From Candidatus Micrarchaeota archaeon (lineage in GTDB: Archaea; Micrarchaeota; Micrarchaeia; Anstonellales; JAHKLY01): DNA of 64,000 nt. The translations under genes and the position numbers were made by a program. This document shows positions 1-64,000 of the stretch, piece after piece. The notes below the pieces were generated by a model. The model saw only the letters and a list, made by a program, of their open reading frames with translations. It searched no databases and was not told the DNA's origin. The stretch lies in assembly GCA_020854825.1 (NCBI GenBank), contig JAHKLY010000001.1, forward strand, positions 1 through 64,000, read 5' to 3'. Every line of letters starts with the position of its first letter. Within the stretch, counting starts at the first letter, position 1.

Positions 1-1701
1 AGTTATATTTTCACAATCATTAAGAGTTTGATTTACTCCTCCATCAAGCGAATAAGAACAATTACCTTCCCCAATAAGAGTATAATTCAAATCTATAGTT
101 GTTTTATTGTATGTTATATTTAATGGACTCAAAATATTTATAGTAGGATGAATATTTTCAATAGTTCTATTATCCGAAACTCCAATTATTCCCAATCCTT
201 CTTCCCAACACCTAATATTCCATAAATACGTTCCAAATTCAAGAATAGTTTCTAGGTTAGTTTCAGTTGAATTTTCTACAGAAGTAGAATTTTTTATTGA
301 ATCTTCAATAAATAAACTACATATACTTGAAGTAGAATTTTGATGATTTGTTATAAAACTAAATAAGACGGAATCTAAGGTGCTTGTTGCAGTTTCGTTT
401 TCAGGAGAAACCAGTTCAACAGTTGGCGCAAAATCTGGCGGAGTTACATGATATGGATACTCAACACTAGTTCCAATTCCACTGCAGTTAAACCTCACAT
501 GGATATATCCACTTAGGCCCCAACCGGAGCCCCAGCTGTTTTTAACTATCCAGTAGCTTGTGTCTATGTTCCCTGTGTCATTGTATCCCACAAGCACAAC
601 GCCATGGTTAAGGTCGTTCCAGTATGACTGGCCTGCGCAGGTAAATATGCCGCTGCTGTATGGGCTCCATCCGTTAGCATTTACTGCGATTGCAAGTGGG
701 CCATGGTCAATGAGCATCTGCTTAAGCTCTTCATTGCTCACATTTATTTCTGCCGGATTCTCTGCAGAATTGCGCGAGAAATACCCCTCAATTGTCCAAA
801 GCCTGTCGCCGTAGTCTGCGCACCTGTCCGAGCATAAAACTGGCGTTTCATTGCATGAGCCGGCATCACACCCATAGCTGTCAATTGCCTGGTACGAAAA
901 ACAGGCTTCGTCTAAGACTCCCTCTTCAATAATGTAGTCATACGCCTGGTTCATATTTCCCCCATTGCACCCATTATTATTGATGTTGTCGCATGAGACC
1001 TCGTGTTGTTCTGAAAGGTCAGGGTTAAGCCTAGACTCGTTCTGCTCAATGTTATATTTCGCTTCCATGGCACCCAAGGCTGAAAATGCCCAGCATGAGC
1101 CACAATATGCCTGGTTTTTAACTGATGTTGTCCACCCTAGCGGCGTGTCAAAGTACAAATAGTTTGATGCTGAATATACTGTCCCGTTCGGCGGGCTTCT
1201 CCAGTCCCATTCTGCATAATCGCTTGCATTGTAAATGCTCACGCCAAGCTCGCGCACATCCTCATATCTTAAGGCAGTTTGCAGGCCGCTTTTTTTTTCA
1301 AGCTCATCATGCGCTATGCCCGCGCCTAACAACTCACTAAGCCCCATTTCTTCCTCAAGTGCAGTGCCAAGCTTTGCCGGCTCGCCGTCTTCAACGCATA
1401 CTGCATATTCGCTTCCATTTTCGCGCAATGTTTTTACGGACTTTCCAATCTGTTCGCAATAAGAATACTCTTCACCGCACTTGCCTTTCAAAAAGTCCCA
1501 ACCTTCACAAGAAGTTCCATCTGGTAAGAAACAAACACCATATTGATTATTATTTTCATCAAATTGAAGTATATATTCATAATCTCCATATAGAGAAGAC
1601 AATTCATTGCAATAAACTGCCGAAGGATTCGCAAGCGCAAATAACTGGCCAAATAACATAAACATTACTAATATAGATATAATAAATATTCTTTTTTCCA
1701 T
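1..1701 (-). CDS. Secreted DUF333 + papain-family (C1A) cysteine protease, 3' end runs off the window
   Basis: Not in ORF track. Manual translation from ATG at 1701: signal peptide MEKRIFIISILVMFMLFGQLFA, DUF333-like ANPSAVYC...GVCFLPDGTSCEGWDF, then WDWR...VKNQAYCGSCWAF (catalytic Cys codon 1093-1095), LNHGVVLVGY and YWIVKNSWGSGWG, followed by Ser/Thr/Asn-rich surface-type sequence. Confidence 0.9.
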   Translation of the reverse strand, partial: MEKRIFIISILVMFMLFGQLFALANPSAVYCNELSSLYGDYEYILQFDENNNQYGVCFLPDGTSCEGWDFLKGKCGEEYSYCEQIGKSVKTLRENGSEYAVCVEDGEPAKLGTALEEEMGLSELLGAGIAHDELEKKSGLQTALRYEDVRELGVSIYNASDYAEWDWRSPPNGTVYSASNYLYFDTPLGWTTSVKNQAYCGSCWAFSALGAMEAKYNIEQNESRLNPDLSEQHEVSCDNINNNGCNGGNMNQAYDYIIEEGVLDEACFSYQAIDSYGCDAGSCNETPVLCSDRCADYGDRLWTIEGYFSRNSAENPAEINVSNEELKQMLIDHGPLAIAVNANGWSPYSSGIFTCAGQSYWNDLNHGVVLVGYNDTGNIDTSYWIVKNSWGSGWGLSGYIHVRFNCSGIGTSVEYPYHVTPPDFAPTVELVSPENETATSTLDSVLFSFITNHQNSTSSICSLFIEDSIKNSTSVENSTETNLETILEFGTYLWNIRCWEEGLGIIGVSDNRTIENIHPTINILSPLNITYNKTTIDLNYTLIGEGNCSYSLDGGVNQTLNDCENIT

Positions 1702-1815
1702 GAATACCTTTTTTAGGAAATATTTAAATTAGTGTCTATATGAAAAAAATTGAATTTCATTATTCTTTCCTAATTTTATGTTTTTTTTAGCAAGGCCATT
1801 TAGATCACAATCTAT

Positions 1816-1960
1816 CAGAATTCTGTAACCCATTTATTAGAAGCAGGAGCAGACATAAGATATATCCAGCAGTTATTAGGACATGAAAATCTAAAAATAA
1901 CACAACAATACAAATGTAACAAACAAAAATATTAATAAACTTGTAAAAATTAATTTAACT
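1816..1960 (+). pseudogene. Remnant C-terminus of a XerC/XerD-type tyrosine recombinase
   Basis: Reads [28 protein letters not shown], the LLGH...Y catalytic box II. The upstream HxLRH motif is degraded, there is no start codon, and the frame shifts after the Tyr. Confidence 0.85.
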
Positions 1961-2043
1961 TTTGTTTTGTATATACTATTAAAAAATATTCAAAATGGAG
2001 CTAAACTATATGTTTTTAAATATTCCGTTCTCTATTAATCAAA

Positions 2044-2901
2044 ATGAAATTTTTATATATTTTAATTGTATTGCTATTAAGTATCCCAATAGTTTTAAGT
2101 ATCGACTCTTCAATATGCCAGAGCGCTAATCCAGAAGAAGAATATAAATCTTGTATAAAAATGCAGGAGCCATTAAAATTATTATGGGAACTAAAAAGTG
2201 ATGAAGTTGATAAATACTCTACTGATTTTTTTGCAGCAGATTCTGAATATAATTTATGCAGGTATAATACATGTGCAAAAGGATCAATAAATCCAATTAC
2301 AACAACAGAAATTAAAACAGATAATGATGAAAGTTATTGTATACAATTAATCTGCGAACCTTTATTAAAAGCATATAATAAAAAAATAAAAATCCTAGAA
2401 GCTGAAGAAGACAAATTAAGAAATGATTATAATCTAGCACAATGTGATAATTGTCTTATCCCTTTTTGTAGATATCAAATACATATAGATTGTACATATT
2501 TAGGAAAATTTTGCAAAGAAATTTCTTCAATAACAAATACAGATTATATTGGGTGTATAGAAACACCCATTGAAACCCCTTCAGTTAAAACTACTACTCC
2601 TCAAACAACTACTCCAAAACAAACAACAGCCTCTAAAACAATAACTACAAATCAACAAAACAAAACAAATTTACAAATTCTAAATGAAAACAAGATAGAT
2701 GAAATTTCAAAAAAGAATAATATTGAAATTAAAGAAATTGAAACAAAAAACGGCAAAAAGAAGATTATACTTACAAATCCTGATAATTCAAAAGCAAATA
2801 TTGCTAATAAAGATATGTATTATAAACAAAATGAAATAAAAAAACTATGTCAGATCAAATTGGGGATGTTCCAATTATTGGACCATACAAAGATTATATA
2901 A
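2044..2901 (+). CDS. Secreted Cys-rich hypothetical protein with Thr-rich linker, possibly the N-terminal part of a frameshifted gene
   Basis: Signal peptide, many Cys, TTTPQTTTPKQTT linker; overlaps next ORF by 55 nt. Confidence 0.7.
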   Translation: MKFLYILIVLLLSIPIVLSIDSSICQSANPEEEYKSCIKMQEPLKLLWELKSDEVDKYSTDFFAADSEYNLCRYNTCAKGSINPITTTEIKTDNDESYCIQLICEPLLKAYNKKIKILEAEEDKLRNDYNLAQCDNCLIPFCRYQIHIDCTYLGKFCKEISSITNTDYIGCIETPIETPSVKTTTPQTTTPKQTTASKTITTNQQNKTNLQILNENKIDEISKKNNIEIKEIETKNGKKKIILTNPDNSKANIANKDMYYKQNEIKKLCQIKLGMFQLLDHTKII

Positions 2902-3362
2902 TGAAATTCTTTGATGACCAAAAAAGTGATGAAGAAAAAACAACAGATACTCAAGTTAACTTAGGAGTTGGAAAAAATGCTGCAAATCTATTTAACCAAA
3001 TGGACGGCACAGGAGATAAAGAACTATCTCTCTCAATTGGAAAAAATTTAATACCTACTTCTACTACTACAAAACCTTATGAATTTATTTTTGATCAGTT
3101 AGGAGGAACAGTAAAAAAAACAATGGCTCATGGATATAATAGTGAATATAATTCAGTTCTTGAAGAAGCAAGATTATTAAGAGAAAGCGGTTCAACATGG
3201 AGCCAGACAATCAAGCAAACTGCTTTTTTAGTTGGTGAAGCAAATGAAGGCAAGAGATGGTCACAAACGCTGTCAGCATATTCAAAAGATGAATTTAAAA
3301 CATTTGAAAGTAGAGTTAATCTTTATATTCTTCAAATGAAAGAAAATGGTGAACTTCAATGA
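2847..3362 (+). CDS. Hypothetical protein, possibly the -1 frame continuation of 2044..2901
   Basis: 171-aa ORF; its frame opens just before the A7 run at 2838-2844. Confidence 0.6.
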   Translation: MSDQIGDVPIIGPYKDYIMKFFDDQKSDEEKTTDTQVNLGVGKNAANLFNQMDGTGDKELSLSIGKNLIPTSTTTKPYEFIFDQLGGTVKKTMAHGYNSEYNSVLEEARLLRESGSTWSQTIKQTAFLVGEANEGKRWSQTLSAYSKDEFKTFESRVNLYILQMKENGELQ

Positions 3363-4384
3363 AAATAGGAATAATTATATTTTTAATATTTATTTGTTTG
3401 ATGGGTTTTTATCTATTTTCAAATCCATCAATCCTCCAAGATAATGCTCCAGAAATCAGTAATGCTATTGAAACAATAAAAAATATGTTTGATAATAGTT
3501 TTACTCAGACAAACGGAAATAGTTATTCTCCCCAGGCAAATGAGATATCTACATATTTAAAAGAAAATAACCTAAACCTAATAGATATAAATAATGAAAA
3601 TGATTTTGTATTAATCAAATTTAGTTCTGATTCATTTTTAGATATGGATCAATTAATATATAATACAGCTTTAGAAGCATATAAAATATTTCAAAAACCA
3701 ATTAAGATAGAAGGATATTATTTAGAAGAACCCTTTTTAGCATTAGAAACAAATAATCCTAATGATGAGAATTCACTACAGTTTATAGATATAAGGAATC
3801 CAGAATTTATGATTGAAAATGATTTAATGATTTTTGATGTATTAGTTGAAGATATTAATATAAATGATAATTCAATTTTAGTTGAACTTCAATATGAAGG
3901 CTCAGAAAATGATTTTTTTAATGATTTTACTGCAATTTGTTTTGTAATTGTTCAAGATGCACCCCAAATATATGATATTTCTATTAAATATCTTAAAAAT
4001 AATTTATGCTTATCTATGAAAACAACTTCAATTGAGGTATTAAAATTTTATGATGGGGAAATTTCAATGGATCAATTTTTAGGAAATCTTAAATTAGAAA
4101 AATGCAGTTCTGAAAAAATAGATACACACAAATTAAATAATGAGCAGGAAAACCAGAATTTAAATGATTCTAAATTAAATAGCCAAGAATTAACTGAATG
4201 CCCCACAGGGGAAGAATTAGATTCATTAAGTGCTCAAAGCCAAAATAGGTTATTTGCTTTAATGGCTGCAGGAAAAGGAGATACGCCAGAAGGACAGGAA
4301 GCATATAAAGTAATGAAATTTTATCATGACTGCTACTCTACAGAAGTAGAAGAAATAGAATATCCTAATGAAGATGAAAGTTAA
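3359..4384 (+). CDS. Membrane-anchored acidic hypothetical protein
   Basis: N-terminal hydrophobic helix, Asn/Asp/Glu-rich; ATGA overlap with upstream stop. Confidence 0.75.
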   Translation: MKIGIIIFLIFICLMGFYLFSNPSILQDNAPEISNAIETIKNMFDNSFTQTNGNSYSPQANEISTYLKENNLNLIDINNENDFVLIKFSSDSFLDMDQLIYNTALEAYKIFQKPIKIEGYYLEEPFLALETNNPNDENSLQFIDIRNPEFMIENDLMIFDVLVEDININDNSILVELQYEGSENDFFNDFTAICFVIVQDAPQIYDISIKYLKNNLCLSMKTTSIEVLKFYDGEISMDQFLGNLKLEKCSSEKIDTHKLNNEQENQNLNDSKLNSQELTECPTGEELDSLSAQSQNRLFALMAAGKGDTPEGQEAYKVMKFYHDCYSTEVEEIEYPNEDES

Positions 4385-4509
4385 AATAAATATCTGATCA
4401 AGCCACAAGTGGACAGTATAATTTTTAATCTATTGAAATTAAGTATTAAAAATATTTTTGAATATAAATTATGTATAAGTTTTAAAATTTTTATATATAA
4501 AAATTTAAT

Positions 4510-5442
4510 TTGGTGAGAATTGTGTATGTTAAAGATATCAAATGGAAAAAAGGAATAAAAGTTAATGAATTAGTAGAACAAATGGGTTCAACAGGTTTTC
4601 AAGGTGTTGAACTCAAAAAAGCAGCAGATGTAATTATTAAAATGAAGAAATCAGGAGCTAAAATTTATTTAACATTTACATCTAATATGGTTACGTCAGG
4701 ATTAAGAGGATTTTTTGCACAATTAATTAAATTAGGTATGGTAGATGTAATAGTAACAACAGTCGGAGGAATAGAAGAAGACATTATGAGATCAATAGGA
4801 GAAAAATTTACAATTGGAGATTTTTATTCAGATGATGTTGAATTATATGAAAAAGGTGTTAATAGAGTTGGAAATCTATTTATTAAAAATGAAAGTTATG
4901 CTAAATTTGAAGATTGGATGAGACCTTCTTTAAAAAAACTTTATGAACAAAAAAAAATTTGGCCTGTTTCAGAAATGTTAAATGAAATGGGAAAAACAAT
5001 TGAAGATGAAAATTCTATATTATATCAAGCATCTAAACAGAATGTTCCAATATTCTGTCCTGCAATAACAGACGGTGCTTTTGGTTTTCATTTATATTTA
5101 TTCCAACAAGATAATGAGGGATTTGTTGTTGATGTAGTAAAGGATTTTGCAAATATTTTATTTTCTACATCACAAGATGAAACAAAAGGATTAATAGCAT
5201 TGGGCGGAAGCATTTCAAAACATCATGCATTATTAGCTTGTTTATTAAATGGTGGAATTGATTACGCAGTTTATTTAACTACGGCAAGATCTACCTCTGG
5301 AAGTATGTCCGGAGCTACTACAAAAGAGGCTAAATCTTGGGGAAAAATAAAAGATGACTCAGACGCAGCAACAGTAATAGGGGATGTAACAATAACATTC
5401 CCATTAATTATGTCATACGTTCTAGATGAATTAGGTATTTAA
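4510..5442 (+). CDS. Deoxyhypusine synthase family protein (possibly homospermidine synthase-like)
   Basis: Motifs TSNMVTSGLR, TTVGGIEED, CPAITDG, GGSISKHH, SGATTKEAKSWGK; start may be GTG at 4522. Confidence 0.9.
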   Translation: MVRIVYVKDIKWKKGIKVNELVEQMGSTGFQGVELKKAADVIIKMKKSGAKIYLTFTSNMVTSGLRGFFAQLIKLGMVDVIVTTVGGIEEDIMRSIGEKFTIGDFYSDDVELYEKGVNRVGNLFIKNESYAKFEDWMRPSLKKLYEQKKIWPVSEMLNEMGKTIEDENSILYQASKQNVPIFCPAITDGAFGFHLYLFQQDNEGFVVDVVKDFANILFSTSQDETKGLIALGGSISKHHALLACLLNGGIDYAVYLTTARSTSGSMSGATTKEAKSWGKIKDDSDAATVIGDVTITFPLIMSYVLDELGI

Positions 5443-6489
5443 ATGGCAAAATTTATTTTACATAAATCAAAAGTATTTGAACAATACAATTTAATTAAAA
5501 AAAAAGCAGACTTAGTTTCATACAGCTTTAAAACAAATCAAGAAGTTGGAGAAATTTTGGAGATTGGTACTGACTGCTTTTTCAGTATTCACACAATTGA
5601 ATCATTGGAAAAAATTAAAGATAAAAAAAGAGTATGGTTTTTTGCTCAAGCCTGGGATAATAAAGAGATAGAAAAATTACTTTCTTTAGGTGTTGAATCT
5701 TTTGTTATTGATAATTTAAAGGATTTAGAACTAATATTTGAAATTTTAAAAGAAAAAGACATAAAAATAAACTTATTATTAAGAATGAGATTAAAAGAAC
5801 ATACAATACATACTGGAAAACATTTTGTTTTTGGAATGTATTCTGAAACTATAAATAATAAAATTAAAGAGATAAGAGAAAATTCTGAATTTAATAAAAA
5901 AATAAATAAATTAGGAATTCATTTTCATAGAAAAACCCAAAATGTTAGTGAATGGAATTTAAAACAAGAATTAGAAGATATTTTAGATAAAAAAACATTG
6001 GAAAATATTGATTATATCAATATTGGAGGAGGATTACCTTCAATATATAAAAATTTCAGTTCAGATATTTTAATAGATATTTTTGATAAAATCAAAGAAA
6101 CAAAAGAGTGGTTCAATAAAAATAATATTAAGATGATTATTGAACCTGGTAGATTTATTGCAGCACCTTGTATTGAATTAGAAACTTCAATAAAAAATAT
6201 TTATAATGATAATATTATTGTTAATGCATCTGTATATAACAGCGCAATGGACACATTTATTGCACATATTAGATTATTAATTAAAGATGAATTAAATACA
6301 AAGGATAAAGACGCTAAACCATATACTATAAAGGGTTGTACACCTGATTCATTAGACATATTTAGATATAGAATTTACTTAAAAGATCCAAAAATAGGAG
6401 ATAAAATTATCTTCCTAAATGCAGGTGCATACAACTTTCACACAAATTTTTGCAACCTACCAAAAATACAAACTGAGATTAAAGACTAA
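5443..6489 (+). CDS. PLP-dependent fold-type III (Orn/Lys/Arg/DAP) decarboxylase
   Basis: YSFKTN (PLP Lys), HFH, NIGGG, IEPGR, GCTPDSLD, NAGAY. Confidence 0.9.
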   Translation: MAKFILHKSKVFEQYNLIKKKADLVSYSFKTNQEVGEILEIGTDCFFSIHTIESLEKIKDKKRVWFFAQAWDNKEIEKLLSLGVESFVIDNLKDLELIFEILKEKDIKINLLLRMRLKEHTIHTGKHFVFGMYSETINNKIKEIRENSEFNKKINKLGIHFHRKTQNVSEWNLKQELEDILDKKTLENIDYINIGGGLPSIYKNFSSDILIDIFDKIKETKEWFNKNNIKMIIEPGRFIAAPCIELETSIKNIYNDNIIVNASVYNSAMDTFIAHIRLLIKDELNTKDKDAKPYTIKGCTPDSLDIFRYRIYLKDPKIGDKIIFLNAGAYNFHTNFCNLPKIQTEIKD

Positions 6490-6526
6490 ATAAAGTAATT
6501 TAAATCTATTCACAGAAAATAATATT

Positions 6527-7039
6527 ATGAACTTAAAAAAACTGTTTTTAATGCAAATAACAAACGGCATCTCAGAGGAGATTTATACTATTTTAGACAT
6601 TAAAGATAAACAAAAATTAAAAAAAGAAGAAAATATGTATTATCTTAAAAAAGAATATAGAAACAAATTGAAAATTGTAATAACTGGAGGAGTATTTGAT
6701 ATTATACATTACGGTCATATTTATACTTTAGAAAAAGCAAAAGAAAGAGGAGACATATTAATAGTAATAGTGGCAAATGATAAAACAGTTTTCAAAAATA
6801 AAACCAGAAAACCAATACATTCACAAGAACACAGACAAAAAATTGTTAGTTCATTAAAACCAGTTGATTTATGTTTAATTGGAGAAGAAGATCCAATAAA
6901 AATGACAGAAAAAATAAACCCTGATTTAATAGTTTATGGATATGACCAAAAACCTTTTATAACCAATTATCCATATATTAAATTAGATAAAACAGAAGAA
7001 TATAAAACATCAAAAATTATTGAAGAATTAGGTATTTAG
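6527..7039 (+). CDS. ribL: Cytidylyltransferase family, FAD synthase-like
   Basis: GGVFDIIHYGH (HxGH), VIVAND, PDLIVYGYDQ, KTSKII. Confidence 0.75.
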   Translation: MNLKKLFLMQITNGISEEIYTILDIKDKQKLKKEENMYYLKKEYRNKLKIVITGGVFDIIHYGHIYTLEKAKERGDILIVIVANDKTVFKNKTRKPIHSQEHRQKIVSSLKPVDLCLIGEEDPIKMTEKINPDLIVYGYDQKPFITNYPYIKLDKTEEYKTSKIIEELGI

Positions 7040-7047
7040 GTGATAAA

Positions 7048-8100
7048 ATGGATTTTTTAGAAACAGTAGTATTTGGAACAACTATATTAAACTATACATA
7101 TTTCTTATTCACAATTTTAGGAACTATTATTTTAGCTAAAATAGTATATTACATTCTTAAAGGAGCTATAAGCAGATTTACTAAAAAAACAAAAACAAAA
7201 TTAGATGATCTATTAATGTCTGCTTTAGAAAAACCATTTATAGTTTTAATCTTAATTTTTGGACTACAATTTGGTTTAGGGTTTTTATCTTTACCGAATG
7301 AATATGGAGAAACAGCACAAAATATTTTGGGAGTATTATTAACATTCACAATAGCATGGTTTGTAGTCGGCGTATTAAATTCATTTATTGAAAATTATGT
7401 TGAACATCTAACAAAACAAACAGAATCAAAATTAGATGATCAAATATTACCTATTTTCAAAAAAGGTATTTTTGCGATTGTTTTTATATTAGCTTTAATA
7501 AGTGCATTAAATAATTTTGGATATGATGTAACCGCATTATTAGGAGGGTTAGGTATTGCAGGTATTGCTGTTGCAATGGCTGCCCAAAGTACTTTAGGAG
7601 ATTTATTAGGAGGAGTAAATATATTTACTGGAAGACCTTTTGAAGTTGATGACTGGATAAGTTTTGGAGGAAAGGGAGGACAAGTTACTGAAGTAGGAAT
7701 GAGAAATACAAGACTTAAATCTTTTGATGGAACTTTATTAACAGTACCTAATTCCATTTTAGGAAAAGAAGTTATTGAAAATTATTCAAAAGCTGAAAAA
7801 AGAAGAATTAGGTTTAATATTGGTTTAACTTATGATACTTCTGCTAAAAAACTAAAAAATGCAAAAGATATTTTATTAAAAATTACAAAAGAAGTTGAAG
7901 GAATTGAAAAAGACAGCACAACAATTCATTTTAAAGAATTTGCAGATTCTTCAGTAAATCTAATGTTTACATATTATATTACTGATACCAGTAAATTTTG
8001 GGATATTCAAGATGAAGTTAATATGAAAATAAAAGAGCGCTTTGACAAAAATAAATTAGATTTTGCATTCCCAAGTCAGACTGTTTATTTGAAAAAATAA
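7048..8100 (+). CDS. mscS: Small-conductance mechanosensitive channel
   Basis: TM helices, LGGLGIAGIAVAMAAQ, PFEVDDWI, GMRNTRL, VPNS, FAFPSQ. Confidence 0.93.
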   Translation: MDFLETVVFGTTILNYTYFLFTILGTIILAKIVYYILKGAISRFTKKTKTKLDDLLMSALEKPFIVLILIFGLQFGLGFLSLPNEYGETAQNILGVLLTFTIAWFVVGVLNSFIENYVEHLTKQTESKLDDQILPIFKKGIFAIVFILALISALNNFGYDVTALLGGLGIAGIAVAMAAQSTLGDLLGGVNIFTGRPFEVDDWISFGGKGGQVTEVGMRNTRLKSFDGTLLTVPNSILGKEVIENYSKAEKRRIRFNIGLTYDTSAKKLKNAKDILLKITKEVEGIEKDSTTIHFKEFADSSVNLMFTYYITDTSKFWDIQDEVNMKIKERFDKNKLDFAFPSQTVYLKK

Positions 8101-8311
8101 ATTTGATTAACAAGATATAACACAAAAGATTAATTTGCTAAAGATAAAAAGTTAGAATTTAAACTCATTCTGAAATTGTACAAACCGTTTCCTCCTTGTT
8201 TCAAATAACCATTTAAACCAAAAATAGAACAAATGAGGTGTTTTTTCATAAATTTATCACAATCAGAGGACAAAAATTCTTTAAATAATTCCATTTTTTC
8301 TAATATTCTTT

Positions 8312-8381
8312 TTTGCCGGGATTCCCGGTAAATCACGATACTTTAAAAACCGACTTTTGAAAATGAAAGTCTTTCATTTTC
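8312..8381. repeat. Two palindromes in the convergent intergenic region (REP-like element or terminator)
   Basis: TTTGCCGGG-ATT-CCCGGTAAA at 8312-8332 and perfect GAAAATGAAAG-T-CTTTCATTTTC at 8359-8381. Confidence 0.7.
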
Positions 8382-8419
8382 TTAAGATAATATATAAGAT
8401 TAAACAAAAAAATAAGTTT

Positions 8420-8680
8420 TCATATAAAGCTGCGATACCATTTTTCATATTCTTTATGCGTTGCAAAACAGTGATGAATATAAAGTATGTCTTTTTCTTC
8501 TTCATAAACTAATCTTGCCTGTCTTGTAACATTTTCAACACACTGTGGAATACCATATTTCATGTGTCTTCTAGGGGGCATTTTTTCTAGTTTTTCAATA
8601 TGTTTTATAAAAAAGGATTGAAGTCTTTTATCAAGAGATAAAAACTCTTTTCTTGCCTGGGGAAGAAAAATAACTTTCAT
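8420..8680 (-). CDS. RelE/ParE-family type II toxin
   Basis: 86 aa, MKVIFLPQARKEFLSLD...RLVY...LYIHHCFATHKEY; 1-nt overlap with upstream antitoxin. Confidence 0.85.
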   Translation of the reverse strand: MKVIFLPQARKEFLSLDKRLQSFFIKHIEKLEKMPPRRHMKYGIPQCVENVTRQARLVYEEEKDILYIHHCFATHKEYEKWYRSFI

Positions 8681-8916
8681 TAAAAACCCGCCTCTTTTTT
8701 TATCTCTTCTAAAGAATATCCTTTGGTTTTTTTAGATTTAAATTCCTGCATTTCAAATTTAACTGCTTTATACACCAGTTCTGCTTCTTCTTCTTCAATT
8801 TGTCGATCATATGCCATTATTGCCTGACGCATTGCTTCAGTTTGGTTACCTGCATACCCTTTTCTAACTATTTTTCTAAGTAATACCTCAAAGGGTTCTC
8901 CTAAATTAACATTCAT
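8680..8916 (-). CDS. Ribbon-helix-helix antitoxin (ParD/CopG-like)
   Basis: MNVNL...VRKGYAGNQTEAMRQAI, acidic segment, C-terminal YSLEEIKKE; directly upstream of toxin. Confidence 0.85.
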   Translation of the reverse strand: MNVNLGEPFEVLLRKIVRKGYAGNQTEAMRQAIMAYDRQIEEEEAELVYKAVKFEMQEFKSKKTKGYSLEEIKKEAGF

Positions 8917-8987
8917 TTAATCACCTAATATATCATTTAATAATATATTTAATACATCAATGAATATATAAATGTTTGTACAATAAA

Positions 8988-9410
8988 TTAATTTCTTTTT
9001 ATTTTATTTATATTTTCAATAGAAATCCAGGCAGTCATATTGCCGTATCCTGTTTTGTCTATTTCAAAAGATTTTATCTTTTTTGGTTTTTTTAAGAAAA
9101 TTAAAATACAATATTTCTTAGATTTTAATTGATTTAAGTAACTTAAATCTATACAAATCTTTTTTCCATATTTTTTAATTATCTCTTTTATCTTTTTCTC
9201 ATTTAATTCAGCAAATGTTAATACTTTTTCAACATTTGCTTTTGCGCTTACTGGTTCTCCTGATTCTTTAAAATATATTATATCTCCTTTTGAAATAGAT
9301 CCAAAAGGAGGCCTCTTAAATTTATACCATCTTGATTCGATTTGTTTTTCCCCTGAAAGAATTTTATCTAAAAATTTTCCTTTTTTTGAAAGTATTGCTA
9401 GATGTTCCAT
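8988..9410 (-). CDS. ASCH domain protein
   Basis: FLDKILSGEKQIESR (GxKxxExR motif), KGDIIYF. Confidence 0.88.
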   Translation of the reverse strand: MEHLAILSKKGKFLDKILSGEKQIESRWYKFKRPPFGSISKGDIIYFKESGEPVSAKANVEKVLTFAELNEKKIKEIIKKYGKKICIDLSYLNQLKSKKYCILIFLKKPKKIKSFEIDKTGYGNMTAWISIENINKIKRN

Positions 9411-9427
9411 ATCTACTCATTCTAAAA

Positions 9428-9994
9428 TCAAATTTTTATGTCTTTGCACAAAATTGCTTCTTTTTTGTTTGTATAAAGAGTTTCTTCTACATCAATAAAG
9501 TAGCCCATTTTTATCATAAACTCTATAACTGGGTTGTCAGAATGTGCATCTCCTTGAATTCTTTTAAAACCCTGCTCTTTTGCGAGCTGTTCTACTGCTT
9601 TTATTAATTTTGATCCAATTTTTTTTCCTTCAAAAACCGGATGCACCCTCAAATTTTTAAGCTCTAAAATAGACTGGTCTTCTTTATGTTTTTGAAAAAT
9701 TAAAGAACCTAATATTATGCCTTCTGGATTTGTAATATATACTGCCTGCTTATATTCTAATTCTAGTTCTCTTCTGCATTTATCAAGCCATAATTCATAA
9801 TCAGGATAATCAAGAGAAAATCTTTTTACAAATGTATAAATTGTGCATATAGTTTTAGAATCTGTTAAAAGTACAGGCTTGCATATTTTTGAATTTGTAT
9901 CAATCATTTTTTCTACTCTTAGATTGGTTAAAATCTCTGATTTTTTATTTTCACCCATTTTAACAATGTGTATATTTTCAGTGTCCAAATTCAT
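9428..9994 (-). CDS. GNAT-family acetyltransferase
   Basis: LELKNLRVHPVFEGKKIGSKL (motif A), NPVIEFMIKMGY; N-terminal DYPDYELWL. Confidence 0.88.
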   Translation of the reverse strand: MNLDTENIHIVKMGENKKSEILTNLRVEKMIDTNSKICKPVLLTDSKTICTIYTFVKRFSLDYPDYELWLDKCRRELELEYKQAVYITNPEGIILGSLIFQKHKEDQSILELKNLRVHPVFEGKKIGSKLIKAVEQLAKEQGFKRIQGDAHSDNPVIEFMIKMGYFIDVEETLYTNKKEAILCKDIKI

Positions 9995-10072
9995 ATTACC
10001 TATTATGTATCAAATATTTAAAAAATGTGTTATTTTAGTATTAAATAGTCTTTTATTATTTGTTTTCTTAAT

Positions 10073-11329
10073 TTGTATATGAAAATTTTAGCTGACTTAC
10101 ACATACATTCAAAATATGCTATGGCTACTTCTCCAAGAAGTGATCTAGATAGTTTTTCAGAATGGGCAAAATTCAAAGGAATTGATTTATTAGGAACTGG
10201 TGATTTCTGTCATCCATTATGGTTTAAAGAATTAAAAGAAAAACTTAAAGAAACAGAAAAAGGAATATATGAATATAAAGGAATTAATTATATCTTACAA
10301 AACGAGGTTTCTACTATTTATTATAAAAATGGAAAATGCAAAAAAATCCACCATATTTTGTATGCGCCTTCATTAGAAATTGTTGAACAAATAAGCGATG
10401 TACTCGGAAAAAAATGTGATTTAAAATCAGACGGCAGACCCATCTTTAAAATCAGTTCTCCTGAATTAGTTGAAACAATAATGAATATCTCAAGAGATAA
10501 TGAAGTTGTAAGTTCGCATTGCTTTACGCCGTGGTTCGGTGTTTTTGGATCAAAAGGAGGTTTTGATTCTTTAGAAGATTGTTATGAAGATCAAACAAAA
10601 CACATACATGCATTAGAAACAGGATTATCTGCGGATCCACCAATGTTTTGGAGAATTTCTAATTTAGATAAATATAATTTAATATCAAACTCAGATTGTC
10701 ATTCACCTGAAAAACTAGGAAGAGAATTAAATGAATTAGGATTAGAAGAATTATCATATAAAAATATTTTACAAACTTTAAGAACAAAAAATGAAAAGAA
10801 TAAAATAACAAAAACATATGAATTTTATCCAGAAGAAGGAAAATATCATGTTGATGGACATAGACATTGTAAAATATCGTTAAATCCTCAAGAGAGTAAA
10901 AAATATAATAACATCTGTCCTGTTTGTAGAAAACAGTTAACATTAGGAGTATTACATAGGGTTGATGATTTAGCAGACAGAGAAATTGGAAAAAAGCCAT
11001 TAACTGCTATTCTGTTTCAACATTTAGTTCCTTTAAGACAAATAATTGCAAAAGTACTTAATAAAGGAGAAAATACAAAAACAGTTGAAGAAGAATATTT
11101 TAAATATATAACATATTTTGGAAATGAATTTAAAGTTTTAACTGCTTCTAAAGAAAGTTTAAATTTAGCAGGTAAATCAGAGATATCTGAAGCTATTTGG
11201 AGAGCGCAAAATGAAAACTTAACAGTAATACCAGGATATGATGGAGTTTTTGGAAAAATAGAATTTAAAGAAGATTTAAAAAAAGAAAAACTAAAGCGCC
11301 CAAAACAAGATTCTTTATTAAATTATTAA
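10073..11329 (+). CDS. endoQ: Endonuclease Q (PHP domain + Zn finger)
   Basis: ADLHIHSKY, GTGD, ETGLSAD, SNSDCHS, GKYHVDGHR.C, CPVC, PGYDGVFG; C-terminal PIP-box-like QDSLLNY; likely start ATG 10079. Confidence 0.9.
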   Translation: MYMKILADLHIHSKYAMATSPRSDLDSFSEWAKFKGIDLLGTGDFCHPLWFKELKEKLKETEKGIYEYKGINYILQNEVSTIYYKNGKCKKIHHILYAPSLEIVEQISDVLGKKCDLKSDGRPIFKISSPELVETIMNISRDNEVVSSHCFTPWFGVFGSKGGFDSLEDCYEDQTKHIHALETGLSADPPMFWRISNLDKYNLISNSDCHSPEKLGRELNELGLEELSYKNILQTLRTKNEKNKITKTYEFYPEEGKYHVDGHRHCKISLNPQESKKYNNICPVCRKQLTLGVLHRVDDLADREIGKKPLTAILFQHLVPLRQIIAKVLNKGENTKTVEEEYFKYITYFGNEFKVLTASKESLNLAGKSEISEAIWRAQNENLTVIPGYDGVFGKIEFKEDLKKEKLKRPKQDSLLNY

Positions 11330-11424
11330 ATATTTGTTTAACAATAATTTTATTGATTAATTTATATCATTTAATTTTATATTAGATATTTCAATTATTT
11401 AATAATATCTATCAATTTTATAGA

Positions 11425-11655
11425 TATTAGTCGCATTTGCAACCAATTTTGAATGAAATTGGTCGGTTTTGCGACTAATTTGAATATAAAAATTTATGAA
11501 TGAAAAACCTTGTTAAGAAATTGGTCGTATTTTCAACCAATTCAGCTTGAAATTGGTCGTTTTTCCGACTAATTTTATATTTTACGTATAAAAATACAAA
11601 AATATTCAGTATACTAAACAAAAAACAGTAAATTTGTTCGCTATACTGGACAAAA
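11425..11655. repeat. Array of 24-bp palindromic sites (consensus AATTGGTCG-N6-CGACYAATT) in pairs with 32-bp period
   Basis: Copies at 11425-11448, 11457-11480, 11519-11542 and 11551-11574; degenerate pair at 11600-11623 and 11632-11655. Confidence 0.85.
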
Positions 11656-11708
11656 TAATTTAAATAATTGAGATTAACTTTTTATACTTCTCTTTTTTAA
11701 ATAAAAAC

Positions 11709-12440
11709 ATGGTTAAGGATAAAGCGCAAACTAAACTAGATTTAGAGAAAATGGTTTCATATCCCTCTTGGAGAGAAATGTTGATGGATTTAGTGGTTGA
11801 AGAAGAGTTTGACCCTTGGGATATTGATATAAGTGCTATCACTTCAAAATATATACAACAAATTAAAGAAATGAAAACTTTAGAATTACAAATTCCAGCT
11901 AATTTAATTCTCGCTGCCTCTATCTTATTAAAATTAAAAAGTAAAGATTTAGTTTTTGAAGAAGAAGTCCAAATAGAAGTAGATGAAACATTTGTAGATG
12001 AAGAAGAAGGCCCAATAGAAATACCTATGTTAGAATTAAGAACAAGAATTCCTCCAAAACGAAGAGTATCTTTAGAAGAATTAGTAGAAGCGGTTGAAGA
12101 AGTGTTTAAAGAAGAACAAAATAGAATTGAAAAACAAAGTAAAATCGAAATCCCAAAAAAAATGATTTTACAATTACCTGAAATAACAATAGATGAACAG
12201 ATAAATGAAGTAAAACAAAGAATGTTAAATTTAAAAGATGAAAAAGGAATGGTATTATTTTCTAATTTAATAAAAAACAAAACACCAAATGAAAAAGTTT
12301 TTGCGTTATTACCTTTATTATATTTACAACAAAAACATGAGGTTTTTTTAATACAAGAAAAACTTTTTGGGGAGATTATAATACACGTTAACTTTAATAA
12401 ATTAAAGGAACTAGATGATAAACATGGAAAAATCGCTTGA
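11709..12440 (+). CDS. scpA: Segregation and condensation protein A (kleisin)
   Basis: FDPWDIDISAITSKY, ANLILAASILLKLKS, RRVSLEELV, LLPLLYL...IQEKLFGEI. Confidence 0.92.
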   Translation: MVKDKAQTKLDLEKMVSYPSWREMLMDLVVEEEFDPWDIDISAITSKYIQQIKEMKTLELQIPANLILAASILLKLKSKDLVFEEEVQIEVDETFVDEEEGPIEIPMLELRTRIPPKRRVSLEELVEAVEEVFKEEQNRIEKQSKIEIPKKMILQLPEITIDEQINEVKQRMLNLKDEKGMVLFSNLIKNKTPNEKVFALLPLLYLQQKHEVFLIQEKLFGEIIIHVNFNKLKELDDKHGKIA

Positions 12441-12891
12441 AAAACAGAAAATAATTGAAGCTGCATTATTTATGTCAACTAAACCATTATCAGTTGCTGA
12501 TTTAGCTAAATTATTAAATATAGCTGCAATTGGTTATGTAACTAAGGAGATAAAAACCATTCAAAAACAATACGAGGATAGAAATGGACCTATACAAATA
12601 TTTGAAGAAAATGGAAAATATATTATGACTTTAAAAGCCGAATATGCAAGAGAAGTAAAAGATTTTGCAAAAGAAGCTGAAATAAATCCTCATGCATTGA
12701 AAACATTGGGATATATTGCAAAAAGAGATGGAATTTTAAAGTCTGATTTATGCAAAAAACTAGGAAGTACAATTTATCAAGATGTTATAGAATTAAATGA
12801 AAAAGGATTTATTACACAAAAAAAATCAGGGAGAACAAAAAAAATATTTTTAACTCAAAAATTCAAAGATTATTTTAAAGGAGAGTTATGA
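12415..12891 (+). CDS. scpB: SMC-Scp complex subunit ScpB
   Basis: IIEAALFMSTKPLS, ALKTLGYIA, LTQKFKDYF; follows scpA. Confidence 0.92.
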   Translation: MINMEKSLEKQKIIEAALFMSTKPLSVADLAKLLNIAAIGYVTKEIKTIQKQYEDRNGPIQIFEENGKYIMTLKAEYAREVKDFAKEAEINPHALKTLGYIAKRDGILKSDLCKKLGSTIYQDVIELNEKGFITQKKSGRTKKIFLTQKFKDYFKGEL

Positions 12892-12895
12892 TATT

Positions 12896-14149
12896 ATGAA
12901 ATTAGAAAATGCAAAAGGAACCAGAGATTTTATGCCTGAAGACCAAATTTTAATAGAAGAAATACTGGATAAAATTAAAGAAATTTTCAAAATATATGGA
13001 TATCAACCTTTACAAACCCCTGCTTTAGAAAGACTTGATGTATTAACTGCTAAGTATGCAGGAGGAAGTGAATTACTAAAAGAAACATTTACATTGGAAG
13101 ACCAAGGAAAAAGAAAATTAGCACTAAGAAATGAATTTACTGTGCCTTTAGCAAGAATAATGGCATCTAGAAGAGATATAAAATTTCCGTTTAAAAGATA
13201 CCAAATTGGCTCAATTTGGAGAGATGGTCCTGTAGAAAAAAACAGATATAGAGAATTTCTACAATGTGATGTAGACATAATTGGATGTAAAGAAATGACT
13301 GCAGAAGCAGAATTAATGCTTATGACAGGCCAAATATTTGACCTTTTGGGATTAAAATATGAAATTTTAATAAATAATAGAAAAATTCTGAATGAATTAA
13401 TGAAATACTTTAAAATCTCAGATTTAAATCAAACTTTAATTTCTTTGGATAAACTAGATAAAATAGGAAAAAACGGAGTAAAAGAAGAATTAAAAGAAGT
13501 AAAAAATGCAGAAAAGCTATTAGAATTCATAGATAAAATAAATAATAAAAAAAATGAAGATATATTAAAAGAAATAGAAAAAATTTCAAAACAAGGAGTT
13601 GAAGAACTAAAAGAAATATTAAAATTGACTGGAAAAACAAATATAAAAATAGCTCCATATTTAGTAAGAGGATTAGGATATTATACAGGACCAATATTTG
13701 AAGTCATACTTATAAACTCAGAAATTAAAGTATCAGTAGCAGGAGGAGGAAGATGGGACGATATGATAAAAGAGTATGCAAATGAAACAAAAGAATTTCC
13801 TGCAGTTGGGATTTCATTTGGAGTTAGTAGAATATTTGATGAATTAAAGAAAACGCAGATTAAAAAAACAACAACTGAAGTTTTTGTGATCCCTATTAAT
13901 ACATTCAAACAATCTTTAGAAATAACTCAAAAATTAAGAAAACAAGGAATTAATACAGATATTGATTTAGTTGGTAAAGGATTGAGTAAAAATTTAAATT
14001 TTGTTAATTCTCTAGGAATACCCTATGTATTATTTATTGGTGATGAAGAACTTAAAACTGATAAATTAAAATTAAAAAATATGGAAACTGGATTAGAAGA
14101 GTCGATTACTCTGGATAAATTAATTAAAAAATTGGAGGATAATAAATGA
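12896..14149 (+). CDS. hisS: Histidine--tRNA ligase
   Basis: KGTRDF, RYREFLQCDVD, LVRGLGYYTG, GGGRWD, AVGISFG. Confidence 0.97.
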   Translation: MKLENAKGTRDFMPEDQILIEEILDKIKEIFKIYGYQPLQTPALERLDVLTAKYAGGSELLKETFTLEDQGKRKLALRNEFTVPLARIMASRRDIKFPFKRYQIGSIWRDGPVEKNRYREFLQCDVDIIGCKEMTAEAELMLMTGQIFDLLGLKYEILINNRKILNELMKYFKISDLNQTLISLDKLDKIGKNGVKEELKEVKNAEKLLEFIDKINNKKNEDILKEIEKISKQGVEELKEILKLTGKTNIKIAPYLVRGLGYYTGPIFEVILINSEIKVSVAGGGRWDDMIKEYANETKEFPAVGISFGVSRIFDELKKTQIKKTTTEVFVIPINTFKQSLEITQKLRKQGINTDIDLVGKGLSKNLNFVNSLGIPYVLFIGDEELKTDKLKLKNMETGLEESITLDKLIKKLEDNK

Positions 14150-15093
14150 TTTTTTCAATACTTGCTTTTGTAATTTCGATACTAATACTCGCTAAAGCAT
14201 CAGATTGGACAATAACTGGAGCAATAAGTATTGCAAGATATTTAAAATTAAGTGATTTAGTGATTGGTTTTTTTCTAATATCTTTTGCCACTTCCTTACC
14301 TGAATTATCTGTTGCTATATCTTCCGGTTTATCTCATGCAGGAGGAATCTCATTAGGAAATATTTTAGGTTCAAATATTGTTAATATCGCATTAACTGCA
14401 GGAGTAATGGGAATATTAGGAAAAACAATATTTATCAAAAAAGAGGATATTAAAAAGCTAAATAAAATGATTCTTATATCTATTATAATTATCCCATTTA
14501 TCTTATTGAGTCCGCAACTAGGAGTATTAGAAGGAATAATTCTAATTCTATTATTTTTAATTTTTCTCATGTACACAATAAAAAATGAAATTTCTTTAGA
14601 ATATGAAGGAAAACGCCCGACTAGAAAACAAGCAATTACTGGCTTAAGTTATTTTCTAATAGGTATATCTTTGGTTATATTTTCATCATCATATGCAGTA
14701 GAAAATGGAATTCATATCATTGTAAATTTTGGTATAACACAAAGCTTTTTAGGTGCAACTTTGATAGCGATAGGAACCACCTTACCTGAATTAATGGTTA
14801 GTGTAAAGGCATTACAAAAAAAACATTTTAATTTAGCCTTAGGGAATATCTTAGGAAGCTGTATAATTAATCTAACTCTAATATTGGGAATTGGTGCAGT
14901 TTTAGCACCAATTATTATAGAACAACCTATCATTTTTATAATAAGCTTCTTTCTAATGGTATCTATAATAACATTACATCATTTCTTAAGAACAGATAAT
15001 AGACTCAAAAGAAATGAAGGGATTGTTTTAGTAATGGTATATATTGTTTATTTATTAACATTATTTGCTATTCAAACCCATATACTTCTTTGA
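14146..15093 (+). CDS. Na+/Ca2+ antiporter (CaCA family)
   Basis: Duplicated alpha repeats ATSLPEL...GNILGSN and GTTLPEL...GNILGS. Confidence 0.93.
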   Translation: MIFSILAFVISILILAKASDWTITGAISIARYLKLSDLVIGFFLISFATSLPELSVAISSGLSHAGGISLGNILGSNIVNIALTAGVMGILGKTIFIKKEDIKKLNKMILISIIIIPFILLSPQLGVLEGIILILLFLIFLMYTIKNEISLEYEGKRPTRKQAITGLSYFLIGISLVIFSSSYAVENGIHIIVNFGITQSFLGATLIAIGTTLPELMVSVKALQKKHFNLALGNILGSCIINLTLILGIGAVLAPIIIEQPIIFIISFFLMVSIITLHHFLRTDNRLKRNEGIVLVMVYIVYLLTLFAIQTHILL

Positions 15094-15132
15094 TGGGTAA
15101 TCTTTTAATATTTCTCTTATGAATAATATTAG

Positions 15133-15645
15133 GTGAATTCTATGAAAAATGAAAAAAGTCCAGAAGAAATTATTGAAGAAACTCTCAAAGAGGGAGGAGT
15201 GTTAGCAGAAATCTATTTTGACTTACATGGCAGTTCTTCAGAAATAGTAAAAAACATAATGACTGATACTATCTCAAAATTAACTCAAGAACCTGGAGTT
15301 GTTTTTGCATATGGGGAGATTGAAGATGCATTAGAATATGAAAATAACTTATATTCAACATATGCTCAAGGTAGAGTTTTAGCAAAAGACCTAGAATCTC
15401 TATTAAATATATGTATGAAATATGCACCTATGGGAATTGAAATTGTTAAACCTCATAGAATGAATGTAGATGCAGGTACCTTACAAAGATTATTCCTTAA
15501 TGCTGCTTCATTTAGTTATAATTTCACCGAAATGTATTTAAGAAAAACTTTAACAGATAAAGATAAAATTGAATATGGGTTAAAAATGAAAATGAGAGAA
15601 GAAATGGGTAAAAAACTATTAGAAAAAATACAAAAAGATGATTGA
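15133..15645 (+). CDS. Conserved-looking hypothetical protein
   Basis: ORF with normal codon pattern, overlaps the KaiC-like gene. Confidence 0.7.
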   Translation: MNSMKNEKSPEEIIEETLKEGGVLAEIYFDLHGSSSEIVKNIMTDTISKLTQEPGVVFAYGEIEDALEYENNLYSTYAQGRVLAKDLESLLNICMKYAPMGIEIVKPHRMNVDAGTLQRLFLNAASFSYNFTEMYLRKTLTDKDKIEYGLKMKMREEMGKKLLEKIQKDD

Positions 15646-16384
15646 TATGGAAAAAATAAAAAGTGGTATTAAAGAATTAGATAAAATTCTTGGAGGAGGA
15701 ATACCAAAAGAAAACATAACAGTAATTTCTGGGGGAGTTGGTACTGGTAAATCCACACTTGGCATGCAGTTTTTAGAAGAGGGCATAAAAAATAATGATG
15801 AAACTGGATTATATATTTCTTTTGAAGAAAAAAAAATCCCAACTTTAAAACACATGCAGGAATTAGGATTAAATATTAAAAAACTTGAAGAAGAAAAAAA
15901 ATTAATTTTTATTGAATTTCCAGTAAGTGAATTAGAACAATTATTTGAACAAGAAGATGCAATTAAAACAATGATTGAAACAACAGATGTTAAAAGAGTA
16001 GTTATAGATCCAATCACTCCCTTTGGTTTATTACAAAAAAATGAATTAGAAAAAAGACAAAATTTATTACATTTTATAGCCAAAGTAAGAACTTGGGGAA
16101 CAACTACTCTTCTAATAGGAGAAGATGGACGATTCAAAGAAAATGATATTCCTAAAACTGTCTCAGGTATAGAAAATTTTACAGATGGATTTATACATTT
16201 GTCTAATAAATTAGAAAATAGAAAACGTAGAAGAGGATTAGAAATAGTAAAAATGAGAGGGTGTTGTTTTGAAGAAAAAATATATGATTTTATAATTACT
16301 AAAAAAGGGATTGAAATAATAGAAAATGATACCGTAAAAACTAAAAAAACACAAAAAATACATAAAAAAGAGGGTTATTTATGA
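15638..16384 (+). CDS. KaiC/RAD55-family RecA-superfamily ATPase
   Basis: SGIKELDKILGGGIP, Walker A GGVGTGKS, YISFEE, RVVID, EIVKMRG. Confidence 0.92.
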   Translation: MIDMEKIKSGIKELDKILGGGIPKENITVISGGVGTGKSTLGMQFLEEGIKNNDETGLYISFEEKKIPTLKHMQELGLNIKKLEEEKKLIFIEFPVSELEQLFEQEDAIKTMIETTDVKRVVIDPITPFGLLQKNELEKRQNLLHFIAKVRTWGTTTLLIGEDGRFKENDIPKTVSGIENFTDGFIHLSNKLENRKRRRGLEIVKMRGCCFEEKIYDFIITKKGIEIIENDTVKTKKTQKIHKKEGYL

Positions 16385-17511
16385 ATAGTATTGTAACTCC
16401 TTGGGAAGTAAAGGGTAATATTGATTATAATAAACTAATTACTGAGTTTGGTTTGTCTAAACTAGATAATAAAATGATTAAAAGAATTGAAAAACATACT
16501 GGTGAGATACATTATTTTTTAAAAAGAGGAATATTTTTTGCTCATAGAGATATGAACTTTATTTTAGATGAATATGAAAAAGGAAATAAATTTTTCTTAT
16601 ATACTGGCAGGGCGCCTTCAGGACATACTCATCTAGGTCATTTAATACCATGGATATTTACTAAATGGTTGCAAGATAAATTTGGAGTTGAATTATGGTT
16701 TCAATTTCCTGATGAAGAAAAATTTCTATTTAAACAAGAGTTAGAATATGATAAAGTTCAAGAAATGGTTTATGAAAATATGCTTGATGTTATTGCATTA
16801 GGATTTGACCCTAAAAAAACTCACTTTTTAATTGATACTAAACATGCAGACATCATGTATCCAGAAGCAATAAAAGTTGCTAAAAAAATAACTTTTTCAA
16901 CAGTACGTTCAGCATTTGGTTTTGAAAATGACCAAAATATAGGAGCTATATTTTATACTGCGATGCAGGCAGTTCCAGCTTTTTTACCAAATATACTTGA
17001 AAAAAATAAAAAACCAAGACCTTGTTTAATTCCACATGCGATTGACCAAGATCCACATTTCAGAGTTTCGAGAGATGTTATCCCAAAATTAGGATATTAT
17101 AAACCTGCATCTATCCAATGCAGATTCCTACCTGGATTGGCAGGAATAGAAAGTGATGGAAAAATGTCTTCGTCATCAGGAAATAATGCAACCATCTTTA
17201 CAACTGATGATGCAAAAACTGTTAAGAAAAAAATTAATAAATATGCTTTTTCAGGTGGGCGTGAAACTGTCGAAGAACATAGAAAAAAAGGAGGAATACC
17301 TGAAATAGATGTGTCTTATCAATGGCTTACATTTTTTGAAGAAGATGATAAAAAACTTAAAAAAATATATGAAGATTACAAATCAGGCGCATTACTAAGC
17401 GGTGAATTAAAAGCTATTTTAATAGATAAAATAAACGAATTTCTTAAAAAACATCAAGAAAAACGCGAAAAAGCAAAATCCCAATTAAATAATTTTATTT
17501 ACAAAAAATAA
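16381..17511 (+). CDS. trpS: Tryptophan--tRNA ligase
   Basis: VTPW, YTGRAPS, HLGH, AIDQDPHFR, KMSSS. Confidence 0.97.
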   Translation: MNSIVTPWEVKGNIDYNKLITEFGLSKLDNKMIKRIEKHTGEIHYFLKRGIFFAHRDMNFILDEYEKGNKFFLYTGRAPSGHTHLGHLIPWIFTKWLQDKFGVELWFQFPDEEKFLFKQELEYDKVQEMVYENMLDVIALGFDPKKTHFLIDTKHADIMYPEAIKVAKKITFSTVRSAFGFENDQNIGAIFYTAMQAVPAFLPNILEKNKKPRPCLIPHAIDQDPHFRVSRDVIPKLGYYKPASIQCRFLPGLAGIESDGKMSSSSGNNATIFTTDDAKTVKKKINKYAFSGGRETVEEHRKKGGIPEIDVSYQWLTFFEEDDKKLKKIYEDYKSGALLSGELKAILIDKINEFLKKHQEKREKAKSQLNNFIYKK

Positions 17512-17512
17512 T

Positions 17513-17854
17513 TTACTTTAAATAAGAATCTCCTTTTCTAAAATTTATTTTTAAAACAAGTAATTTTAACTCTTTATCAGTTTTATTCTCAAAACCATGC
17601 ATCTCTTGTTTTTTAATAAAAATCATATCTCCTGGTTTAACTTCAAATCTCTTATTTTCAACTATCATAATAGCCGAATTTTCAGTTATATAAAATATTT
17701 CATCTGTATATTCATGTTTATGTTGAGGAACTATTTGATTAGGTAATATTATTACGTCTTGAATAAGATTTACTTTATCTGCTAAATCATCTATTAATAT
17801 TCTTTTTTTATATCCTTTTCCTTCTATCCATTTATCTGTTTTTATAAATTCCAT
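17513..17854 (-). CDS. Cupin domain protein
   Basis: PQHKH...EIFYI...GDMIFI...HGFEN. Confidence 0.9.
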   Translation of the reverse strand: MEFIKTDKWIEGKGYKKRILIDDLADKVNLIQDVIILPNQIVPQHKHEYTDEIFYITENSAIMIVENKRFEVKPGDMIFIKKQEMHGFENKTDKELKLLVLKINFRKGDSYLK

Positions 17855-17930
17855 AATATCACTTAGTAGTTCACATTTATAAATTTTAAACCTATGAAAG
17901 CTTTAAACTATTTACTGTAGTACCATATAC

Positions 17931-18605
17931 ATGAAAAACGAAATAATAGTATTATTATGTTTAGTTCTTTGTACTTCTATTATTTTTGCGCAACAGCAAG
18001 GAGTACAAAAACAAACAATAGTATCAATAGGAGAAAATACGTCTTCTGAAAATAATCAACCATCTGCACAAATTCAAACAAACACTCAAACTTCAGAAGA
18101 AAATAAAGGACAAACAAATCAAATACAACAAACTGTTACTGCAAAAATAAGAACAGGTAACTATACAACTGAAACTGGAGAAAATATACAAATACAAGAA
18201 CAAAAAAATAATCAAATAAAAATAAGTTCAAAAGAAATCTCTGCAAATACTAATTTAAATGTCACTTCGGAAAATGAAGGTGAAAAAACAAAATTAAAAT
18301 TAAAACTTAGTAATGGAATGAATATTGAATTAAAGATTATGCCGGATACAGCTTCTGAAACAGCAATACAAGCATTAAAATTAAATATTTGTACTGAAGA
18401 AAATAATTGTCAAATAGAATTAAAGGAAGTAGGTCAAGGAGAACAAATACAAGCAGCTTACGAGATTAAAGCACAAAAACAAGTTAAAATTTTAGGAATA
18501 TTTCAAACACAAATGCAGGTACAAACACAAGTAAATGCAGAAAACGGAGAACTCATAAAAACAGAAAAACCCTGGTGGGCTTTTTTAGTAACTGAATCAG
18601 AATAA
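17931..18605 (+). CDS. Secreted Gln-rich hypothetical protein
   Basis: Signal peptide; C-terminal PepSY-like VNAENGELI...KPWWAFL. Confidence 0.7.
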   Translation: MKNEIIVLLCLVLCTSIIFAQQQGVQKQTIVSIGENTSSENNQPSAQIQTNTQTSEENKGQTNQIQQTVTAKIRTGNYTTETGENIQIQEQKNNQIKISSKEISANTNLNVTSENEGEKTKLKLKLSNGMNIELKIMPDTASETAIQALKLNICTEENNCQIELKEVGQGEQIQAAYEIKAQKQVKILGIFQTQMQVQTQVNAENGELIKTEKPWWAFLVTESE

Positions 18606-18643
18606 AGCATTACTTTTTAATTTCTTTTTTTTATAAAATTGTT

Positions 18644-18880
18644 ATGACTAAAGACATTAAAGAACGAATTGAAATAGATCTGCGAAAATTCGAAGATTCA
18701 ATAAAAGAAATAGATTCTGAAACAAAAGAGAAATATAAACATATTATAGACTTAGCAGAGCGATATTACTATGATACAAAATACTTTGTTGAAAAAAAAG
18801 ATTTGACAACTGCTTTTGGCGCAATTGTTTATGCGCACGGCTTAATAGATGCTTTGAAAAAATTAAATGAAAAAGAATAA
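18644..18880 (+). CDS. DUF357 domain protein
   Basis: LAERYYYDTKYF..KKDLTTAFGAIVYAHGLIDA. Confidence 0.88.
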   Translation: MTKDIKERIEIDLRKFEDSIKEIDSETKEKYKHIIDLAERYYYDTKYFVEKKDLTTAFGAIVYAHGLIDALKKLNEKE

Positions 18881-18906
18881 ACTGTATACAGAATAGAAGT
18901 GAAAAA

Positions 18907-20058
18907 ATGGAAAAAGTAAAAGAAAACACAACAGAAATTCATACAAAAGAAAATATCTTCTATAATCCGCATATGGAATTATGCAGAGATATATCTTCAT
19001 TATGTGTTGGTGCAATTAAAGATAAACTAAGAATATGTGATGGCTTTAGTGCAACAGGTATTAGAGGTATAAGATATATAAAAGAAAATGAAAATGTTGA
19101 ATCTATTGCATTAGTAGATGCTAACAGACACGCGCTTCCTTTAATGAAAAAAAATATTAAATACAATAAAGTAACTAGTAAAAAAGCAACAGCTTATAAT
19201 GCAGATATTTTACAGCATTTATTTGGCAAAGATTACAATTTTATTGAGTTAGATCCATTTGGTTCACCCCAAAGTTTCTTAAGAAGTGCAATAGGCGAAT
19301 TTGCTTCTAAATCATATATAAAAACTGCATATCTATCTGTTACAGCAACTGATACTGCTGTTTTATGCGGAGCAAAACGAAAAGCTTGTATTAAATTATA
19401 TCATTCTTTTCCAATGAATAATTATTTATGTCATGAAATGGGTTTGCGAATTTTATTAGCAAATATAAGTTATGCTGCTACCGAATATGATTTTTCAATA
19501 GAACCTTTATTTTCATTATCTCACAGACATTATTTCAAAACAATCATTAAATTAGAGCGAGGCGCTGAAAAAACAGCTGAAACTTCAAGAAAAATTGGAT
19601 ATTTGGAATTTAATCCTTCTACTCTAGAGATACAAACAAATGAATTACCTAAAAATACAAACAAAAAGAAAACAGAAGAAAAAGGCAATGAGAATGGAAA
19701 AGCGGATAAACTTGAAAATACAAACAAAAATGAAAACTGGGAAATAGCAGGACCATTATGGTTAGGTAATTTACATAATAAAAACATACTTCAAAACATG
19801 AGAGAACTAAATGAAAAGCGCAATTACAAAAATAAATATAAATTAAATACTTTACTAATTACTCTTATTGAAGAAACTGATATGCCTGTTGGGTTCTATA
19901 GAACAGACAGATTATCAAAAATATTAAAAAAAGAATCACCAAAATTAGAAAAACTAATTGAAAAATTAAATAAAAAAAATAAAACAACTAAAACTCATTT
20001 TGATTCAATGGGCTTCAAAACAAGCATAAATATAAAAGAAATAAAAAAGAAATTTTAA
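18907..20058 (+). CDS. trm1: tRNA (guanine26-N2)-dimethyltransferase
   Basis: FYNPHMELCRD, SATGIRGIRY, LDPFGSP, TATDTAVLCG, HEMGLRIL, GPLWLG, KTHF. Confidence 0.95.
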   Translation: MEKVKENTTEIHTKENIFYNPHMELCRDISSLCVGAIKDKLRICDGFSATGIRGIRYIKENENVESIALVDANRHALPLMKKNIKYNKVTSKKATAYNADILQHLFGKDYNFIELDPFGSPQSFLRSAIGEFASKSYIKTAYLSVTATDTAVLCGAKRKACIKLYHSFPMNNYLCHEMGLRILLANISYAATEYDFSIEPLFSLSHRHYFKTIIKLERGAEKTAETSRKIGYLEFNPSTLEIQTNELPKNTNKKKTEEKGNENGKADKLENTNKNENWEIAGPLWLGNLHNKNILQNMRELNEKRNYKNKYKLNTLLITLIEETDMPVGFYRTDRLSKILKKESPKLEKLIEKLNKKNKTTKTHFDSMGFKTSINIKEIKKKF

Positions 20059-20474
20059 GAAACTAAAACTCCATTGATTACACCATCTTGACCAGGTCTA
20101 CTTGTTACTTTTACTTTTCCAATATTGGTTTCTAAAATTGAACCTTTTGCAATAATATTCATCCTAGCATGATGTCTATTTTCTGGAGATTGTGCTACAG
20201 ACTTTACTTCTGCTTTTTTAATTATATTTTTTCCATTTTCTTTAACTGCAACATTAACCAAAAATGATTTTCTTGGTTTAATTTTTTCGTTTCCTCCTCT
20301 TGTCCTAACAATCTTTAATTCCTCACTTGTTTTTTGATTAACTACTCTTGTATTTATTGATGGTCCTCCTACTTTTGACAATTTTTTGTCGCTCTTTTTT
20401 CTAACCCTTGCTCCTGTACCCCTATTTGTCTTTTTAGATCTTCCATGATATTGTTCCATAATATTACACCTCAA
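20055..20474 (-). CDS. rps8e: 30S ribosomal protein S8e
   Basis: RTRGGNEK, NIIAKGSILET, VTSRPGQDGVINGVL; likely start ATG 20459. Confidence 0.97.
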   Translation of the reverse strand: MRCNIMEQYHGRSKKTNRGTGARVRKKSDKKLSKVGGPSINTRVVNQKTSEELKIVRTRGGNEKIKPRKSFLVNVAVKENGKNIIKKAEVKSVAQSPENRHHARMNIIAKGSILETNIGKVKVTSRPGQDGVINGVLVS

Positions 20475-20547
20475 ATATAAAAATACTAGAATTTAAATTC
20501 TAGCTAAAACAGTACTATTTTATATATATAGTCTTATTTAAAAAAGT

Positions 20548-21009
20548 ATGGTTTTACTAAGGATATACTCTGAAATAGAAGATATTAAAAAATTATTCCA
20601 AATTATTAATGATTTAATCAAAAATGAAATATACCAACTGATTGACCCAAAATATATTGTTTCTGAGAGACAAATAGAAATTGCATTGGATAAAGCTAAG
20701 AATGCGTTTAAACAAGGAAAAAACAAGTCTAAGTCATTAAATAATGAATTATTACTATGGATATGTGCTGAAAAACATGTTTCTCAAGCCATTAAAAAAG
20801 CAGGCGCCAAAAAAACATCTGATTTTTTCCTTTTTTACAAAGGAAATAAAAAAATCGAAAACATTTTAGAACAAATACAAGCTAAAAAACTTAAATTAGA
20901 ATTTACTCCTGATTTAAAAGCACTTAAAATAGACAAAAAACTACTTAAAACTTATAAATTAGAAGACCTAGTTTTAGAAAAAATGGCTGTTTCATATTTA
21001 GAAAGATAA
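20548..21009 (+). CDS. cgi121: KEOPS complex subunit Cgi121
   Basis: QLIDPKYIVSERQIEIA...NKSKSLNNELLLWICAEKHVSQAI...VLEKMA. Confidence 0.85.
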   Translation: MVLLRIYSEIEDIKKLFQIINDLIKNEIYQLIDPKYIVSERQIEIALDKAKNAFKQGKNKSKSLNNELLLWICAEKHVSQAIKKAGAKKTSDFFLFYKGNKKIENILEQIQAKKLKLEFTPDLKALKIDKKLLKTYKLEDLVLEKMAVSYLER

Positions 21010-21025
21010 AAAAAGATAATTAGAA

Positions 21026-21358
21026 TTATCTTAGTGCATAATTATCTCTTGTTTTTTGCTTTAAATCTATTCTTGCTACTTTTTCCATCTTTTGTGGTTT
21101 TGCTCTTGCGCATGCAATTAACATATCTACATTTGGGTCTCTTTGTGATGTAAAATGAGGTACTATAGGCCCCTGTTTTTTAATAACTGGTTTTGAATAT
21201 TTATCTAAATGTTTTGCTCTTTCAATATTAGATACTGCAGTTGATACTCCAATTAATACTAAAACCACACATATTGAAGCTTCTAGTTTATTTTTAAAAT
21301 TCTTAAAAAATTTTGAATTGTGTATAACTTTCTCTATCTCTTCCATCATCTCATCCAT
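21026..21358 (-). CDS. Hypothetical protein with one TM segment
   Basis: 110-aa ORF with GGTGA RBS-like sequence upstream. Confidence 0.6.
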   Translation of the reverse strand: MDEMMEEIEKVIHNSKFFKNFKNKLEASICVVLVLIGVSTAVSNIERAKHLDKYSKPVIKKQGPIVPHFTSQRDPNVDMLIACARAKPQKMEKVARIDLKQKTRDNYALR

Positions 21359-21496
21359 ATCATCACCTTTTTGCTCTTTTGAAACTGGTTATTACATTTT
21401 GAAAAATAGATTTATAAAACTATTGATGGTTACGAGGAAAAAATACCAGATTATTATTTTTAAACACAAATACACTAAAACAATTGAAAAATTAAG

Positions 21497-22780
21497 TTAG
21501 GAAATACCCAATTGGCTATACATCATTTGTTTTGTTAAAGGAAGTTCAATATCCAAAACATTGTGTATGAATATAAATACTTCAACTACTAAATGAGGAT
21601 CAATCCCCGTAATTTTGACAATGTCTTTAAAAGAGGGAACTCTACCTATTAATTCATATACATAAACTCCTTCTCTCCCATATTTTTTATATATTGCAAA
21701 TCCTTCATCCCCATATTTATACCTTATTTGCTCTCTGTCCATTGATTTAAATAAAGCAGCGTCTCTTATTGCTAAAAATTCCATCAATTCATCAATTTTA
21801 ATTAATTTCATATTAAGTTCTACTGCTAAATCAATAACAGTTCTTTCACCATCTATCAAATCAAAAACTTTAGTTCCATCAGAACCAAATTTTAATGCTA
21901 TTTCAGGTCCAATTCTTAATTTTTGTGAAAAATTCAATTTAGATTTAACTGGTATGTCAATAGGTATGATATTCTTATCATCTGCTTCTGGTTCTACTCC
22001 TTCTAGTTCATACTCAGTTAAAGGAGATAATTTCTTCAAATGTTTTTCTTTAGAAGGTTTCTCTAATTTAATTATTCCTTGTTTATCTAAAAACTCTAAA
22101 ATTTCAATTAATTTAACTTCTGTTACTCCTGTTTTTCTAAGTATTTCTTCTGCTGTCCTTTGACCATCTATTAAATTATAAACATTAACACCTGAGTCTC
22201 CATATTTATCAAAAATTATTTTTTCTATTGGAGATAAATTTTGTTCCTCTTTCTTTGGTTTTTCTGGGGGTTTTGGAGGTTCTTTTGGTTTTATTTTGGG
22301 TTCTTCTTTTATCTCTTCTTCAGCTGGATAAACAGGGGGTTTTCTATTTTGCTTAACTATTTCGGTTGGCTCTTCACGTATTATTTCTTCCCCTCTCGTT
22401 TCAGTTGCATCTTTTAAAACTAGTTCTGTTTCTTCTGGTTTTTTATGATTTTCTTCAATATTCTGAGAGATACTTTTTTTGATATCTTCAACTTCTTCTT
22501 TAGTGACTATTGGCTCAGGTTGATCAATAGGTAAATCTAAAGTACCTTGAATTTCAATTATGTCTTTTTTTTCCATAATTTGAAGCATTTCAAGTAATTG
22601 TTCTTTAGTTGTTCCTGTTTCTTTTATTAATTTTTCAAAGGATACTGAAGTTTTAATACTAATATACACTTTGATTCCAATTTCACCAAACTTTTTTCTT
22701 ATCCAATTTTGATTCTTTATTGAAGTTAATGGATCTTTTTTCTTTCTCCTAATATCTGTACACATATTGTTAATTATCAC
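21497..22780 (-). CDS. Protein with four tandem winged-helix-like repeats and a Pro/Glu/Lys linker
   Basis: Repeated K(F/Y)G..G..V(Y/F)..IDG.RT...I...(TG)...L.EIL.FL... Confidence 0.8.
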   Translation of the reverse strand: MIINNMCTDIRRKKKDPLTSIKNQNWIRKKFGEIGIKVYISIKTSVSFEKLIKETGTTKEQLLEMLQIMEKKDIIEIQGTLDLPIDQPEPIVTKEEVEDIKKSISQNIEENHKKPEETELVLKDATETRGEEIIREEPTEIVKQNRKPPVYPAEEEIKEEPKIKPKEPPKPPEKPKKEEQNLSPIEKIIFDKYGDSGVNVYNLIDGQRTAEEILRKTGVTEVKLIEILEFLDKQGIIKLEKPSKEKHLKKLSPLTEYELEGVEPEADDKNIIPIDIPVKSKLNFSQKLRIGPEIALKFGSDGTKVFDLIDGERTVIDLAVELNMKLIKIDELMEFLAIRDAALFKSMDREQIRYKYGDEGFAIYKKYGREGVYVYELIGRVPSFKDIVKITGIDPHLVVEVFIFIHNVLDIELPLTKQMMYSQLGIS

Positions 22781-22818
22781 AGAAATCTTTATAAGTCTTT
22801 AAACCATGATTACATAGT

Positions 22819-24504
22819 ATGGAATTTGATGAATTACTTATTAGTACTGGTGTTGATGCATTAATCAAACTAGTTCACGAGAGAGAAAAAATAGAATTAG
22901 AAAAAGCAGCAGACGAATTGGAACTCCCATTTCAAACTGTTGAAAGTTGGGCCCAAGTATTAGAAGAGCAAGGAATTATAAAAATAGATTACCAATTTAC
23001 AAAAGTTTATTTGAGTTGGATTCAAGGTGCAGAGGGAAAAATTCTTGAAAAAGTAGGTGATGTTAAAACACAAAAAGAAAATTTAAAACAAATGATTAAT
23101 TCAATTAAAAAAAGGATTGAAGAAAAATCAAAAGAATTAGAGGATATTGAAAAAGAGTATCACAACATTTTGAATCTTTTTGATCCAAAATTGGTATACA
23201 TTCAACAAAAAGTTAAAGAAATGGAAAAATTAGGGACGGATGCACAAGAGATTCTGCAACAACATCATTCAAAATTAAATAATTTAAAAATTGATTTAGA
23301 CTCATTTTCAGAACATTTAATAAAAAAAGAAAAAGAATGGAAAGAGTTATACGCTAACATATCAGATCCCAATAATAGACTTAAAGGATTTAAAGAATTA
23401 AAATATATTGAACTAAAACTTAAAACAGATATGGAAAATTCTATCAAAGAAATAGAAAATATACAAAATATAATCAAAGAACAAAAAAGTGCGTATTCTG
23501 AATTTAAAAATATGGACCAGCAATTGGAGTCTACTAAAAAAGAAATAGAAATCTTAAAAAAAATTATAACACAAACAAAAGAACAAACAGAAGATATAAA
23601 TTCAACTTATAAAACAATTAAACAAAACTTAAAAAATGGATCATTTGAAGATACAATTTTTGCTTTAAAAAACATCAAAGGTACAATCCCCGAAATAATC
23701 AAACAAACTGAAGAGATTAAAAATAAAATAGAAACCCAAATAATTGAAATAAACAAATTGGAGAATGCATACAAAAAAATTGAAACAAAAGAAGGAAAAC
23801 TACTTTTAGAAATATTAGAAAAAAGATTAAAAACATTTGAAGAAAATACTATAAACTTAGAAAAAATAATAAAAAAGGTAGAAAATACAAAAAAGACAAA
23901 AATAGACATTAAAAAACAAACTGTCGAATTAGAAAATTTAGACAAAGAAGTAAGCAAACAAAAAGACGTTCTAATTAAAAAAACACAAAAAATAAAAGAA
24001 GAAATAGACAAAGTTTTAGATCCAATAAATGAATTTGATTCTAAATACAAAAACCTTAAAGAAACTGTATTATTTTATTCTAAAAGAATGGAAAATTTAG
24101 AAAAAGAGTATAATTCAAAAAGGGAAAGTATAAAAAATGAACAAGAAGAAATAACAAAAAAGATGGGAGAATATAATAAATTGGTAAAACAAGAAATAAT
24201 AAAAATAAATGAATCAATAGAAAAATATGAAACTATAATAAAAGAAAAAAATGACATTGATAGAGTTTTTATTAAAATAAGAGAGATTAAAGAAATGAAA
24301 AATAATATAACGATTGAACTAGAAGTATTAAACAAAAAAATAGATTTGGTAAGATTACCAAGGAAAAAAGGAGAGGCAATAGAAATATCTAGTGAAATAA
24401 GAGAATTTGGAGATGCTGTTGAATTAAATAAAACAGAAGAAAAAATATTGCAAAGAAAAAGAAAAGAATTGAGAGATTTAATAAAAGAAATGTGGGAAAG
24501 TTAA
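22819..24504 (+). CDS. N-terminal wHTH-like domain + long coiled-coil protein
   Basis: TGVDALIKLV...AADELELPFQTVESWAQVLEEQGII followed by heptad-rich K/E sequence. Confidence 0.8.
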   Translation: MEFDELLISTGVDALIKLVHEREKIELEKAADELELPFQTVESWAQVLEEQGIIKIDYQFTKVYLSWIQGAEGKILEKVGDVKTQKENLKQMINSIKKRIEEKSKELEDIEKEYHNILNLFDPKLVYIQQKVKEMEKLGTDAQEILQQHHSKLNNLKIDLDSFSEHLIKKEKEWKELYANISDPNNRLKGFKELKYIELKLKTDMENSIKEIENIQNIIKEQKSAYSEFKNMDQQLESTKKEIEILKKIITQTKEQTEDINSTYKTIKQNLKNGSFEDTIFALKNIKGTIPEIIKQTEEIKNKIETQIIEINKLENAYKKIETKEGKLLLEILEKRLKTFEENTINLEKIIKKVENTKKTKIDIKKQTVELENLDKEVSKQKDVLIKKTQKIKEEIDKVLDPINEFDSKYKNLKETVLFYSKRMENLEKEYNSKRESIKNEQEEITKKMGEYNKLVKQEIIKINESIEKYETIIKEKNDIDRVFIKIREIKEMKNNITIELEVLNKKIDLVRLPRKKGEAIEISSEIREFGDAVELNKTEEKILQRKRKELRDLIKEMWES

Positions 24505-24609
24505 AAAATAAGTAATTTTTCTGTTTCTTTAAGTAAATTACTCTTTTAGAAAGACTTTAAATAGTTAATGTTTATATCTTTATTATATGATAATACAGCT
24601 GGTGGTTAG

Positions 24610-26187
24610 ATGACTAATAAAAAGAATACAAAAAATGATGTTGAAGAATCTACTCCATTAAAACCTGTAATAAGTAGTGTAGAACAATTAAGAACTACTG
24701 GAACAGGAGGAGTTATAGATTCATACTTTTTTAAAAGTGAAAATATTCCCGTAAATATTAAGATTTTAGATACAAAAGATTATGTGCCTCATTATGTAGT
24801 AACTATTCCTGGATTAGCAGAAGGGACAAAAATCATATTAAACACATTAAAAGGAGAATTGGTTACAGATGTTAAATTAGATATATCTGAATTGATTGAC
24901 CCAAAAAAAGCAGAGCAAGTTAAGAGAAAATTTGGAGATAAGGCATTAAAACTTTTAGACAAACATTTTCCTTCTTTAACTCCAGAAACAAAACAAGTAC
25001 TGGCCTCTTATTTAATACAAAATACACTGGGATTGGGCGACTTAGAAGTCCCAATGCACGACGATAATTTAGAAGAAGTTGTAATTAATTCATCTGAAGA
25101 TCCTATATGGGTATATCATAAAAGATACGGATGGTTAAAAACAAATATTAAAATAAAAAATGAAGAATCAATATATGATTATGCTGCAATGATAGCAAGA
25201 AAAGTAGGACGACAGATAAATATTCTAAATCCTTTATTAGATGCACATTTACAAACAGGAGATAGAGTAAATGCCACTTTATCTCCAGTATCAACTTTTG
25301 GAAATACAATAACTATAAGAAAATTCTCAAAAAATCCTTGGACTATGCCTTTATTTGTTAAAACTAAATGTATTTCTCCAGAATTAGCAGGACTTTTATG
25401 GTTATGTGTACAAAATGAATTATCTTTATTAATTGCTGGGGGTACTGCGTCAGGTAAAACTTCATTTTTAAACGCACTTGCAGGGTTTATACCTCCAAAT
25501 CAGAGAATTGTATCAATCGAAGATACAAGAGAATTAACTTTACCTTCATTCTTACACTGGATTCCTATGAGCACAAGAGAACCAAATCCAGAAGGAAAAG
25601 GAGAAATAACTATGCTTGATCTTATGGTAAATTCATTAAGACAAAGACCAGATAGGATAATAGTTGGTGAGGTTAGAAGACAAAGAGAAGCAGAAGTTAT
25701 GTTTGAAGCTATGCACACAGGACACTCAGTATACGCAACAGTACATGCAGATAATGTTGAACAAACAATAACAAGACTCGTTAATCCCCCAATAAATGTT
25801 CCGAATACAGTTTTAGATGCATTAGCTGGAATCGTAGTTCAATTCAGACATAGAAGATTTGGGATTAGAAGAACATTAGAATTTGCAGAAGTGATGAAAG
25901 GTGGAGAATTAAACATGTTACACCAATGGGATATTAAAACTGATAAACTAAAAGAAGTTGGAAAAACTATATCAATAGCAAATACATTACAATTATATGC
26001 AGGTATGTCAATAAGAGAGATTGAAAAAGATATAAGTGAAAAAGCAGAAATTATTGAATGGATGAATAAAAATAATTATATCAAAGTTGATGAAGTAGGA
26101 CACATAGTCGCACAATATTATAAAAACCCAGAAATATTACAAGAATTTGTGAAAAAAGATAAAAAATGGGCGTTTGATTATGAATGA
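24610..26187 (+). CDS. Type IV pilus / Tad secretion ATPase (TadA/CpaF/VirB11 family)
   Basis: GDRVNA, ITIRKF, Walker A GGTASGKT, SIEDTREL, LRQRPDRIIVGEVR, MHTGH...TVHA. Confidence 0.95.
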   Translation: MTNKKNTKNDVEESTPLKPVISSVEQLRTTGTGGVIDSYFFKSENIPVNIKILDTKDYVPHYVVTIPGLAEGTKIILNTLKGELVTDVKLDISELIDPKKAEQVKRKFGDKALKLLDKHFPSLTPETKQVLASYLIQNTLGLGDLEVPMHDDNLEEVVINSSEDPIWVYHKRYGWLKTNIKIKNEESIYDYAAMIARKVGRQINILNPLLDAHLQTGDRVNATLSPVSTFGNTITIRKFSKNPWTMPLFVKTKCISPELAGLLWLCVQNELSLLIAGGTASGKTSFLNALAGFIPPNQRIVSIEDTRELTLPSFLHWIPMSTREPNPEGKGEITMLDLMVNSLRQRPDRIIVGEVRRQREAEVMFEAMHTGHSVYATVHADNVEQTITRLVNPPINVPNTVLDALAGIVVQFRHRRFGIRRTLEFAEVMKGGELNMLHQWDIKTDKLKEVGKTISIANTLQLYAGMSIREIEKDISEKAEIIEWMNKNNYIKVDEVGHIVAQYYKNPEILQEFVKKDKKWAFDYE

Positions 26188-26806
26188 TTTGAACAATAAA
26201 GGCTTTGAAGAAATAGTTATAGAAATTCAAGAATATGAACAAAATCTTAAAAAATCAAAAAAAATAAATTATGAAATAGAAGGAATAGACTTAGGAAAAA
26301 CAATAAAAACAAAAATAACTGGTCTGACTTTTGACCAATTAATAACCGAAGTTCAAAAAATTGAAAAAATGATAGCTGCAAAATCATATAATACTGAAAT
26401 GTTAAGTGAGATTTCATCTATAAAAGATGAAACTATAAAAGAACAATTTAAGGAAGTTATAAAACCCCAACAAAAAAGAATTAAAATTGAAAAAAAACCG
26501 TTAATAAAAGAAGCGATTGCAGAAAAAAAAGACGAAAAAATTGAAAAAATTAGTTGGGAAGACCAAATTAATAAGATAGATGAAATAAACTCAATGAGAG
26601 ATTATATTTTAATATCTTATGCTCGTGAATATATAAAGGAATTATATGATAAATTCAATTCAGGAGAAATATCTCCTGAGGAATTTAGATATGAAACAAG
26701 GAAAAAAATGGCTATAAACCATGGAATTTCCGAGGAATTAATACAAGAAAGAATCAAAAAAGAGAAAAATCCATTTGAAGAATTAAGTCAAACTGATAGA
26801 GGATAA
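26174..26806 (+). CDS. Hypothetical protein in pilus operon
   Basis: ORF between ATPase and platform genes. Confidence 0.7.
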   Translation: MIMNDLNNKGFEEIVIEIQEYEQNLKKSKKINYEIEGIDLGKTIKTKITGLTFDQLITEVQKIEKMIAAKSYNTEMLSEISSIKDETIKEQFKEVIKPQQKRIKIEKKPLIKEAIAEKKDEKIEKISWEDQINKIDEINSMRDYILISYAREYIKELYDKFNSGEISPEEFRYETRKKMAINHGISEELIQERIKKEKNPFEELSQTDRG

Positions 26807-26811
26807 TAAAA

Positions 26812-27720
26812 ATGAAAGAAGAACAAGAAGCAAAACACCCATACATTTCAAAACCAGTTAGAAGAAAAAAGATAGATATTAAAAGATCTGACAAATTATC
26901 TAACCTTGCAGAATCTATTGCTGCATATTTTCCAAATTTAGAAAAAAATTTAAAAATGGCAAAAATGGACACAGATACTGGAAATTTTGTTATTAAAGTA
27001 TTAATTACTTCTGTAATTTATACATTTGCAATTATAATCGCTTTATTCGCAATTTTATTCACATTCAATTTACAATTATTATATTTATTACCTGGCACCA
27101 TTCTATTATTCACATTTATGTTTTTCTTTTGGATGTCTTTACCTGCAGTTAAAATGCTTCAAAGAGCTAGAAAAATTGATCAAGATATTGTTTTTGCAGG
27201 AAGACACATTGTAATTGCATTAAAATCAGGTATACCTTTTTTTGATGCTATGGTTGGAGTGACAGAAGGGTATGGTGCAGTAAGTGAAGAATTTAATAAA
27301 ATAATAGAAGATATAAGTTTAGGAAAACCAGAAACTACTGCTTTAAGAGAAGCAGGAGATAATTGCCCCTCAAAATATTTCAATAGGGTAATTTTACAAA
27401 TGGTTAATGCAATTGTTTCTGGAACAGATATTGCAGTTGCTTTAGATTCTACATTAGATCAAATAGCAAAAGAACAAGTTATTAGTTTAAAGGCATATGG
27501 TCAAAAACTAAACCCATTAAGTATGTTCTTTATGCTTTTTGGTATTATATTTCCTTCATTGGGAGTTGTTTTTTTAATAGTTATACTATCATTTGCAGGT
27601 GGTGAAGCACTAACAATAGCCCCTGTATTATTACCCTTAATATTTTTACTTATAGTCGCGATACAATTTTCATTTGTATCTATAATGGAGTCTTCAAGAC
27701 CAAGATTTGAATTAACTTAG
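26812..27720 (+). CDS. Type II secretion F / TadB-TadC pilus platform protein
   Basis: RARKIDQDIVFA...LKSGIPFFDAM...YGAVSEEF; TM helices. Confidence 0.9.
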   Translation: MKEEQEAKHPYISKPVRRKKIDIKRSDKLSNLAESIAAYFPNLEKNLKMAKMDTDTGNFVIKVLITSVIYTFAIIIALFAILFTFNLQLLYLLPGTILLFTFMFFFWMSLPAVKMLQRARKIDQDIVFAGRHIVIALKSGIPFFDAMVGVTEGYGAVSEEFNKIIEDISLGKPETTALREAGDNCPSKYFNRVILQMVNAIVSGTDIAVALDSTLDQIAKEQVISLKAYGQKLNPLSMFFMLFGIIFPSLGVVFLIVILSFAGGEALTIAPVLLPLIFLLIVAIQFSFVSIMESSRPRFELT

Positions 27721-28830
27721 GTGGATAAAATGGCAAACGCACCATATGAAAGAATAGGAAGGTTGTTTACAAGGAAACAAATTAGAGGTACTGCTGAAAC
27801 CTTAGATTCTGCAGGTATAAATATGGCCGCAGAATCATATATGGGATTTTTAGTTGTATTTGTTTTTTTATCCTCAATATTAGTTTCAATCTTATCTCTA
27901 TGGAATGACTTCACATTTGGTTATTTAATTAGAACTATTGAATTTATAGCTCCAACTTTAATTTCTAATGAATCTCCAGTATTAATTCCTCTATTAATAA
28001 CACTTTCACTTATGTTTTCATTTATAATAATGACTCTTACTACAATTATGGCTAGTTATGTATTTTTAATGCTTAGAATTGACGATAGAAGAAAGAAAAT
28101 GGAAGAATTTCTACCTGACTTCTTACTATTAGCTGCAGCAAATGTAAGAGGAGGTATGAATGTAGATCAAGCTTTATGGTATGCTGCTAAACCAGAATTT
28201 GGGTTATTATCTTTAGAAGTTGAATTAGTAGCAAGAAGAACTTTTGGTGGAGAACCTGTTGATAAAGCCTTAGATAGACTAGGGGCAAGATTTGCATCAA
28301 GATCATTAAATAGAGCAATTTCATTAATAAAACAAGGTATGGCTACTGGTGGTGAAATAGCTAATATTTTAGAAAGAACTGGGGAGGAAGCAAGAGAAAC
28401 ACAAATAATCAAAAAAGAAATTTCAACCTCCTTATTAATGTATGTTATATTTATCGCATTTGCAGCTGCTGTTGCAACTCCCTTTCTATTTGCAGTTGCA
28501 CATCAATTATTAATGAGATTAGAACAAGTATTTTTACAAGTCCCAGATACGACAAGTTTTTCAAGTATTAATGCAAACGCAGGCCCCATGGGGAATTTTG
28601 CATCAATGAAATTCAGTCAAGTACCAATATCTAGTGATGATTTCTTTTTATTCTCTATTTTAACTCTATTATTAACTGTTACTATCTCAAGTTTGATTAT
28701 AGGAGTAATACAACATGGTGAGAAAAAAGAAGGTTTGAAATTTTTCCCATTATTATTAGTTGCTTCAGTAATAATTTACTTTATTATTGGTGCAGTATTA
28801 ACAACTGTGTTAAGATCCTTAACTTGGTAA
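27721..28830 (+). CDS. Type II secretion F / TadC pilus platform protein
   Basis: MEEFLPDFLLLAAANVRGGM...PEFGLLS...TGGEIANIL. Confidence 0.9.
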   Translation: MDKMANAPYERIGRLFTRKQIRGTAETLDSAGINMAAESYMGFLVVFVFLSSILVSILSLWNDFTFGYLIRTIEFIAPTLISNESPVLIPLLITLSLMFSFIIMTLTTIMASYVFLMLRIDDRRKKMEEFLPDFLLLAAANVRGGMNVDQALWYAAKPEFGLLSLEVELVARRTFGGEPVDKALDRLGARFASRSLNRAISLIKQGMATGGEIANILERTGEEARETQIIKKEISTSLLMYVIFIAFAAAVATPFLFAVAHQLLMRLEQVFLQVPDTTSFSSINANAGPMGNFASMKFSQVPISSDDFFLFSILTLLLTVTISSLIIGVIQHGEKKEGLKFFPLLLVASVIIYFIIGAVLTTVLRSLTW

Positions 28831-28908
28831 GAAGGTATAAAAATCTAATGTTCGTTATTGAGATACACGATTTAATCGTGAATATCTTATAATTGAGGTG
28901 AGTAAAAA

Positions 28909-29469
28909 ATGAATGGAAAGAAAAAAGGACAAGCAGCTATGGAATATTTAATGACTTATGGCTGGGCGCTTTTAGTAATTGTAATTGTATTAGCGCTATT
29001 ATTAATAATATTAGGAGGATATTTAAGAGGAACTCCTTCTTGTGTGTTTGGGGAAGCAGGTTTTTCATGCAGTGAAATAACTCCAATAATTAAAGGAGGT
29101 GCAACTGGAGAAATTTATGGACAATTTAAACATATGAAAGAAGAAGACATAGAAATTAAAGGAGCAACTTTTATTGCTGGCCAAGTAAATAAAGACTTTA
29201 TAGATACTAATCACTTATGGCAATACATTAGTGGTTCAAAGTCACTTGCACCTAGAACGCCTTATTCATTTGGTGATTTAATAGTGCCTCCACTTTCTGC
29301 ACCTGGACTTAAAGTTTATGGTACAGATGGAACTCATGAAAATACATTAACTCCAGGATCTCAAATAAGAGGACAGCTATGGATAAGGTATAATTTAAGA
29401 AGTGATACACAAATTGGATATACAGGTTATAGAACAGCAGTAGCAACAGTTATTGCAAACGTAGAATAA
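28909..29469 (+). CDS. Type IV pilin-like protein (class III signal peptide)
   Basis: KKKG|QAAMEYLMTYGWALLVIVIVLALL. Confidence 0.92.
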   Translation: MNGKKKGQAAMEYLMTYGWALLVIVIVLALLLIILGGYLRGTPSCVFGEAGFSCSEITPIIKGGATGEIYGQFKHMKEEDIEIKGATFIAGQVNKDFIDTNHLWQYISGSKSLAPRTPYSFGDLIVPPLSAPGLKVYGTDGTHENTLTPGSQIRGQLWIRYNLRSDTQIGYTGYRTAVATVIANVE

Positions 29470-29563
29470 GCGCGTCTTATTCTCTTTTTTTATATTTTTT
29501 TAGATTTTAAAAAAGAAATAAAGTAGGTAAATAATAATTTAATATTATCAAGTTTCGCGCGTT

Positions 29564-30772
29564 TTAAAGACCTAATAAATAAGTTATAATGGGCATTAAA
29601 TGTTTTCCATATATTAAACCTAACTCTCCTTTTGCGCAATTCTTTTCATTAAATACCTTAATCTTATCATTAGGTATTTCATCTGCATAAATCAAAATAG
29701 GCACTGGATCTGAAGTATGCTCGCCAATAGAACAAGGAGTTGCATGATCCCCAGTAATAATTATTGGAGTATTTTTTAACTTCATTAATGGTTTAATAGC
29801 TTTATCTATTTTTTCAATAAATTCTATCTTTTTCTTGCAATTTTTATCATGTCCAAAAACATCAGTTGCTTTAATATGTAAAAATACTAAATCATATTTT
29901 TTAACTGCTTTAAGAGTTGCTTTGATTTTAGCGTTTAAATCAGTAAATTCATCACCTGTTGCGCCTTTTACGTTAATATTATCCATACCTACATAACAGG
30001 CACACCCTTTATATAAAGCTCCGCCAGCAATACAACAAGCCTTTATTCCGAAACGTTCTTTCATTGGTGCTATAGGACAATAATACCCAGGACCGCGTAG
30101 TAATAATATATTTGCAGGCAATATTCTACTTTTGTTCATCTTATTTTTTGAAAGTATCTCTATTGATTTTTTTGTGAATTCATTTATTATTTCGGCAGTT
30201 CTTTTAGCCTCTTTTGAGTTCTTAATAGGAACACTTTTTAGATATTTTTTATTTTTCCAATTTGAAATTAATTCTCCCTCTTTTGGATGTGCTGGATCAG
30301 TATTTGTTATTTCATGGGACAAACCTTTTCCTCGTAATATTAATACTCCTCTATGATCTACTGTTTGTTTAAATATTATTTCTGCTCCTTTAATTTTAAT
30401 TGAATTTATCTCTTTTTCTAATTTTTTAGCTTCTTTAGATTTTATTCTTCCTGCCCTTCTATCTAACACTTTTCCTTTTGAATCAATTGTTGCAAAATTA
30501 GTTCTAAACGCAATATCTCCATTACATAATTTTATTCCTGCACCCAATGCTTCTAATGGTCCTCTTCCTTTAAGATATATTTCTGGAGAGTAACCAAATA
30601 ATTCTAAATGCGCACCTTCACTTTCAGGAACTCTTTTATCAGAATGTATTTGAATTAAACCACAGGTCCCATTTTTCAATAAACTATCCATATTTGGATG
30701 TTTAGATTTAGATAAAGCACTTGTATTTATTTTCCCTCCTAATCCATCTAAAATCATTAAAATTACTGCCAT
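29564..30772 (-). CDS. apgM: 2,3-bisphosphoglycerate-independent phosphoglycerate mutase
   Basis: ILDGLG, PESEGAH, GRGPLEALG, FRTNFAT, DRRAGRI, HIKATDVFGHD, TGDHATP, HTSDPVP. Confidence 0.95.
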   Translation of the reverse strand: MAVILMILDGLGGKINTSALSKSKHPNMDSLLKNGTCGLIQIHSDKRVPESEGAHLELFGYSPEIYLKGRGPLEALGAGIKLCNGDIAFRTNFATIDSKGKVLDRRAGRIKSKEAKKLEKEINSIKIKGAEIIFKQTVDHRGVLILRGKGLSHEITNTDPAHPKEGELISNWKNKKYLKSVPIKNSKEAKRTAEIINEFTKKSIEILSKNKMNKSRILPANILLLRGPGYYCPIAPMKERFGIKACCIAGGALYKGCACYVGMDNINVKGATGDEFTDLNAKIKATLKAVKKYDLVFLHIKATDVFGHDKNCKKKIEFIEKIDKAIKPLMKLKNTPIIITGDHATPCSIGEHTSDPVPILIYADEIPNDKIKVFNEKNCAKGELGLIYGKHLMPIITYLLGL

Positions 30773-30809
30773 ATAAAAATAAAGAAAAGAAGGTTTTTAA
30801 TTGTGTCTC

Positions 30810-31754
30810 TTATTTGGAAACACAATAATATAATCTATCACTTGATGGATTTAAATCACAAGAGGTTCCTGTTGAACAATGACTGTCACTTCCACACATG
30901 CCATGTTTTAGAGCACATCTATATGTAACAATATCACACATTTCCCAAGGATTACATTGTGAATCATAATTACAATAACCTGCTAATGCCTCACATTTAT
31001 TAGTTGATTGAACACATTTTTCATGTTTCATACAATCTTTATCAGTTAAACAGTATCCAGACTTGGGTTTACAAGTATTTGATGTTCTATCACATAATTG
31101 CCAGTTTAGACAGTCTACATCAGTCCCACATCTCCCTTTAGAAGCAAAACACCTTCTAAGATTTAAATTACAAGTTTGCCAAGAGTCACAATTTAAATCA
31201 TTATTACAAAACCCATCTCTTGGCTCACAATAATTTGTTTTTTCATTACATATTTCCCATTCATTGCAATCTAATGTTATAGTACATCTGCCTTCCAATG
31301 GATAACATCTCCCCATGGAAACATCACATAATTCCCAGGCTTCACAATGAAAATTATTCTCACATAACCCCGATTTTGGAACACATTGGTGTGTTAATTT
31401 AGAACACTCTTGAGTATAAATATTGCATTGAGAATCTTCAGTACAATATCCTGATTTTGCATAACAAGTATTTATTGAAGAATCACATAATTGCCAATAT
31501 TGACAATCTGCATCAACTCTACAGGCATTAGTTTTGAAAACACACTTTCCCGTTTCTGAATTACATTCTTTTAATTCATCTCCACATTCAGAATCTAACA
31601 CACAATATCCTGGTTTTGCTTCACATACTCCAGTTGCAGTATTACACTTTTCATATGATCTGCATTGTGCATCTAATTTACATCCACTATTTTGTGTGCA
31701 TCCCATTAATATAAAAAGTCCAAAAATAATACAAACAAGAATTATTTTTTTCAT
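30810..31754 (-). CDS. Cys-rich repeat lipoprotein
   Basis: Lipobox LMGC; about 11 repeats of roughly 26 aa, C..D..C..W..C......C....G. Confidence 0.85.
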   Translation of the reverse strand: MKKIILVCIIFGLFILMGCTQNSGCKLDAQCRSYEKCNTATGVCEAKPGYCVLDSECGDELKECNSETGKCVFKTNACRVDADCQYWQLCDSSINTCYAKSGYCTEDSQCNIYTQECSKLTHQCVPKSGLCENNFHCEAWELCDVSMGRCYPLEGRCTITLDCNEWEICNEKTNYCEPRDGFCNNDLNCDSWQTCNLNLRRCFASKGRCGTDVDCLNWQLCDRTSNTCKPKSGYCLTDKDCMKHEKCVQSTNKCEALAGYCNYDSQCNPWEMCDIVTYRCALKHGMCGSDSHCSTGTSCDLNPSSDRLYYCVSK

Positions 31755-33562
31755 ATATATCTACCTCTTTTTGTTTTTTTGAAAACTTTATGTGATAAAA
31801 ATAAAGCTAATAAAAGAACTAAGATTATTATTAAAAATCCCATATTCACTACGTCAAATGAGCTTCCTAATGCTTTTTCTGCTATCTCTTTTGCAGCTTC
31901 TGGATCTTCATAAACTATTGTTTTTGCTTTTTTCAATTCATTATTAAAAATAGGATTATTTTTTGATTCTGCTTCTATTATTTTTTCTAGTGCTTGGTCT
32001 ATTTTACTCTTAGTTTCTGAAAAAGATATATTCAATAAATCAAATTCAGTATCAAAAATATCTAAAGACTTCCTTGTATTTATTAAATCTCCTACTTCAA
32101 CATAAGAAATTGCAACTTCTAATTTCTGATCTAATGAATTAAAATTTATAGTTTGTTTATATTTTTCAGCTTGAAATTTTAATAAATCTAACTCTTCTTT
32201 TGAATTATTTAATCGTTCTTCAATAAATTCATCAGTTTCTAATAAAACTTCGTTTGGATTTTTAAAATTTTCTAAAGATAAATGTATACTATATAAGTAC
32301 TCTAAAGATTCAATATATTCATCATTAAAAAAAGAGTATTCAAATCTAATAAACAACTCTTGCTCCGGCGATAAATTATATAAATTTGAATAATATAAAA
32401 GATAAGATTCAATATCTTTTGAAACTTCTTGTAATTCTGCCTCTAAAATTTCGTTTATTTCTTTAATTGCTTCGTCATATTTTTTATCAAATTCTTCAAT
32501 TTTTTCTTGAGATAATTGATAGTTTGATTCTAAATAATAATACTCTGCACTTTTATAATACTCACTTATATCTATGCTACTATTTATCCCCAATTTATTT
32601 GTTTTTTCTAATGTTAATTGTAAACTCTCTAATTTTTCTTCTGCTATATTCAATTTTTCTAAAGTAGTATCCATTAAAAGTTCAAATTCAAAATCATAAA
32701 TTTCTACTCTTGAATTCCCCGTATCTGCAACATATACTTTACCATCAAAATAAAAAACGTCTTCTGGGTTATAAAACTCATACTTTTCATCTCCTTCTGT
32801 CCCAAGTGTTTCTAATAAATTACCTAATAAATCAAAAACCACTATCCTATTATTACCTGTATCTGCTACAAACACAAACTTATCATTTACAAAAACTCCT
32901 CTAGGATCTTTTAAAAAAATATCATCCCTACCTTTTCCTATATTTCTTATAAAATTAAAATCTTGGTCTACAACTTGAATTCTATTATTACCAGAATCTG
33001 CAATATATAAATAATTATTTGGGCCAACAAAAATATCTGATGGACCATCAAATTGACTATTAAACCTTCCTTTATTTATATACGTTTGATTGTATGATTC
33101 ATCACTATTATGTATATATACTCTACTACTAGATTTATCCAATATATAAAAATATCTGTCTACAAATGCAATCGCATAAGGATCTGAATAAAAATGGATA
33201 TTTTTAGAAAATACATCTAAACTAGGTCTTTTTTTATAAATCTTAATCTCTTTGTCATCACATATATATATTTCTTCATTAAATAAAAATATCCCTTTTG
33301 GTTCGTCTAATTCATTGATACTTGATCTTGAATATCCTATTTTTTTCTGCACTTCTCCATTGTATTCTAACATATATACAATTTGCATGCTGGTGTCTGA
33401 AACATAAATATAATTTTCATCCACCCATAAACTAATTGGATTATTAAATAATTCATCTCCTTTTGTTCCATTTAATGTTTTATCATAGATAAATTCTGCA
33501 TTTATTATAGAAAAACTTAACAATATGATGAATACAATACATAATTTCTTCATACCCTTCAC
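31751..33562 (-). CDS. Secreted NHL-repeat beta-propeller protein with C-terminal membrane anchor
   Basis: F..P.(D/G)I...YIADSGNNRIQV, VADTGNNRIVVFD, VADTGNSRV; signal peptide and C-terminal TM. Confidence 0.9.
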   Translation of the reverse strand: MKGMKKLCIVFIILLSFSIINAEFIYDKTLNGTKGDELFNNPISLWVDENYIYVSDTSMQIVYMLEYNGEVQKKIGYSRSSINELDEPKGIFLFNEEIYICDDKEIKIYKKRPSLDVFSKNIHFYSDPYAIAFVDRYFYILDKSSSRVYIHNSDESYNQTYINKGRFNSQFDGPSDIFVGPNNYLYIADSGNNRIQVVDQDFNFIRNIGKGRDDIFLKDPRGVFVNDKFVFVADTGNNRIVVFDLLGNLLETLGTEGDEKYEFYNPEDVFYFDGKVYVADTGNSRVEIYDFEFELLMDTTLEKLNIAEEKLESLQLTLEKTNKLGINSSIDISEYYKSAEYYYLESNYQLSQEKIEEFDKKYDEAIKEINEILEAELQEVSKDIESYLLYYSNLYNLSPEQELFIRFEYSFFNDEYIESLEYLYSIHLSLENFKNPNEVLLETDEFIEERLNNSKEELDLLKFQAEKYKQTINFNSLDQKLEVAISYVEVGDLINTRKSLDIFDTEFDLLNISFSETKSKIDQALEKIIEAESKNNPIFNNELKKAKTIVYEDPEAAKEIAEKALGSSFDVVNMGFLIIILVLLLALFLSHKVFKKTKRGRYI

Positions 33563-33741
33563 CTTACCCCAGTTGCGTAATAATTTTTAATATCTACTAT
33601 TTTTATTTTTAATTCTTCTCCTTTTTTAGCATTTTTAATATATATGGGAAAATTTTCTATTTTAGCAATTCCTTCATGATTAGCTGTTTCTGATATTATG
33701 TTAACTAAATATTTTTTCCCTTTTTCAATAGGAACTATCAT
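33559..33741 (-). CDS. Single TRAM domain RNA-binding protein
   Basis: PIEKGKKYLVNI...EGIAKIENFPIYIKNAKKGEELKIKI. Confidence 0.88.
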   Translation of the reverse strand: MIVPIEKGKKYLVNIISETANHEGIAKIENFPIYIKNAKKGEELKIKIVDIKNYYATGVR

Positions 33742-33794
33742 ATATAAATTTTAATCCAAAAGTATTTATAAATACGTCTATTATAAAGTAATAC

Positions 33795-34400
33795 ATGGTT
33801 TCCGAATTACAAGCAGACTATTTAATAAAATTAGCTAGAAATGCAGTAGAACAATACATTGAAACTAATAAAAAAATAACTCCTACTTTAAAAGACCAAG
33901 AATTAAATGAAGAAGCAGGTGTTTATGTTACTCTTAAATCTTTCCCTGAAGAAGAATTAAGAGGAGAAATTGGATATCCATATCCTATGGGAGAAATAAG
34001 TAGTAATATTATAGATAACGCCATAAGTGCAGCATTACATGACCCTAGATTTCCTTCTATTAAAAAGGATGAATTAAATACAATAATATTTGAGATCAGT
34101 ATACTATCAAGACCAAAAATATTGACTGTTTCTTCCCCTGAAGATTATATATCGAAAATAAAAATAGGAAAAAATGGATTGATTATAAAATATGGTGGGG
34201 CAACAGGGGTGTTATTGCCTCAAATCCCCATAGAATATAATTGGGGAGCCAAAGAATTCCTATGTCAAACATGTCAAAAAGCAGGATTACCCAAAGAGAT
34301 GTGGAAACGGCCCACTGTTGAAATATATACATTTGAAGCAGAAATAATAAAAGAAGAAAAACCACTAGGAAAAGTAATTAAAAAACGTTTATTTAGGTGA
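33795..34400 (+). CDS. AMMECR1 / AmmeMemoRadiSam protein A
   Basis: GVYVTL...LRGEIG, AALHDPRF, EISILS, GVLLPQ, CQKAGL. Confidence 0.92.
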   Translation: MVSELQADYLIKLARNAVEQYIETNKKITPTLKDQELNEEAGVYVTLKSFPEEELRGEIGYPYPMGEISSNIIDNAISAALHDPRFPSIKKDELNTIIFEISILSRPKILTVSSPEDYISKIKIGKNGLIIKYGGATGVLLPQIPIEYNWGAKEFLCQTCQKAGLPKEMWKRPTVEIYTFEAEIIKEEKPLGKVIKKRLFR

Positions 34401-35098
34401 TTAAAATATCTGTTGTAAAAGTGAATAATAAATATTTCATTGAAATATCAGAAGAAATTGCAAAGTACTTAGGACAAAATATAAACATAACAAAAACAAA
34501 TGATGGAATATTAATAAAAAAAGATAAAAATGTTATAACCAAAGAAGAATTTTCAGTTTTAAAAAAATTAAATTCTTTTAAATTTGAAAAAAGAATCCCT
34601 TCTGAAGTTAATAAAATACTTACAAAATATGAAAAAGATGCATTAGATTCATTAATTTCTAAAAAAACAGTTTCTATATATAAAGAAGGAAAATATAAAA
34701 AAACAGGAGTATATAGTATATCCCAATCTATATACCCTAGATTATTGAATAAAAACAAAGAAGTAGAAAAAAAAGGTGTTTTTGGTAATGATAATTACCT
34801 AATAATAACTGATGAAAATGAAGCAAAAAGAATAAGCAATCAACTAAAAGAAGAAATAAAAAATAGAGATATAAGAGGAACACGTGGTTTTGATGGGAAA
34901 TTTTATATTGCAACTAAAGAGTTTTATGAAAAATATAAACTACCTATTTTAAAAATACTTGAAGGTAAAAATTTAAAATTGAGTGAAATAAGCAGCAATA
35001 TAAAAATACCTGAAACTGCTTGTTTAGTAGCATTAAGACTTTTAGACGAAGATGGAGAAATATTAGAAAAGAAAAAAAATGTTTTTTGTTTAATTTAA
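34397..35098 (+). CDS. Hypothetical protein, C-terminal wHTH-like
   Basis: LKLSEISSNIKIPETACLVALRLLDEDGEI. Confidence 0.7.
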   Translation: MIKISVVKVNNKYFIEISEEIAKYLGQNINITKTNDGILIKKDKNVITKEEFSVLKKLNSFKFEKRIPSEVNKILTKYEKDALDSLISKKTVSIYKEGKYKKTGVYSISQSIYPRLLNKNKEVEKKGVFGNDNYLIITDENEAKRISNQLKEEIKNRDIRGTRGFDGKFYIATKEFYEKYKLPILKILEGKNLKLSEISSNIKIPETACLVALRLLDEDGEILEKKKNVFCLI

Positions 35099-35527
35099 AC
35101 AAATATCTGGTTTTATATCATAATGCTGGCAGATCCAATCTATTAATGCGCTTTTTTCTAAATAGCCTGTGTAAAAATAGGTTTCATTATTTTTATGAAG
35201 TGCATATGCAGGTACGCCTTGAATCTTATTCATATCTTTATATTCTTCTTGTATTTTCATTATTTCTGGGTTGGTATGGCGCTCTGTTAAATTAATATAT
35301 TTAACTATTAATTGCTCTTCTATAATTTCATCTTCCATATCTTTAACAATTAAAAGAGCAGGCAAACAAAACTCTTCACACCCATCTGCATATAAAAACT
35401 CTAATTTTAACTGCTCTTGAGTTAAATCATTTTGAATTGGTGTTTCTGTAATGCCTTGCTGTATACATCCAGGTAAAAAAATGATAAAACATAACACATA
35501 TATTATTTTAATCATGTCTTTCTTCAC
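35090..35527 (-). CDS. Thioredoxin-fold lipoprotein
   Basis: Lipobox LPGC, FLYADGCEEFC, IQGVP (cis-Pro), YTGY. Confidence 0.75.
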   Translation of the reverse strand: MKKDMIKIIYVLCFIIFLPGCIQQGITETPIQNDLTQEQLKLEFLYADGCEEFCLPALLIVKDMEDEIIEEQLIVKYINLTERHTNPEIMKIQEEYKDMNKIQGVPAYALHKNNETYFYTGYLEKSALIDWICQHYDIKPDICLN

Positions 35528-36078
35528 CTATCTTTAAATTTAATTAAAGAATGTACTTCATAATCTTTAAATTCATCTCTGGCTTTTAAATTAGTTAATT
35601 CAATTAAAAAACCTAATCCAACTATTGTTGCGCCTTGTTTTTCTATAGATTTTACTGCTGTTTTTGCAGTAGCCCCTCCTGCAAGTACATCATCAAAAAA
35701 TAATACTCGCTCTCCTCCCCTTATTGAATTTTGAGGCATTTCAAGGATATTTGCCCTGTAATCTAAACCATATTCTTTACTTAATGTCATATTTGATTTT
35801 CCTTTTCTTCTCATAGGGATGAAAGCAGCACCTAATGCAACTGCTAATGACGCACCAACTATAAAACCTCTTGGTTCAACAGCAACTACTGCTTCAACTT
35901 TTTGATTTTTATAATGTTCTTTTAACAAATTAATAGTATTATTAAACGATTCTGAATCAGTTAATATGGGTGTTATGTCTCTAAAATGTATTCCTGGTTT
36001 TGGAAAATTAGAAATATTATTAATTTTCTTTTTTAATTCAAATAATAAATCTTGTTTATGCATTTTTCTCGCCCCCAC
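35524..36078 (-). CDS. apt: Adenine phosphoribosyltransferase
   Basis: FPKPGIHFRDITP, EPRGFI, PRPP loop VLFFDDVLAGGAT. Confidence 0.93.
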   Translation of the reverse strand: MGARKMHKQDLLFELKKKINNISNFPKPGIHFRDITPILTDSESFNNTINLLKEHYKNQKVEAVVAVEPRGFIVGASLAVALGAAFIPMRRKGKSNMTLSKEYGLDYRANILEMPQNSIRGGERVLFFDDVLAGGATAKTAVKSIEKQGATIVGLGFLIELTNLKARDEFKDYEVHSLIKFKDR

Positions 36079-36132
36079 CTATAGAATTAGGTGTTAACTA
36101 ATATATGAAAGCTATTAAAAAGGGATTGGAGA

Positions 36133-37452
36133 TTAATTTATCTTCAAAAGTAGTATTTGAATAATATTTGATTTTTCTTTTAATTCATATTTTGCTTTTA
36201 AAATAGGAACTTTGGTTTTAATTAATAATTTCAAATCAATAGGCGTTCCAGATACTATATAATCCAATTTTTCTTTTTTATGAATATTTAAAATTATCTT
36301 TTCTAATTCTTTAATCTGTTCTTTTGAATATCCCATTGCAGGTAATACTCTCCCATCTAAATGAGAGTATTTTTCGAACGTTTGTTTAATACTTCCAGAA
36401 ATATATTTTTTACAATTAATTATTTTTGGATTTTCAGGAATAACTGCCTTGTAACCAGCACCAAATGACATTCCTCCATGTGTTAAAGTAGGACCATCTT
36501 CAATAATTAAAATTTTTTTATTTTTTATAATTATATTTCCTTCTAATGTAATAATAGAGTCTGCATGGATTATTTTAGCTTTTGAATTCATATTCTTTGC
36601 ATTTAATACTATTGTATCAATATCTCGGTTATTTGCTGTATTCTCCTTATTTATTATAATCGCATCTGCAATCCTAAATGTTATTTCTCCAGGATAAAAA
36701 AGTTTTTCGTGACCTGGTCTTAATGCATCTGCAACTGTAAACATCAGATCTGGTTTATAAAAAGGTGTGTCATTATTTCCCCCATCCCAAATTATTACAT
36801 CTGCTTCCAATTCTGCTTGTTTTAGAATCCTTTGATAATCTACCCCTGCATAAACTATAAATCCATTTTTTATATGCTCTTCATACTCCTCTCTTTCTTC
36901 AATAGTAGTATTATATTTTTCTAAATCTTGTAAAGTTTCAAATCTTTGCACTACTTGTTTTGATAAATCTCCATATGGCATTGGGTGCCTAATTATAATT
37001 ACCCGTTTTCCTTTTTGTTTTAAATAATTTGCAATATATCTAGTAGTTTGACTTTTACCACAACCTGTTCTAACAGCACAAACAGCAATAACTGGTTTTT
37101 TAGATTTTAACATTGTGCTTTCTGCTGAAAGCATTTTAAAATCAGCACCAGCTGAATTAACACGAGATGCCAAATTCATAACATAATTATAAGAAAGATC
37201 ACTATAACTTAAAATACATTCATCAATTTTATATTTTTTAATTAATTTTTCTAAATCCTGTTCTGGATAAATGGGGATTCCTTTAGGATACATTTTTCCA
37301 CTTAATATTTTAGGATATTTTCTTCCATCTATCCCTGGGATTTGAGTTGCTGTAAAACAAATAACCTCATATTCATTATTATCTTTAAATAAAACATTAA
37401 AATTATGAAAATCTCTTCCTGCTGCACCAATAATTACTATCTTTTTTTTCAT
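36133..37452 (-). CDS. arcE: Arginine synthetase ArcE / cyclic-2,3-diphosphoglycerate synthetase family P-loop protein
   Basis: GAAGRDFHNFN, FTATQIP.IDGRKYP, AVRTGCGKSQT, RHPMPYG, TIEEREEYE, WDGGNND, EDGPTLTHGGM, PAMGY. Confidence 0.8.
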   Translation of the reverse strand: MKKKIVIIGAAGRDFHNFNVLFKDNNEYEVICFTATQIPGIDGRKYPKILSGKMYPKGIPIYPEQDLEKLIKKYKIDECILSYSDLSYNYVMNLASRVNSAGADFKMLSAESTMLKSKKPVIAVCAVRTGCGKSQTTRYIANYLKQKGKRVIIIRHPMPYGDLSKQVVQRFETLQDLEKYNTTIEEREEYEEHIKNGFIVYAGVDYQRILKQAELEADVIIWDGGNNDTPFYKPDLMFTVADALRPGHEKLFYPGEITFRIADAIIINKENTANNRDIDTIVLNAKNMNSKAKIIHADSIITLEGNIIIKNKKILIIEDGPTLTHGGMSFGAGYKAVIPENPKIINCKKYISGSIKQTFEKYSHLDGRVLPAMGYSKEQIKELEKIILNIHKKEKLDYIVSGTPIDLKLLIKTKVPILKAKYELKEKSNIIQILLLKIN

Positions 37453-37460
37453 AAAAAAAC

Positions 37461-37850
37461 CTAAAGTAATTTTAGATCTTTGGTAAATTTATCTATTTGA
37501 TCTTCATACCAAGGTCCAATTGCAAAACAAGTTTTTGTTCCTGGTTTTATTTGAGTTAATCCTGCATCTCTAATTAAGGCAACTGGTATCTTTTTATCTT
37601 TTAATTTCTGAAATAAATCAACTAATTCTTTTTCGTTTTCAACTTTAACTACGACTTTTTTTTCCCCCCACATTTCCCATTTAGCTACTACTTCTGGATT
37701 ATCTCCCATCACAATTCTATATCCTGCTACTGCTGCATGGGCTACTTGCCCTGCTAATTTTCCTTTACCTAAAGTTATATCTTTCCTAATAACTATGACT
37801 TGTTTAATGGGAGAATTTGGGGTATTATTAGCTTTTTTTAAGAATATCAT
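37461..37850 (-). CDS. pth2: Peptidyl-tRNA hydrolase Pth2
   Basis: KQVIVIRKDI.LGKGKLAGQVAHA, DAGLTQI.PGT.T..AIGP. Confidence 0.96.
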   Translation of the reverse strand: MIFLKKANNTPNSPIKQVIVIRKDITLGKGKLAGQVAHAAVAGYRIVMGDNPEVVAKWEMWGEKKVVVKVENEKELVDLFQKLKDKKIPVALIRDAGLTQIKPGTKTCFAIGPWYEDQIDKFTKDLKLL

Positions 37851-37961
37851 ATTTGAATTATAATATGAAGATTAATAAAGATTTATCTTTTTTGTTTTGA
37901 AATTAGGTTAAAAATAGTAGAAGTTTTCGTTTTACAACGAAGAATAACGTTTATAAATATA

Positions 37962-38345
37962 GTGATTGTAGTTCTTACTGGTGACCGATATATGGCAAAA
38001 GCAAAATCAATGGAAAAAATCGGAGGCTACCTATTCATTCTAGGTATTATTTTAGCAGTAATACTTGGAGTAATGGGATCTGATCCAATGCTACTAGCAT
38101 TATTAGTAGTATTCGGAATAATTGTCGGTATCCTAAACATAAGCGACAAAGAAATTATAAATTTCTTAATTGCTGCAATTGCTTTAGGAATAGCAGGAAG
38201 TGCATTAGTAGGATTATCTGCAATCTTACCAGGTGACATCGGTGCATGGATTCTAGGAATCTTTAGTGCATTAGTTATGTTCATCGGAGGAGCAGTCATA
38301 TTCCCAGCACTAAAAGTTATATACGACATAGCAGCCGATAACTAA
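37962..38345 (+). CDS. Small four-TM membrane protein
   Basis: Hydrophobic; GIIVGILNISDKEIINFLIA; likely start ATG 37992 after GGTGA. Confidence 0.8.
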   Translation: MIVVLTGDRYMAKAKSMEKIGGYLFILGIILAVILGVMGSDPMLLALLVVFGIIVGILNISDKEIINFLIAAIALGIAGSALVGLSAILPGDIGAWILGIFSALVMFIGGAVIFPALKVIYDIAADN

Positions 38346-38487
38346 GAAACTATAACATCTATTAAGGGAATTTATTTTTTCCCTTTTTTTCTTTTATTTT
38401 TAAAATATATTTAGGTTTTGGCTAATTCATTTTTAATGTTAATAAGTTTATTAGTTTAAATATACACAATTTTATGCAGGGAAAATG

Positions 38488-38582
38488 TCTGATTCTAACC
38501 ATATCCTAAGGCGTCTTACTTAAATTTACTTCATTAATCCTATTTATAATTCTTCTGATTCTAAAAATATCCTAAGGCGTCT
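38488..38582. repeat. 29-bp direct repeat, two copies 66 bp apart
   Basis: TCTGATTCTAACCATATCCTAAGGCGTCT (38488-38516) and TCTGATTCTAAAAATATCCTAAGGCGTCT (38554-38582), 27/29 identical. Confidence 0.85.
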
Positions 38583-39167
38583 GCCTCGCTCACGATCTTC
38601 AGGATTCTCGGATTTTTCAAGCTCAGCCATTAATTTTATTATTTCTTGAATTTCCCAGTCTTCATCATCCATTGCATAACCTGCTCCAAAAAATTTATAT
38701 GAATCTGTATCTCCTAGTTTTTCTGCAAGTAGTTTTCCTTTTTCAATACACTCATCTCTTTCAGGATCTGCACCTCTGTATTTAGGTTTAATAGAATAAC
38801 GCTCTCCTTTTTTATACATATCTAATGCTTTAGAATAATTTACTTCTTGGATATGCGGGCTAATATGATATTCTGCACGTAATTCATAAAATTGACCTGC
38901 ATATAAATATTTATTATCTGATTCTAGAGATATTGCCAATTTTTTAGCAATTGATACCCAATGGATAATATTTGCAGCTGAATTAGTAACTGTTGCTTTT
39001 ATTATATTTAATATCTCTCTATATTCTTTTTTATCTAATGCTGTTATAAATTTATTTATACTATCTACATCTGTATTACAAAAAGGAGTGAAACTGAAAT
39101 TTATAGAAGATATAACTATTGGTTGAAAATCAACTGTTGTTTTTTCTTCAAGTATTTTAAATCCCAT
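38544..39167 (-). CDS. Alpha-helical (TPR/SNAP-like) hypothetical protein, paralog of the N-half of 44011..45174
   Basis: NIIHWVS...YLYAGQFYELRAE...ECIEKG aligns with NILWVS...YQYAGELLELRAE...ECIKKG. Confidence 0.75.
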   Translation of the reverse strand: MGFKILEEKTTVDFQPIVISSINFSFTPFCNTDVDSINKFITALDKKEYREILNIIKATVTNSAANIIHWVSIAKKLAISLESDNKYLYAGQFYELRAEYHISPHIQEVNYSKALDMYKKGERYSIKPKYRGADPERDECIEKGKLLAEKLGDTDSYKFFGAGYAMDDEDWEIQEIIKLMAELEKSENPEDRERGRRLRIFLESEEL

Positions 39168-39602
39168 TTAATCCTCTTTTATTTTTGATTTTTGTTGATT
39201 GGTTTTTTCTATTTCTCCATATAATTTACTTAAATATTCAATCTTTTTTTGGCAGTGCTGTATATCTTGATTTTGTAAATCCAGTCTTTTAGTCTCTTCT
39301 GTCCATGAACTAATTGCATATCTAATGTGTTCAAGTGCCTCATCTATCTGTTTTGTTTCAACATATTTTAAAGCGATTTTTTCAAATAAAATAGCACAAT
39401 CATGAAAAAGAGGAATAGAAGTACGAAACTCTTCAGCAAGATAATTAGAAGCTGATGTTAAATCCCCAATTTCAAAACTTCTTTTTGCAAGAAAAATATA
39501 TGCCTTTAATTCTTCTGCTTCTTTAAATGTCTCATTAAAAATAGTGGCTTGTTTTTGTATTTCTGGTTTAACCCCTAATATATTTTTTGACTGTACTCCC
39601 AT
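39168..39602 (-). CDS. TPR-like hypothetical protein, paralog of 45176..45607
   Basis: AYIFLAK...GDL...CAILFEKIALKY...ALEHIRYAISSW aligns with AYIFNAK...GDL...CARLFETLAIKY...ALENIEYSISSW. Confidence 0.8.
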   Translation of the reverse strand: MGVQSKNILGVKPEIQKQATIFNETFKEAEELKAYIFLAKRSFEIGDLTSASNYLAEEFRTSIPLFHDCAILFEKIALKYVETKQIDEALEHIRYAISSWTEETKRLDLQNQDIQHCQKKIEYLSKLYGEIEKTNQQKSKIKED

Positions 39603-39638
39603 AATATTATATTGAACTTTATATTTATAAACATTTAC

Positions 39639-41921
39639 TTATTTTATTCTTTCTACTTTAGTAGCTTCATCTTTAGTTTTATCTCTTTCTAATTTATAAA
39701 GAGCATTAAAATCATTATTTAATAAGGATTCATCGTGTGTAATAACGAATGTTTGTTCTACTATTCCTGGAATCTTGTCTTGTAATGTTTCTGAAAACAT
39801 ATTAACTGCTTGTACATCCAAATTATGAGTGGGTTCGTCTAAAATAAGCCATGATAAATTTGGAGTCAAAACCATTGCAAATGCAATCCGCATTGTTAAG
39901 CTTAAACAAGCTTTTTCACCACCAGATGCTGTTGCATCTAAATCTCTCCAAACATTGTTTTTATATAATTGAGTAACATAATCTTTTTCTTGAGGATCCA
40001 ATCGTATTCGTTCATAATCCCCATATGGATAAATAATGGGCCATATTTCCATCATTGCAGTATTAATAGCCTCTATTAATCCTTTTCTAACTTCTGTTTG
40101 TGTTTCAATTATACAATTTTTATAAATTGAATATTGTTCTTCTTTTTTATTAAAATATTCGATATCTTTTTTTAATTTGTTGATTTTTTCTGATTCCTTT
40201 GTATTTAATTCCAATATCTCCTGTTTATTTTTTAATTCTAAATTAATACTCTTAAGTTCATACTCAAATTTATTTGATTGATTATTTTTTTCTTGTAATT
40301 CTTTGTTTATTTTATTAAATATCTCTTCATCATACTCTAATTCTTTCAATTTATCTTTCTCTTGTTTAAGTTTAGTATCTAATTCTTGTTTTTCTTTTAA
40401 TTTTTTAGAATATTCCTCTATAACTCTTATCTCTTCTCTTAATTTATCTTTTTGCTCTCTTTTTTCTTTTATTGATTTTTCTAAAGTTTCCTTATTTATT
40501 TTTAATTCAGTTATTTGGTTTTCAATATTTGCTAATTGAACATTTAATTCAGTCATATCTTTTTTCTCTTTATTTAATTCGTCTATTTTATCTCTTTTCT
40601 TTTCTATTTGTTTTATCTTTGATTCTAATTCCTCTTTTTTTTGTTTTATATCTTGTTTTTCTTTTAGTAATTCTAATTCCTGTTCTTGAATTAATCTTTT
40701 TTCTTGTGTTTTTTCCATAATCAAAGTATTTCTATGTTCAGTAGATAGTTCAGAATCGCATACTGGACATTTAGATAATCCTTCAGTATTTAATTCTTGA
40801 ACTGCTTTTTCTAAATCTTTTTTCTTAATTTCTCCTTCTGATATCTGTTTTTTTATATTTTCTAGTTTTTCTTCTGTATTTTTTAAGTTTTTCTTTAATT
40901 CTTCAATATCTATGTTCTTCAAAAATTCTTGTGATTCTTTAATTTGAGTTATAATATTATTTGTTCTTTCTATATCTGAAAGTAATTTTGATTTTTTAGA
41001 TATTAATTTATTATTTTGTTTTAATAATTCCGAAATCTGTTCTTCTACTTTTTCAATATTTAATGCCCCTAATTCTTTCTTTTTTTCTTCTAAATTAAGT
41101 TTTTTATAGCAGTCTAAATTTATTAATTCTTTTTCTAATTTACTTAATAATTCTTCTTTTCGTATAATTGAATCTTTTAAATTTTGATACTCTTTTTTCT
41201 GTTTTTCTAATTTTAAAACTGTATTTCCTAATTGTTGCACATATCCCTTTAAGTTTTCATATTCTTTTGAATTAATTTTTTTTTTATTATGTAATTCTCC
41301 AATCTCTTCTTTAAGTTCGTTAATTTTTTTATCTAACTCATGTTCCTTTTCAACATCTATATTTTCCTTTAAAAATACAATTTGTTCTTTAACTTTATTT
41401 ATTATCTTCGTAGTATTTACTCTTGCAGTTTCAAATCTATCTAACCCCAATAAAATATCAATTTCCTCTTTTCTTTTACCTGGTCTTAATGAAAAAAAAT
41501 AATCTATATTATTCTGCTCAGAATATATAATTTTATTAAATAAATCATAATCCACATTTAGAATTTTTTCTATTTCTGTAGTCACTGCTTTTGGGCTTTT
41601 TTGTATTAATACATCTCTCTCATATAATAAAGCATCACTACTTTTTTTTGTTATTATTCTTTCAACTTCATATTCTTTTCCTTCAAGGTTAAATCTCAGT
41701 CTTATCTTTGCTTCTTCTTGATTATATTTGATTACATCTTCCAATTTTGCCCCTCCTCTTCTTAAATTTGGAAATGTACCATATAATCCAAAGGAAATTG
41801 CATCTAAAATACTACTTTTGCCCGAACCCATAATGCCGATTAATACATTTGTACCTTTAGAAAAATCTAGCAAAGTTTCATCATGAGATTTCCAATTAAA
41901 AAGACTTAAAGATTGGATCAT
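39639..41921 (-). CDS. rad50: DNA double-strand break repair ATPase Rad50
   Basis: NWKSH, Walker A GIMGSGKSS, central Zn hook CPVC within coiled coil, signature SGGE, Walker B LILDEPT, ITH. Confidence 0.92.
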   Translation of the reverse strand: MIQSLSLFNWKSHDETLLDFSKGTNVLIGIMGSGKSSILDAISFGLYGTFPNLRRGGAKLEDVIKYNQEEAKIRLRFNLEGKEYEVERIITKKSSDALLYERDVLIQKSPKAVTTEIEKILNVDYDLFNKIIYSEQNNIDYFFSLRPGKRKEEIDILLGLDRFETARVNTTKIINKVKEQIVFLKENIDVEKEHELDKKINELKEEIGELHNKKKINSKEYENLKGYVQQLGNTVLKLEKQKKEYQNLKDSIIRKEELLSKLEKELINLDCYKKLNLEEKKKELGALNIEKVEEQISELLKQNNKLISKKSKLLSDIERTNNIITQIKESQEFLKNIDIEELKKNLKNTEEKLENIKKQISEGEIKKKDLEKAVQELNTEGLSKCPVCDSELSTEHRNTLIMEKTQEKRLIQEQELELLKEKQDIKQKKEELESKIKQIEKKRDKIDELNKEKKDMTELNVQLANIENQITELKINKETLEKSIKEKREQKDKLREEIRVIEEYSKKLKEKQELDTKLKQEKDKLKELEYDEEIFNKINKELQEKNNQSNKFEYELKSINLELKNKQEILELNTKESEKINKLKKDIEYFNKKEEQYSIYKNCIIETQTEVRKGLIEAINTAMMEIWPIIYPYGDYERIRLDPQEKDYVTQLYKNNVWRDLDATASGGEKACLSLTMRIAFAMVLTPNLSWLILDEPTHNLDVQAVNMFSETLQDKIPGIVEQTFVITHDESLLNNDFNALYKLERDKTKDEATKVERIK

Positions 41922-41953
41922 AATTTTATATTTATTGCAAACACTTTAAACAA

Positions 41954-42205
41954 TTATTGTCTATCCATAGAAAGTACATCTATTTCACTTATGCCTTCTA
42001 TTGCTTTAATCCTTTCTTCTACTTCATCAAAACCCTCCTCTTTGTCTTCAACAAAGATTTGAGCTTTAATTACTTTAATACCAAATCCCACATCTTCTAA
42101 TTCTGCCATATTTAATCTGCATACCTCTTTTATTTTTTCGATCATTTCTTGGATTCTATCTTGATCTTCAGTAGATATTCTAACATTTACAACTACATCT
42201 GCCAT
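41954..42205 (-). CDS. ef1b: Translation elongation factor 1-beta
   Basis: MADVVV...EDVGFGIKVI...EERIKAIEGI. Confidence 0.9.
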   Translation of the reverse strand: MADVVVNVRISTEDQDRIQEMIEKIKEVCRLNMAELEDVGFGIKVIKAQIFVEDKEEGFDEVEERIKAIEGISEIDVLSMDRQ

Positions 42206-42214
42206 TAAAACACC

Positions 42215-42364
42215 TCATGGACCTTCAATTTTGCATTTTTTACATACATATGGGACTCCTAATTCTCTGCAATGAAGACATCTTATTATTGTTTCTCCAC
42301 AGTCTGGACATGGAAATTCCACAAATTTTGCTGCAACTTTTCCGCAACCATCACATTTCTTCAT
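42215..42364 (-). CDS. Small Zn-ribbon protein (DUF1610/HVO_2753-like), 49 aa
   Basis: Manual translation MKKCDGCGKVAAKFVEFPCPDCGETIIRCLHCRELGVPYVCKKCKIEGP; usual position upstream of EF-1beta; below ORF-track cutoff. Confidence 0.9.
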   Translation of the reverse strand: MKKCDGCGKVAAKFVEFPCPDCGETIIRCLHCRELGVPYVCKKCKIEGP

Positions 42365-42431
42365 AATATCACCTAATACCTAAAATAAGCAATATTATTT
42401 AAAGGGAAACCTCTTTAAAATACTTACTATT

Positions 42432-42505
42432 GCCCTTATAGTATAACTTGGATAGAATAGAACCTTGCGGAGGTTAAGATCGGGGTTCAAATCCCCGTAG
42501 GGGCA
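42432..42505 (+). tRNA. tRNA-Arg(GCG), no intron, CCA not encoded
   Basis: GCCCTTA/TAGGGGC acceptor stem, anticodon arm AACC-TTGCGGA-GGTT, T arm CGGGG-TTCAAAT-CCCCG. Confidence 0.95.
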
Positions 42506-42513
42506 TTAATTAG

Positions 42514-42688
42514 TGCGCCTGCCGGGAATCGAACCCGGTTCTCAAGCTTTTTCCAAAAATTATTTTTAGGATTTAAATTTTCGTAGCAACCTGTATTTTT
42601 AAATTTTCTTTTTTGAGTAAAGACCTTTTCTTTTTTAAAAAAAAAGGATTTATGGGAAGCTCGTATCCTACCGGTAGACTACAAGCGC
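42514..42688 (-). tRNA. tRNA-Gly(CCC) with 104-nt intron at 37/38 (intron 42549-42652)
   Basis: Exons GCGCTTGTAGTCTACCGGTAGGATACGAGCTTCCCA and AGCTTGAGAACCGGGTTCGATTCCCGGCAGGCGCA; BHB central helix TTCC/GGAA with 3-nt bulges. Confidence 0.93.
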
Positions 42689-43186
42689 TTAAATTTTTGA
42701 ACCTAAGAAACAACTAATTCCTCCAATTAAAAGTGAAGATGCTAAATATAAAATTATATCTTGAACTAAAATATTAAAAAGAAATAATACCGAAATAACA
42801 AAAATAACTAAAACACTTGAAACCACTCCTATTAAACAACCACTACAAGAACAACAAATTGCAGATTTCTTTTTTTGTTTTGCTAATATTCTAGAGGCAA
42901 GCATAGAAAATACAAACACAAAAAACAAATTTAAATATAGTATTTTAGAAACAAATAAGTATGTTATAAGAGAAAAAACAAACGCTAAAAATGAAAAACT
43001 TAACACTAACATTAGTTTATGAGGTTTTGAAAATTCTTCAGGAGCATTTCTAGGCAATTCTACTTTTTCTTTTTTAGATATTGTTTTCTTCGTTACTGTC
43101 TTTTTCTTAGTATTTGATTTCTTTTTAGCTGTCTTTTTTTTAGTAGTTTTTGATCTTCTACTTTTTGAATTTTTCTTAGTTACCAT
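42689..43186 (-). CDS. Membrane protein with Lys-rich N-terminal tail
   Basis: Basic N-terminus, four TM helices. Confidence 0.75.
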   Translation of the reverse strand: MVTKKNSKSRRSKTTKKKTAKKKSNTKKKTVTKKTISKKEKVELPRNAPEEFSKPHKLMLVLSFSFLAFVFSLITYLFVSKILYLNLFFVFVFSMLASRILAKQKKKSAICCSCSGCLIGVVSSVLVIFVISVLFLFNILVQDIILYLASSLLIGGISCFLGSKI

Positions 43187-43239
43187 AAAATAATTAAAAT
43201 CCTATAATATTTAAATGTTCTCTCTTACTAAATAACAAT

Positions 43240-44010
43240 ATGAAAATAAAGATAAATGTTAAAAAATCATTAAATGATAATGCTTCAGATTATTACAGTA
43301 AAAGTAAATTTGCAAGAAAAAAAATAGAAAGATTAGAAAAAGAAATAGAAAAAACAAAAGAATTATTGAAAAAAGAAGAATCAAAGCCTAAACCTAAGAA
43401 AAAAACAAGAATAAAAAGAGAAAAGGAATGGTTTGAAAGATTTAGATGGTTTTTAACCTCAAAAGGAAAATTAGTAATTGCAGGTAGAGATGCAAAACAA
43501 AATGATGTTTTATACTCTCAATATTTAGAGGATAATGACTTATTTTTTCATGCAGATATTCAAGGTGCACCAGCAACAATTCTAAAAGACGGAATAAATG
43601 CAACAGAAGAAGAAAAGGAAGAAACAGCTATCTTTGCAGCTTCATATTCTAGCGCATGGAAAACTGGATATACAACTGTAGACGTATATGCACTTAGAAA
43701 AGAACAAGTAGGAAAACACTCACAAGGAGGATCAGTAGGTAAAGGTGCATTTACTTTAACTGGTGAAAGAGAATGGTTTAAAAATACTATTCTAGGATTA
43801 ACTCTTTTTACTGAAAAAAATAAAAAAAATATTGAGATTGTAAAGGTTTTACCAGGTGAAAATAAAAGCGCAGGAAAAAAACGAGTCATAATCAAACCTG
43901 GAAATAAAGAAAAGGGAGAAATTGCAAAAATAATAGCTAAAAAATTAGATGCTGAAATAGATGAAATTCTACAAATTTTACCTCAAGGCACTACTGATAT
44001 TATAGAATAA
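43240..44010 (+). CDS. NFACT RNA-binding domain protein (short Rqc2/NEMF-like)
   Basis: WFERFRWF, IAGRDAKQND, FFHADIQGAP, ASYSSAW, GAF. Confidence 0.9.
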   Translation: MKIKINVKKSLNDNASDYYSKSKFARKKIERLEKEIEKTKELLKKEESKPKPKKKTRIKREKEWFERFRWFLTSKGKLVIAGRDAKQNDVLYSQYLEDNDLFFHADIQGAPATILKDGINATEEEKEETAIFAASYSSAWKTGYTTVDVYALRKEQVGKHSQGGSVGKGAFTLTGEREWFKNTILGLTLFTEKNKKNIEIVKVLPGENKSAGKKRVIIKPGNKEKGEIAKIIAKKLDAEIDEILQILPQGTTDIIE

Positions 44011-45174
44011 CTATTCCTGAGCTAATTGAGTTTCAATAGTTCTTGTTTCTGATTTTAAAATAGTAAGCATCTCTTGTCTAGAAGTTGAAACATTTAATTT
44101 TTGAATAACTAATATAGCATAAGAAATTTTACTTAATTCTTGTTCTGTTGAATCACTTTCATAAACCCAACGTTTTACTTGAGTTAAAAATTCACCAATA
44201 GCCTTTTTTAATTTATCATTAGAAATTTTTAATTTGATTAAGTCATCTACTTCTATATATTCAATATAAGATGTATCTTTTTCTAATTCTGCTGCAACTA
44301 AATGATTATAAAAAGGGTTAATTATACTTTTATATTTAAAAGCTTCTGCTTCTTCTGCTTTTCGTTTTTCTTCTTTTTCTGCCAAAATTCTCTCTTCACC
44401 AACTAAAAAGTGAGTAGCATAATCATCAAAAGATTTTTTTTTATGGTCAGAATATCCTTGGTTTGCGGCTGGTTTAAATTCTTCTGGTAATCTATCAAAA
44501 TAATTTACTTTATAATCATCTAAAATAAATGTTTCATCAAATTTAACCTTATTACTTTTATCTTGAAATAATACTATAATTCCTACTAATTCTTTAACTG
44601 CTTCTTCTGTTAGTGTATATTTTTTAAGAGATAATACATCATCTCTGAATACTTTTTTAACATCAGATAAAACACTATCCATAAATCCTTCTCCAGTTAA
44701 ATTTTCTGCTTCTCTTGCTATTTGTGCATATGCTTCTAAATCATCTGCTTTTAATGCTGCTTGCATTCCTTTTTTTATACATTCTCTAGCAATTAAATAA
44801 TTTCTATTTTCATTTCTAATATTTAAATGGTATATCGCTCCTTCTAAATATGTTTCATATGCTAACCTTTGCCTATCTTGTTTAGCATCTTCTCTAAAAT
44901 TCTCAGCTCTAAGTTCTAATAATTCTCCTGCGTACTGATACTGTCCTAGTTCCTTAAATTTAATTGCAGTTTGAACAGTTAATGAAACCCAAAGAATATT
45001 ATCCTCTGTATTAATACCTTGTCTTGTTAATTGAACTGCTCTAGCATAATCCTTATTTTGAATTGCATCTTCTAATTGTTGAACTATTTTTGCTTGTTGT
45101 TCATTAGCTGGAGTTACGAGATAATTTATTGACTTCATATATATCTCTGTTTTTTGTACATATTCTGGGGACAT
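44011..45174 (-). CDS. Alpha-helical repeat hypothetical protein
   Basis: 387-aa ORF; N-half paralogous to 38544..39167. Confidence 0.8.
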   Translation of the reverse strand: MSPEYVQKTEIYMKSINYLVTPANEQQAKIVQQLEDAIQNKDYARAVQLTRQGINTEDNILWVSLTVQTAIKFKELGQYQYAGELLELRAENFREDAKQDRQRLAYETYLEGAIYHLNIRNENRNYLIARECIKKGMQAALKADDLEAYAQIAREAENLTGEGFMDSVLSDVKKVFRDDVLSLKKYTLTEEAVKELVGIIVLFQDKSNKVKFDETFILDDYKVNYFDRLPEEFKPAANQGYSDHKKKSFDDYATHFLVGEERILAEKEEKRKAEEAEAFKYKSIINPFYNHLVAAELEKDTSYIEYIEVDDLIKLKISNDKLKKAIGEFLTQVKRWVYESDSTEQELSKISYAILVIQKLNVSTSRQEMLTILKSETRTIETQLAQE

Positions 45175-45175
45175 A

Positions 45176-45607
45176 TCAATTTCCTCGTTTTATTTTAAAT
45201 TCTGAATTAATTTTATTTTCTAAATTAATTGAAATTTTTTCCAATCTTTCTATATTATTATGACATGATTCAACATCTCGTTCTTGAGATTTTAATCTTT
45301 CAGCTTCTTTAATCCAAGAACTAATCGAATATTCAATATTCTCTAATGCTTTTCTAAAATCTCCTACTTCTTCATATTTTATGGCTAATGTTTCAAATAA
45401 TCTTGCACACCTATAATAATTAGGAGTTTCTTTATGAAAAGCTTTTGATAAATTTAAAAACGTTGATTCTAAATCTCCTCTATCTAAAAATTTTTTAGCA
45501 TTAAAAATATATGCTTCGAATGTTTCTCCTTCTTCTATGGTAGTATCAAATTTTTTACCTTCAATTGTTTTACCAGGAGTTATATTTAATTTATCAAGTA
45601 ATGTCAT
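45176..45607 (-). CDS. TPR-like hypothetical protein
   Basis: Paralog of 39168..39602. Confidence 0.8.
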   Translation of the reverse strand: MTLLDKLNITPGKTIEGKKFDTTIEEGETFEAYIFNAKKFLDRGDLESTFLNLSKAFHKETPNYYRCARLFETLAIKYEEVGDFRKALENIEYSISSWIKEAERLKSQERDVESCHNNIERLEKISINLENKINSEFKIKRGN

Positions 45608-45752
45608 ATATTTTGTATGGAGTTTAACATTTAAAAAGGTTTTCTTAAATTTGAATTATGTTTGTTTAATAGAATATATACTCTGATATTTTTAAGATGT
45701 TTTAATAAAAGTAAGATAATGGAAAGGTTTATAAAGTCAGAATGCGCTATTT

Positions 45753-46073
45753 ATGTGGGTTGATTATATGAAAATGAAGACAAAAGTATTTATTGGATTG
45801 CTTGCAGTCAGTTCAATTTTTGGTCAAAATAGAATAAATCCCTTTGATAATATTAAACCAAGTTCGGATTACTTAAAAATAGAAGAAATTGGAACTGATA
45901 CTAAAGAAAAAATAAAAAATACTATCTCATCCCCTAAGAAAAAAGAAGGAAAATCAAGAAGAAAAGGAAAAGAAAATAAAGAAAAAAGATGGGAAAAAAC
46001 CCCTCCGGAAAAAAGGGATTATTTTGAAATAGAAAATTGGAAATCAAGAGAAGGAAAGTTCGTTTATTGTTAA
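45753..46073 (+). CDS. Small basic hypothetical protein with signal-like N-terminus
   Basis: MKMKTKVFIGLLAVSSIFG, Lys-rich. Confidence 0.55.
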   Translation: MWVDYMKMKTKVFIGLLAVSSIFGQNRINPFDNIKPSSDYLKIEEIGTDTKEKIKNTISSPKKKEGKSRRKGKENKEKRWEKTPPEKRDYFEIENWKSREGKFVYC

Positions 46074-46077
46074 ACAA

Positions 46078-48612
46078 TTAATATATAACTCCCATAATTG
46101 TTTCCGCTGAAATGTTTTGATTGGGTGAGGATGTTTTATCAATTTTTGAAGAACTTACTCGTTTTAAAAGGCCTGATTTTTTAAACAAAAAATTATTAAT
46201 TCTTAGTTTGTATAACTCTACATCTACTTTTAAAGAATTTAATACAAATCCCCTATGAAATTCAACTGTTGAAATTTCTCCATTTTTATTATATGCAATA
46301 AGTAAATTATGTGTGTTGTTAGTTCCCCAATGACTAACCTTCTCTTCAAGATAGTCACCGGGTTCTATTTCTCCCAACATATTATTTACATCTTGTCCAA
46401 AATTATGAGTTATTTCTATGGCCCTCTCTCCAGAAACAAAATGTAAGGGTATTTGATCACTTATGCTTCCCGTACTTTTAAACCAAATAACTCCTGGATA
46501 ATTACTAGTTGATCTTATAAATATATTTTGTTTTGTTTTTGTAGAATGGCTCGCATTTATATTAAATAAATTTTCTTTTACATTTGTTAAACCTAAATGC
46601 TCCTTTATTTTAAAAGGTATCTTAGTTAAATCTATTATTTGTCTTCTAGAACTTAATTGAGTTCTAATAGTTCCCAAATTATCATTTGTTTTTAAAATTC
46701 CATATATGGAAAATACTTTCCATTCTTCCACTGTCGGAGATGAAGTTTTGTCTCTTTGAAGATATAGATTATCTAACGTTCTTTCTAAAACTTTAATAAA
46801 TAATTCTTTATTCCTTCCGCCTAATCTCTGTTGAATTGTAGTAGCATCAGTCCACTGATTAGAAGCAATATAATTAAATGTTGCTTGCATTTCCTCTTTA
46901 TTATTTACTTGAAACCCATACCACCAGAAAATTTCTAATTTTACTAATGCATCATAACAATCATTAAACTTAGGTACATAAAGACCCATATCTATCTTTG
47001 TTTCAAATATTAACATACCATAAAAAGATACAAATAACTTGTGTAAATGATTATTTTCATTTTGATTTAAATTTACTCTATTATAATAATAAATACTCAG
47101 CATATCTTTTACGGATATATCCTGTTTTCCAGTTTCATAAGAATTTTTTTGAAAACCCACTATTGTTTCTAATATCTTTTCATTTGTTGAAATTCCTTCT
47201 AAATTAGCTCTGAAACAATTCTGTTTTTTTCCTTGTAAATTATGAAACACTTCATCTAATATAAAAAAGGAGAACACAGTTGTAAAATAATTTTCATAAT
47301 TTTTTTGGTGTGGGTAAAACTTTCTGCTTCTTAAAAATTCTGTGGTTTTTTGGATTAACTGAGAAAATTTAGGCAATGTTTCTTGGTTTAAATATGATTC
47401 TATTTTGGGAGGGTGAATGTTTTGTGATTTTAAAAATTGTTTTCCTTCCTCAGGCATATTTTCCATTATGGCCTCCCATCTACTTTGAGTAGAATTAAAA
47501 TCTCCATAAATAATTTTGATTGCTTCTTCTGGAAGGAATTGTTTTATTCTATTTATCATAAATTCAAAAGAAGAATTTAAAGTTTCATTAGTGTTAATAT
47601 TACTTTCAATATTTTTGGTTATTTGATCTACTATATTCGAAAGAGTATAAAAATGAGTAATATCTCTAAATCTAAATTTTGCTATTTTTTCTAGATCTTG
47701 AGCTGAAAAAACTTGTTTTCCAATTGAAGTTATATATTCAGAAGAATAAATTGAATTTAAAGAAAGAAATATTTTGTAAACTTCATATTGGGATTCTTTT
47801 TTAGTTTTTAGTAAACTATTTAACATAAATAAAGTTGGAGTATCTCTATTATTTATAATAAAACTCTCTAAGATATATCCTGTTTTTGAAATTACTCCTT
47901 TTTCAGATAATTCACTGATTGTGTATGGATTTCTCCTCTCGGGGAATTGATTCTTTAGGGTTTCAATCATTAAATATGCTTCTAACATTGATTTTTCTTG
48001 ATCATATAACTGTGCTTTTTCAAGTATCCCCGTATTGGTATCTATAATTAATGAACTAAATGACTCATCTATTTCTGTAATGTGTCTTTCTATATCCCCT
48101 ATTGACGTTTGTGTTTGGACTTTAAATTTCATATCAAATATATTCCATTTTACTATTTCACATAACTGATCTGCCATATCTGTGTTGTTATGTTCAAAAG
48201 AAAAATTTAAATAAAATTTAGATAAATTAAAATATGATAAATCCTGACCTTCAAAGGAAACATCAAAAAATGAATTATATACAATTCTCTCTGCATCTTC
48301 TTTAGTAATTAATAAATTAATTCCTTGATTTTGAAAATAGTGAATCGCAGTAGCAGTGTTAATTAAAATTTCTTGTATTTTTTCTATTCTTGTTGCTTTA
48401 TTTGGTATGTCTATTAAACAAGAATTTAAATCAATTATCAAAAAATTTAATATTTTTATTGCTGAATTATAGTCTTCTTCAGTAAACTTAATTTCTCCTC
48501 TTCCAAAAGATTTGTTTCTATCTAACCCATTTTGCATTAAATAAAAATATGATGGGAAGATTGGATTTACATCTATATTCACTTCTGGTTTAAAATTGAA
48601 CTCCACTTTCAT
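46078..48612 (-). CDS. Large orphan protein (844 aa)
   Basis: Long open frame overlapping upstream gene; no family recognised. Confidence 0.8.
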   Translation of the reverse strand: MKVEFNFKPEVNIDVNPIFPSYFYLMQNGLDRNKSFGRGEIKFTEEDYNSAIKILNFLIIDLNSCLIDIPNKATRIEKIQEILINTATAIHYFQNQGINLLITKEDAERIVYNSFFDVSFEGQDLSYFNLSKFYLNFSFEHNNTDMADQLCEIVKWNIFDMKFKVQTQTSIGDIERHITEIDESFSSLIIDTNTGILEKAQLYDQEKSMLEAYLMIETLKNQFPERRNPYTISELSEKGVISKTGYILESFIINNRDTPTLFMLNSLLKTKKESQYEVYKIFLSLNSIYSSEYITSIGKQVFSAQDLEKIAKFRFRDITHFYTLSNIVDQITKNIESNINTNETLNSSFEFMINRIKQFLPEEAIKIIYGDFNSTQSRWEAIMENMPEEGKQFLKSQNIHPPKIESYLNQETLPKFSQLIQKTTEFLRSRKFYPHQKNYENYFTTVFSFFILDEVFHNLQGKKQNCFRANLEGISTNEKILETIVGFQKNSYETGKQDISVKDMLSIYYYNRVNLNQNENNHLHKLFVSFYGMLIFETKIDMGLYVPKFNDCYDALVKLEIFWWYGFQVNNKEEMQATFNYIASNQWTDATTIQQRLGGRNKELFIKVLERTLDNLYLQRDKTSSPTVEEWKVFSIYGILKTNDNLGTIRTQLSSRRQIIDLTKIPFKIKEHLGLTNVKENLFNINASHSTKTKQNIFIRSTSNYPGVIWFKSTGSISDQIPLHFVSGERAIEITHNFGQDVNNMLGEIEPGDYLEEKVSHWGTNNTHNLLIAYNKNGEISTVEFHRGFVLNSLKVDVELYKLRINNFLFKKSGLLKRVSSSKIDKTSSPNQNISAETIMGVIY

Positions 48613-50614
48613 TTCCCCCTACTCTTTTTGCTTCTTGTAATTTTTTAATATCCTCATCTAAAAGTTTTAATTCTTCTGAGAGTATCCTTCTTTCATCTGA
48701 AGATGCAAAGGTAAACTCTTTTAATAACTCTTCTTTTCTTTTTGTTAAATTTTCTAATTCAGTTTTTTGAATTGCACTTTTTTGATCTTCTTTTTGAACA
48801 GGAAGAATCCTTGTTGTTTCAAAGATTTGCCTATTGTCCTCATTTTTTATTTGCCAAGGATTAACTGGTTCGGATTCTAACTCTCTTTTTGTTTCTTCTG
48901 TTTTTGATTCAGAAACTACTATCTTTTTTGGTGTTTCTTTTTGAGATGTATATATTTCCTCTTTCTTTGATTCTTTTAATACAATTGAAGGTACTATAGG
49001 ACCTAAAATAATTTTTAGATTTTTTCTTTTTGTTTCTTCAACAACTAAAACTTCTGGTTCTTTTCCGGTTAATTTTGAATATTTTTCTCTTTCAAATTCA
49101 AGATCTGCATTTCTACTTTCTAAATCCAATAATATTTTTTCTGCTTCTTTTTCATGTACTTTTGCAAGTTCTATTTTTCCTTGTTTTTTATATTCTGCAC
49201 TAATTGCTAATTCATCTAAATATTCCATAGTAAGTATGCTCACATCTCTTTGAGCTAAAGATATCAAAACAAATAAATTTGCCTCTTCCTTTGTTATTTC
49301 TCCTGCTTTAATAGCTTCTGCAAATGGTTCAGTATTAGGATCAAAAAATGCATATTTTTCAATTCTATTTCCCTTTCTAATTTCTCTTATTTTATATGGG
49401 ACTTCTATTCCGGGGAACATTTCAACTGTTCCTTCATATTCTACTCTTTGATTAAATGAAGGAAATTCACGTGAATCTGATTTAGATAAATCTTTAGAAA
49501 TAGAAGCTGTCCAAACATTCTTTTCTATCTTTCTTTCTAACTCTTCAATTTCCTGCGCAATTTGATCTTCTTCTGGAATAATTGGAGATTTTTCAACTCG
49601 TTGTTGTTCTTCTCTTATAAATTGTTTTTCAGTTTCTTTAATTTCTTTACCAGATTTAAGTTTTAATTCTTCTTTTTCTGCTGTTACCTCACGTTCCTTA
49701 GGAGGTATTGGAGTTGAGTCTAAAATAGGGATTTCAATAATCTTTTCAGCAGTAACATCTACATTATATTTATCTCTAAATTCTAAAATCTTATTAATTT
49801 CTTTTTCTTTATTATTTAGCCATTCTACATAATTTTCATATATATGATATTTTTCTTTTAAATTTTCAATATCCTTTTTAAATTCTTCTAATTTATCACT
49901 AAAAAGAGAACGAACATCCCTGCCTATTGCATCTGTAATTTCTTCTGGAACTGGTAATTTAATTTGACCAAAACCCTCTTCAGAAATAATTGGAGACTTT
50001 TGAATTCTTTCTTTCTCTTCTATTATAAATTCAGATTTTGGAGGTTCTCTAATTGAACGACTTCTCAAAGTAGGAACCATTTGGCTATATTTTTTATCAA
50101 GTATCTCTCTTTCTCTTGGAGTTATATCTAAAGACCTTTCTTCTGCTCTTAATTCTATTTTTCCAATTGGCAATAAATATTCAGCTACATCTTGCCTCTC
50201 TTGCATCCAATTTATACAGTATTTTTTGATGCTATTATTTTCAATTTGATTAACAAATTGTTCTGCTAATGTTCCTTTTTTAGAAGAATCTAAATTATGT
50301 AAATAGCTTCTAATTAAGTTATCTCTTTCTTTAGAATAACCATAATGATAATATGTCAAAGCGATTACTTCTCTCAATTCGGGATTCCCTGCCCTAAATA
50401 TTTCTTTATATTTTTCATTTTTTTCTAAGTTATATGCTCTAAAAACAGCTTCATCAATTTTTGTCAATTGAATACCATACGGAACACCAGAAAAATATGC
50501 TAATTTTGTTCTTAAATCAATTTGTTCTTCTGGAGCATTTCTCCTTTCATACGCATAATAATTCCCTTTAATCGTGTCCATATGTGAAATTGATATATAA
50601 TCTGCCATATTCAA
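48590..50614 (-). CDS. Large Glu/Lys-rich orphan protein (674 aa)
   Basis: Long open frame; internal repeat EEKERIQKSPIISEE / EEQQRVEKSPIIPEE. Confidence 0.8.
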   Translation of the reverse strand: MNMADYISISHMDTIKGNYYAYERRNAPEEQIDLRTKLAYFSGVPYGIQLTKIDEAVFRAYNLEKNEKYKEIFRAGNPELREVIALTYYHYGYSKERDNLIRSYLHNLDSSKKGTLAEQFVNQIENNSIKKYCINWMQERQDVAEYLLPIGKIELRAEERSLDITPREREILDKKYSQMVPTLRSRSIREPPKSEFIIEEKERIQKSPIISEEGFGQIKLPVPEEITDAIGRDVRSLFSDKLEEFKKDIENLKEKYHIYENYVEWLNNKEKEINKILEFRDKYNVDVTAEKIIEIPILDSTPIPPKEREVTAEKEELKLKSGKEIKETEKQFIREEQQRVEKSPIIPEEDQIAQEIEELERKIEKNVWTASISKDLSKSDSREFPSFNQRVEYEGTVEMFPGIEVPYKIREIRKGNRIEKYAFFDPNTEPFAEAIKAGEITKEEANLFVLISLAQRDVSILTMEYLDELAISAEYKKQGKIELAKVHEKEAEKILLDLESRNADLEFEREKYSKLTGKEPEVLVVEETKRKNLKIILGPIVPSIVLKESKKEEIYTSQKETPKKIVVSESKTEETKRELESEPVNPWQIKNEDNRQIFETTRILPVQKEDQKSAIQKTELENLTKRKEELLKEFTFASSDERRILSEELKLLDEDIKKLQEAKRVGGNESGVQF

Positions 50615-50698
50615 CCCTCTTTTATATATATTTGGTATCTTTTTCTGTTTTTATATCTTTCGCAAGCTTTATTATTGTTTTTACAGGATTAAATATAT

Positions 50699-51709
50699 AT
50701 GAATATACTTATTACTGGTGCTACTGGACACTTAGGAGCTTATTTATTAGAAGAACTTGCAGATACAAATTATAATTTAAGAATACTTCTAAAAAATCCT
50801 GATGAAACCTCTAAATTAGAAAATTATCCCCATATTGAATTATTTTATGGAGATTTAACAGATCCAGAAACATTAGAAGGAGTAACAAAGGAAATACAGG
50901 TAGTTATACATCTAGCAGCAGTTATTGATTATATTGCTCCTGAAAGTACATTATATTCAGTTAATTATGAAGGTACAAAAAATCTAATACGAGAATGTGC
51001 TAAAACAGGAATTAAAAAATTTATATTTATTAGTTCCACCGCAGTTTATGGAAAAAATTTACCTAACTATCCAATAAAAGAAGATTATAGATTAAAACCA
51101 AATAATGCTTATGGAAAATCTAAAATGCTGGCTGAACAAGAGTTATTAAAATTCAAAGATGAGATGGATATTATAATACTTAGATTGTCTATGTTATATG
51201 GTAGAGGATTTAATAAAGGATACTTTTATATTTTAAGATCTATTGAAAATAAAAATATGAAAATTATAGGTGATGGAAAAAATCATATCCCTCTCCTACA
51301 TGCTAAAGATGCCATACAAGCAATAATATTAAGTTTAGAAAATAAAACAAAAAGTGGTTCAATATATAACGTTACAAATAAAAATACAATAACACAAAAC
51401 GAATTATTGCAAATAAGTGCAAAAGAGTTAAACATAGAGCCACCAAAAAATAAAACTCCTATTTTTATACCAAAAATATTAGCAGGTTTGGAAATATTAA
51501 CAAGCTATTTAACAATGAGTGAACCAAAATTATTAAATGAATATATTGATAAAATATCTTCTGACAGACAATTTAGTATATATACGATTGAAATTGAATT
51601 GGGATTTATTCCAAAAATGGACATAAAAAAAGGTATAAAAGAGATGGTTGAATATTATATACAAGAAGAATATAATAAAACGGAGGGAACAAAAAATGAA
51701 GAAAATTGA
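50699..51709 (+). CDS. NAD-dependent epimerase/dehydratase (extended SDR)
   Basis: ITGATGHLG, VIHLAA, SSTAVYG, YGKSK. Confidence 0.93.
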   Translation: MNILITGATGHLGAYLLEELADTNYNLRILLKNPDETSKLENYPHIELFYGDLTDPETLEGVTKEIQVVIHLAAVIDYIAPESTLYSVNYEGTKNLIRECAKTGIKKFIFISSTAVYGKNLPNYPIKEDYRLKPNNAYGKSKMLAEQELLKFKDEMDIIILRLSMLYGRGFNKGYFYILRSIENKNMKIIGDGKNHIPLLHAKDAIQAIILSLENKTKSGSIYNVTNKNTITQNELLQISAKELNIEPPKNKTPIFIPKILAGLEILTSYLTMSEPKLLNEYIDKISSDRQFSIYTIEIELGFIPKMDIKKGIKEMVEYYIQEEYNKTEGTKNEEN

Positions 51710-52463
51710 AAAATATATTAAAGAGGAATTAAGTAAAAAAGGAGCCTTATTTTTCGGAGTTATTGACCCTGTTGACTATAAAGACCTAAATTCCTGTATA
51801 ATTACTGCAAAAAAAACTGCAGATGCAGGTGCAGATATTTTATTATTAGGAGGAAGTATAGGTGTACAAGGAGAAATTTTAGATAATGTAACCAAAGGAA
51901 TAAAAGAAAAAACAAACACACCAGTAGTATTATTCCCTGGAAATATAGGAACAGTTACTCCTTATGCAGATGCTATGTACTTTATGTCTTTATTAAATAG
52001 TAGAAATGCTTATTGGATATCACAAGCACAAACTTTAGCAGCACCTATGATTAAACAATATAAAATCGAAACAATACCTGTGGGATACTTAATAGTAGAA
52101 CCAGGCGGAACTGCAGGTTGGGTAGGTGATGTAAATTTAATACCTAGGGCAAGACCAAAAATAGCTGCGGGTTTAGCTATGGCTGCTGAATTATCTGGGT
52201 CTGCAATGGTAATAACAGATACGGGGAGCAATCCTGAAACTGGCCACGTCCCATTAGATATGATACAAATTGTATCTCAAAGTATTGATGTACCTTATAT
52301 AGTAGCAGGAGGAATAAAAACTCCAGAACATGCAAAAAATGTTATAAAAGCAGGAGCAGACATAATACAAGTTGGAACTGGATTAGAAGATTCAAAAAAT
52401 ATTGAAGAATATGTAAAAAAAATGATTAAATCCGTAAGAGAAGAAGGTAAAAAAAGAGTGTGA
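51648..52463 (+). CDS. Geranylgeranylglyceryl phosphate synthase
   Basis: VIDP, LLGGS, VLFPG, FMSLLNSRN.YWI, GYLIVEPG, AGGIK; likely start ATG 51696. Confidence 0.93.
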   Translation: MNIIYKKNIIKRREQKMKKIEKYIKEELSKKGALFFGVIDPVDYKDLNSCIITAKKTADAGADILLLGGSIGVQGEILDNVTKGIKEKTNTPVVLFPGNIGTVTPYADAMYFMSLLNSRNAYWISQAQTLAAPMIKQYKIETIPVGYLIVEPGGTAGWVGDVNLIPRARPKIAAGLAMAAELSGSAMVITDTGSNPETGHVPLDMIQIVSQSIDVPYIVAGGIKTPEHAKNVIKAGADIIQVGTGLEDSKNIEEYVKKMIKSVREEGKKRV

Positions 52464-52467
52464 TTTA

Positions 52468-53685
52468 GTGAAAAAAATATATTTTGATCATGCAGCTACT
52501 ACTCATTTAGATTCAAAAGTATTAGAAAAAATGCTGCCTTATTTAAAAACCAAATACGGAAATGCATCTTCTCTACATAATTATGGACAAGAATCTAAAG
52601 ATGCAATAGAAAAAGCAAGAAAAGAATTAGCAAATATATTAAAGTGTTCATCAGAAGAAATAATTTTTACTTCATGTGGTTCAGAATCTGATTCATTAGC
52701 CATAATTGGTTATGCATTAGCTAATAAATCAAAAGGAAACCACATTATTACATCTAAATTTGAACATCCTGCTGTGTTAGAGGCATGTAAATTCTTAGAA
52801 ACACAGGGTTTTGAAATATCATATATTTCAATAACAAAACAAGGATTAGTTGATATTGAAAAATTAAAAAAATCAATTACAAAAAAAACTATTTTAGTTT
52901 CTATAATGCACGCAAATAATGAAATAGGAACTATTCAACCAATTGAAGAAATTTATAAAATTTGTAAAGATAAAAGCAATGAATATAAAACAAAAATCGT
53001 ATTTCATACAGATGCTGTTCAAACATTTGGAAAAATTGAAATAAATTCTTCTATGGCAGATATGATCTCTATTTCAGCACATAAATTTTACGGCCCAAAA
53101 GGAATTGGTTTGCTATACAAAAAATCAGGAATAAATATTAAACCAATAATACACGGCCATCAAGAAAAGAATTTACGAGGAGGAACATATAATACAGCTT
53201 CAATAGTCGGAATGGCTGAAGCTGCCAAAATAGCTCAAAAAGAAAAAGATGTAATAAATAAAAAATTAAAAAATTTAACTGAAAAATTAACAAATGAAGT
53301 TCTTAAAATAGAAAACACTTGGATAAATGGGATAGGAAAAGGCGCAGGAGAAAATAAACTTCCAGGTTTAGTTAATTTTGGTTTTCTATTAATCGAAGGA
53401 GAATCAATTCTTATGCATTTAGATAACAAAGGGATTATGTGCTCAACAGGATCTGCATGTTCATCAGATTCATTACAAGCATCACATGTTTTACTCGCAC
53501 TTGGATTAAAACCTGAAGAAGCGCATGGTTCATTGCGCATAAGTTTAGGAAAAGAAAATACTGAAGAAGATATTGACTATTTCTTATCAGTACTGCCAGA
53601 AATAGTGGAAAAATTAAGAAATATGTCGCCTTTTAAAAACAAGGCGCAATTAAAAAGTTTCAAAGGCAATTCAACATGTCGTTAA
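52468..53685 (+). CDS. iscS: Cysteine desulfurase NifS/IscS
   Basis: YFDHAATT, GNASSLH, ANNEIG, HTDAVQ, SAHKFYGPKG, STGSACSS. Confidence 0.96.
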   Translation: MKKIYFDHAATTHLDSKVLEKMLPYLKTKYGNASSLHNYGQESKDAIEKARKELANILKCSSEEIIFTSCGSESDSLAIIGYALANKSKGNHIITSKFEHPAVLEACKFLETQGFEISYISITKQGLVDIEKLKKSITKKTILVSIMHANNEIGTIQPIEEIYKICKDKSNEYKTKIVFHTDAVQTFGKIEINSSMADMISISAHKFYGPKGIGLLYKKSGINIKPIIHGHQEKNLRGGTYNTASIVGMAEAAKIAQKEKDVINKKLKNLTEKLTNEVLKIENTWINGIGKGAGENKLPGLVNFGFLLIEGESILMHLDNKGIMCSTGSACSSDSLQASHVLLALGLKPEEAHGSLRISLGKENTEEDIDYFLSVLPEIVEKLRNMSPFKNKAQLKSFKGNSTCR

Positions 53686-53713
53686 AACTTAACAATACAA
53701 ACATTAATAAATA

Positions 53714-54544
53714 ATGAGATACACAAGAAATAAAGGTAAAATTATAAAAAAATCAATCATTATGTTGTCAGTTTTGTTAGCGATACTACTATTTCTGTTA
53801 GATTGTACAGAAACAATACACCCCGTACATATAACTAATGACAATCAAACAGATGAACAAACACAACTTAATAATCAGACAAACTCAGTTATTTCCCAAT
53901 CAACAAAAAACTCATTGGAAAAAATTGAAGCTTTTTTAAAACTTGATGAAGGATTGGAATATAAGGCCCAGTATTCCATTTATACAAATAAAACTACTCT
54001 GCTCACAAATAGTACGTTTTATCAAAAAGGAAATAAATATTACTTAAACATTAACCCAATATTTAAATCAGAAGAAGGAATTAATGAAAATTATTCTGGT
54101 GGACATTTATTCCAGTTAATTAATGAAACATATATTTGTGAAGAAAAAGTAAATACTAATCTAACCTGTTATGTCCCTCCCCAACCTATTTTTTATCAAA
54201 CAATATTATTAGTGGGAGATCCAGCATTACTATTGGAAGATGAGATAAACAAAAAAGGGATTGAACGTGTTTTTTCTAAAGATGATAATTATTCCTTTTA
54301 TCAGGAAACTCATGCTGGCATAATGAGTAATTGCTTTCATGCAGATGTAGACCCGGGACAATATGGCTCTAGTAATATGTTTAAATTTTGTTTTGCACCT
54401 AATGGAGTAGTAACCTATTTCGCTCGCAAAAGTATTAATGAAGTACTTTTATCACAGGAATTAATATCTGTTTCTTATAGTGTTTCTGATAATATATTTA
54501 ATTTACCTGTTGAACCTACGGAATATACCCAACCAAATTCCTAA
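53714..54544 (+). CDS. Secreted/lipoprotein hypothetical inserted between iscS and iscU
   Basis: Signal-like N-terminus with LDC; paired Cys. Confidence 0.7.
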   Translation: MRYTRNKGKIIKKSIIMLSVLLAILLFLLDCTETIHPVHITNDNQTDEQTQLNNQTNSVISQSTKNSLEKIEAFLKLDEGLEYKAQYSIYTNKTTLLTNSTFYQKGNKYYLNINPIFKSEEGINENYSGGHLFQLINETYICEEKVNTNLTCYVPPQPIFYQTILLVGDPALLLEDEINKKGIERVFSKDDNYSFYQETHAGIMSNCFHADVDPGQYGSSNMFKFCFAPNGVVTYFARKSINEVLLSQELISVSYSVSDNIFNLPVEPTEYTQPNS

Positions 54545-54670
54545 TTTCTTTCTCTTTTCTCAGGTATTTATCCTTAAATTATTTTTAGGAACTATGTTAT
54601 ATCTGAACACTAATATTTTTATAGATATATAACAAAATAATATATCTTTTAAATATTTTAGGAGATTAGA

Positions 54671-55057
54671 ATGGAAAAATACAATAAAAAAGTAATGGAT
54701 CATTTTTTGAATCCGCGCAATATGGGTAAAATGCAAAACCCAACAGTTACTGGTGAAGCAGGAAACGCAGTATGCGGAGACGTTTTATTTTTATATCTAA
54801 AAATAGAAAAGAATGAGGAAGGAAAAGACATAATCAAAGATGTTAAATTTGAAACATTTGGATGTGCAGCAGCAATAGCAACTTCTTCAGCGCTTACTGA
54901 AATAATCAAAGGAAAAACAATTGATGAAGCGCAAAGGGTTTCAAACAAAGATGTTGAAGAATATTTAGGTCAATTACCTTTAATTAAAAAACACTGCTCA
55001 AACTTAGCAGAAGATGCATTAAAAGATGCTTTGAAAAAATTAAAAGACAAAAAATAA
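54671..55057 (+). CDS. iscU: Fe-S cluster scaffold NifU/IscU
   Basis: DHFLNPRNMG, GNAVCGD, FETFGCAAAIA, KKHCS. Confidence 0.96.
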   Translation: MEKYNKKVMDHFLNPRNMGKMQNPTVTGEAGNAVCGDVLFLYLKIEKNEEGKDIIKDVKFETFGCAAAIATSSALTEIIKGKTIDEAQRVSNKDVEEYLGQLPLIKKHCSNLAEDALKDALKKLKDKK

Positions 55058-55059
55058 AA

Positions 55060-55572
55060 TTAAATCTTTTCATAAAATTCTTCTAAAGGTTTTCTCTTTC
55101 TTTCACCTTGTTTAATATCTGGATAACCTATTGGAATTACGAAGGGAATTAAATATTTGTCTGGAATATCTAAAACTTGTTTTATCTTATTTTCATCTAT
55201 CACACCAACATAACATGTTCCTAAACCTAATTCAGTTGCTTTTAATACTAAAAATGTAGATGAAATCGTGCAATCAATAATAGCAAATTTTTTTCCCCTT
55301 TCTTCTGGGTCTGGATATGGTGTTGGATCAACAGCACAAATAAGAATAGAAGGTGCAGTATAAACAAAATCCTGTTTAAATGCTTGTTCTTTTTTTAACT
55401 TATCTTTTAAATCGTTTGAATTAATAATGTAAATTTTTTGTGATTGAGTATTTCTTGCTGTTGGTGCTAATCTAGCAACATTTATTAATTTTTTAATTAA
55501 ATCATCGGGTATTTCATCTGATTTGAATTTTCTTACACTATATCTCGCATCTATAACTTTATCTAAATTCAT
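55060..55572 (-). CDS. Nitroreductase family protein
   Basis: RYSVRKF, APTARN.Q, ATELGLGTC, IPIGYP. Confidence 0.93.
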   Translation of the reverse strand: MNLDKVIDARYSVRKFKSDEIPDDLIKKLINVARLAPTARNTQSQKIYIINSNDLKDKLKKEQAFKQDFVYTAPSILICAVDPTPYPDPEERGKKFAIIDCTISSTFLVLKATELGLGTCYVGVIDENKIKQVLDIPDKYLIPFVIPIGYPDIKQGERKRKPLEEFYEKI

Positions 55573-55659
55573 AATATCAACTCCTACATATAGTTATAAA
55601 ACTTAATATTTATATATCAGATTAACAAATTTTAAAATGTTTATTAGATAGGTGATTAA

Positions 55660-55842
55660 ATGGTAAGTGTAGATAAAGAAAAATGTATAGGATGCGGCGC
55701 ATGTGTAGCAGTATGTTCAGAAGTATTTGAATTAACATCAGAAGGAAAAGCAAAAGTAAAAGATAGTTATGCTGGTGGAAATGAAGAATGTATTGATCAA
55801 GCGGTTAGTATCTGTCCGGTTCAAGCAATTAAAAAGTTTTAA
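55660..55842 (+). CDS. Ferredoxin (single [4Fe-4S]/[3Fe-4S])
   Basis: CIGCGACVAVC...CPVQAI. Confidence 0.95.
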   Translation: MVSVDKEKCIGCGACVAVCSEVFELTSEGKAKVKDSYAGGNEECIDQAVSICPVQAIKKF

Positions 55843-55843
55843 T

Positions 55844-57199
55844 TTATCCGAGAATCTCATCAGCTATTTGATCTGGTTTGAAAGGAATAAGATCTTCGTA
55901 TTCTTGTCCTACACCAACATAAACAACTGGTATATTTGTTGCGCGAGGTATGGAAATTGCATTTCCTCCTTTTGCATCACAATCTAATTTTGTTAAAATA
56001 ACACCCTGTATTTTTACAGCTTGGTTGAATTCTTTTATTTGATCTATAACAGAATGCCCTGCTATACTCTCACCAATATAAATAGTTAAATCAGGTTCAA
56101 TAATTCGTCCTAATTTCCTTAATTGATCTACTAAATTTTTGTTTGTTTCTTGTCTGCCTGCAGAATCAATTAAAACCGCATCTAAATTATTGGACTTTGC
56201 ATGATTAACAGCATCATATGCAATAGAAGTTGGGTCTGCACCATATTTGCCTTTTATTACTTTTTTATTTAATCTTTCACCATGAATGCCTATCTGCTCA
56301 ATGGCTGCTGCTCTAAAAGTATCTGATGCTGATAAAACAGAACTTAAATTATTATTTTCAAGAAGTTTTGATACTTTTGCAATTGTTGTTGTTTTTCCTG
56401 CACCATTGGGCCCTATAAATAAAATCTTGTACGGTTTTTTACCGTATTTTACTTTTTCTACTAAATCAAATCTATCTTCATGATCCATTATGTTAATTAA
56501 AGCTTGTTTTATTGATTCTCTAATTTGTTCTTCTAAGTCAGATTTATCTAATTCCTTATCCACTAAAGAAGTTCTTATCTCTTCTTTCAACGCACTTGCT
56601 ACATCTAAATTAACATCACTTTCTAATAATGAAAGTTCTAATTCCTCTAATAAAGAATTGATATCTTTTTCTTTTATTTTAATTTTTCTTGAAATTAATC
56701 CTCTTAATCTACTTTCTAAACTTAGTTTAATCTTTTTATCTTGTTTAGGTTTAATTTCTTCTATTGGTTTTTCAATCTTTGGTTCTTGTTTAGGTTTTTC
56801 AATTTCTATTTCTTCGTGTTTTTCAATTACTTGTTTAATTTCTACTGGTTTTTCTTCTTCGTTTTCTTCAATTTTTTCTTTTTCTTTTGGTTCATCTTTT
56901 AATTCTTTATTTTCAATTTTTTCCTTTTCTTCTGTTGCTTCTTTCTCCTCAGTTTTTTTCTTTACTTCTTTCTTTTCTTTTGGTTTTTCATCTTCTTGTG
57001 TTTTAGTTGTTTCTTGTTTTTTTGGTTCTTGCTGTTTTTCTGGTGCATTGTCTAGTGTTTCCTCCTCTTTTGAGTCTTCATTTATCTCTTCAATCTCTTC
57101 TTTAATCTCTTCCTTCTGTTTTTCTTCTTCTTTTTTTGTTAATTTATTAACAAACCCACTTAATTTATCTTTAAGAAGACCAAACATTAATACCACCAA
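55844..57199 (-). CDS. ftsY: SRP receptor FtsY
   Basis: Acidic N-domain, GPNGAGKTTT, DTFRAAA, DSAGR, TKLD.DAKGG. Confidence 0.97.
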   Translation of the reverse strand: MVVLMFGLLKDKLSGFVNKLTKKEEEKQKEEIKEEIEEINEDSKEEETLDNAPEKQQEPKKQETTKTQEDEKPKEKKEVKKKTEEKEATEEKEKIENKELKDEPKEKEKIEENEEEKPVEIKQVIEKHEEIEIEKPKQEPKIEKPIEEIKPKQDKKIKLSLESRLRGLISRKIKIKEKDINSLLEELELSLLESDVNLDVASALKEEIRTSLVDKELDKSDLEEQIRESIKQALINIMDHEDRFDLVEKVKYGKKPYKILFIGPNGAGKTTTIAKVSKLLENNNLSSVLSASDTFRAAAIEQIGIHGERLNKKVIKGKYGADPTSIAYDAVNHAKSNNLDAVLIDSAGRQETNKNLVDQLRKLGRIIEPDLTIYIGESIAGHSVIDQIKEFNQAVKIQGVILTKLDCDAKGGNAISIPRATNIPVVYVGVGQEYEDLIPFKPDQIADEILG

Positions 57200-57598
57200 T
57201 TACTCTTTTTCAGATTCTTGTACATTTTTACTCAAATCTTGTAGTTTTTGTATTAAATTTTGGAATTCTTTACTCATTTTTTCTAATTCTGTTGAATATA
57301 TGTTTATATCTGTGTCTAATTTTTCTAAAACTGCGTTTGCATCCTGTTCTGAGAATAATCCATTAGAAAAAGCTGCTATTACCTTTTTTGAATCTTTAAT
57401 TTCTACTTTTGCGAAAATACCTGCGCCTAATGGCAATAACGCAGTTTTTGAGTTTTCTAAATTAACAACTGCTTCTTTAGACATCATTAATTCCTGTAAT
57501 GCTTGTTCTATTTGTTGAATTGTATTCTGCATTTGTCTTGCCTGATACTCATACATTTGCATTTCATATGCAATTTTATGTTTTCCTTCTTCATTCAT
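57200..57598 (-). CDS. pfdA: Prefoldin subunit alpha
   Basis: Coiled coils flanking LLPLGAGIFAK beta hairpins; conserved operon position. Confidence 0.92.
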   Translation of the reverse strand: MNEEGKHKIAYEMQMYEYQARQMQNTIQQIEQALQELMMSKEAVVNLENSKTALLPLGAGIFAKVEIKDSKKVIAAFSNGLFSEQDANAVLEKLDTDINIYSTELEKMSKEFQNLIQKLQDLSKNVQESEKE

Positions 57599-57600
57599 AA

Positions 57601-57786
57601 TTACACCTTTTCTACTTTATCAATTTTTATTTGGGTTCTTTTTAATTTTTGATGTTTTGAACCAAAAAATTTGTATATTTTTTCTGTTGCATCAAATTCT
57701 CCTTTTGCTTCAATCCCTTTTTTAAAGGTTCTACTTTCTCTACCCAACTTTATTGTACCTATAATATTATATTTCATAAATTTCAC
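57601..57786 (-). CDS. rpl18ae: 50S ribosomal protein L18Ae (LX/eL20)
   Basis: FKKGIEA...EKIY..FGSKH..LKR.QIKI. Confidence 0.9.
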   Translation of the reverse strand: MKFMKYNIIGTIKLGRESRTFKKGIEAKGEFDATEKIYKFFGSKHQKLKRTQIKIDKVEKV

Positions 57787-57787
57787 C

Positions 57788-58453
57788 TCATATCAATTCT
57801 AATCCCTCTTGGATTCTTTGTAATTCAAATCCAGTTGTTAAATCTCCTACAACACAGCCTTTGGAATTTGCAACAAGACATAATCCCACAAAATATGATC
57901 CTGTGTTTGCAGTACTATTTATTCCATTTACTTTAAATATTTCTTCTAACTCTTTTAATTGCGTTTCTCGTATATCATTATATACTACAAATCCTTTATT
58001 TGTTACTGCGCAAAGACTACCTACTACTTCATAACCTTTGATATCTATGGGAACTAGATTAATCCCTAAAAATTCACTGAATCTGTCTGCTTCTTCTTTT
58101 GGAATATTTTTATTAATTATTCCTCCTTTATCATTTATTGATAAATTATTGCCAATCGCATTAAACTTTCCTTCAGATACATATACATTTAAATTCAATT
58201 TTTTTAATTCTTCTAATTCAACATCAGAAATCAAAGAAGGAACAATAATTCCATTTGAATTCAAAACTGCATATATTCCTAAAAGCCCTGTACCTCCAAT
58301 TGATACTTTTTTTGTCTCCACTCCTAAAGTATTTTGTATTTTTTCTACTAGTTCATCTGGCATGTGTTTTGCAACTAAGCAAATACTGTCATTTGCTATT
58401 GCATAAACACCAATGAATGGGTTGCCATATACGCTTGCTTTTGTGTTTCTCAT
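57788..58453 (-). CDS. eif6: Translation initiation factor 6
   Basis: GNPFIGVY, NSNG, GNNL, TANTGS, ANSKG..VG..TTGFEL. Confidence 0.96.
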   Translation of the reverse strand: MRNTKASVYGNPFIGVYAIANDSICLVAKHMPDELVEKIQNTLGVETKKVSIGGTGLLGIYAVLNSNGIIVPSLISDVELEELKKLNLNVYVSEGKFNAIGNNLSINDKGGIINKNIPKEEADRFSEFLGINLVPIDIKGYEVVGSLCAVTNKGFVVYNDIRETQLKELEEIFKVNGINSTANTGSYFVGLCLVANSKGCVVGDLTTGFELQRIQEGLELI

Positions 58454-58459
58454 ATTAAT

Positions 58460-58903
58460 CTACTTCTTTAAATCCTTAATCATCTCTTTTTTTGGGGCTG
58501 CTGCTATTTTTTGTTCTCTTTGTATTTCCTTCTCTAACTCTTTTTTCTTTTCATCTGCTTTTATCTCTTCTTCTGTCCTTTCATCTTCTTTAGGCTTTGG
58601 TTTTTCTTTTGGTTTTTCTATTTTTTTCTCTACTTTTTCATCTATCAATCTTGCAATTAATTTATCTCCTTCTTTAGTTACCTTAATTTTTATTTTTCTT
58701 GGCGGTTTTTTAATTCCTCTTTGCCAGATAGTTGAATTTACAGCCTCACTTAAAAAAACGTGATCTATTGTTACTTTCATGTGTTTTGCTAAAAATTCCC
58801 GTATTACTTTAATCGCTTTTGGAACTCTTCTTGGTCGTGGAACATCAAAAACTTTTCTTAATGGTATTGTATATACTCTTTCTATATCTGTCATTTTTCT
58901 CAC
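58460..58903 (-). CDS. rpl31e: 50S ribosomal protein L31e with charged C-terminal extension
   Basis: [37 protein letters not shown]. Confidence 0.96.
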
Positions 58904-59127
58904 CTTCTTTTATTTTTTCCTCTCCTTATTTTTGGTTCTGTTTGTTTCTTATTTAATGTTGAACCGACTTTAAGGCTGTTTCTTCTCCAATGTCTTCTTT
59001 CCTTATTCTGTACTACTTTTCTATTTGTTTTTGCTACTACCCATACAGGCATTCTCCTATTCTGCTTTTTTGCTTTTACAAGAATGTCTTTTTCATCTTT
59101 ATTTTTTATACTTCCCATAAATATCAC
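58900..59127 (-). CDS. rpl39e: 50S ribosomal protein L39e
   Basis: [14 protein letters not shown]...RRHWRR. Confidence 0.95.
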
Positions 59128-59384
59128 CTTTTTATTTCAAACTTGGGTTCATAATTACTTCTTAAAGACTGCAATATTTCAATTATTTCATCTTCTTTTA
59201 ATCTTTTTTTAATTTCATTTATGTTTTGTAATAACAAAGCTACTGTTGAAAAATATAACTTTTCATTGCTTAGTCTTACATTCATAAGTCTTTCATATGC
59301 TTTAGGTTCTAATATTCTATTTATCTTTACTTTTATTTGTTGCTCTTTTCTTATCTTTTCTTGCAGTTTCTCTTTATCTATCAT
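59124..59384 (-). CDS. PDCD5-like DNA-binding protein
   Basis: [15 protein letters not shown]; operon position after rps19e. Confidence 0.85.
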
Positions 59385-59800
59385 TATTGTCCCTCTGCAA
59401 CCTGTTTTGCAATATTATCTAGGAATTTTTTCCCTTTACCTGTTATAACTCTGCCTGTTTTTGCTTTTTTTATAAATCCTTGTTTTTCTAATTCTTGTAG
59501 TCCTCTCCTAATTATTGCTCCGCCTGCATCATAATGTTTTGAAGGTCTTCTACCTCTATTTTTTTTTCCTCCATAGTGAGTTCTCAATCTATTAACACCT
59601 ACTGAAGGAGTAGTATATGCCTGTCTCAACAAAGATGCCATTCTAATATACCAAAAGTTTGGTTGATCTGGTCTCCTTTCAACATGAGCTCCAGATTTAA
59701 CATATTTAATAAATTCTGGTCTTTCTATGCCCATCTTTTCCAATTCGTCTGCTGCTTGTTCTATAAGCTTTCCTGGTTGTACATCAAATACAGTTACCAT
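59384..59800 (-). CDS. rps19e: 30S ribosomal protein S19e
   Basis: VKSGAHVERRP, WYIRMASLLR, YGGKKNRG, LQELE. Confidence 0.97.
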   Translation of the reverse strand: MVTVFDVQPGKLIEQAADELEKMGIERPEFIKYVKSGAHVERRPDQPNFWYIRMASLLRQAYTTPSVGVNRLRTHYGGKKNRGRRPSKHYDAGGAIIRRGLQELEKQGFIKKAKTGRVITGKGKKFLDNIAKQVAEGQ

Positions 59801-59936
59801 TCATTTCACCTCATTTCCATTATCTTCTAAGAAACTCAAAATCAGCTGGAAAATCTCAACTGGAAATTGCTTTGTGGATTAAACTCCTAACCACTAACTT
59901 TGCCTGGAATGTATATTCTTATTAAAAGAAGGATAT

Positions 59937-60224
59937 TTAAAGCTTTCTTTCTGTGTCACAAGCTTTGCAAATATAAATATCTGGTAGTTTTGCGCATTTT
60001 TTAATTTCTAGCGTTTTTCCTTTTATCCATAAAGTATGGCATTTCTTACAAAATAGCTTTTTTTGCTCCTTTGTTAAGCGCAAATTAACTTTTGTTCTTA
60101 TTTTATCAACTAATTCTAAATATCGTTTAGATCTTTCAGGATGTTTATCAAACTCCTCTTGCGCTAACTTAAATAGAATTTCAATCCTTTCCTGCGCTAT
60201 TTTTTGTTTATTCATTTTTATCAC
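59937..60224 (-). CDS. rnp4: RNase P protein component 4 (Rpp21)
   Basis: IAQERIEILF, FCKKC...CKAC. Confidence 0.92.
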   Translation of the reverse strand: MIKMNKQKIAQERIEILFKLAQEEFDKHPERSKRYLELVDKIRTKVNLRLTKEQKKLFCKKCHTLWIKGKTLEIKKCAKLPDIYICKACDTERKL

Positions 60225-60234
60225 AAATAGAAAA

Positions 60235-60466
60235 TGGGCCAGGGGAGATTTGTTCTACCTGTTTCTTTCTTTTTGGTTGAGATTTTTCTTTCTTTTTAAA
60301 GAAAGAAAAAGGTCATTGAACTCCCGGCCACCGGTTAGCTTAGAGCTATATAATGCCCACAAATTAATGTGCAAACATCATAGGTCATATAAGACCGGCG
60401 CTCCAACCATTTTAGGTCTTGGTTGAAATAATATTTTCAACACAAAGCTGACTAAGCTACTGGCCC
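60235..60466 (-). tRNA. tRNA-Ile(UAU) with three introns: D-loop 60410-60449, anticodon 37/38 60337-60387, T-loop 58/59 60250-60315
   Basis: Spliced 75-nt product GGGCCAGTAGCTTAGTC|TGGTTGGAGCGCCGGTCTTATA|AACCGGTGGCCGGGAGTTCAA|ATCTCCCCTGGCCCA folds as a cloverleaf; BHB helices TTAG/CTAA, CTTA/TAAG and GTTC/GAAC. Confidence 0.92.
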
Positions 60467-60564
60467 ATAAATAATTTTTGTACTAATATTGTTATTGCAC
60501 ATCTTTAAAAAGATTTTTACTGCTTAGAAACTCTTTTAAAAGGGATTAATTAAATAATAATTGT

Positions 60565-61893
60565 ATGGTAGACTTAGGAAAAGGACTTAGAAACGCATTA
60601 GCTAAAATAACAGGCGCATCAATAGTTGATGAAAAAGCAGTTAAAGAACTAGTAAAAGAACTACAAAGAGTCCTTATTTCAAATGATGTAAATGTAAAAC
60701 TTGTTTTTGAATTAACAAAAGAAATTGAAAAAAAAGCATTGGATGCAGAACTTTTAAAAGGACTTTCAATGCGTGAACATGTTGTAAAAGTAGTTTATGA
60801 AGAATTAGCAAATTTATTAGGTAAAGATTACAAACCAGAATTAAAAAAACAAAGAATAATGGTACAAGGATTATTTGGTAGTGGAAAAACCACTTCAGTC
60901 GGTAAAATGGCATTATTTTATAAGAAAAAAGGTTTATCAACTGCGTTAATTGCATGTGATGTAGAAAGACCTGCAGCTTATGAACAATTAGAACAATTAT
61001 CTAAACAAGTTAATTGCGCATTTTATGGAATTAAAGGAGAAACAGATGTTAAAAAAATAATTAAATATGCGTTAGAAAAAACAAAAGAAGATATTTTAAT
61101 TTTAGACTCAGCAGGAAGAAGTGCATTTGATGAAAGACTAACTGAAGAACTTAAAAAAATAGTTGATGCATATAATCCAGATAAAAAATTCTTAGTTATA
61201 TCCGCAGATATAGGTCAAGTTGCTGGAAAACAAGCTGAACAATTTAATAATTCAGTAGGAATAGACGGAGTAATAATAACAAAAATGGATGGTAGTGCAA
61301 AAGGAGGCGGTGCATTAAGTGCAGTCTCAGTTTCAAATTCTAATATAGCATTTATAGGATATGGAGAAAAAATGGAAGATTTAGAACCTTTTGATTCTAA
61401 AAAATTCGTTGGCAGACTTTTAGGTTTCCCAGATTTAGAAACATTAATGGAAAAAGCAAAAACAATTGCTGAAGAACAACAAATGGATCCTGAAAAATTA
61501 CTGGAACAGGAATTAACTTTGAAAACATTTTATGAACAATTAAAAGCAGCAAAAAAAATGGGTCCCTTAGGAAAAGTATTAGGTATGATGGGTGCACCTG
61601 ATGTACCAAAAGAATTTGTTGAACAAAGTGAAGGTAAAATGAAAAAATATGAATCTGTTATTAATTCCTTAACAGAAGAAGAAAAAAACGACTATAATTT
61701 ATTGAAAAAAAGTAGTACAAGAATACAAAGAATATCAAAAGGAGCGGGTGTTTCTGTTGAAGATGTTAAAACTCTGTTAAGAGAATTTGAAAAAGCAAAA
61801 AAAATGATGAACCTGTTTAAGAAAAATCGTGGTATGCGCGGAAAAATAGAAAAAATGATGAAATCAGGCAATTTCAAACTACCTGGAATGTAA
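60565..61893 (+). CDS. srp54: Signal recognition particle protein Srp54
   Basis: GLFGSGKTT, DVERPAA, DSAGR, TKMDGSAKGGG, Met-rich M domain RIQRISKGAG. Confidence 0.97.
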   Translation: MVDLGKGLRNALAKITGASIVDEKAVKELVKELQRVLISNDVNVKLVFELTKEIEKKALDAELLKGLSMREHVVKVVYEELANLLGKDYKPELKKQRIMVQGLFGSGKTTSVGKMALFYKKKGLSTALIACDVERPAAYEQLEQLSKQVNCAFYGIKGETDVKKIIKYALEKTKEDILILDSAGRSAFDERLTEELKKIVDAYNPDKKFLVISADIGQVAGKQAEQFNNSVGIDGVIITKMDGSAKGGGALSAVSVSNSNIAFIGYGEKMEDLEPFDSKKFVGRLLGFPDLETLMEKAKTIAEEQQMDPEKLLEQELTLKTFYEQLKAAKKMGPLGKVLGMMGAPDVPKEFVEQSEGKMKKYESVINSLTEEEKNDYNLLKKSSTRIQRISKGAGVSVEDVKTLLREFEKAKKMMNLFKKNRGMRGKIEKMMKSGNFKLPGM

Positions 61894-61917
61894 AATAAAA
61901 AAAATTAGGAGAAGAAA

Positions 61918-62658
61918 TTATCTTTTTCTTCTTGCGCTTTCTTTTTCAATTAATTCAGATAAAGTTTCTTTTCTTATAAATCTTCTTCCACCAATTTTCT
62001 CATGTGGAATTCTTCCTCTATCCAATCTTCTTTCAAATGCATTTCTTTTAATTTTTAACCCATTTTTAGATAATTCCTTTATTGAACCTGCAACATCATA
62101 ATAATTATCTGCTACATGTGTTAAGCTATCTATTGCATCTCTTGGAATCCATCTTTGAGTTCCTATTTTTACTGAAGGAATTGATCTTTTTTCTACTCTG
62201 CCTATAAATGCTCTAAAGTTAATATTTTCGTGTTTTTTTAAAGTAGTATATGCTTGTCTTACTGTATAAAATTTGTTGTATAACTGAACCCAGTCTTGTA
62301 AAACTAATGAAGGGATGTATCTTTTTCTGCCAACTTTTACAGAATATAAACTTTTTCTTTCAATTCTGCCACCAAATGCCCTAAATGAAATTTCAACACC
62401 ACTTTTTTTAACTTTATCAAATGCTTCTTCTAAAGTGTATAATCCTAATCCTTTTAATTTTCTTTTTTCTGCTCTTCTTTGTTTTTGTAAATCTTGTGCA
62501 GTTTTAACAACTGTTGCTACATTTAAATATAATTCTTTTTCTCTATCTTTTCTTTCTTTTTTTATTTTTGCAGGTTTGATTCGCTTAAGTTTTTCAACTT
62601 CTAAATCTTTTTTCATTTTTTTTAATTCAATTACTTTTTTACGTGGCATAAATTTCAC
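61918..62658 (-). CDS. Protein with three tandem excisionase/MerR-like (HTH_17) domains
   Basis: YTLEEA...SVKVGRKRYIP; YTVRQA...SVKIGTQRWIP; YDVAGS...HEKIGGRRFI. Confidence 0.85.
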   Translation of the reverse strand: MKFMPRKKVIELKKMKKDLEVEKLKRIKPAKIKKERKDREKELYLNVATVVKTAQDLQKQRRAEKRKLKGLGLYTLEEAFDKVKKSGVEISFRAFGGRIERKSLYSVKVGRKRYIPSLVLQDWVQLYNKFYTVRQAYTTLKKHENINFRAFIGRVEKRSIPSVKIGTQRWIPRDAIDSLTHVADNYYDVAGSIKELSKNGLKIKRNAFERRLDRGRIPHEKIGGRRFIRKETLSELIEKESARRKR

Positions 62659-62676
62659 CCCTAATACACAATATTA

Positions 62677-63612
62677 TTGTATCACACACTCTTTTTAATA
62701 CTTTGTATTTCTTCAGTATACTTTATATATCTTTCTGCTAACTATTCTAATATGATAGACTTATTCTATACAAATTTAACAATGAACTATGAAATCCTAA
62801 GAATATTATTTGCAGTAATTGGAACATCTATATCTGCATATTTTGATATTTTTAATAAAAAAAACATACCTGATTTAGTACTTTATATCTTTCTTGTATT
62901 ATCTTTAATAATTGTTTTTATTGATTTCAATCTAACATTAATAATATATTCAATTGGATGTGCGCTTATTGTTGGTATAATAGGTTATTTATTTTATAAA
63001 GCAGGACAAATAGGGGGAGCTGATGTTTTTATATTGTGCTCTTTAGCATTATTGTTGCCCGTACAACCAAAACTATTTGGGAATACTAGTAATATCAATT
63101 TACCCTTCATTTTTTCAATAATTTCAGTAGCAGGATTTGTATTTATCATATATGTACTGTTTAAGTACACGCCTATGGTTCTTAAAAGAAAAGAAAAAAT
63201 TGAATTAAAAAGAATAATTTATTCTTTACCGCTTATTTGTATTTTTTTAATATTTATATTGCTGTCAAAGAAGATAGATTTACCTGCAATATATTTAATT
63301 TTGATTGGTTTTTTAATTTGTGTTTCTATATATTTTTCAATATTTAAAGAACGTTTTATGAAAACATTAATAGAAAAAATACCTTTAAATAAAATAGAAA
63401 ACGAAGATGTTATTGCAATTGAGTATATGAATAAGAAAATTGTTGAAAAATACAATATACCTAGGGTAGTCTCTAGTTCTGATTTAAAAAGATTAAAAAA
63501 CGCAAAAATTTCAAAATATCCTGTTTATACTAAATTGCCTATGTTTGTCCCATTTATATTAATTGGATTGTTATTTTCATTATATTTTGGAAGCCTTTTA
63601 TTCTTATTTTAA
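62677..63612 (+). CDS. Prepilin/preflagellin peptidase (A24 family)
   Basis: AYFD and GGAD catalytic aspartates, C-terminal LPMFVPFIL; likely start ATG 62782. Confidence 0.88.
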   Translation: MYHTLFLILCISSVYFIYLSANYSNMIDLFYTNLTMNYEILRILFAVIGTSISAYFDIFNKKNIPDLVLYIFLVLSLIIVFIDFNLTLIIYSIGCALIVGIIGYLFYKAGQIGGADVFILCSLALLLPVQPKLFGNTSNINLPFIFSIISVAGFVFIIYVLFKYTPMVLKRKEKIELKRIIYSLPLICIFLIFILLSKKIDLPAIYLILIGFLICVSIYFSIFKERFMKTLIEKIPLNKIENEDVIAIEYMNKKIVEKYNIPRVVSSSDLKRLKNAKISKYPVYTKLPMFVPFILIGLLFSLYFGSLLFLF

Positions 63613-64000
63613 ATAAATAAAAACCCTAATATCAAACCTATAATTGCACAAATAATATTGGTTGTCATTTTTGTTCCTATGCCTTTTTCTTCAAAAACCC
63701 CAAATATGGAATCAACAACAGATCCCGAAAATCCAATCCCCCCTATTAAAAGAACACTCCATAAGTTATATTCTTCAAAAAACAATAATGCAGACATACC
63801 TATCAATAGTGCTCCTACTAAAGACATCCATGTTCCAAATAAACTAATTGCTCCGCTTGTTCCTCGTTTTGTTTTCTTAAAATCTCTAAGATCTATTGGA
63901 TCCTCTCCTAAAATTCCTAATTCAGATGCAAATTTATCAGACATTACTGCTGCTACTGCACCTATAAATGCTCCGGGAGAAATTAAAGCTCCAATTAAAG
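63609..64000 (-). CDS. DUF92 (TMEM19) membrane protein, 5' end outside the window
   Basis: SDKFASELG, GTSGAISLFG, GSVVDS.FG, TN; frame stays open to the window edge. Confidence 0.88.
   Translation of the reverse strand, partial: LIGALISPGAFIGAVAAVMSDKFASELGILGEDPIDLRDFKKTKRGTSGAISLFGTWMSLVGALLIGMSALLFFEEYNLWSVLLIGGIGFSGSVVDSIFGVFEEKGIGTKMTTNIICAIIGLILGFLFI

Follow-up and report, generated by a model that had tools for sequence, protein, structure and literature searches.

Paired or multiple palindromic operators that are bound cooperatively are known from archaea, for example at the sites of NrpR in Methanococcus maripaludis and of Ss-LrpB in Sulfolobus. At archaeal origins of replication, an orc1/cdc6 gene beside oriC is usual, although not universal. 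A further point of reference is the PDC-S01 gene family, whose members carry the Pfam domains AAA_14 and DUF4143. In the part of PMC12988326 considered here, PDC-S01 is given as the fourth most common defence candidate across prokaryotes and as enriched in archaea; most such candidates, PDC-S01 among them, still await experimental validation. The part of PMC3424549 considered here places DUF4143 among the PD-(D/E)XK families and gives its function as unknown. In the open-access literature searched on DUF4143, COG1373, AAA_14 in archaea and PDC-S01, we found no paper on dyad sites and none testing DNA binding by a PDC-S01 ATPase.

The locus described here lies in the window, that is, the whole 64,000-nucleotide stretch that was analysed, which is the first 64 kb of contig C3 in a genome of 828,311 bp, 28% G+C and seven contigs (G000). 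An intergenic gap flanked on the 5' side by an endonuclease-Q-like gene (endoQ) and on the 3' side by scpA-scpB-hisS carries four related dyads (P1-P4) and two degenerate ones (T1 and T2), listed in Table 1. Our findings suggest that this array probably consists of promoter-operator modules of the PDC-S01 family that have no gene (orphan modules) and that remain from the turnover of cassettes downstream of endoQ. The endonuclease-Q-like designation of the upstream gene is based on a PHP-type N-terminus and a Cys-rich motif in its translation, and no Pfam family matched the protein. Its relatives are widespread in archaea and bacteria of many phyla at 41-55% identity, and were of no use as a guide to synteny. 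The scpA and scpB genes are neighbours of the array, and we found no support for their membership in it; the SMC gene sits on a different contig.

An earlier note on this DNA had described a gap of about 380 bp in a tightly packed genome. The size stands, but the length is not unusual, as 33 of the 73 gaps of at least 250 bp are longer in a crude ORF-based gene call. The same note's very AT-rich tract is confirmed by its base composition, since the gaps of at least 250 bp have a median G+C content of 27%. This tract possibly consists of decayed copies of the endoQ gene end, for which the alignment is suggestive at best, the DNA being so AT-rich. Two small ORFs in the gap, of 48 aa on the minus strand and 20 aa on the plus strand, found no support as genes. 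The sequencing runs listed for this region are six DNA runs, all of sludge metagenomes, with no RNA run among them. Contigs of the sludge-metagenome runs X1, X5 and X6 span the array with zero differences, and those of X3 reach 11701; in the contigs of these four runs, which may come from one campaign and some of which may be the source of the G000 DNA, the array shows neither variants nor insertions and no difference in copy number. At the start of the window, positions 1-1701 on the minus strand hold a gene that runs off the contig end and encodes a secreted papain-like cysteine protease with a CGSCWAF motif. This stretch has 38% G+C, against about 27% in the rest of the window, and was possibly acquired.

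Table 1. Features in and around the gap between endoQ and scpA (positions in the window).
Feature	Position	Strand	Remarks
Endonuclease-Q-like gene (endoQ), 418 aa	10073-11329	+	ORF and translation
Intergenic gap, 379 bp	11330-11708		Between plus-strand ORF ending at 11329 and scpA start at 11709
AT-rich tract	11330-11424		9.5% G+C; two loosely similar 36-nt direct repeats (family D2, 72% identity)
P1	11425-11448		1 mismatch to AATTRGTYG-N6-CRACYAATT; centre 11436.5
P2	11457-11480		0 mismatches; centre 11468.5
P3	11519-11542		0 mismatches; centre 11530.5
P4	11551-11574		0 mismatches; centre 11562.5
T1, degenerate, TATA-centred	11600-11623		Centre 11611.5
T2, degenerate, TATA-centred	11632-11655		Centre 11643.5
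Operator-type pair 1 (P1+P2)	11425-11480		56-nt inverted repeat
TATA-like box ATATAAAAAT after P2	11484-11493	+	Sequence reading
6-codon stub ORF after ATATAAAAAT	ATG 11496 to TAA 11516	+	No detectable similarity to ATPase coding sequence
Operator-type pair 2 (P3+P4)	11519-11574		Copy of pair 1, 83% identity, 94 bp downstream
TATA-like stretches TTATATTTT, then GTATAAAAAT, right after P4	11575-11595	+	Sequence reading
Degenerate pair (T1+T2)	11600-11655		Half-sites like Q-type dyads at C3:214637-214770
TTTAAATA right after T2, as in Q module	11659-11666	+	Sequence comparison
TTTTTATA	11679-11686	+	About 26 nt before scpA ATG
scpA	11709-12440	+	Pfam SMC_ScpA, E 4e-17
scpB, overlaps scpA	12415-12891	+	Pfam SMC_ScpB, E 3.5e-24

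The four 24-bp palindromes were recovered exactly as the earlier note had quoted them, and its three pairs (P1-P2, P3-P4 and T1-T2) are each 32 bp apart from centre to centre, as claimed. The centres of P2 and P3 are separated by 62 bp and those of P1 and P3 by 94 bp, and all four P centres are in helical phase. In each of P2, P3 and P4, 8 of the 9 arm positions are complementary, and the unit formed by P1-P2, 60 nt in length, recurs as P3-P4. Because a spacing of 31-32 bp amounts to about three helical turns, the dyads of a pair would lie on one face of the DNA. In 100 dinucleotide-preserving shuffled controls, the mean was 0.06 matches and none (0/100) reached four. The note had also called for a genome-wide motif scan against the possibility of a dispersed MITE. 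At up to two mismatches, the whole genome holds just P1-P4, and because the motif is confined to this one gap, the array is neither a MITE nor a REPIN. As judged by eye, a TATA-like box lies directly downstream of all three modules (ATATAAAAAT, TTATATTTT and TTTAAATA), and the order pair-TATA-ATG at 11484-11516 matches that found at ATPase paralogs elsewhere in the genome. The stretches TTATATTTT and GTATAAAAAT may act as promoter elements, and TTTTTATA, judging by its letters, is likely the TATA box of a leaderless scpA transcript.

A repeat scan of all long gaps in G000 returned a second array, at C3:214637-214770 (L274 7638-7771), with four identical TTGTTC-type 8-N6-8 dyads spaced by 32, 50 and 32 bp. 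This array, designated Q, directly adjoins the TATA box and start codon of the gene for a 416-aa protein, in which Pfam recognises AAA_14 and DUF4143 domains, and T1 and T2 resemble the dyads of the Q array. The Q-type array of the sister species G001 has the same arrangement (C42:4994-5127), and the Q-type paralog is intact in both species. Among the seven AAA_14-type paralogs of G000, six have paralog-specific, mutually different dyads directly before a TATA-like box and ATG. Dyad pairs 31-32 bp apart and followed by TATA occur upstream of five of the seven AAA_14+DUF4143 genes (PADLOC PDC-S01), with a spacing of 32 bp at C2:146653, C3:190724, C3:213371-214625 and C2:144193-145404 and of 31 bp at C5:55545. 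One paralog has a single 32-nt dyad on both flanks, and the seventh, a distant member, has no upstream dyads. The build 7/8-N6-7/8 is common to the Q and R paralog arrays, and P1-P4 fall in the same class, with two arms of 7-9 nt around a 6-nt spacer. A P-type operator was found beside none of the seven paralogs in G000, nor beside any in G001, so the cognate P binder may be missing; the operator closest to the P type, at C2:144193, differs at the bases adjoining the spacer.

The spacing also emerges when genes are ignored. Among 1074 7-N6-7 dyads scanned at offsets of 20-60, similar pairs appeared only at 32 (five) and 50 (one), and direct 22-mer repeats were found at offset 32 in seven loci, compared with 0-4 at other offsets except 66. 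The exception is an array at the end of a contig (G000:C6:1-366) whose repeats recur every 66 bp and which reads as CRISPR-like. Another orphan 32-bp pair, at C3:145787-145848, lies in the divergent promoter region of phosphotransacetylase-like and TIM-barrel genes (names from translations), and no counterpart of it was found in G001. Several other elements were recorded in the same genome. Just upstream of the Q array, C3:214803-215152 (L274 7803-8152, minus strand) contains a frame broken by stops, which by eye looks like a frameshifted gene for a small FMN-binding (pyridoxamine-phosphate-oxidase-like) protein. Further repeat arrays lie at C1:10901-11120 and C1:36650-37070; one of the two is built from five copies, spaced by about 50 bp, of a unit that contains CCTCGGCATTA, and in the other, AAAAATGCGGC hairpin units recur around a G+C-rich stretch, possibly a structured RNA.

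In the order, 18 of 176 genomes contain a 52-nt pattern made up of two dyads 32 bp apart, compared with no matches for the reversed control pattern, and an ATPase homolog adjoins the pair in 14 of the 18 loci. The loci with no adjoining ATPase are L285, L287, L290 and L296; in L290 and L296, the pair is less than 200 bp from the start of the available stretch. In two genomes (G017 and G036), pairs bracket a gene of 404-405 aa. In a sample of 401 genomes from the phylum, P-type pairs occurred in three and control matches in none. One of these genomes, G007, has P-type pairs at C25 positions 43-94 and 1375-1426, which flank a 405-aa ATPase gene on both sides and have the half-site order of P1-P2. 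Another, G154, has an orphan P-type pair between UbiD-like and UbiX-like genes (labels from translations). Searches with tblastn revealed no scpA, scpB or endoQ at the G007 and G154 loci (L312 and L315).

The association is equally visible from the side of the genes. For 31 ATPase genes in 30 loci, the best upstream repeat offset was 32 in nine, 33 in two and 50-51 in two at a threshold of at least 16 of 20 matches, which none of the 31 in-gene controls passed; when the threshold was dropped, the best offset was 31-33 in 21 of the 31. In 11 of 28 genes (about 40%), the upstream element recurs at the stop codon with 25-30 of 30 positions identical, compared with at most 20 of 30 in a control comparison of upstream and in-gene sequence. 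The dyad pairs of the window thus belong to an ATPase-associated class of pairs, and this class is tied to the gene family. Its pairing rule comprises a spacing of 31-32 bp, paralog-specific half-sites and double pairs spaced 32/50/32. Matches to the P pattern in viral contigs (71 loci) and metagenome contigs (at least 119 loci) were essentially single chance matches. Two viral contigs of a phage with 31% G+C (L059 and L085, around 1990-2090) contain iteron-like tandem GGTCGG-N-CCGACTAGTA repeats within or beside an HTH-protein gene; these were judged unrelated to the array, because the pattern itself had selected them.

All eight ATPases tested matched PADLOC PDC-S01, with E-values from 2.4e-30 to 7.2e-106. 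In a confident AlphaFold model (pLDDT 88.9), the protein resembles ORC/Cdc6 in its AAA+ and winged-helix architecture. Foldseek matches of the model include 2qby, 2v1u, 2fna and 2qen, and among the proteins that it resembles are ORC subunits, DNA-bound archaeal Orc1/Cdc6, STAND NTPases and two AAA+ ATPases from archaea whose function is not known. Members of the family are AAA_14 ATPases with a predicted winged helix and a putative DUF4143 nuclease domain of PD-(D/E)XK type. A PDB sequence search with a paralog returned no homolog, and NCBIfam gave weak sub-threshold matches only. The winged-helix region varies by clade, and protein clades track dyad types, a match that could arise from shared ancestry alone. 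Of 61 genomes with a completeness of at least 90%, 32 contain the family, in as many as 33 copies per genome. Large expansions were seen in order relatives with genomes of about 1 Mb, with 33 matches in G017, 19 each in G159 and G030, and 17 in G032; the other 29 of the 61 genomes have none.

The sister species G001 belongs to the same genus, and its endoQ ortholog ends at the same residue as that of G000. After endoQ it has one P-type dyad, compared with four in G000, and the endoQ stop codon falls inside this dyad. About 9 kb with two large genes separate it from scpA. The two ORFs, of 1970 and 957 aa (G001:C15; L015 2804-11586, minus strand), are absent from G000; the 1970-aa protein has a signal-peptide-like start and the 957-aa protein is Cys-rich at its end, and the stretch holds surface-protein genes. 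The T1-T2 pair is kept in G001 with its 32-bp spacing unchanged and an identity of about 83% (45 of 54 positions, counted by hand), a level of conservation between the species that is close to that of coding DNA. On this ground, T1-T2 may be functional and not a relic. In G001 the pair precedes the 1970-aa gene and not scpA, whose own 37-bp upstream gap has no dyads. In a search of 176 genomes from the order, the P motif in its exact degenerate form was found in G000 only (0 of the 175 others). Conservation upstream of scpA in relatives, which the earlier note had proposed as a check, is not borne out by these results, and the outcome that the note had named as refuting, absence of the motif from the corresponding region of close relatives, is largely what G001 shows. 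The link that the note drew to condensin through scpA-scpB, to a centromere or to an origin is likewise not supported, as the layout is the signature flank of PDC-S01-type genes both in this genome and across the order.

Several other explanations deserve to be weighed. The array could be a live operator in trans, in which one or more of the winged-helix ATPase paralogs, or another regulator, still occupy the P and T dyads and regulate how scpA-scpB-hisS is transcribed; condensin expression would then be coupled to the state of these regulator proteins. The helical phase of the four P centres, at 32, 62 and 94 bp, is in keeping with such a role, as are the well-kept dyads P2-P4, the Q-like T1-T2 pair shared by two species that both retain an intact Q-type paralog with its array, and the distance of just 53 nt from T2 to the scpA ATG. 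Yet in G001 the T1-T2 pair stands before a different gene, scpA has no dyads in its gap and only one of the four P dyads is retained, and neither genome contains the cognate P-type paralog. The well-kept and phased P2-P4, the conserved T1-T2 and the failure to detect a coding remnant leave this reading some weight, although we regard it as fairly unlikely. The preservation of P2-P4 and the phase of all four centres could mean that the sites are still used. A broader version, in which PDC-S01 ATPase-nucleases are sequence-specific readers of paralog-specific dyads phased at 32 bp, and orphan arrays are working targets by which such candidate immune proteins control host genes (here scpAB) or mark 'self' DNA, is quite unlikely in our estimate. 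Alternatively, the dyads could belong to a hairpin element of RNA or DNA, such as small RNA genes, terminators or REPIN-like repeats, and not be protein-binding sites at all. The earlier note had proposed that each pair can extrude as a cruciform of about 56 bp, which holds for P1-P2, a 56-nt hairpin of -14.4 kcal/mol (z -5.9), but not for P3-P4, which prefers two small hairpins over one; T1-T2 folds with z -4.0. Beyond the folding of P1-P2 and T1-T2, the 3' copies that overlap stop codons in other family members also speak for a hairpin. Against it, Rfam gave no match at gathering score (the best in the gap had 19 bits, E 1.1), the arm mismatches are, by reading, not consistently wobble-compatible on one strand, the dyads of paralogs sit upstream of TATA boxes, and each dyad type occurs at one or two loci and is not dispersed. 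Together with the failure of P3-P4 to fold as one hairpin, these points make a hairpin element highly unlikely.

A chromosomal replication origin would explain the dyads as ORB-like initiator sites beside an AT-rich unwinding tract. Such a tract, 95 bp long, does adjoin the repeated dyads, the gene family linked to the dyads has an Orc1/Cdc6-like AAA+ plus winged-helix fold, and no other origin was located in G000. However, the dyad-pair layout recurs at six or more other loci, all of them either beside a PDC-S01 paralog or within an unremarkable promoter region, and the single Orc1/Cdc6 gene (C3:95544-96764, with a Cdc6_C match at C3:96393-96701) is 84 kb away. The AT-rich tract lies to one side of all dyads and not between inverted sites, and the array is down to one dyad in G001. 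The cumulative GC-skew check that the earlier note had asked for shows an uninformative skew that follows gene orientation, with no turn at 11.4 kb. A search for the ORB core motif quoted in that note with up to three mismatches gave no cluster in the genome and no site in the gap, bearing in mind that lineage-specific ORBs may differ. Because they reach 33 copies per genome, PDC-S01 proteins do not fit chromosome initiators, and an origin at this position is very improbable. We consider it extremely improbable that a segregation protein reads the array as a centromere-like site or as a loading site for SMC-ScpAB. Its position directly upstream of scpA-scpB in G000 and the general resemblance of clustered phased dyads to partition sites would fit this idea, but the G001 dyad is split from scpA by 9 kb and two large genes, P-type pairs elsewhere (L312 and L315) occur with no scpA, scpB or endoQ by tblastn, the motif was found in none of the 175 other genomes of the order, and the layout belongs to an unrelated gene family.

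The reading that we favour, orphan promoter-operator modules of the PDC-S01 family, would divide the array into three parts. The first module would comprise P1-P2 with its TATA-like box and the 6-codon stub, the second P3-P4 with its TATA-like stretches, and the third the degenerate Q-type pair T1-T2 with TTTAAATA. An AAA_14/DUF4143 gene is absent immediately downstream, and a tblastn search for an ATPase coding remnant in a 421-nt target that includes the gap gave matches at E of 0.03 or higher only. We speak of orphan modules, and not of a complete cassette, because scpA comes next and no ATPase remnant was detected. Family genes of the lineage have their own paralog-specific dyads, in pairs 31-32 bp apart that abut the TATA box. 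In the proposed mechanism, a winged-helix dimer of the ATPase would read each dyad, and two dimers on the same face could bind cooperatively beside BRE/TATA and autoregulate the ATPase gene, probably by repression. The earlier note's view of same-face sites for a dimeric protein, or a multi-operator, is thus supported in kind, given the phased dyads and the 32-bp pairs, with the binder itself a matter of inference. The orphans most likely record cassette insertion, duplication and loss at the 3' end of endoQ, and the direct repeats around many family genes may provide a route to gene loss. Turnover, and not a conserved site, is suggested by the single P dyad kept in G001 and by the C3:145787 pair that has no counterpart there. 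Counted against this reading are the missing adjoining ATPase gene, the lack of a remnant and the lack of a P-type paralog operator in G000.

These findings indicate that what looked like a promising archaeal centromere or origin carries the control sites typical of a gene family that is mobile and expanding, and they call for caution when phased palindromes of this sort are seen in other small genomes. With their phasing of 31-32 bp, the paralog-specific dyads offer a concrete candidate DNA ligand for each PDC-S01 protein. They also suggest how PDC-S01 genes are kept silent, and the flanking repeats could drive gain and loss of these genes.

Each of the known systems resembles the locus in part. 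By analogy with solo LTRs and other solitary flank repeats, near-identical direct copies of an element often stand on both sides of a family gene, and recombination between these copies would remove the gene, with the element left behind. Unlike the situation here, a single recombination would leave one pair, and not two pairs of 83% identity and another of a different type; the contigs of the four sludge-metagenome runs show no deletion intermediate. The likeness to Orc1/Cdc6 and its ORB sites lies in the predicted AAA+, lid and winged-helix domains of the family (2qby and 2v1u, Foldseek E 3.9e-08 and 7e-07) and in DNA sites that are repeated dyads. The differences are low TM-scores of 0.29-0.32, an extra C-terminal nuclease-type domain, the high copy number of the family and the placement of the array away from orc1/cdc6. 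NrpR and Ss-LrpB share with this locus dyads repeated at integral helical turns next to BRE/TATA, which imply cooperative dimer binding on one face. They differ in that the binder proposed here is a winged-helix AAA+ ATPase-nuclease and not a small dedicated regulator, that the sites vary by paralog and that many genes have a second, 3' copy. The distinctive elements of the present case are the gene-less modules, three in a row, and a pairing rule that is quantified across an order.

Follow-up and report, generated by a model that had tools for sequence, protein, structure and literature searches.

The question raised by this locus is whether a tRNA gene that is interrupted three times could be the reader of AUA codons in its host, an archaeon with a genome of 828 kb (7 contigs, 28% GC, 97.6% complete). 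An earlier sequence-only reading of the window, i.e. the whole stretch of 64,000 nucleotides that was analysed, had called the organism rich in ATA codons. This is borne out by its 461 open reading frames of at least 200 codons, in which ATA occurs 47.5 times per 1000 codons, makes up 46% of the isoleucine codons and ranks as the sixth commonest codon. Gene structure, conservation, covariation, the presence of enzymes, the absence of TiaS and codon usage were all computed directly.

The same reading had placed a tRNA-Ile with a UAU anticodon at positions 60235-60466. These limits are correct, and the gene runs on the minus strand from 60466 to 60235 (232 nt), with no CCA encoded at its 3' end; its parts are listed in Table 1. 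When the proposed introns of 40, 51 and 66 nt are removed in silico, the claimed 75-nt product is obtained, which ARAGORN calls tRNA-Ile(tat) with a regular cloverleaf and to which our own search (see below) gives the full score. The cloverleaf is canonical, with a 7-bp acceptor stem, U8, a 4-bp D-stem, GG in the D-loop, an anticodon stem of 5 bp closing a 7-nt loop (U33 and a purine at 37), a 5-bp T-stem, the pair G53-C61 and a UUCRA loop. Position 21 is a G, the usual base at this position in tRNAs being A. The exons have 60% GC, compared with 28% for the genome. The spliced sequence is identical to tRNA-Ile(GAU) of the same genome at 62 of 75 positions; the 26 further candidates that reach 18 points or more share 39-55 positions with it. 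This identity, the anticodon loop CTTATAA and the discriminator A73 point to an isoleucine-type body that carries a UAU anticodon. The assignment of the anticodon also holds: C32-U33-U34-A35-U36-A37 are contiguous in exon 2, following the 5-nt stem strand, and a shift of the splice register by one base therefore cannot alter it.

Table 1. Coordinates, in the window, of the tRNA-Ile(UAU) gene, its exons and introns, and neighbouring elements.
Feature	Position	Strand	Remarks
Whole pre-tRNA-Ile(UAU) coding region	60235..60466	-	G1 at 60466, A73 at 60235
Exon 1, 17 nt	60450..60466	-	Acceptor 5' strand, U8 A9, D-stem 5' strand, D-loop bases 1-4
Intron 1, 40 nt, D-loop	60410..60449	-	After the 17th base, Sprinzl 17/17a
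Exon 2, 22 nt	60388..60409	-	Remainder of D-loop, D-stem 3' strand, anticodon stem 5' strand, C32-A37
Anticodon UAU	60391-60389	-	In exon 2
Intron 2, 51 nt, anticodon loop	60337..60387	-	Canonical 37/38 site
Exon 3, 21 nt	60316..60336	-	A38, anticodon stem 3' strand, variable loop, T-stem 5' strand, T-loop 54-58
Intron 3, 66 nt, T-loop	60250..60315	-	58/59 by the BHB rule
Module in intron 3 (pyrimidine run, purine run, second purine run)	60262..60312	-	Member of a repeat family
Exon 4, 15 nt	60235..60249	-	T-loop 59-60, T-stem 3' strand, acceptor 3' strand, discriminator A73
TTTT directly 3' of A73	60231..60234	-	Likely archaeal terminator signal
TATA-box-like TTTTTAAAGA	60502..60511	-	36-45 nt upstream of G1; conserved in the related genome G001; weak, in AT-rich DNA
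RNase P protein subunit Rpr2/Rpp21 gene	59937..60224	-	Downstream neighbour; Pfam PF04032, E=2.4e-13

Other tRNA genes in the genome are likewise preceded, at a distance of about 30-45 nt, by boxes of the TTTAWA type, and a run of at least four T, starting at most 3 nt from the gene end, is present in 18 of the 22 tRNA genes that we accepted (counted by eye in the gene table; for the inventory see below). The Rpr2/Rpp21 gene starts 11 nt past the tRNA gene on the same strand, which places a tRNA-processing protein behind a tRNA gene. The gene of ribosomal protein S19e also lies downstream on the same strand, and that of SRP54 upstream on the other strand.

Our search for interrupted tRNA genes used pairs of complementary 7-bp strands, 64-520 nt apart, as acceptor-stem anchors, and a cloverleaf template in which at most three jumps were permitted, each only at a 4-bp helix between two 3-nt bulges. 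Run blind to the solution, it returned three solutions at the locus, the best of which is the proposed model with the maximum of 20 points out of 20; the two others, at the same anchor, reach 16 points, give 87-nt products with variable regions unlike those of tRNAs, and were rejected. Over the whole genome, the search yielded 38 anchor matches, 27 of them confirmed by ARAGORN. Eight matches were found on contigs C4 and C1, and none at any score when the same contigs were reversed without being complemented (3313 anchors in 383 kb of control strands). Additionally, the whole precursor folds with a z of -5.9, and none of 200 shuffled sequences folds equally well. Being strict about the splicing motif, the search misses relaxed forms of it: it failed on the orthologous gene of a second genome of the same genus (G001, locus L034) and on the elongator tRNA-Met gene at C4:107309-107537, both of which were solved by hand.

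Standard annotation had been expected to overlook the gene, and ARAGORN and the Rfam tRNA model both do so: on the raw window each reports the same single tRNA, tRNA-Arg(gcg) at 42431-42506, and no tRNA-Ile(UAU), and the 19 weak matches that Rfam gives at E<=10 for 60100-60600 include no tRNA. On the whole raw genome ARAGORN calls eight tRNA genes. A scan of GC islands for the missing tRNAs (224 islands) did not discriminate. Adjoining the tRNA-Arg(GCG) gene, at 42514-42688 (-), there is a 175-nt candidate for another tRNA with several introns; its best solution, an 82-nt product with anticodon TTA, is probably mis-spliced, and it is possibly of the Leu type.

At each of the three introns, a motif of the bulge-helix-bulge (BHB) type, that is, a 4-bp central helix with two opposite 3-nt bulges, is present in the register that yields the cloverleaf, with the very cores UUAG/CUAA, CUUA/UAAG and GUUC/GAAC that had been proposed. 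In intron 1, the core UUAG/CUAA is flanked by the bulges UCA and AAU and by an AT-rich inner hairpin, and the motif counts as relaxed because its outer helix is only 1 bp long. Intron 2 has the sole strict hBHBh' motif: the anticodon stem CCGGU/ACCGG serves as outer helix, the core is formed by C32-A35 (CUUA) and an intronic UAAG, with UAU and CUA as bulges, and an inner hairpin of 13 bp follows. The core GUUC/GAAC of intron 3, with the bulges AAU and AAA, has an inner helix beyond a G.A mismatch next to the core and, as outer helix, the T-stem in a shifted register; this motif was also counted as relaxed. Relaxed motifs like those of introns 1 and 3 have been reported to be cut by the epsilon2 enzyme (PMC3239211).

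A real tRNA gene that is spliced differently, through other junctions or with an insertion retained, would give another loop or an unusual tRNA. This alternative draws on the observation that the BHB cores do not form in unconstrained MFE folding, where forcing them costs 1.7-4.5 kcal/mol, on the two 16-point solutions for the same anchor, and on the T-loop junction of the G001 gene, which fits 59/60 (TTCA/TGAG) better than 58/59. Those solutions, however, fall short of the 20 points of the model and owe their length to regions foreign to tRNAs, and all T-loop junctions from 55/56 to 58/59 lead to one and the same product, since CAA is the 3' end of exon 3 as well as of the intron. Moreover, the spliced sequence is colinear with orthologs that have a single intron, its D-loop and T-loop being as long as theirs (e.g. 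locus L035), and the anticodon bases lie together in one exon. We consider a different splicing very improbable and retain the junctions of Table 1.

The conservation of the gene was followed with a 17-mer that spans the 3' strand of the D-stem, the 5' strand of the anticodon stem and CTTATA, with up to two mismatches allowed. Of 61 genomes from the host's order, 34 contain it, and the reversed pattern gave four matches. Short helices are generally easy to find in AT-rich sequence, and the cloverleaf might be a chance match in such DNA with no gene behind it; this distribution of orthologs, the empty reversed control strands and the GC-rich exons make such an origin hardly conceivable. Our search solved 25 of the 35 related loci examined, with a 73-75-nt product and 19 points or more. 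A BHB intron of 18 to 145 nt at 37/38 is common to these 25; it is the only one in 24 of them, and L015 has a second one after position 59. The solutions for L004 and L005, with implausible products of 81 and 88 nt, were dropped as mis-solved, and eight of the 35 loci gave no solution in this search.

Direct alignment showed three introns at the same places in G001. Splicing by hand (introns of 40, 53 and 68 nt) gives a 75-nt product that ARAGORN calls tRNA-Ile(tat). The T-stem, GGGAG/CUCCC in the host, is GCCGG/CCGGC in G001, which amounts to three double compensatory changes between strands that intron 3 separates by 66-68 nt in the DNA. This is strong evidence, at the level of sequence, that exons 3 and 4 would be joined in a functional RNA. 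The G001 core of intron 2 contains one A.G mismatch, which, together with the 59/60 junction, indicates that the motifs drift within the relaxed range. In 27 sequences (25 distinct), the anticodon loop CTTATAA and the discriminator A73 are present without exception. Several stem pairs show three to five pair types, with up to five per T-stem pair, and one of 567 cells is unpaired, counts that lean towards pairing because the search demanded stems. In family f6, the UAU 17-mer is absent from 13 of 15 genomes and TiaS_FLD was found in none of the 15, all of which have a GAU arm; in this family, the AUA decoder either has diverged further or has an interruption inside the 17-mer. Among four DNA sequencing runs, contigs of X1 and X5 carry a 501-nt stretch of the locus unchanged, and no intron-less joint was seen; many other contigs, some of them from a run of a different habitat, match only the part with the module (60260-60320).

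In the sequence-only reading, AUA would be decoded without TiaS. The corresponding search agrees with this: the Pfam domain TiaS_FLD has no match at E<=1 in the 97.6% complete host genome, and four control archaea score over the cut-off. Within the order, one genome of 61 has a match over the cut-off, located on a 1.8-kb contig of G013, which is 75% complete. CAT anticodon arms were sought in three scans that admitted unbroken arms as well as arms with a single intron at any point, and two credible CAU arms came to light in the host genome. One belongs to the initiator tRNA at C3:129704-129778, which has no intron. The other belongs to an elongator-type tRNA(CAU) at C4:107309-107537 (+) (L042) with introns of 69 nt (37/38), 66 nt (53/54) and 19 nt (near 58/59); ARAGORN calls the hand-spliced sequence tRNA-Met, and the raw gene is missed by ARAGORN, by Rfam and by our search. 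Both the leader and the T-arm intron of L042 carry the pyrimidine/purine module. Seven further stem-loops with CAT gave no cloverleaf. Since the organism needs an initiator and an elongator CAU tRNA, no CAU gene is left over for tRNA-Ile(CAU), and none was found in a search that is blind to some relaxed motifs and in an inventory that comprises about 24 of roughly 45 expected tRNAs. A second UAU copy was not found either: the 17-mer occurs once in the host genome, and there is only one CT-TAT-AA arm.

For the inventory of tRNA genes, the 11 of the 38 candidates without an ARAGORN call were dropped, as were 5 of the 27 with a call (c3, c12, c13, c19 and c28). The products of c3, c12, c13 and c19 are long, and these candidates were read as mis-spliced; c3 (C2:961-1169), which ARAGORN calls tRNA-Ile(aat), resembles a mis-spliced gene of the Ser type, given its long variable arm and its G73. 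Of the 22 accepted genes, one lacks introns, 11 have one, seven have two and three have three, the usual sites being positions 15-17 in the D-loop and 56-61 in the T-loop. With tRNA-Arg(GCG), without introns, and the elongator tRNA-Met, with three, the total is 37 introns in 24 genes, or about 1.5 per gene. Over the genes solved, this density is as high as the record described for Pyrobaculum calidifontis, 71 introns in 46 genes (10.1101/614032).

The second isoleucine tRNA of the genome, tRNA-Ile(GAU) at C2:232724-232902 (-) (L041), has no intron at 37/38. Its two introns, of 41 and 63 nt, occupy the same D-loop and T-loop sites as introns 1 and 3 of the UAU gene and are recognisably homologous to them. 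The first 29 bases of the two mature tRNAs are identical except for one. The anticodon and T stems differ, those of the UAU tRNA matching UAU orthologs elsewhere. Most simply, gene conversion or intron transposition within the genus would have carried both additional introns from one isoacceptor to the other, an account that fits better than a young UAU gene derived from the GAU gene. Recent intron gain would be cleanly illustrated here, by two added introns that the isoleucine isoacceptors of a single genus have in common. A loose pattern for the module of intron 3 has 36 matches in the genome, 12 of which lie within accepted tRNA genes or at most 60 nt from them; the remaining matches fall at unassigned loci, which may mark undetected tRNA genes.

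The repeat nature of this module bears on the idea that the locus is a decaying pseudogene, inactivated by copies of a spreading repeat in its D-loop and T-loop, with AUA being read in another way. Besides the repeat family in intron 3, the merely relaxed motif of intron 1 could be taken in its favour. A pseudogene is difficult to reconcile, however, with the intactness of all stems and conserved bases (20 of 20 points), with a relative in G001 that keeps three introns and has undergone three compensatory changes in the T-stem, with homologous introns at the same two sites of the essential tRNA-Ile(GAU), or with a genome in which no second UAU copy and no TiaS were found and ATA is the sixth commonest codon. 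We regard decay as a most unlikely explanation.

Splicing of non-canonical and multiple introns had been said to need an endonuclease of broad specificity, and an enzyme of this kind is present by alignment. A 414-aa open reading frame for EndA, at C3:146655-147899, aligns through residues 21-414 with positions 3-387 of the 395-residue chain of PDB 4FZ2 (E=2e-136), the epsilon2 endonuclease of ARMAN-2 (PMC3488258). The Tyr-Lys pair of the ASL loop, described as needed for broad specificity (PMC12397907), is kept (GTYKVSEHGNL in 4FZ2, ASYKAEQRGNI in the host); the roles of ASL residues are treated in PMC3488258 and PMC12397907. To judge from its sequence, a single three-unit polypeptide that can be aligned from end to end and has the ASL Tyr-Lys, the host EndA is of the epsilon2 type. 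The genome also has a gene for the ligase RtcB at C1:3685-6369 (+), which scores 506 bits and whose 937-aa frame contains a large insertion. The RtcB profile match is split, model positions 1-50 and 46-426 lying about 1.35 kb apart in one open frame, and the insertion looks like an intein.

Taken together, these observations make it very likely that the locus is a functional gene for an AUA-reading tRNA-Ile(UAU) in a small Micrarchaeota-like DPANN archaeon. We infer the following pathway, from transcription through cleavage, ligation and charging to the state of U34. Transcription from the minus strand would yield a precursor no shorter than 232 nt. A homodimeric EndA of the epsilon2 type would cut the three BHB motifs, in the D-loop at 17/17a, in the anticodon loop at 37/38 and in the T-loop at 58/59; RtcB would ligate the four exons, and CCA would be added afterwards. 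The 75-nt tRNA would then be charged by IleRS and would be the sole AUA decoder in a genome without TiaS and probably without tRNA-Ile(CAU). The 37/38 intron would be ancestral to the order, and the D-loop and T-loop introns, the latter with a repeat module that recurs in tRNA introns of the genome, would be later additions in the genus, common to the tRNA-Ile(GAU) paralog. The sole decoder of one of the commonest codons would thus be invisible to standard tRNA finders; since these miss the gene, annotations of such DPANN genomes would wrongly report an absent AUA decoder and too few tRNAs.

The intron at 37/38 deserves separate consideration. In a count made independently of our BHB search, an interruption immediately follows position 37 of the UAU anticodon arm in all 34 evaluable loci, which are spread over many genera (one truncated locus was left out). 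The GAU arm is interrupted in 15 of 28 evaluable loci and contiguous in 13 (2 of 30 loci were off-pattern), a contrast that is suggestive only, because related genomes are not independent samples. U34 and A35 lie within the core CUUA/UAAG, so that the anticodon pairs with the intron in the predicted precursor. Pairing of this kind is a feature of any canonical BHB intron. We put forward, as a speculative and on balance improbable proposal, that the 37/38 intron may be obligatory in this order, the paired anticodon setting or blocking a modification of U34 or U36 in such a way that AUG is not misread. An invariant 37/38 intron raises the testable question of how U34 is kept from reading AUG. 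A haloarchaeal tRNA-Ile mutated to U34 is reported to have bound AUG as well as AUA (PMC3895270), and in M. mobile an unmodified UAU anticodon is described as working with an adapted IleRS and ribosome (PMC3575796). An obligatory intron would be convergent with eukaryotic tRNA-Ile(UAU), whose intron promotes Psi34 and prevents modification by Elongator, as described in PMC11408192; in yeast the intron is reported as needed for Psi34/Psi36 and as blocking Elongator modification (PMC4090602, PMC11408192). Elp3 is present in the host genome at 636 bits, but the TruA/Pus1 family (PF01416) has no match there at E<=0.001, 13 of 14 control genomes being over the cut-off, and the enzyme involved would therefore have to be a different one. 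An intron-dependent Psi34/Psi36 system of the eukaryotic type was not adopted as an explanation: the anticodon is paired with the intron, yet PF01416 has no match.

The nearest known system is that of the ARMAN archaea. Fujishima et al. 2011 (PMC3239211) describe, for three ARMAN lineages, the presence of tRNA-Ile(UAU) together with the absence of both tRNA-Ile(CAU) and TiaS, as well as cleavage in vitro of the 37/38 intron of the ARMAN-2 precursor; the pre-tRNA-Ile(UAU) of ARMAN-2 was used again as a substrate in PMC12397907. According to these accounts, ARMAN-2 (Candidatus Micrarchaeum acidiphilum) shares with the host the UAU anticodon, a strict hBHBh' intron at 37/38, the lack of TiaS, an epsilon2 EndA and probably also the lack of tRNA-Ile(CAU). 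It is described there with one intron of 25 nt, whereas here the 37/38 intron has 51 nt and is accompanied by introns in the D-loop and T-loop. We infer orthology to the ARMAN-2 tRNA-Ile(UAU) through the EndA match and the related genomes of the order.

The sequence-only reading had treated UAU anticodons as rare exceptions and had named Nanoarchaeum as an example. With the ARMAN genes published in 2011, Nanoarchaeum is not the nearest precedent. Nanoarchaeum equitans and Korarchaeum cryptofilum likewise have an archaeal tRNA-Ile(UAU) that replaces the CAU/agmatidine system, and the UAU gene of K. cryptofilum has an intron, its GAU paralog none, as described in PMC6000648 and 10.1101/614032. 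Both belong to other phyla, and their UAU genes are not described there as having three introns.

It is established that tRNA genes of the Thermoproteales, also archaea, can contain as many as three introns (10.1101/614032). As far as described there, these organisms resemble the host in having up to three BHB introns per gene, at non-canonical sites that include the D-loop and T-loop, and in needing an endonuclease of broad specificity. They differ in belonging to another phylum and in having an (alpha-beta)2 enzyme, whereas that of the host is epsilon2. A further difference belongs to general background: the Thermoproteales use tRNA-Ile(CAU) with TiaS. The eukaryotic tRNA-Ile(UAU) system with Pus1 and Pus4 concerns the same isoacceptor and has the same distribution of introns over three arms, a likeness that is, as far as can be told, convergent.

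The literature searched contained no archaeal tRNA-Ile(UAU) with three introns and no invariant 37/38 intron, although supplementary tables, such as the ARMAN lists of PMC3239211, may hold such genes. The novelty is accordingly low to modest, as UAU without TiaS in ARMAN archaea and archaeal tRNAs with several introns are already known. New in comparison with these systems are the extra D-loop and T-loop introns, common to tRNA-Ile(GAU), and the invariant interruption at 37/38; moreover, the ARMAN pattern of UAU in place of CAU plus TiaS is extended to a whole order (17-mer in 34 and TiaS in 1 of 61 genomes).
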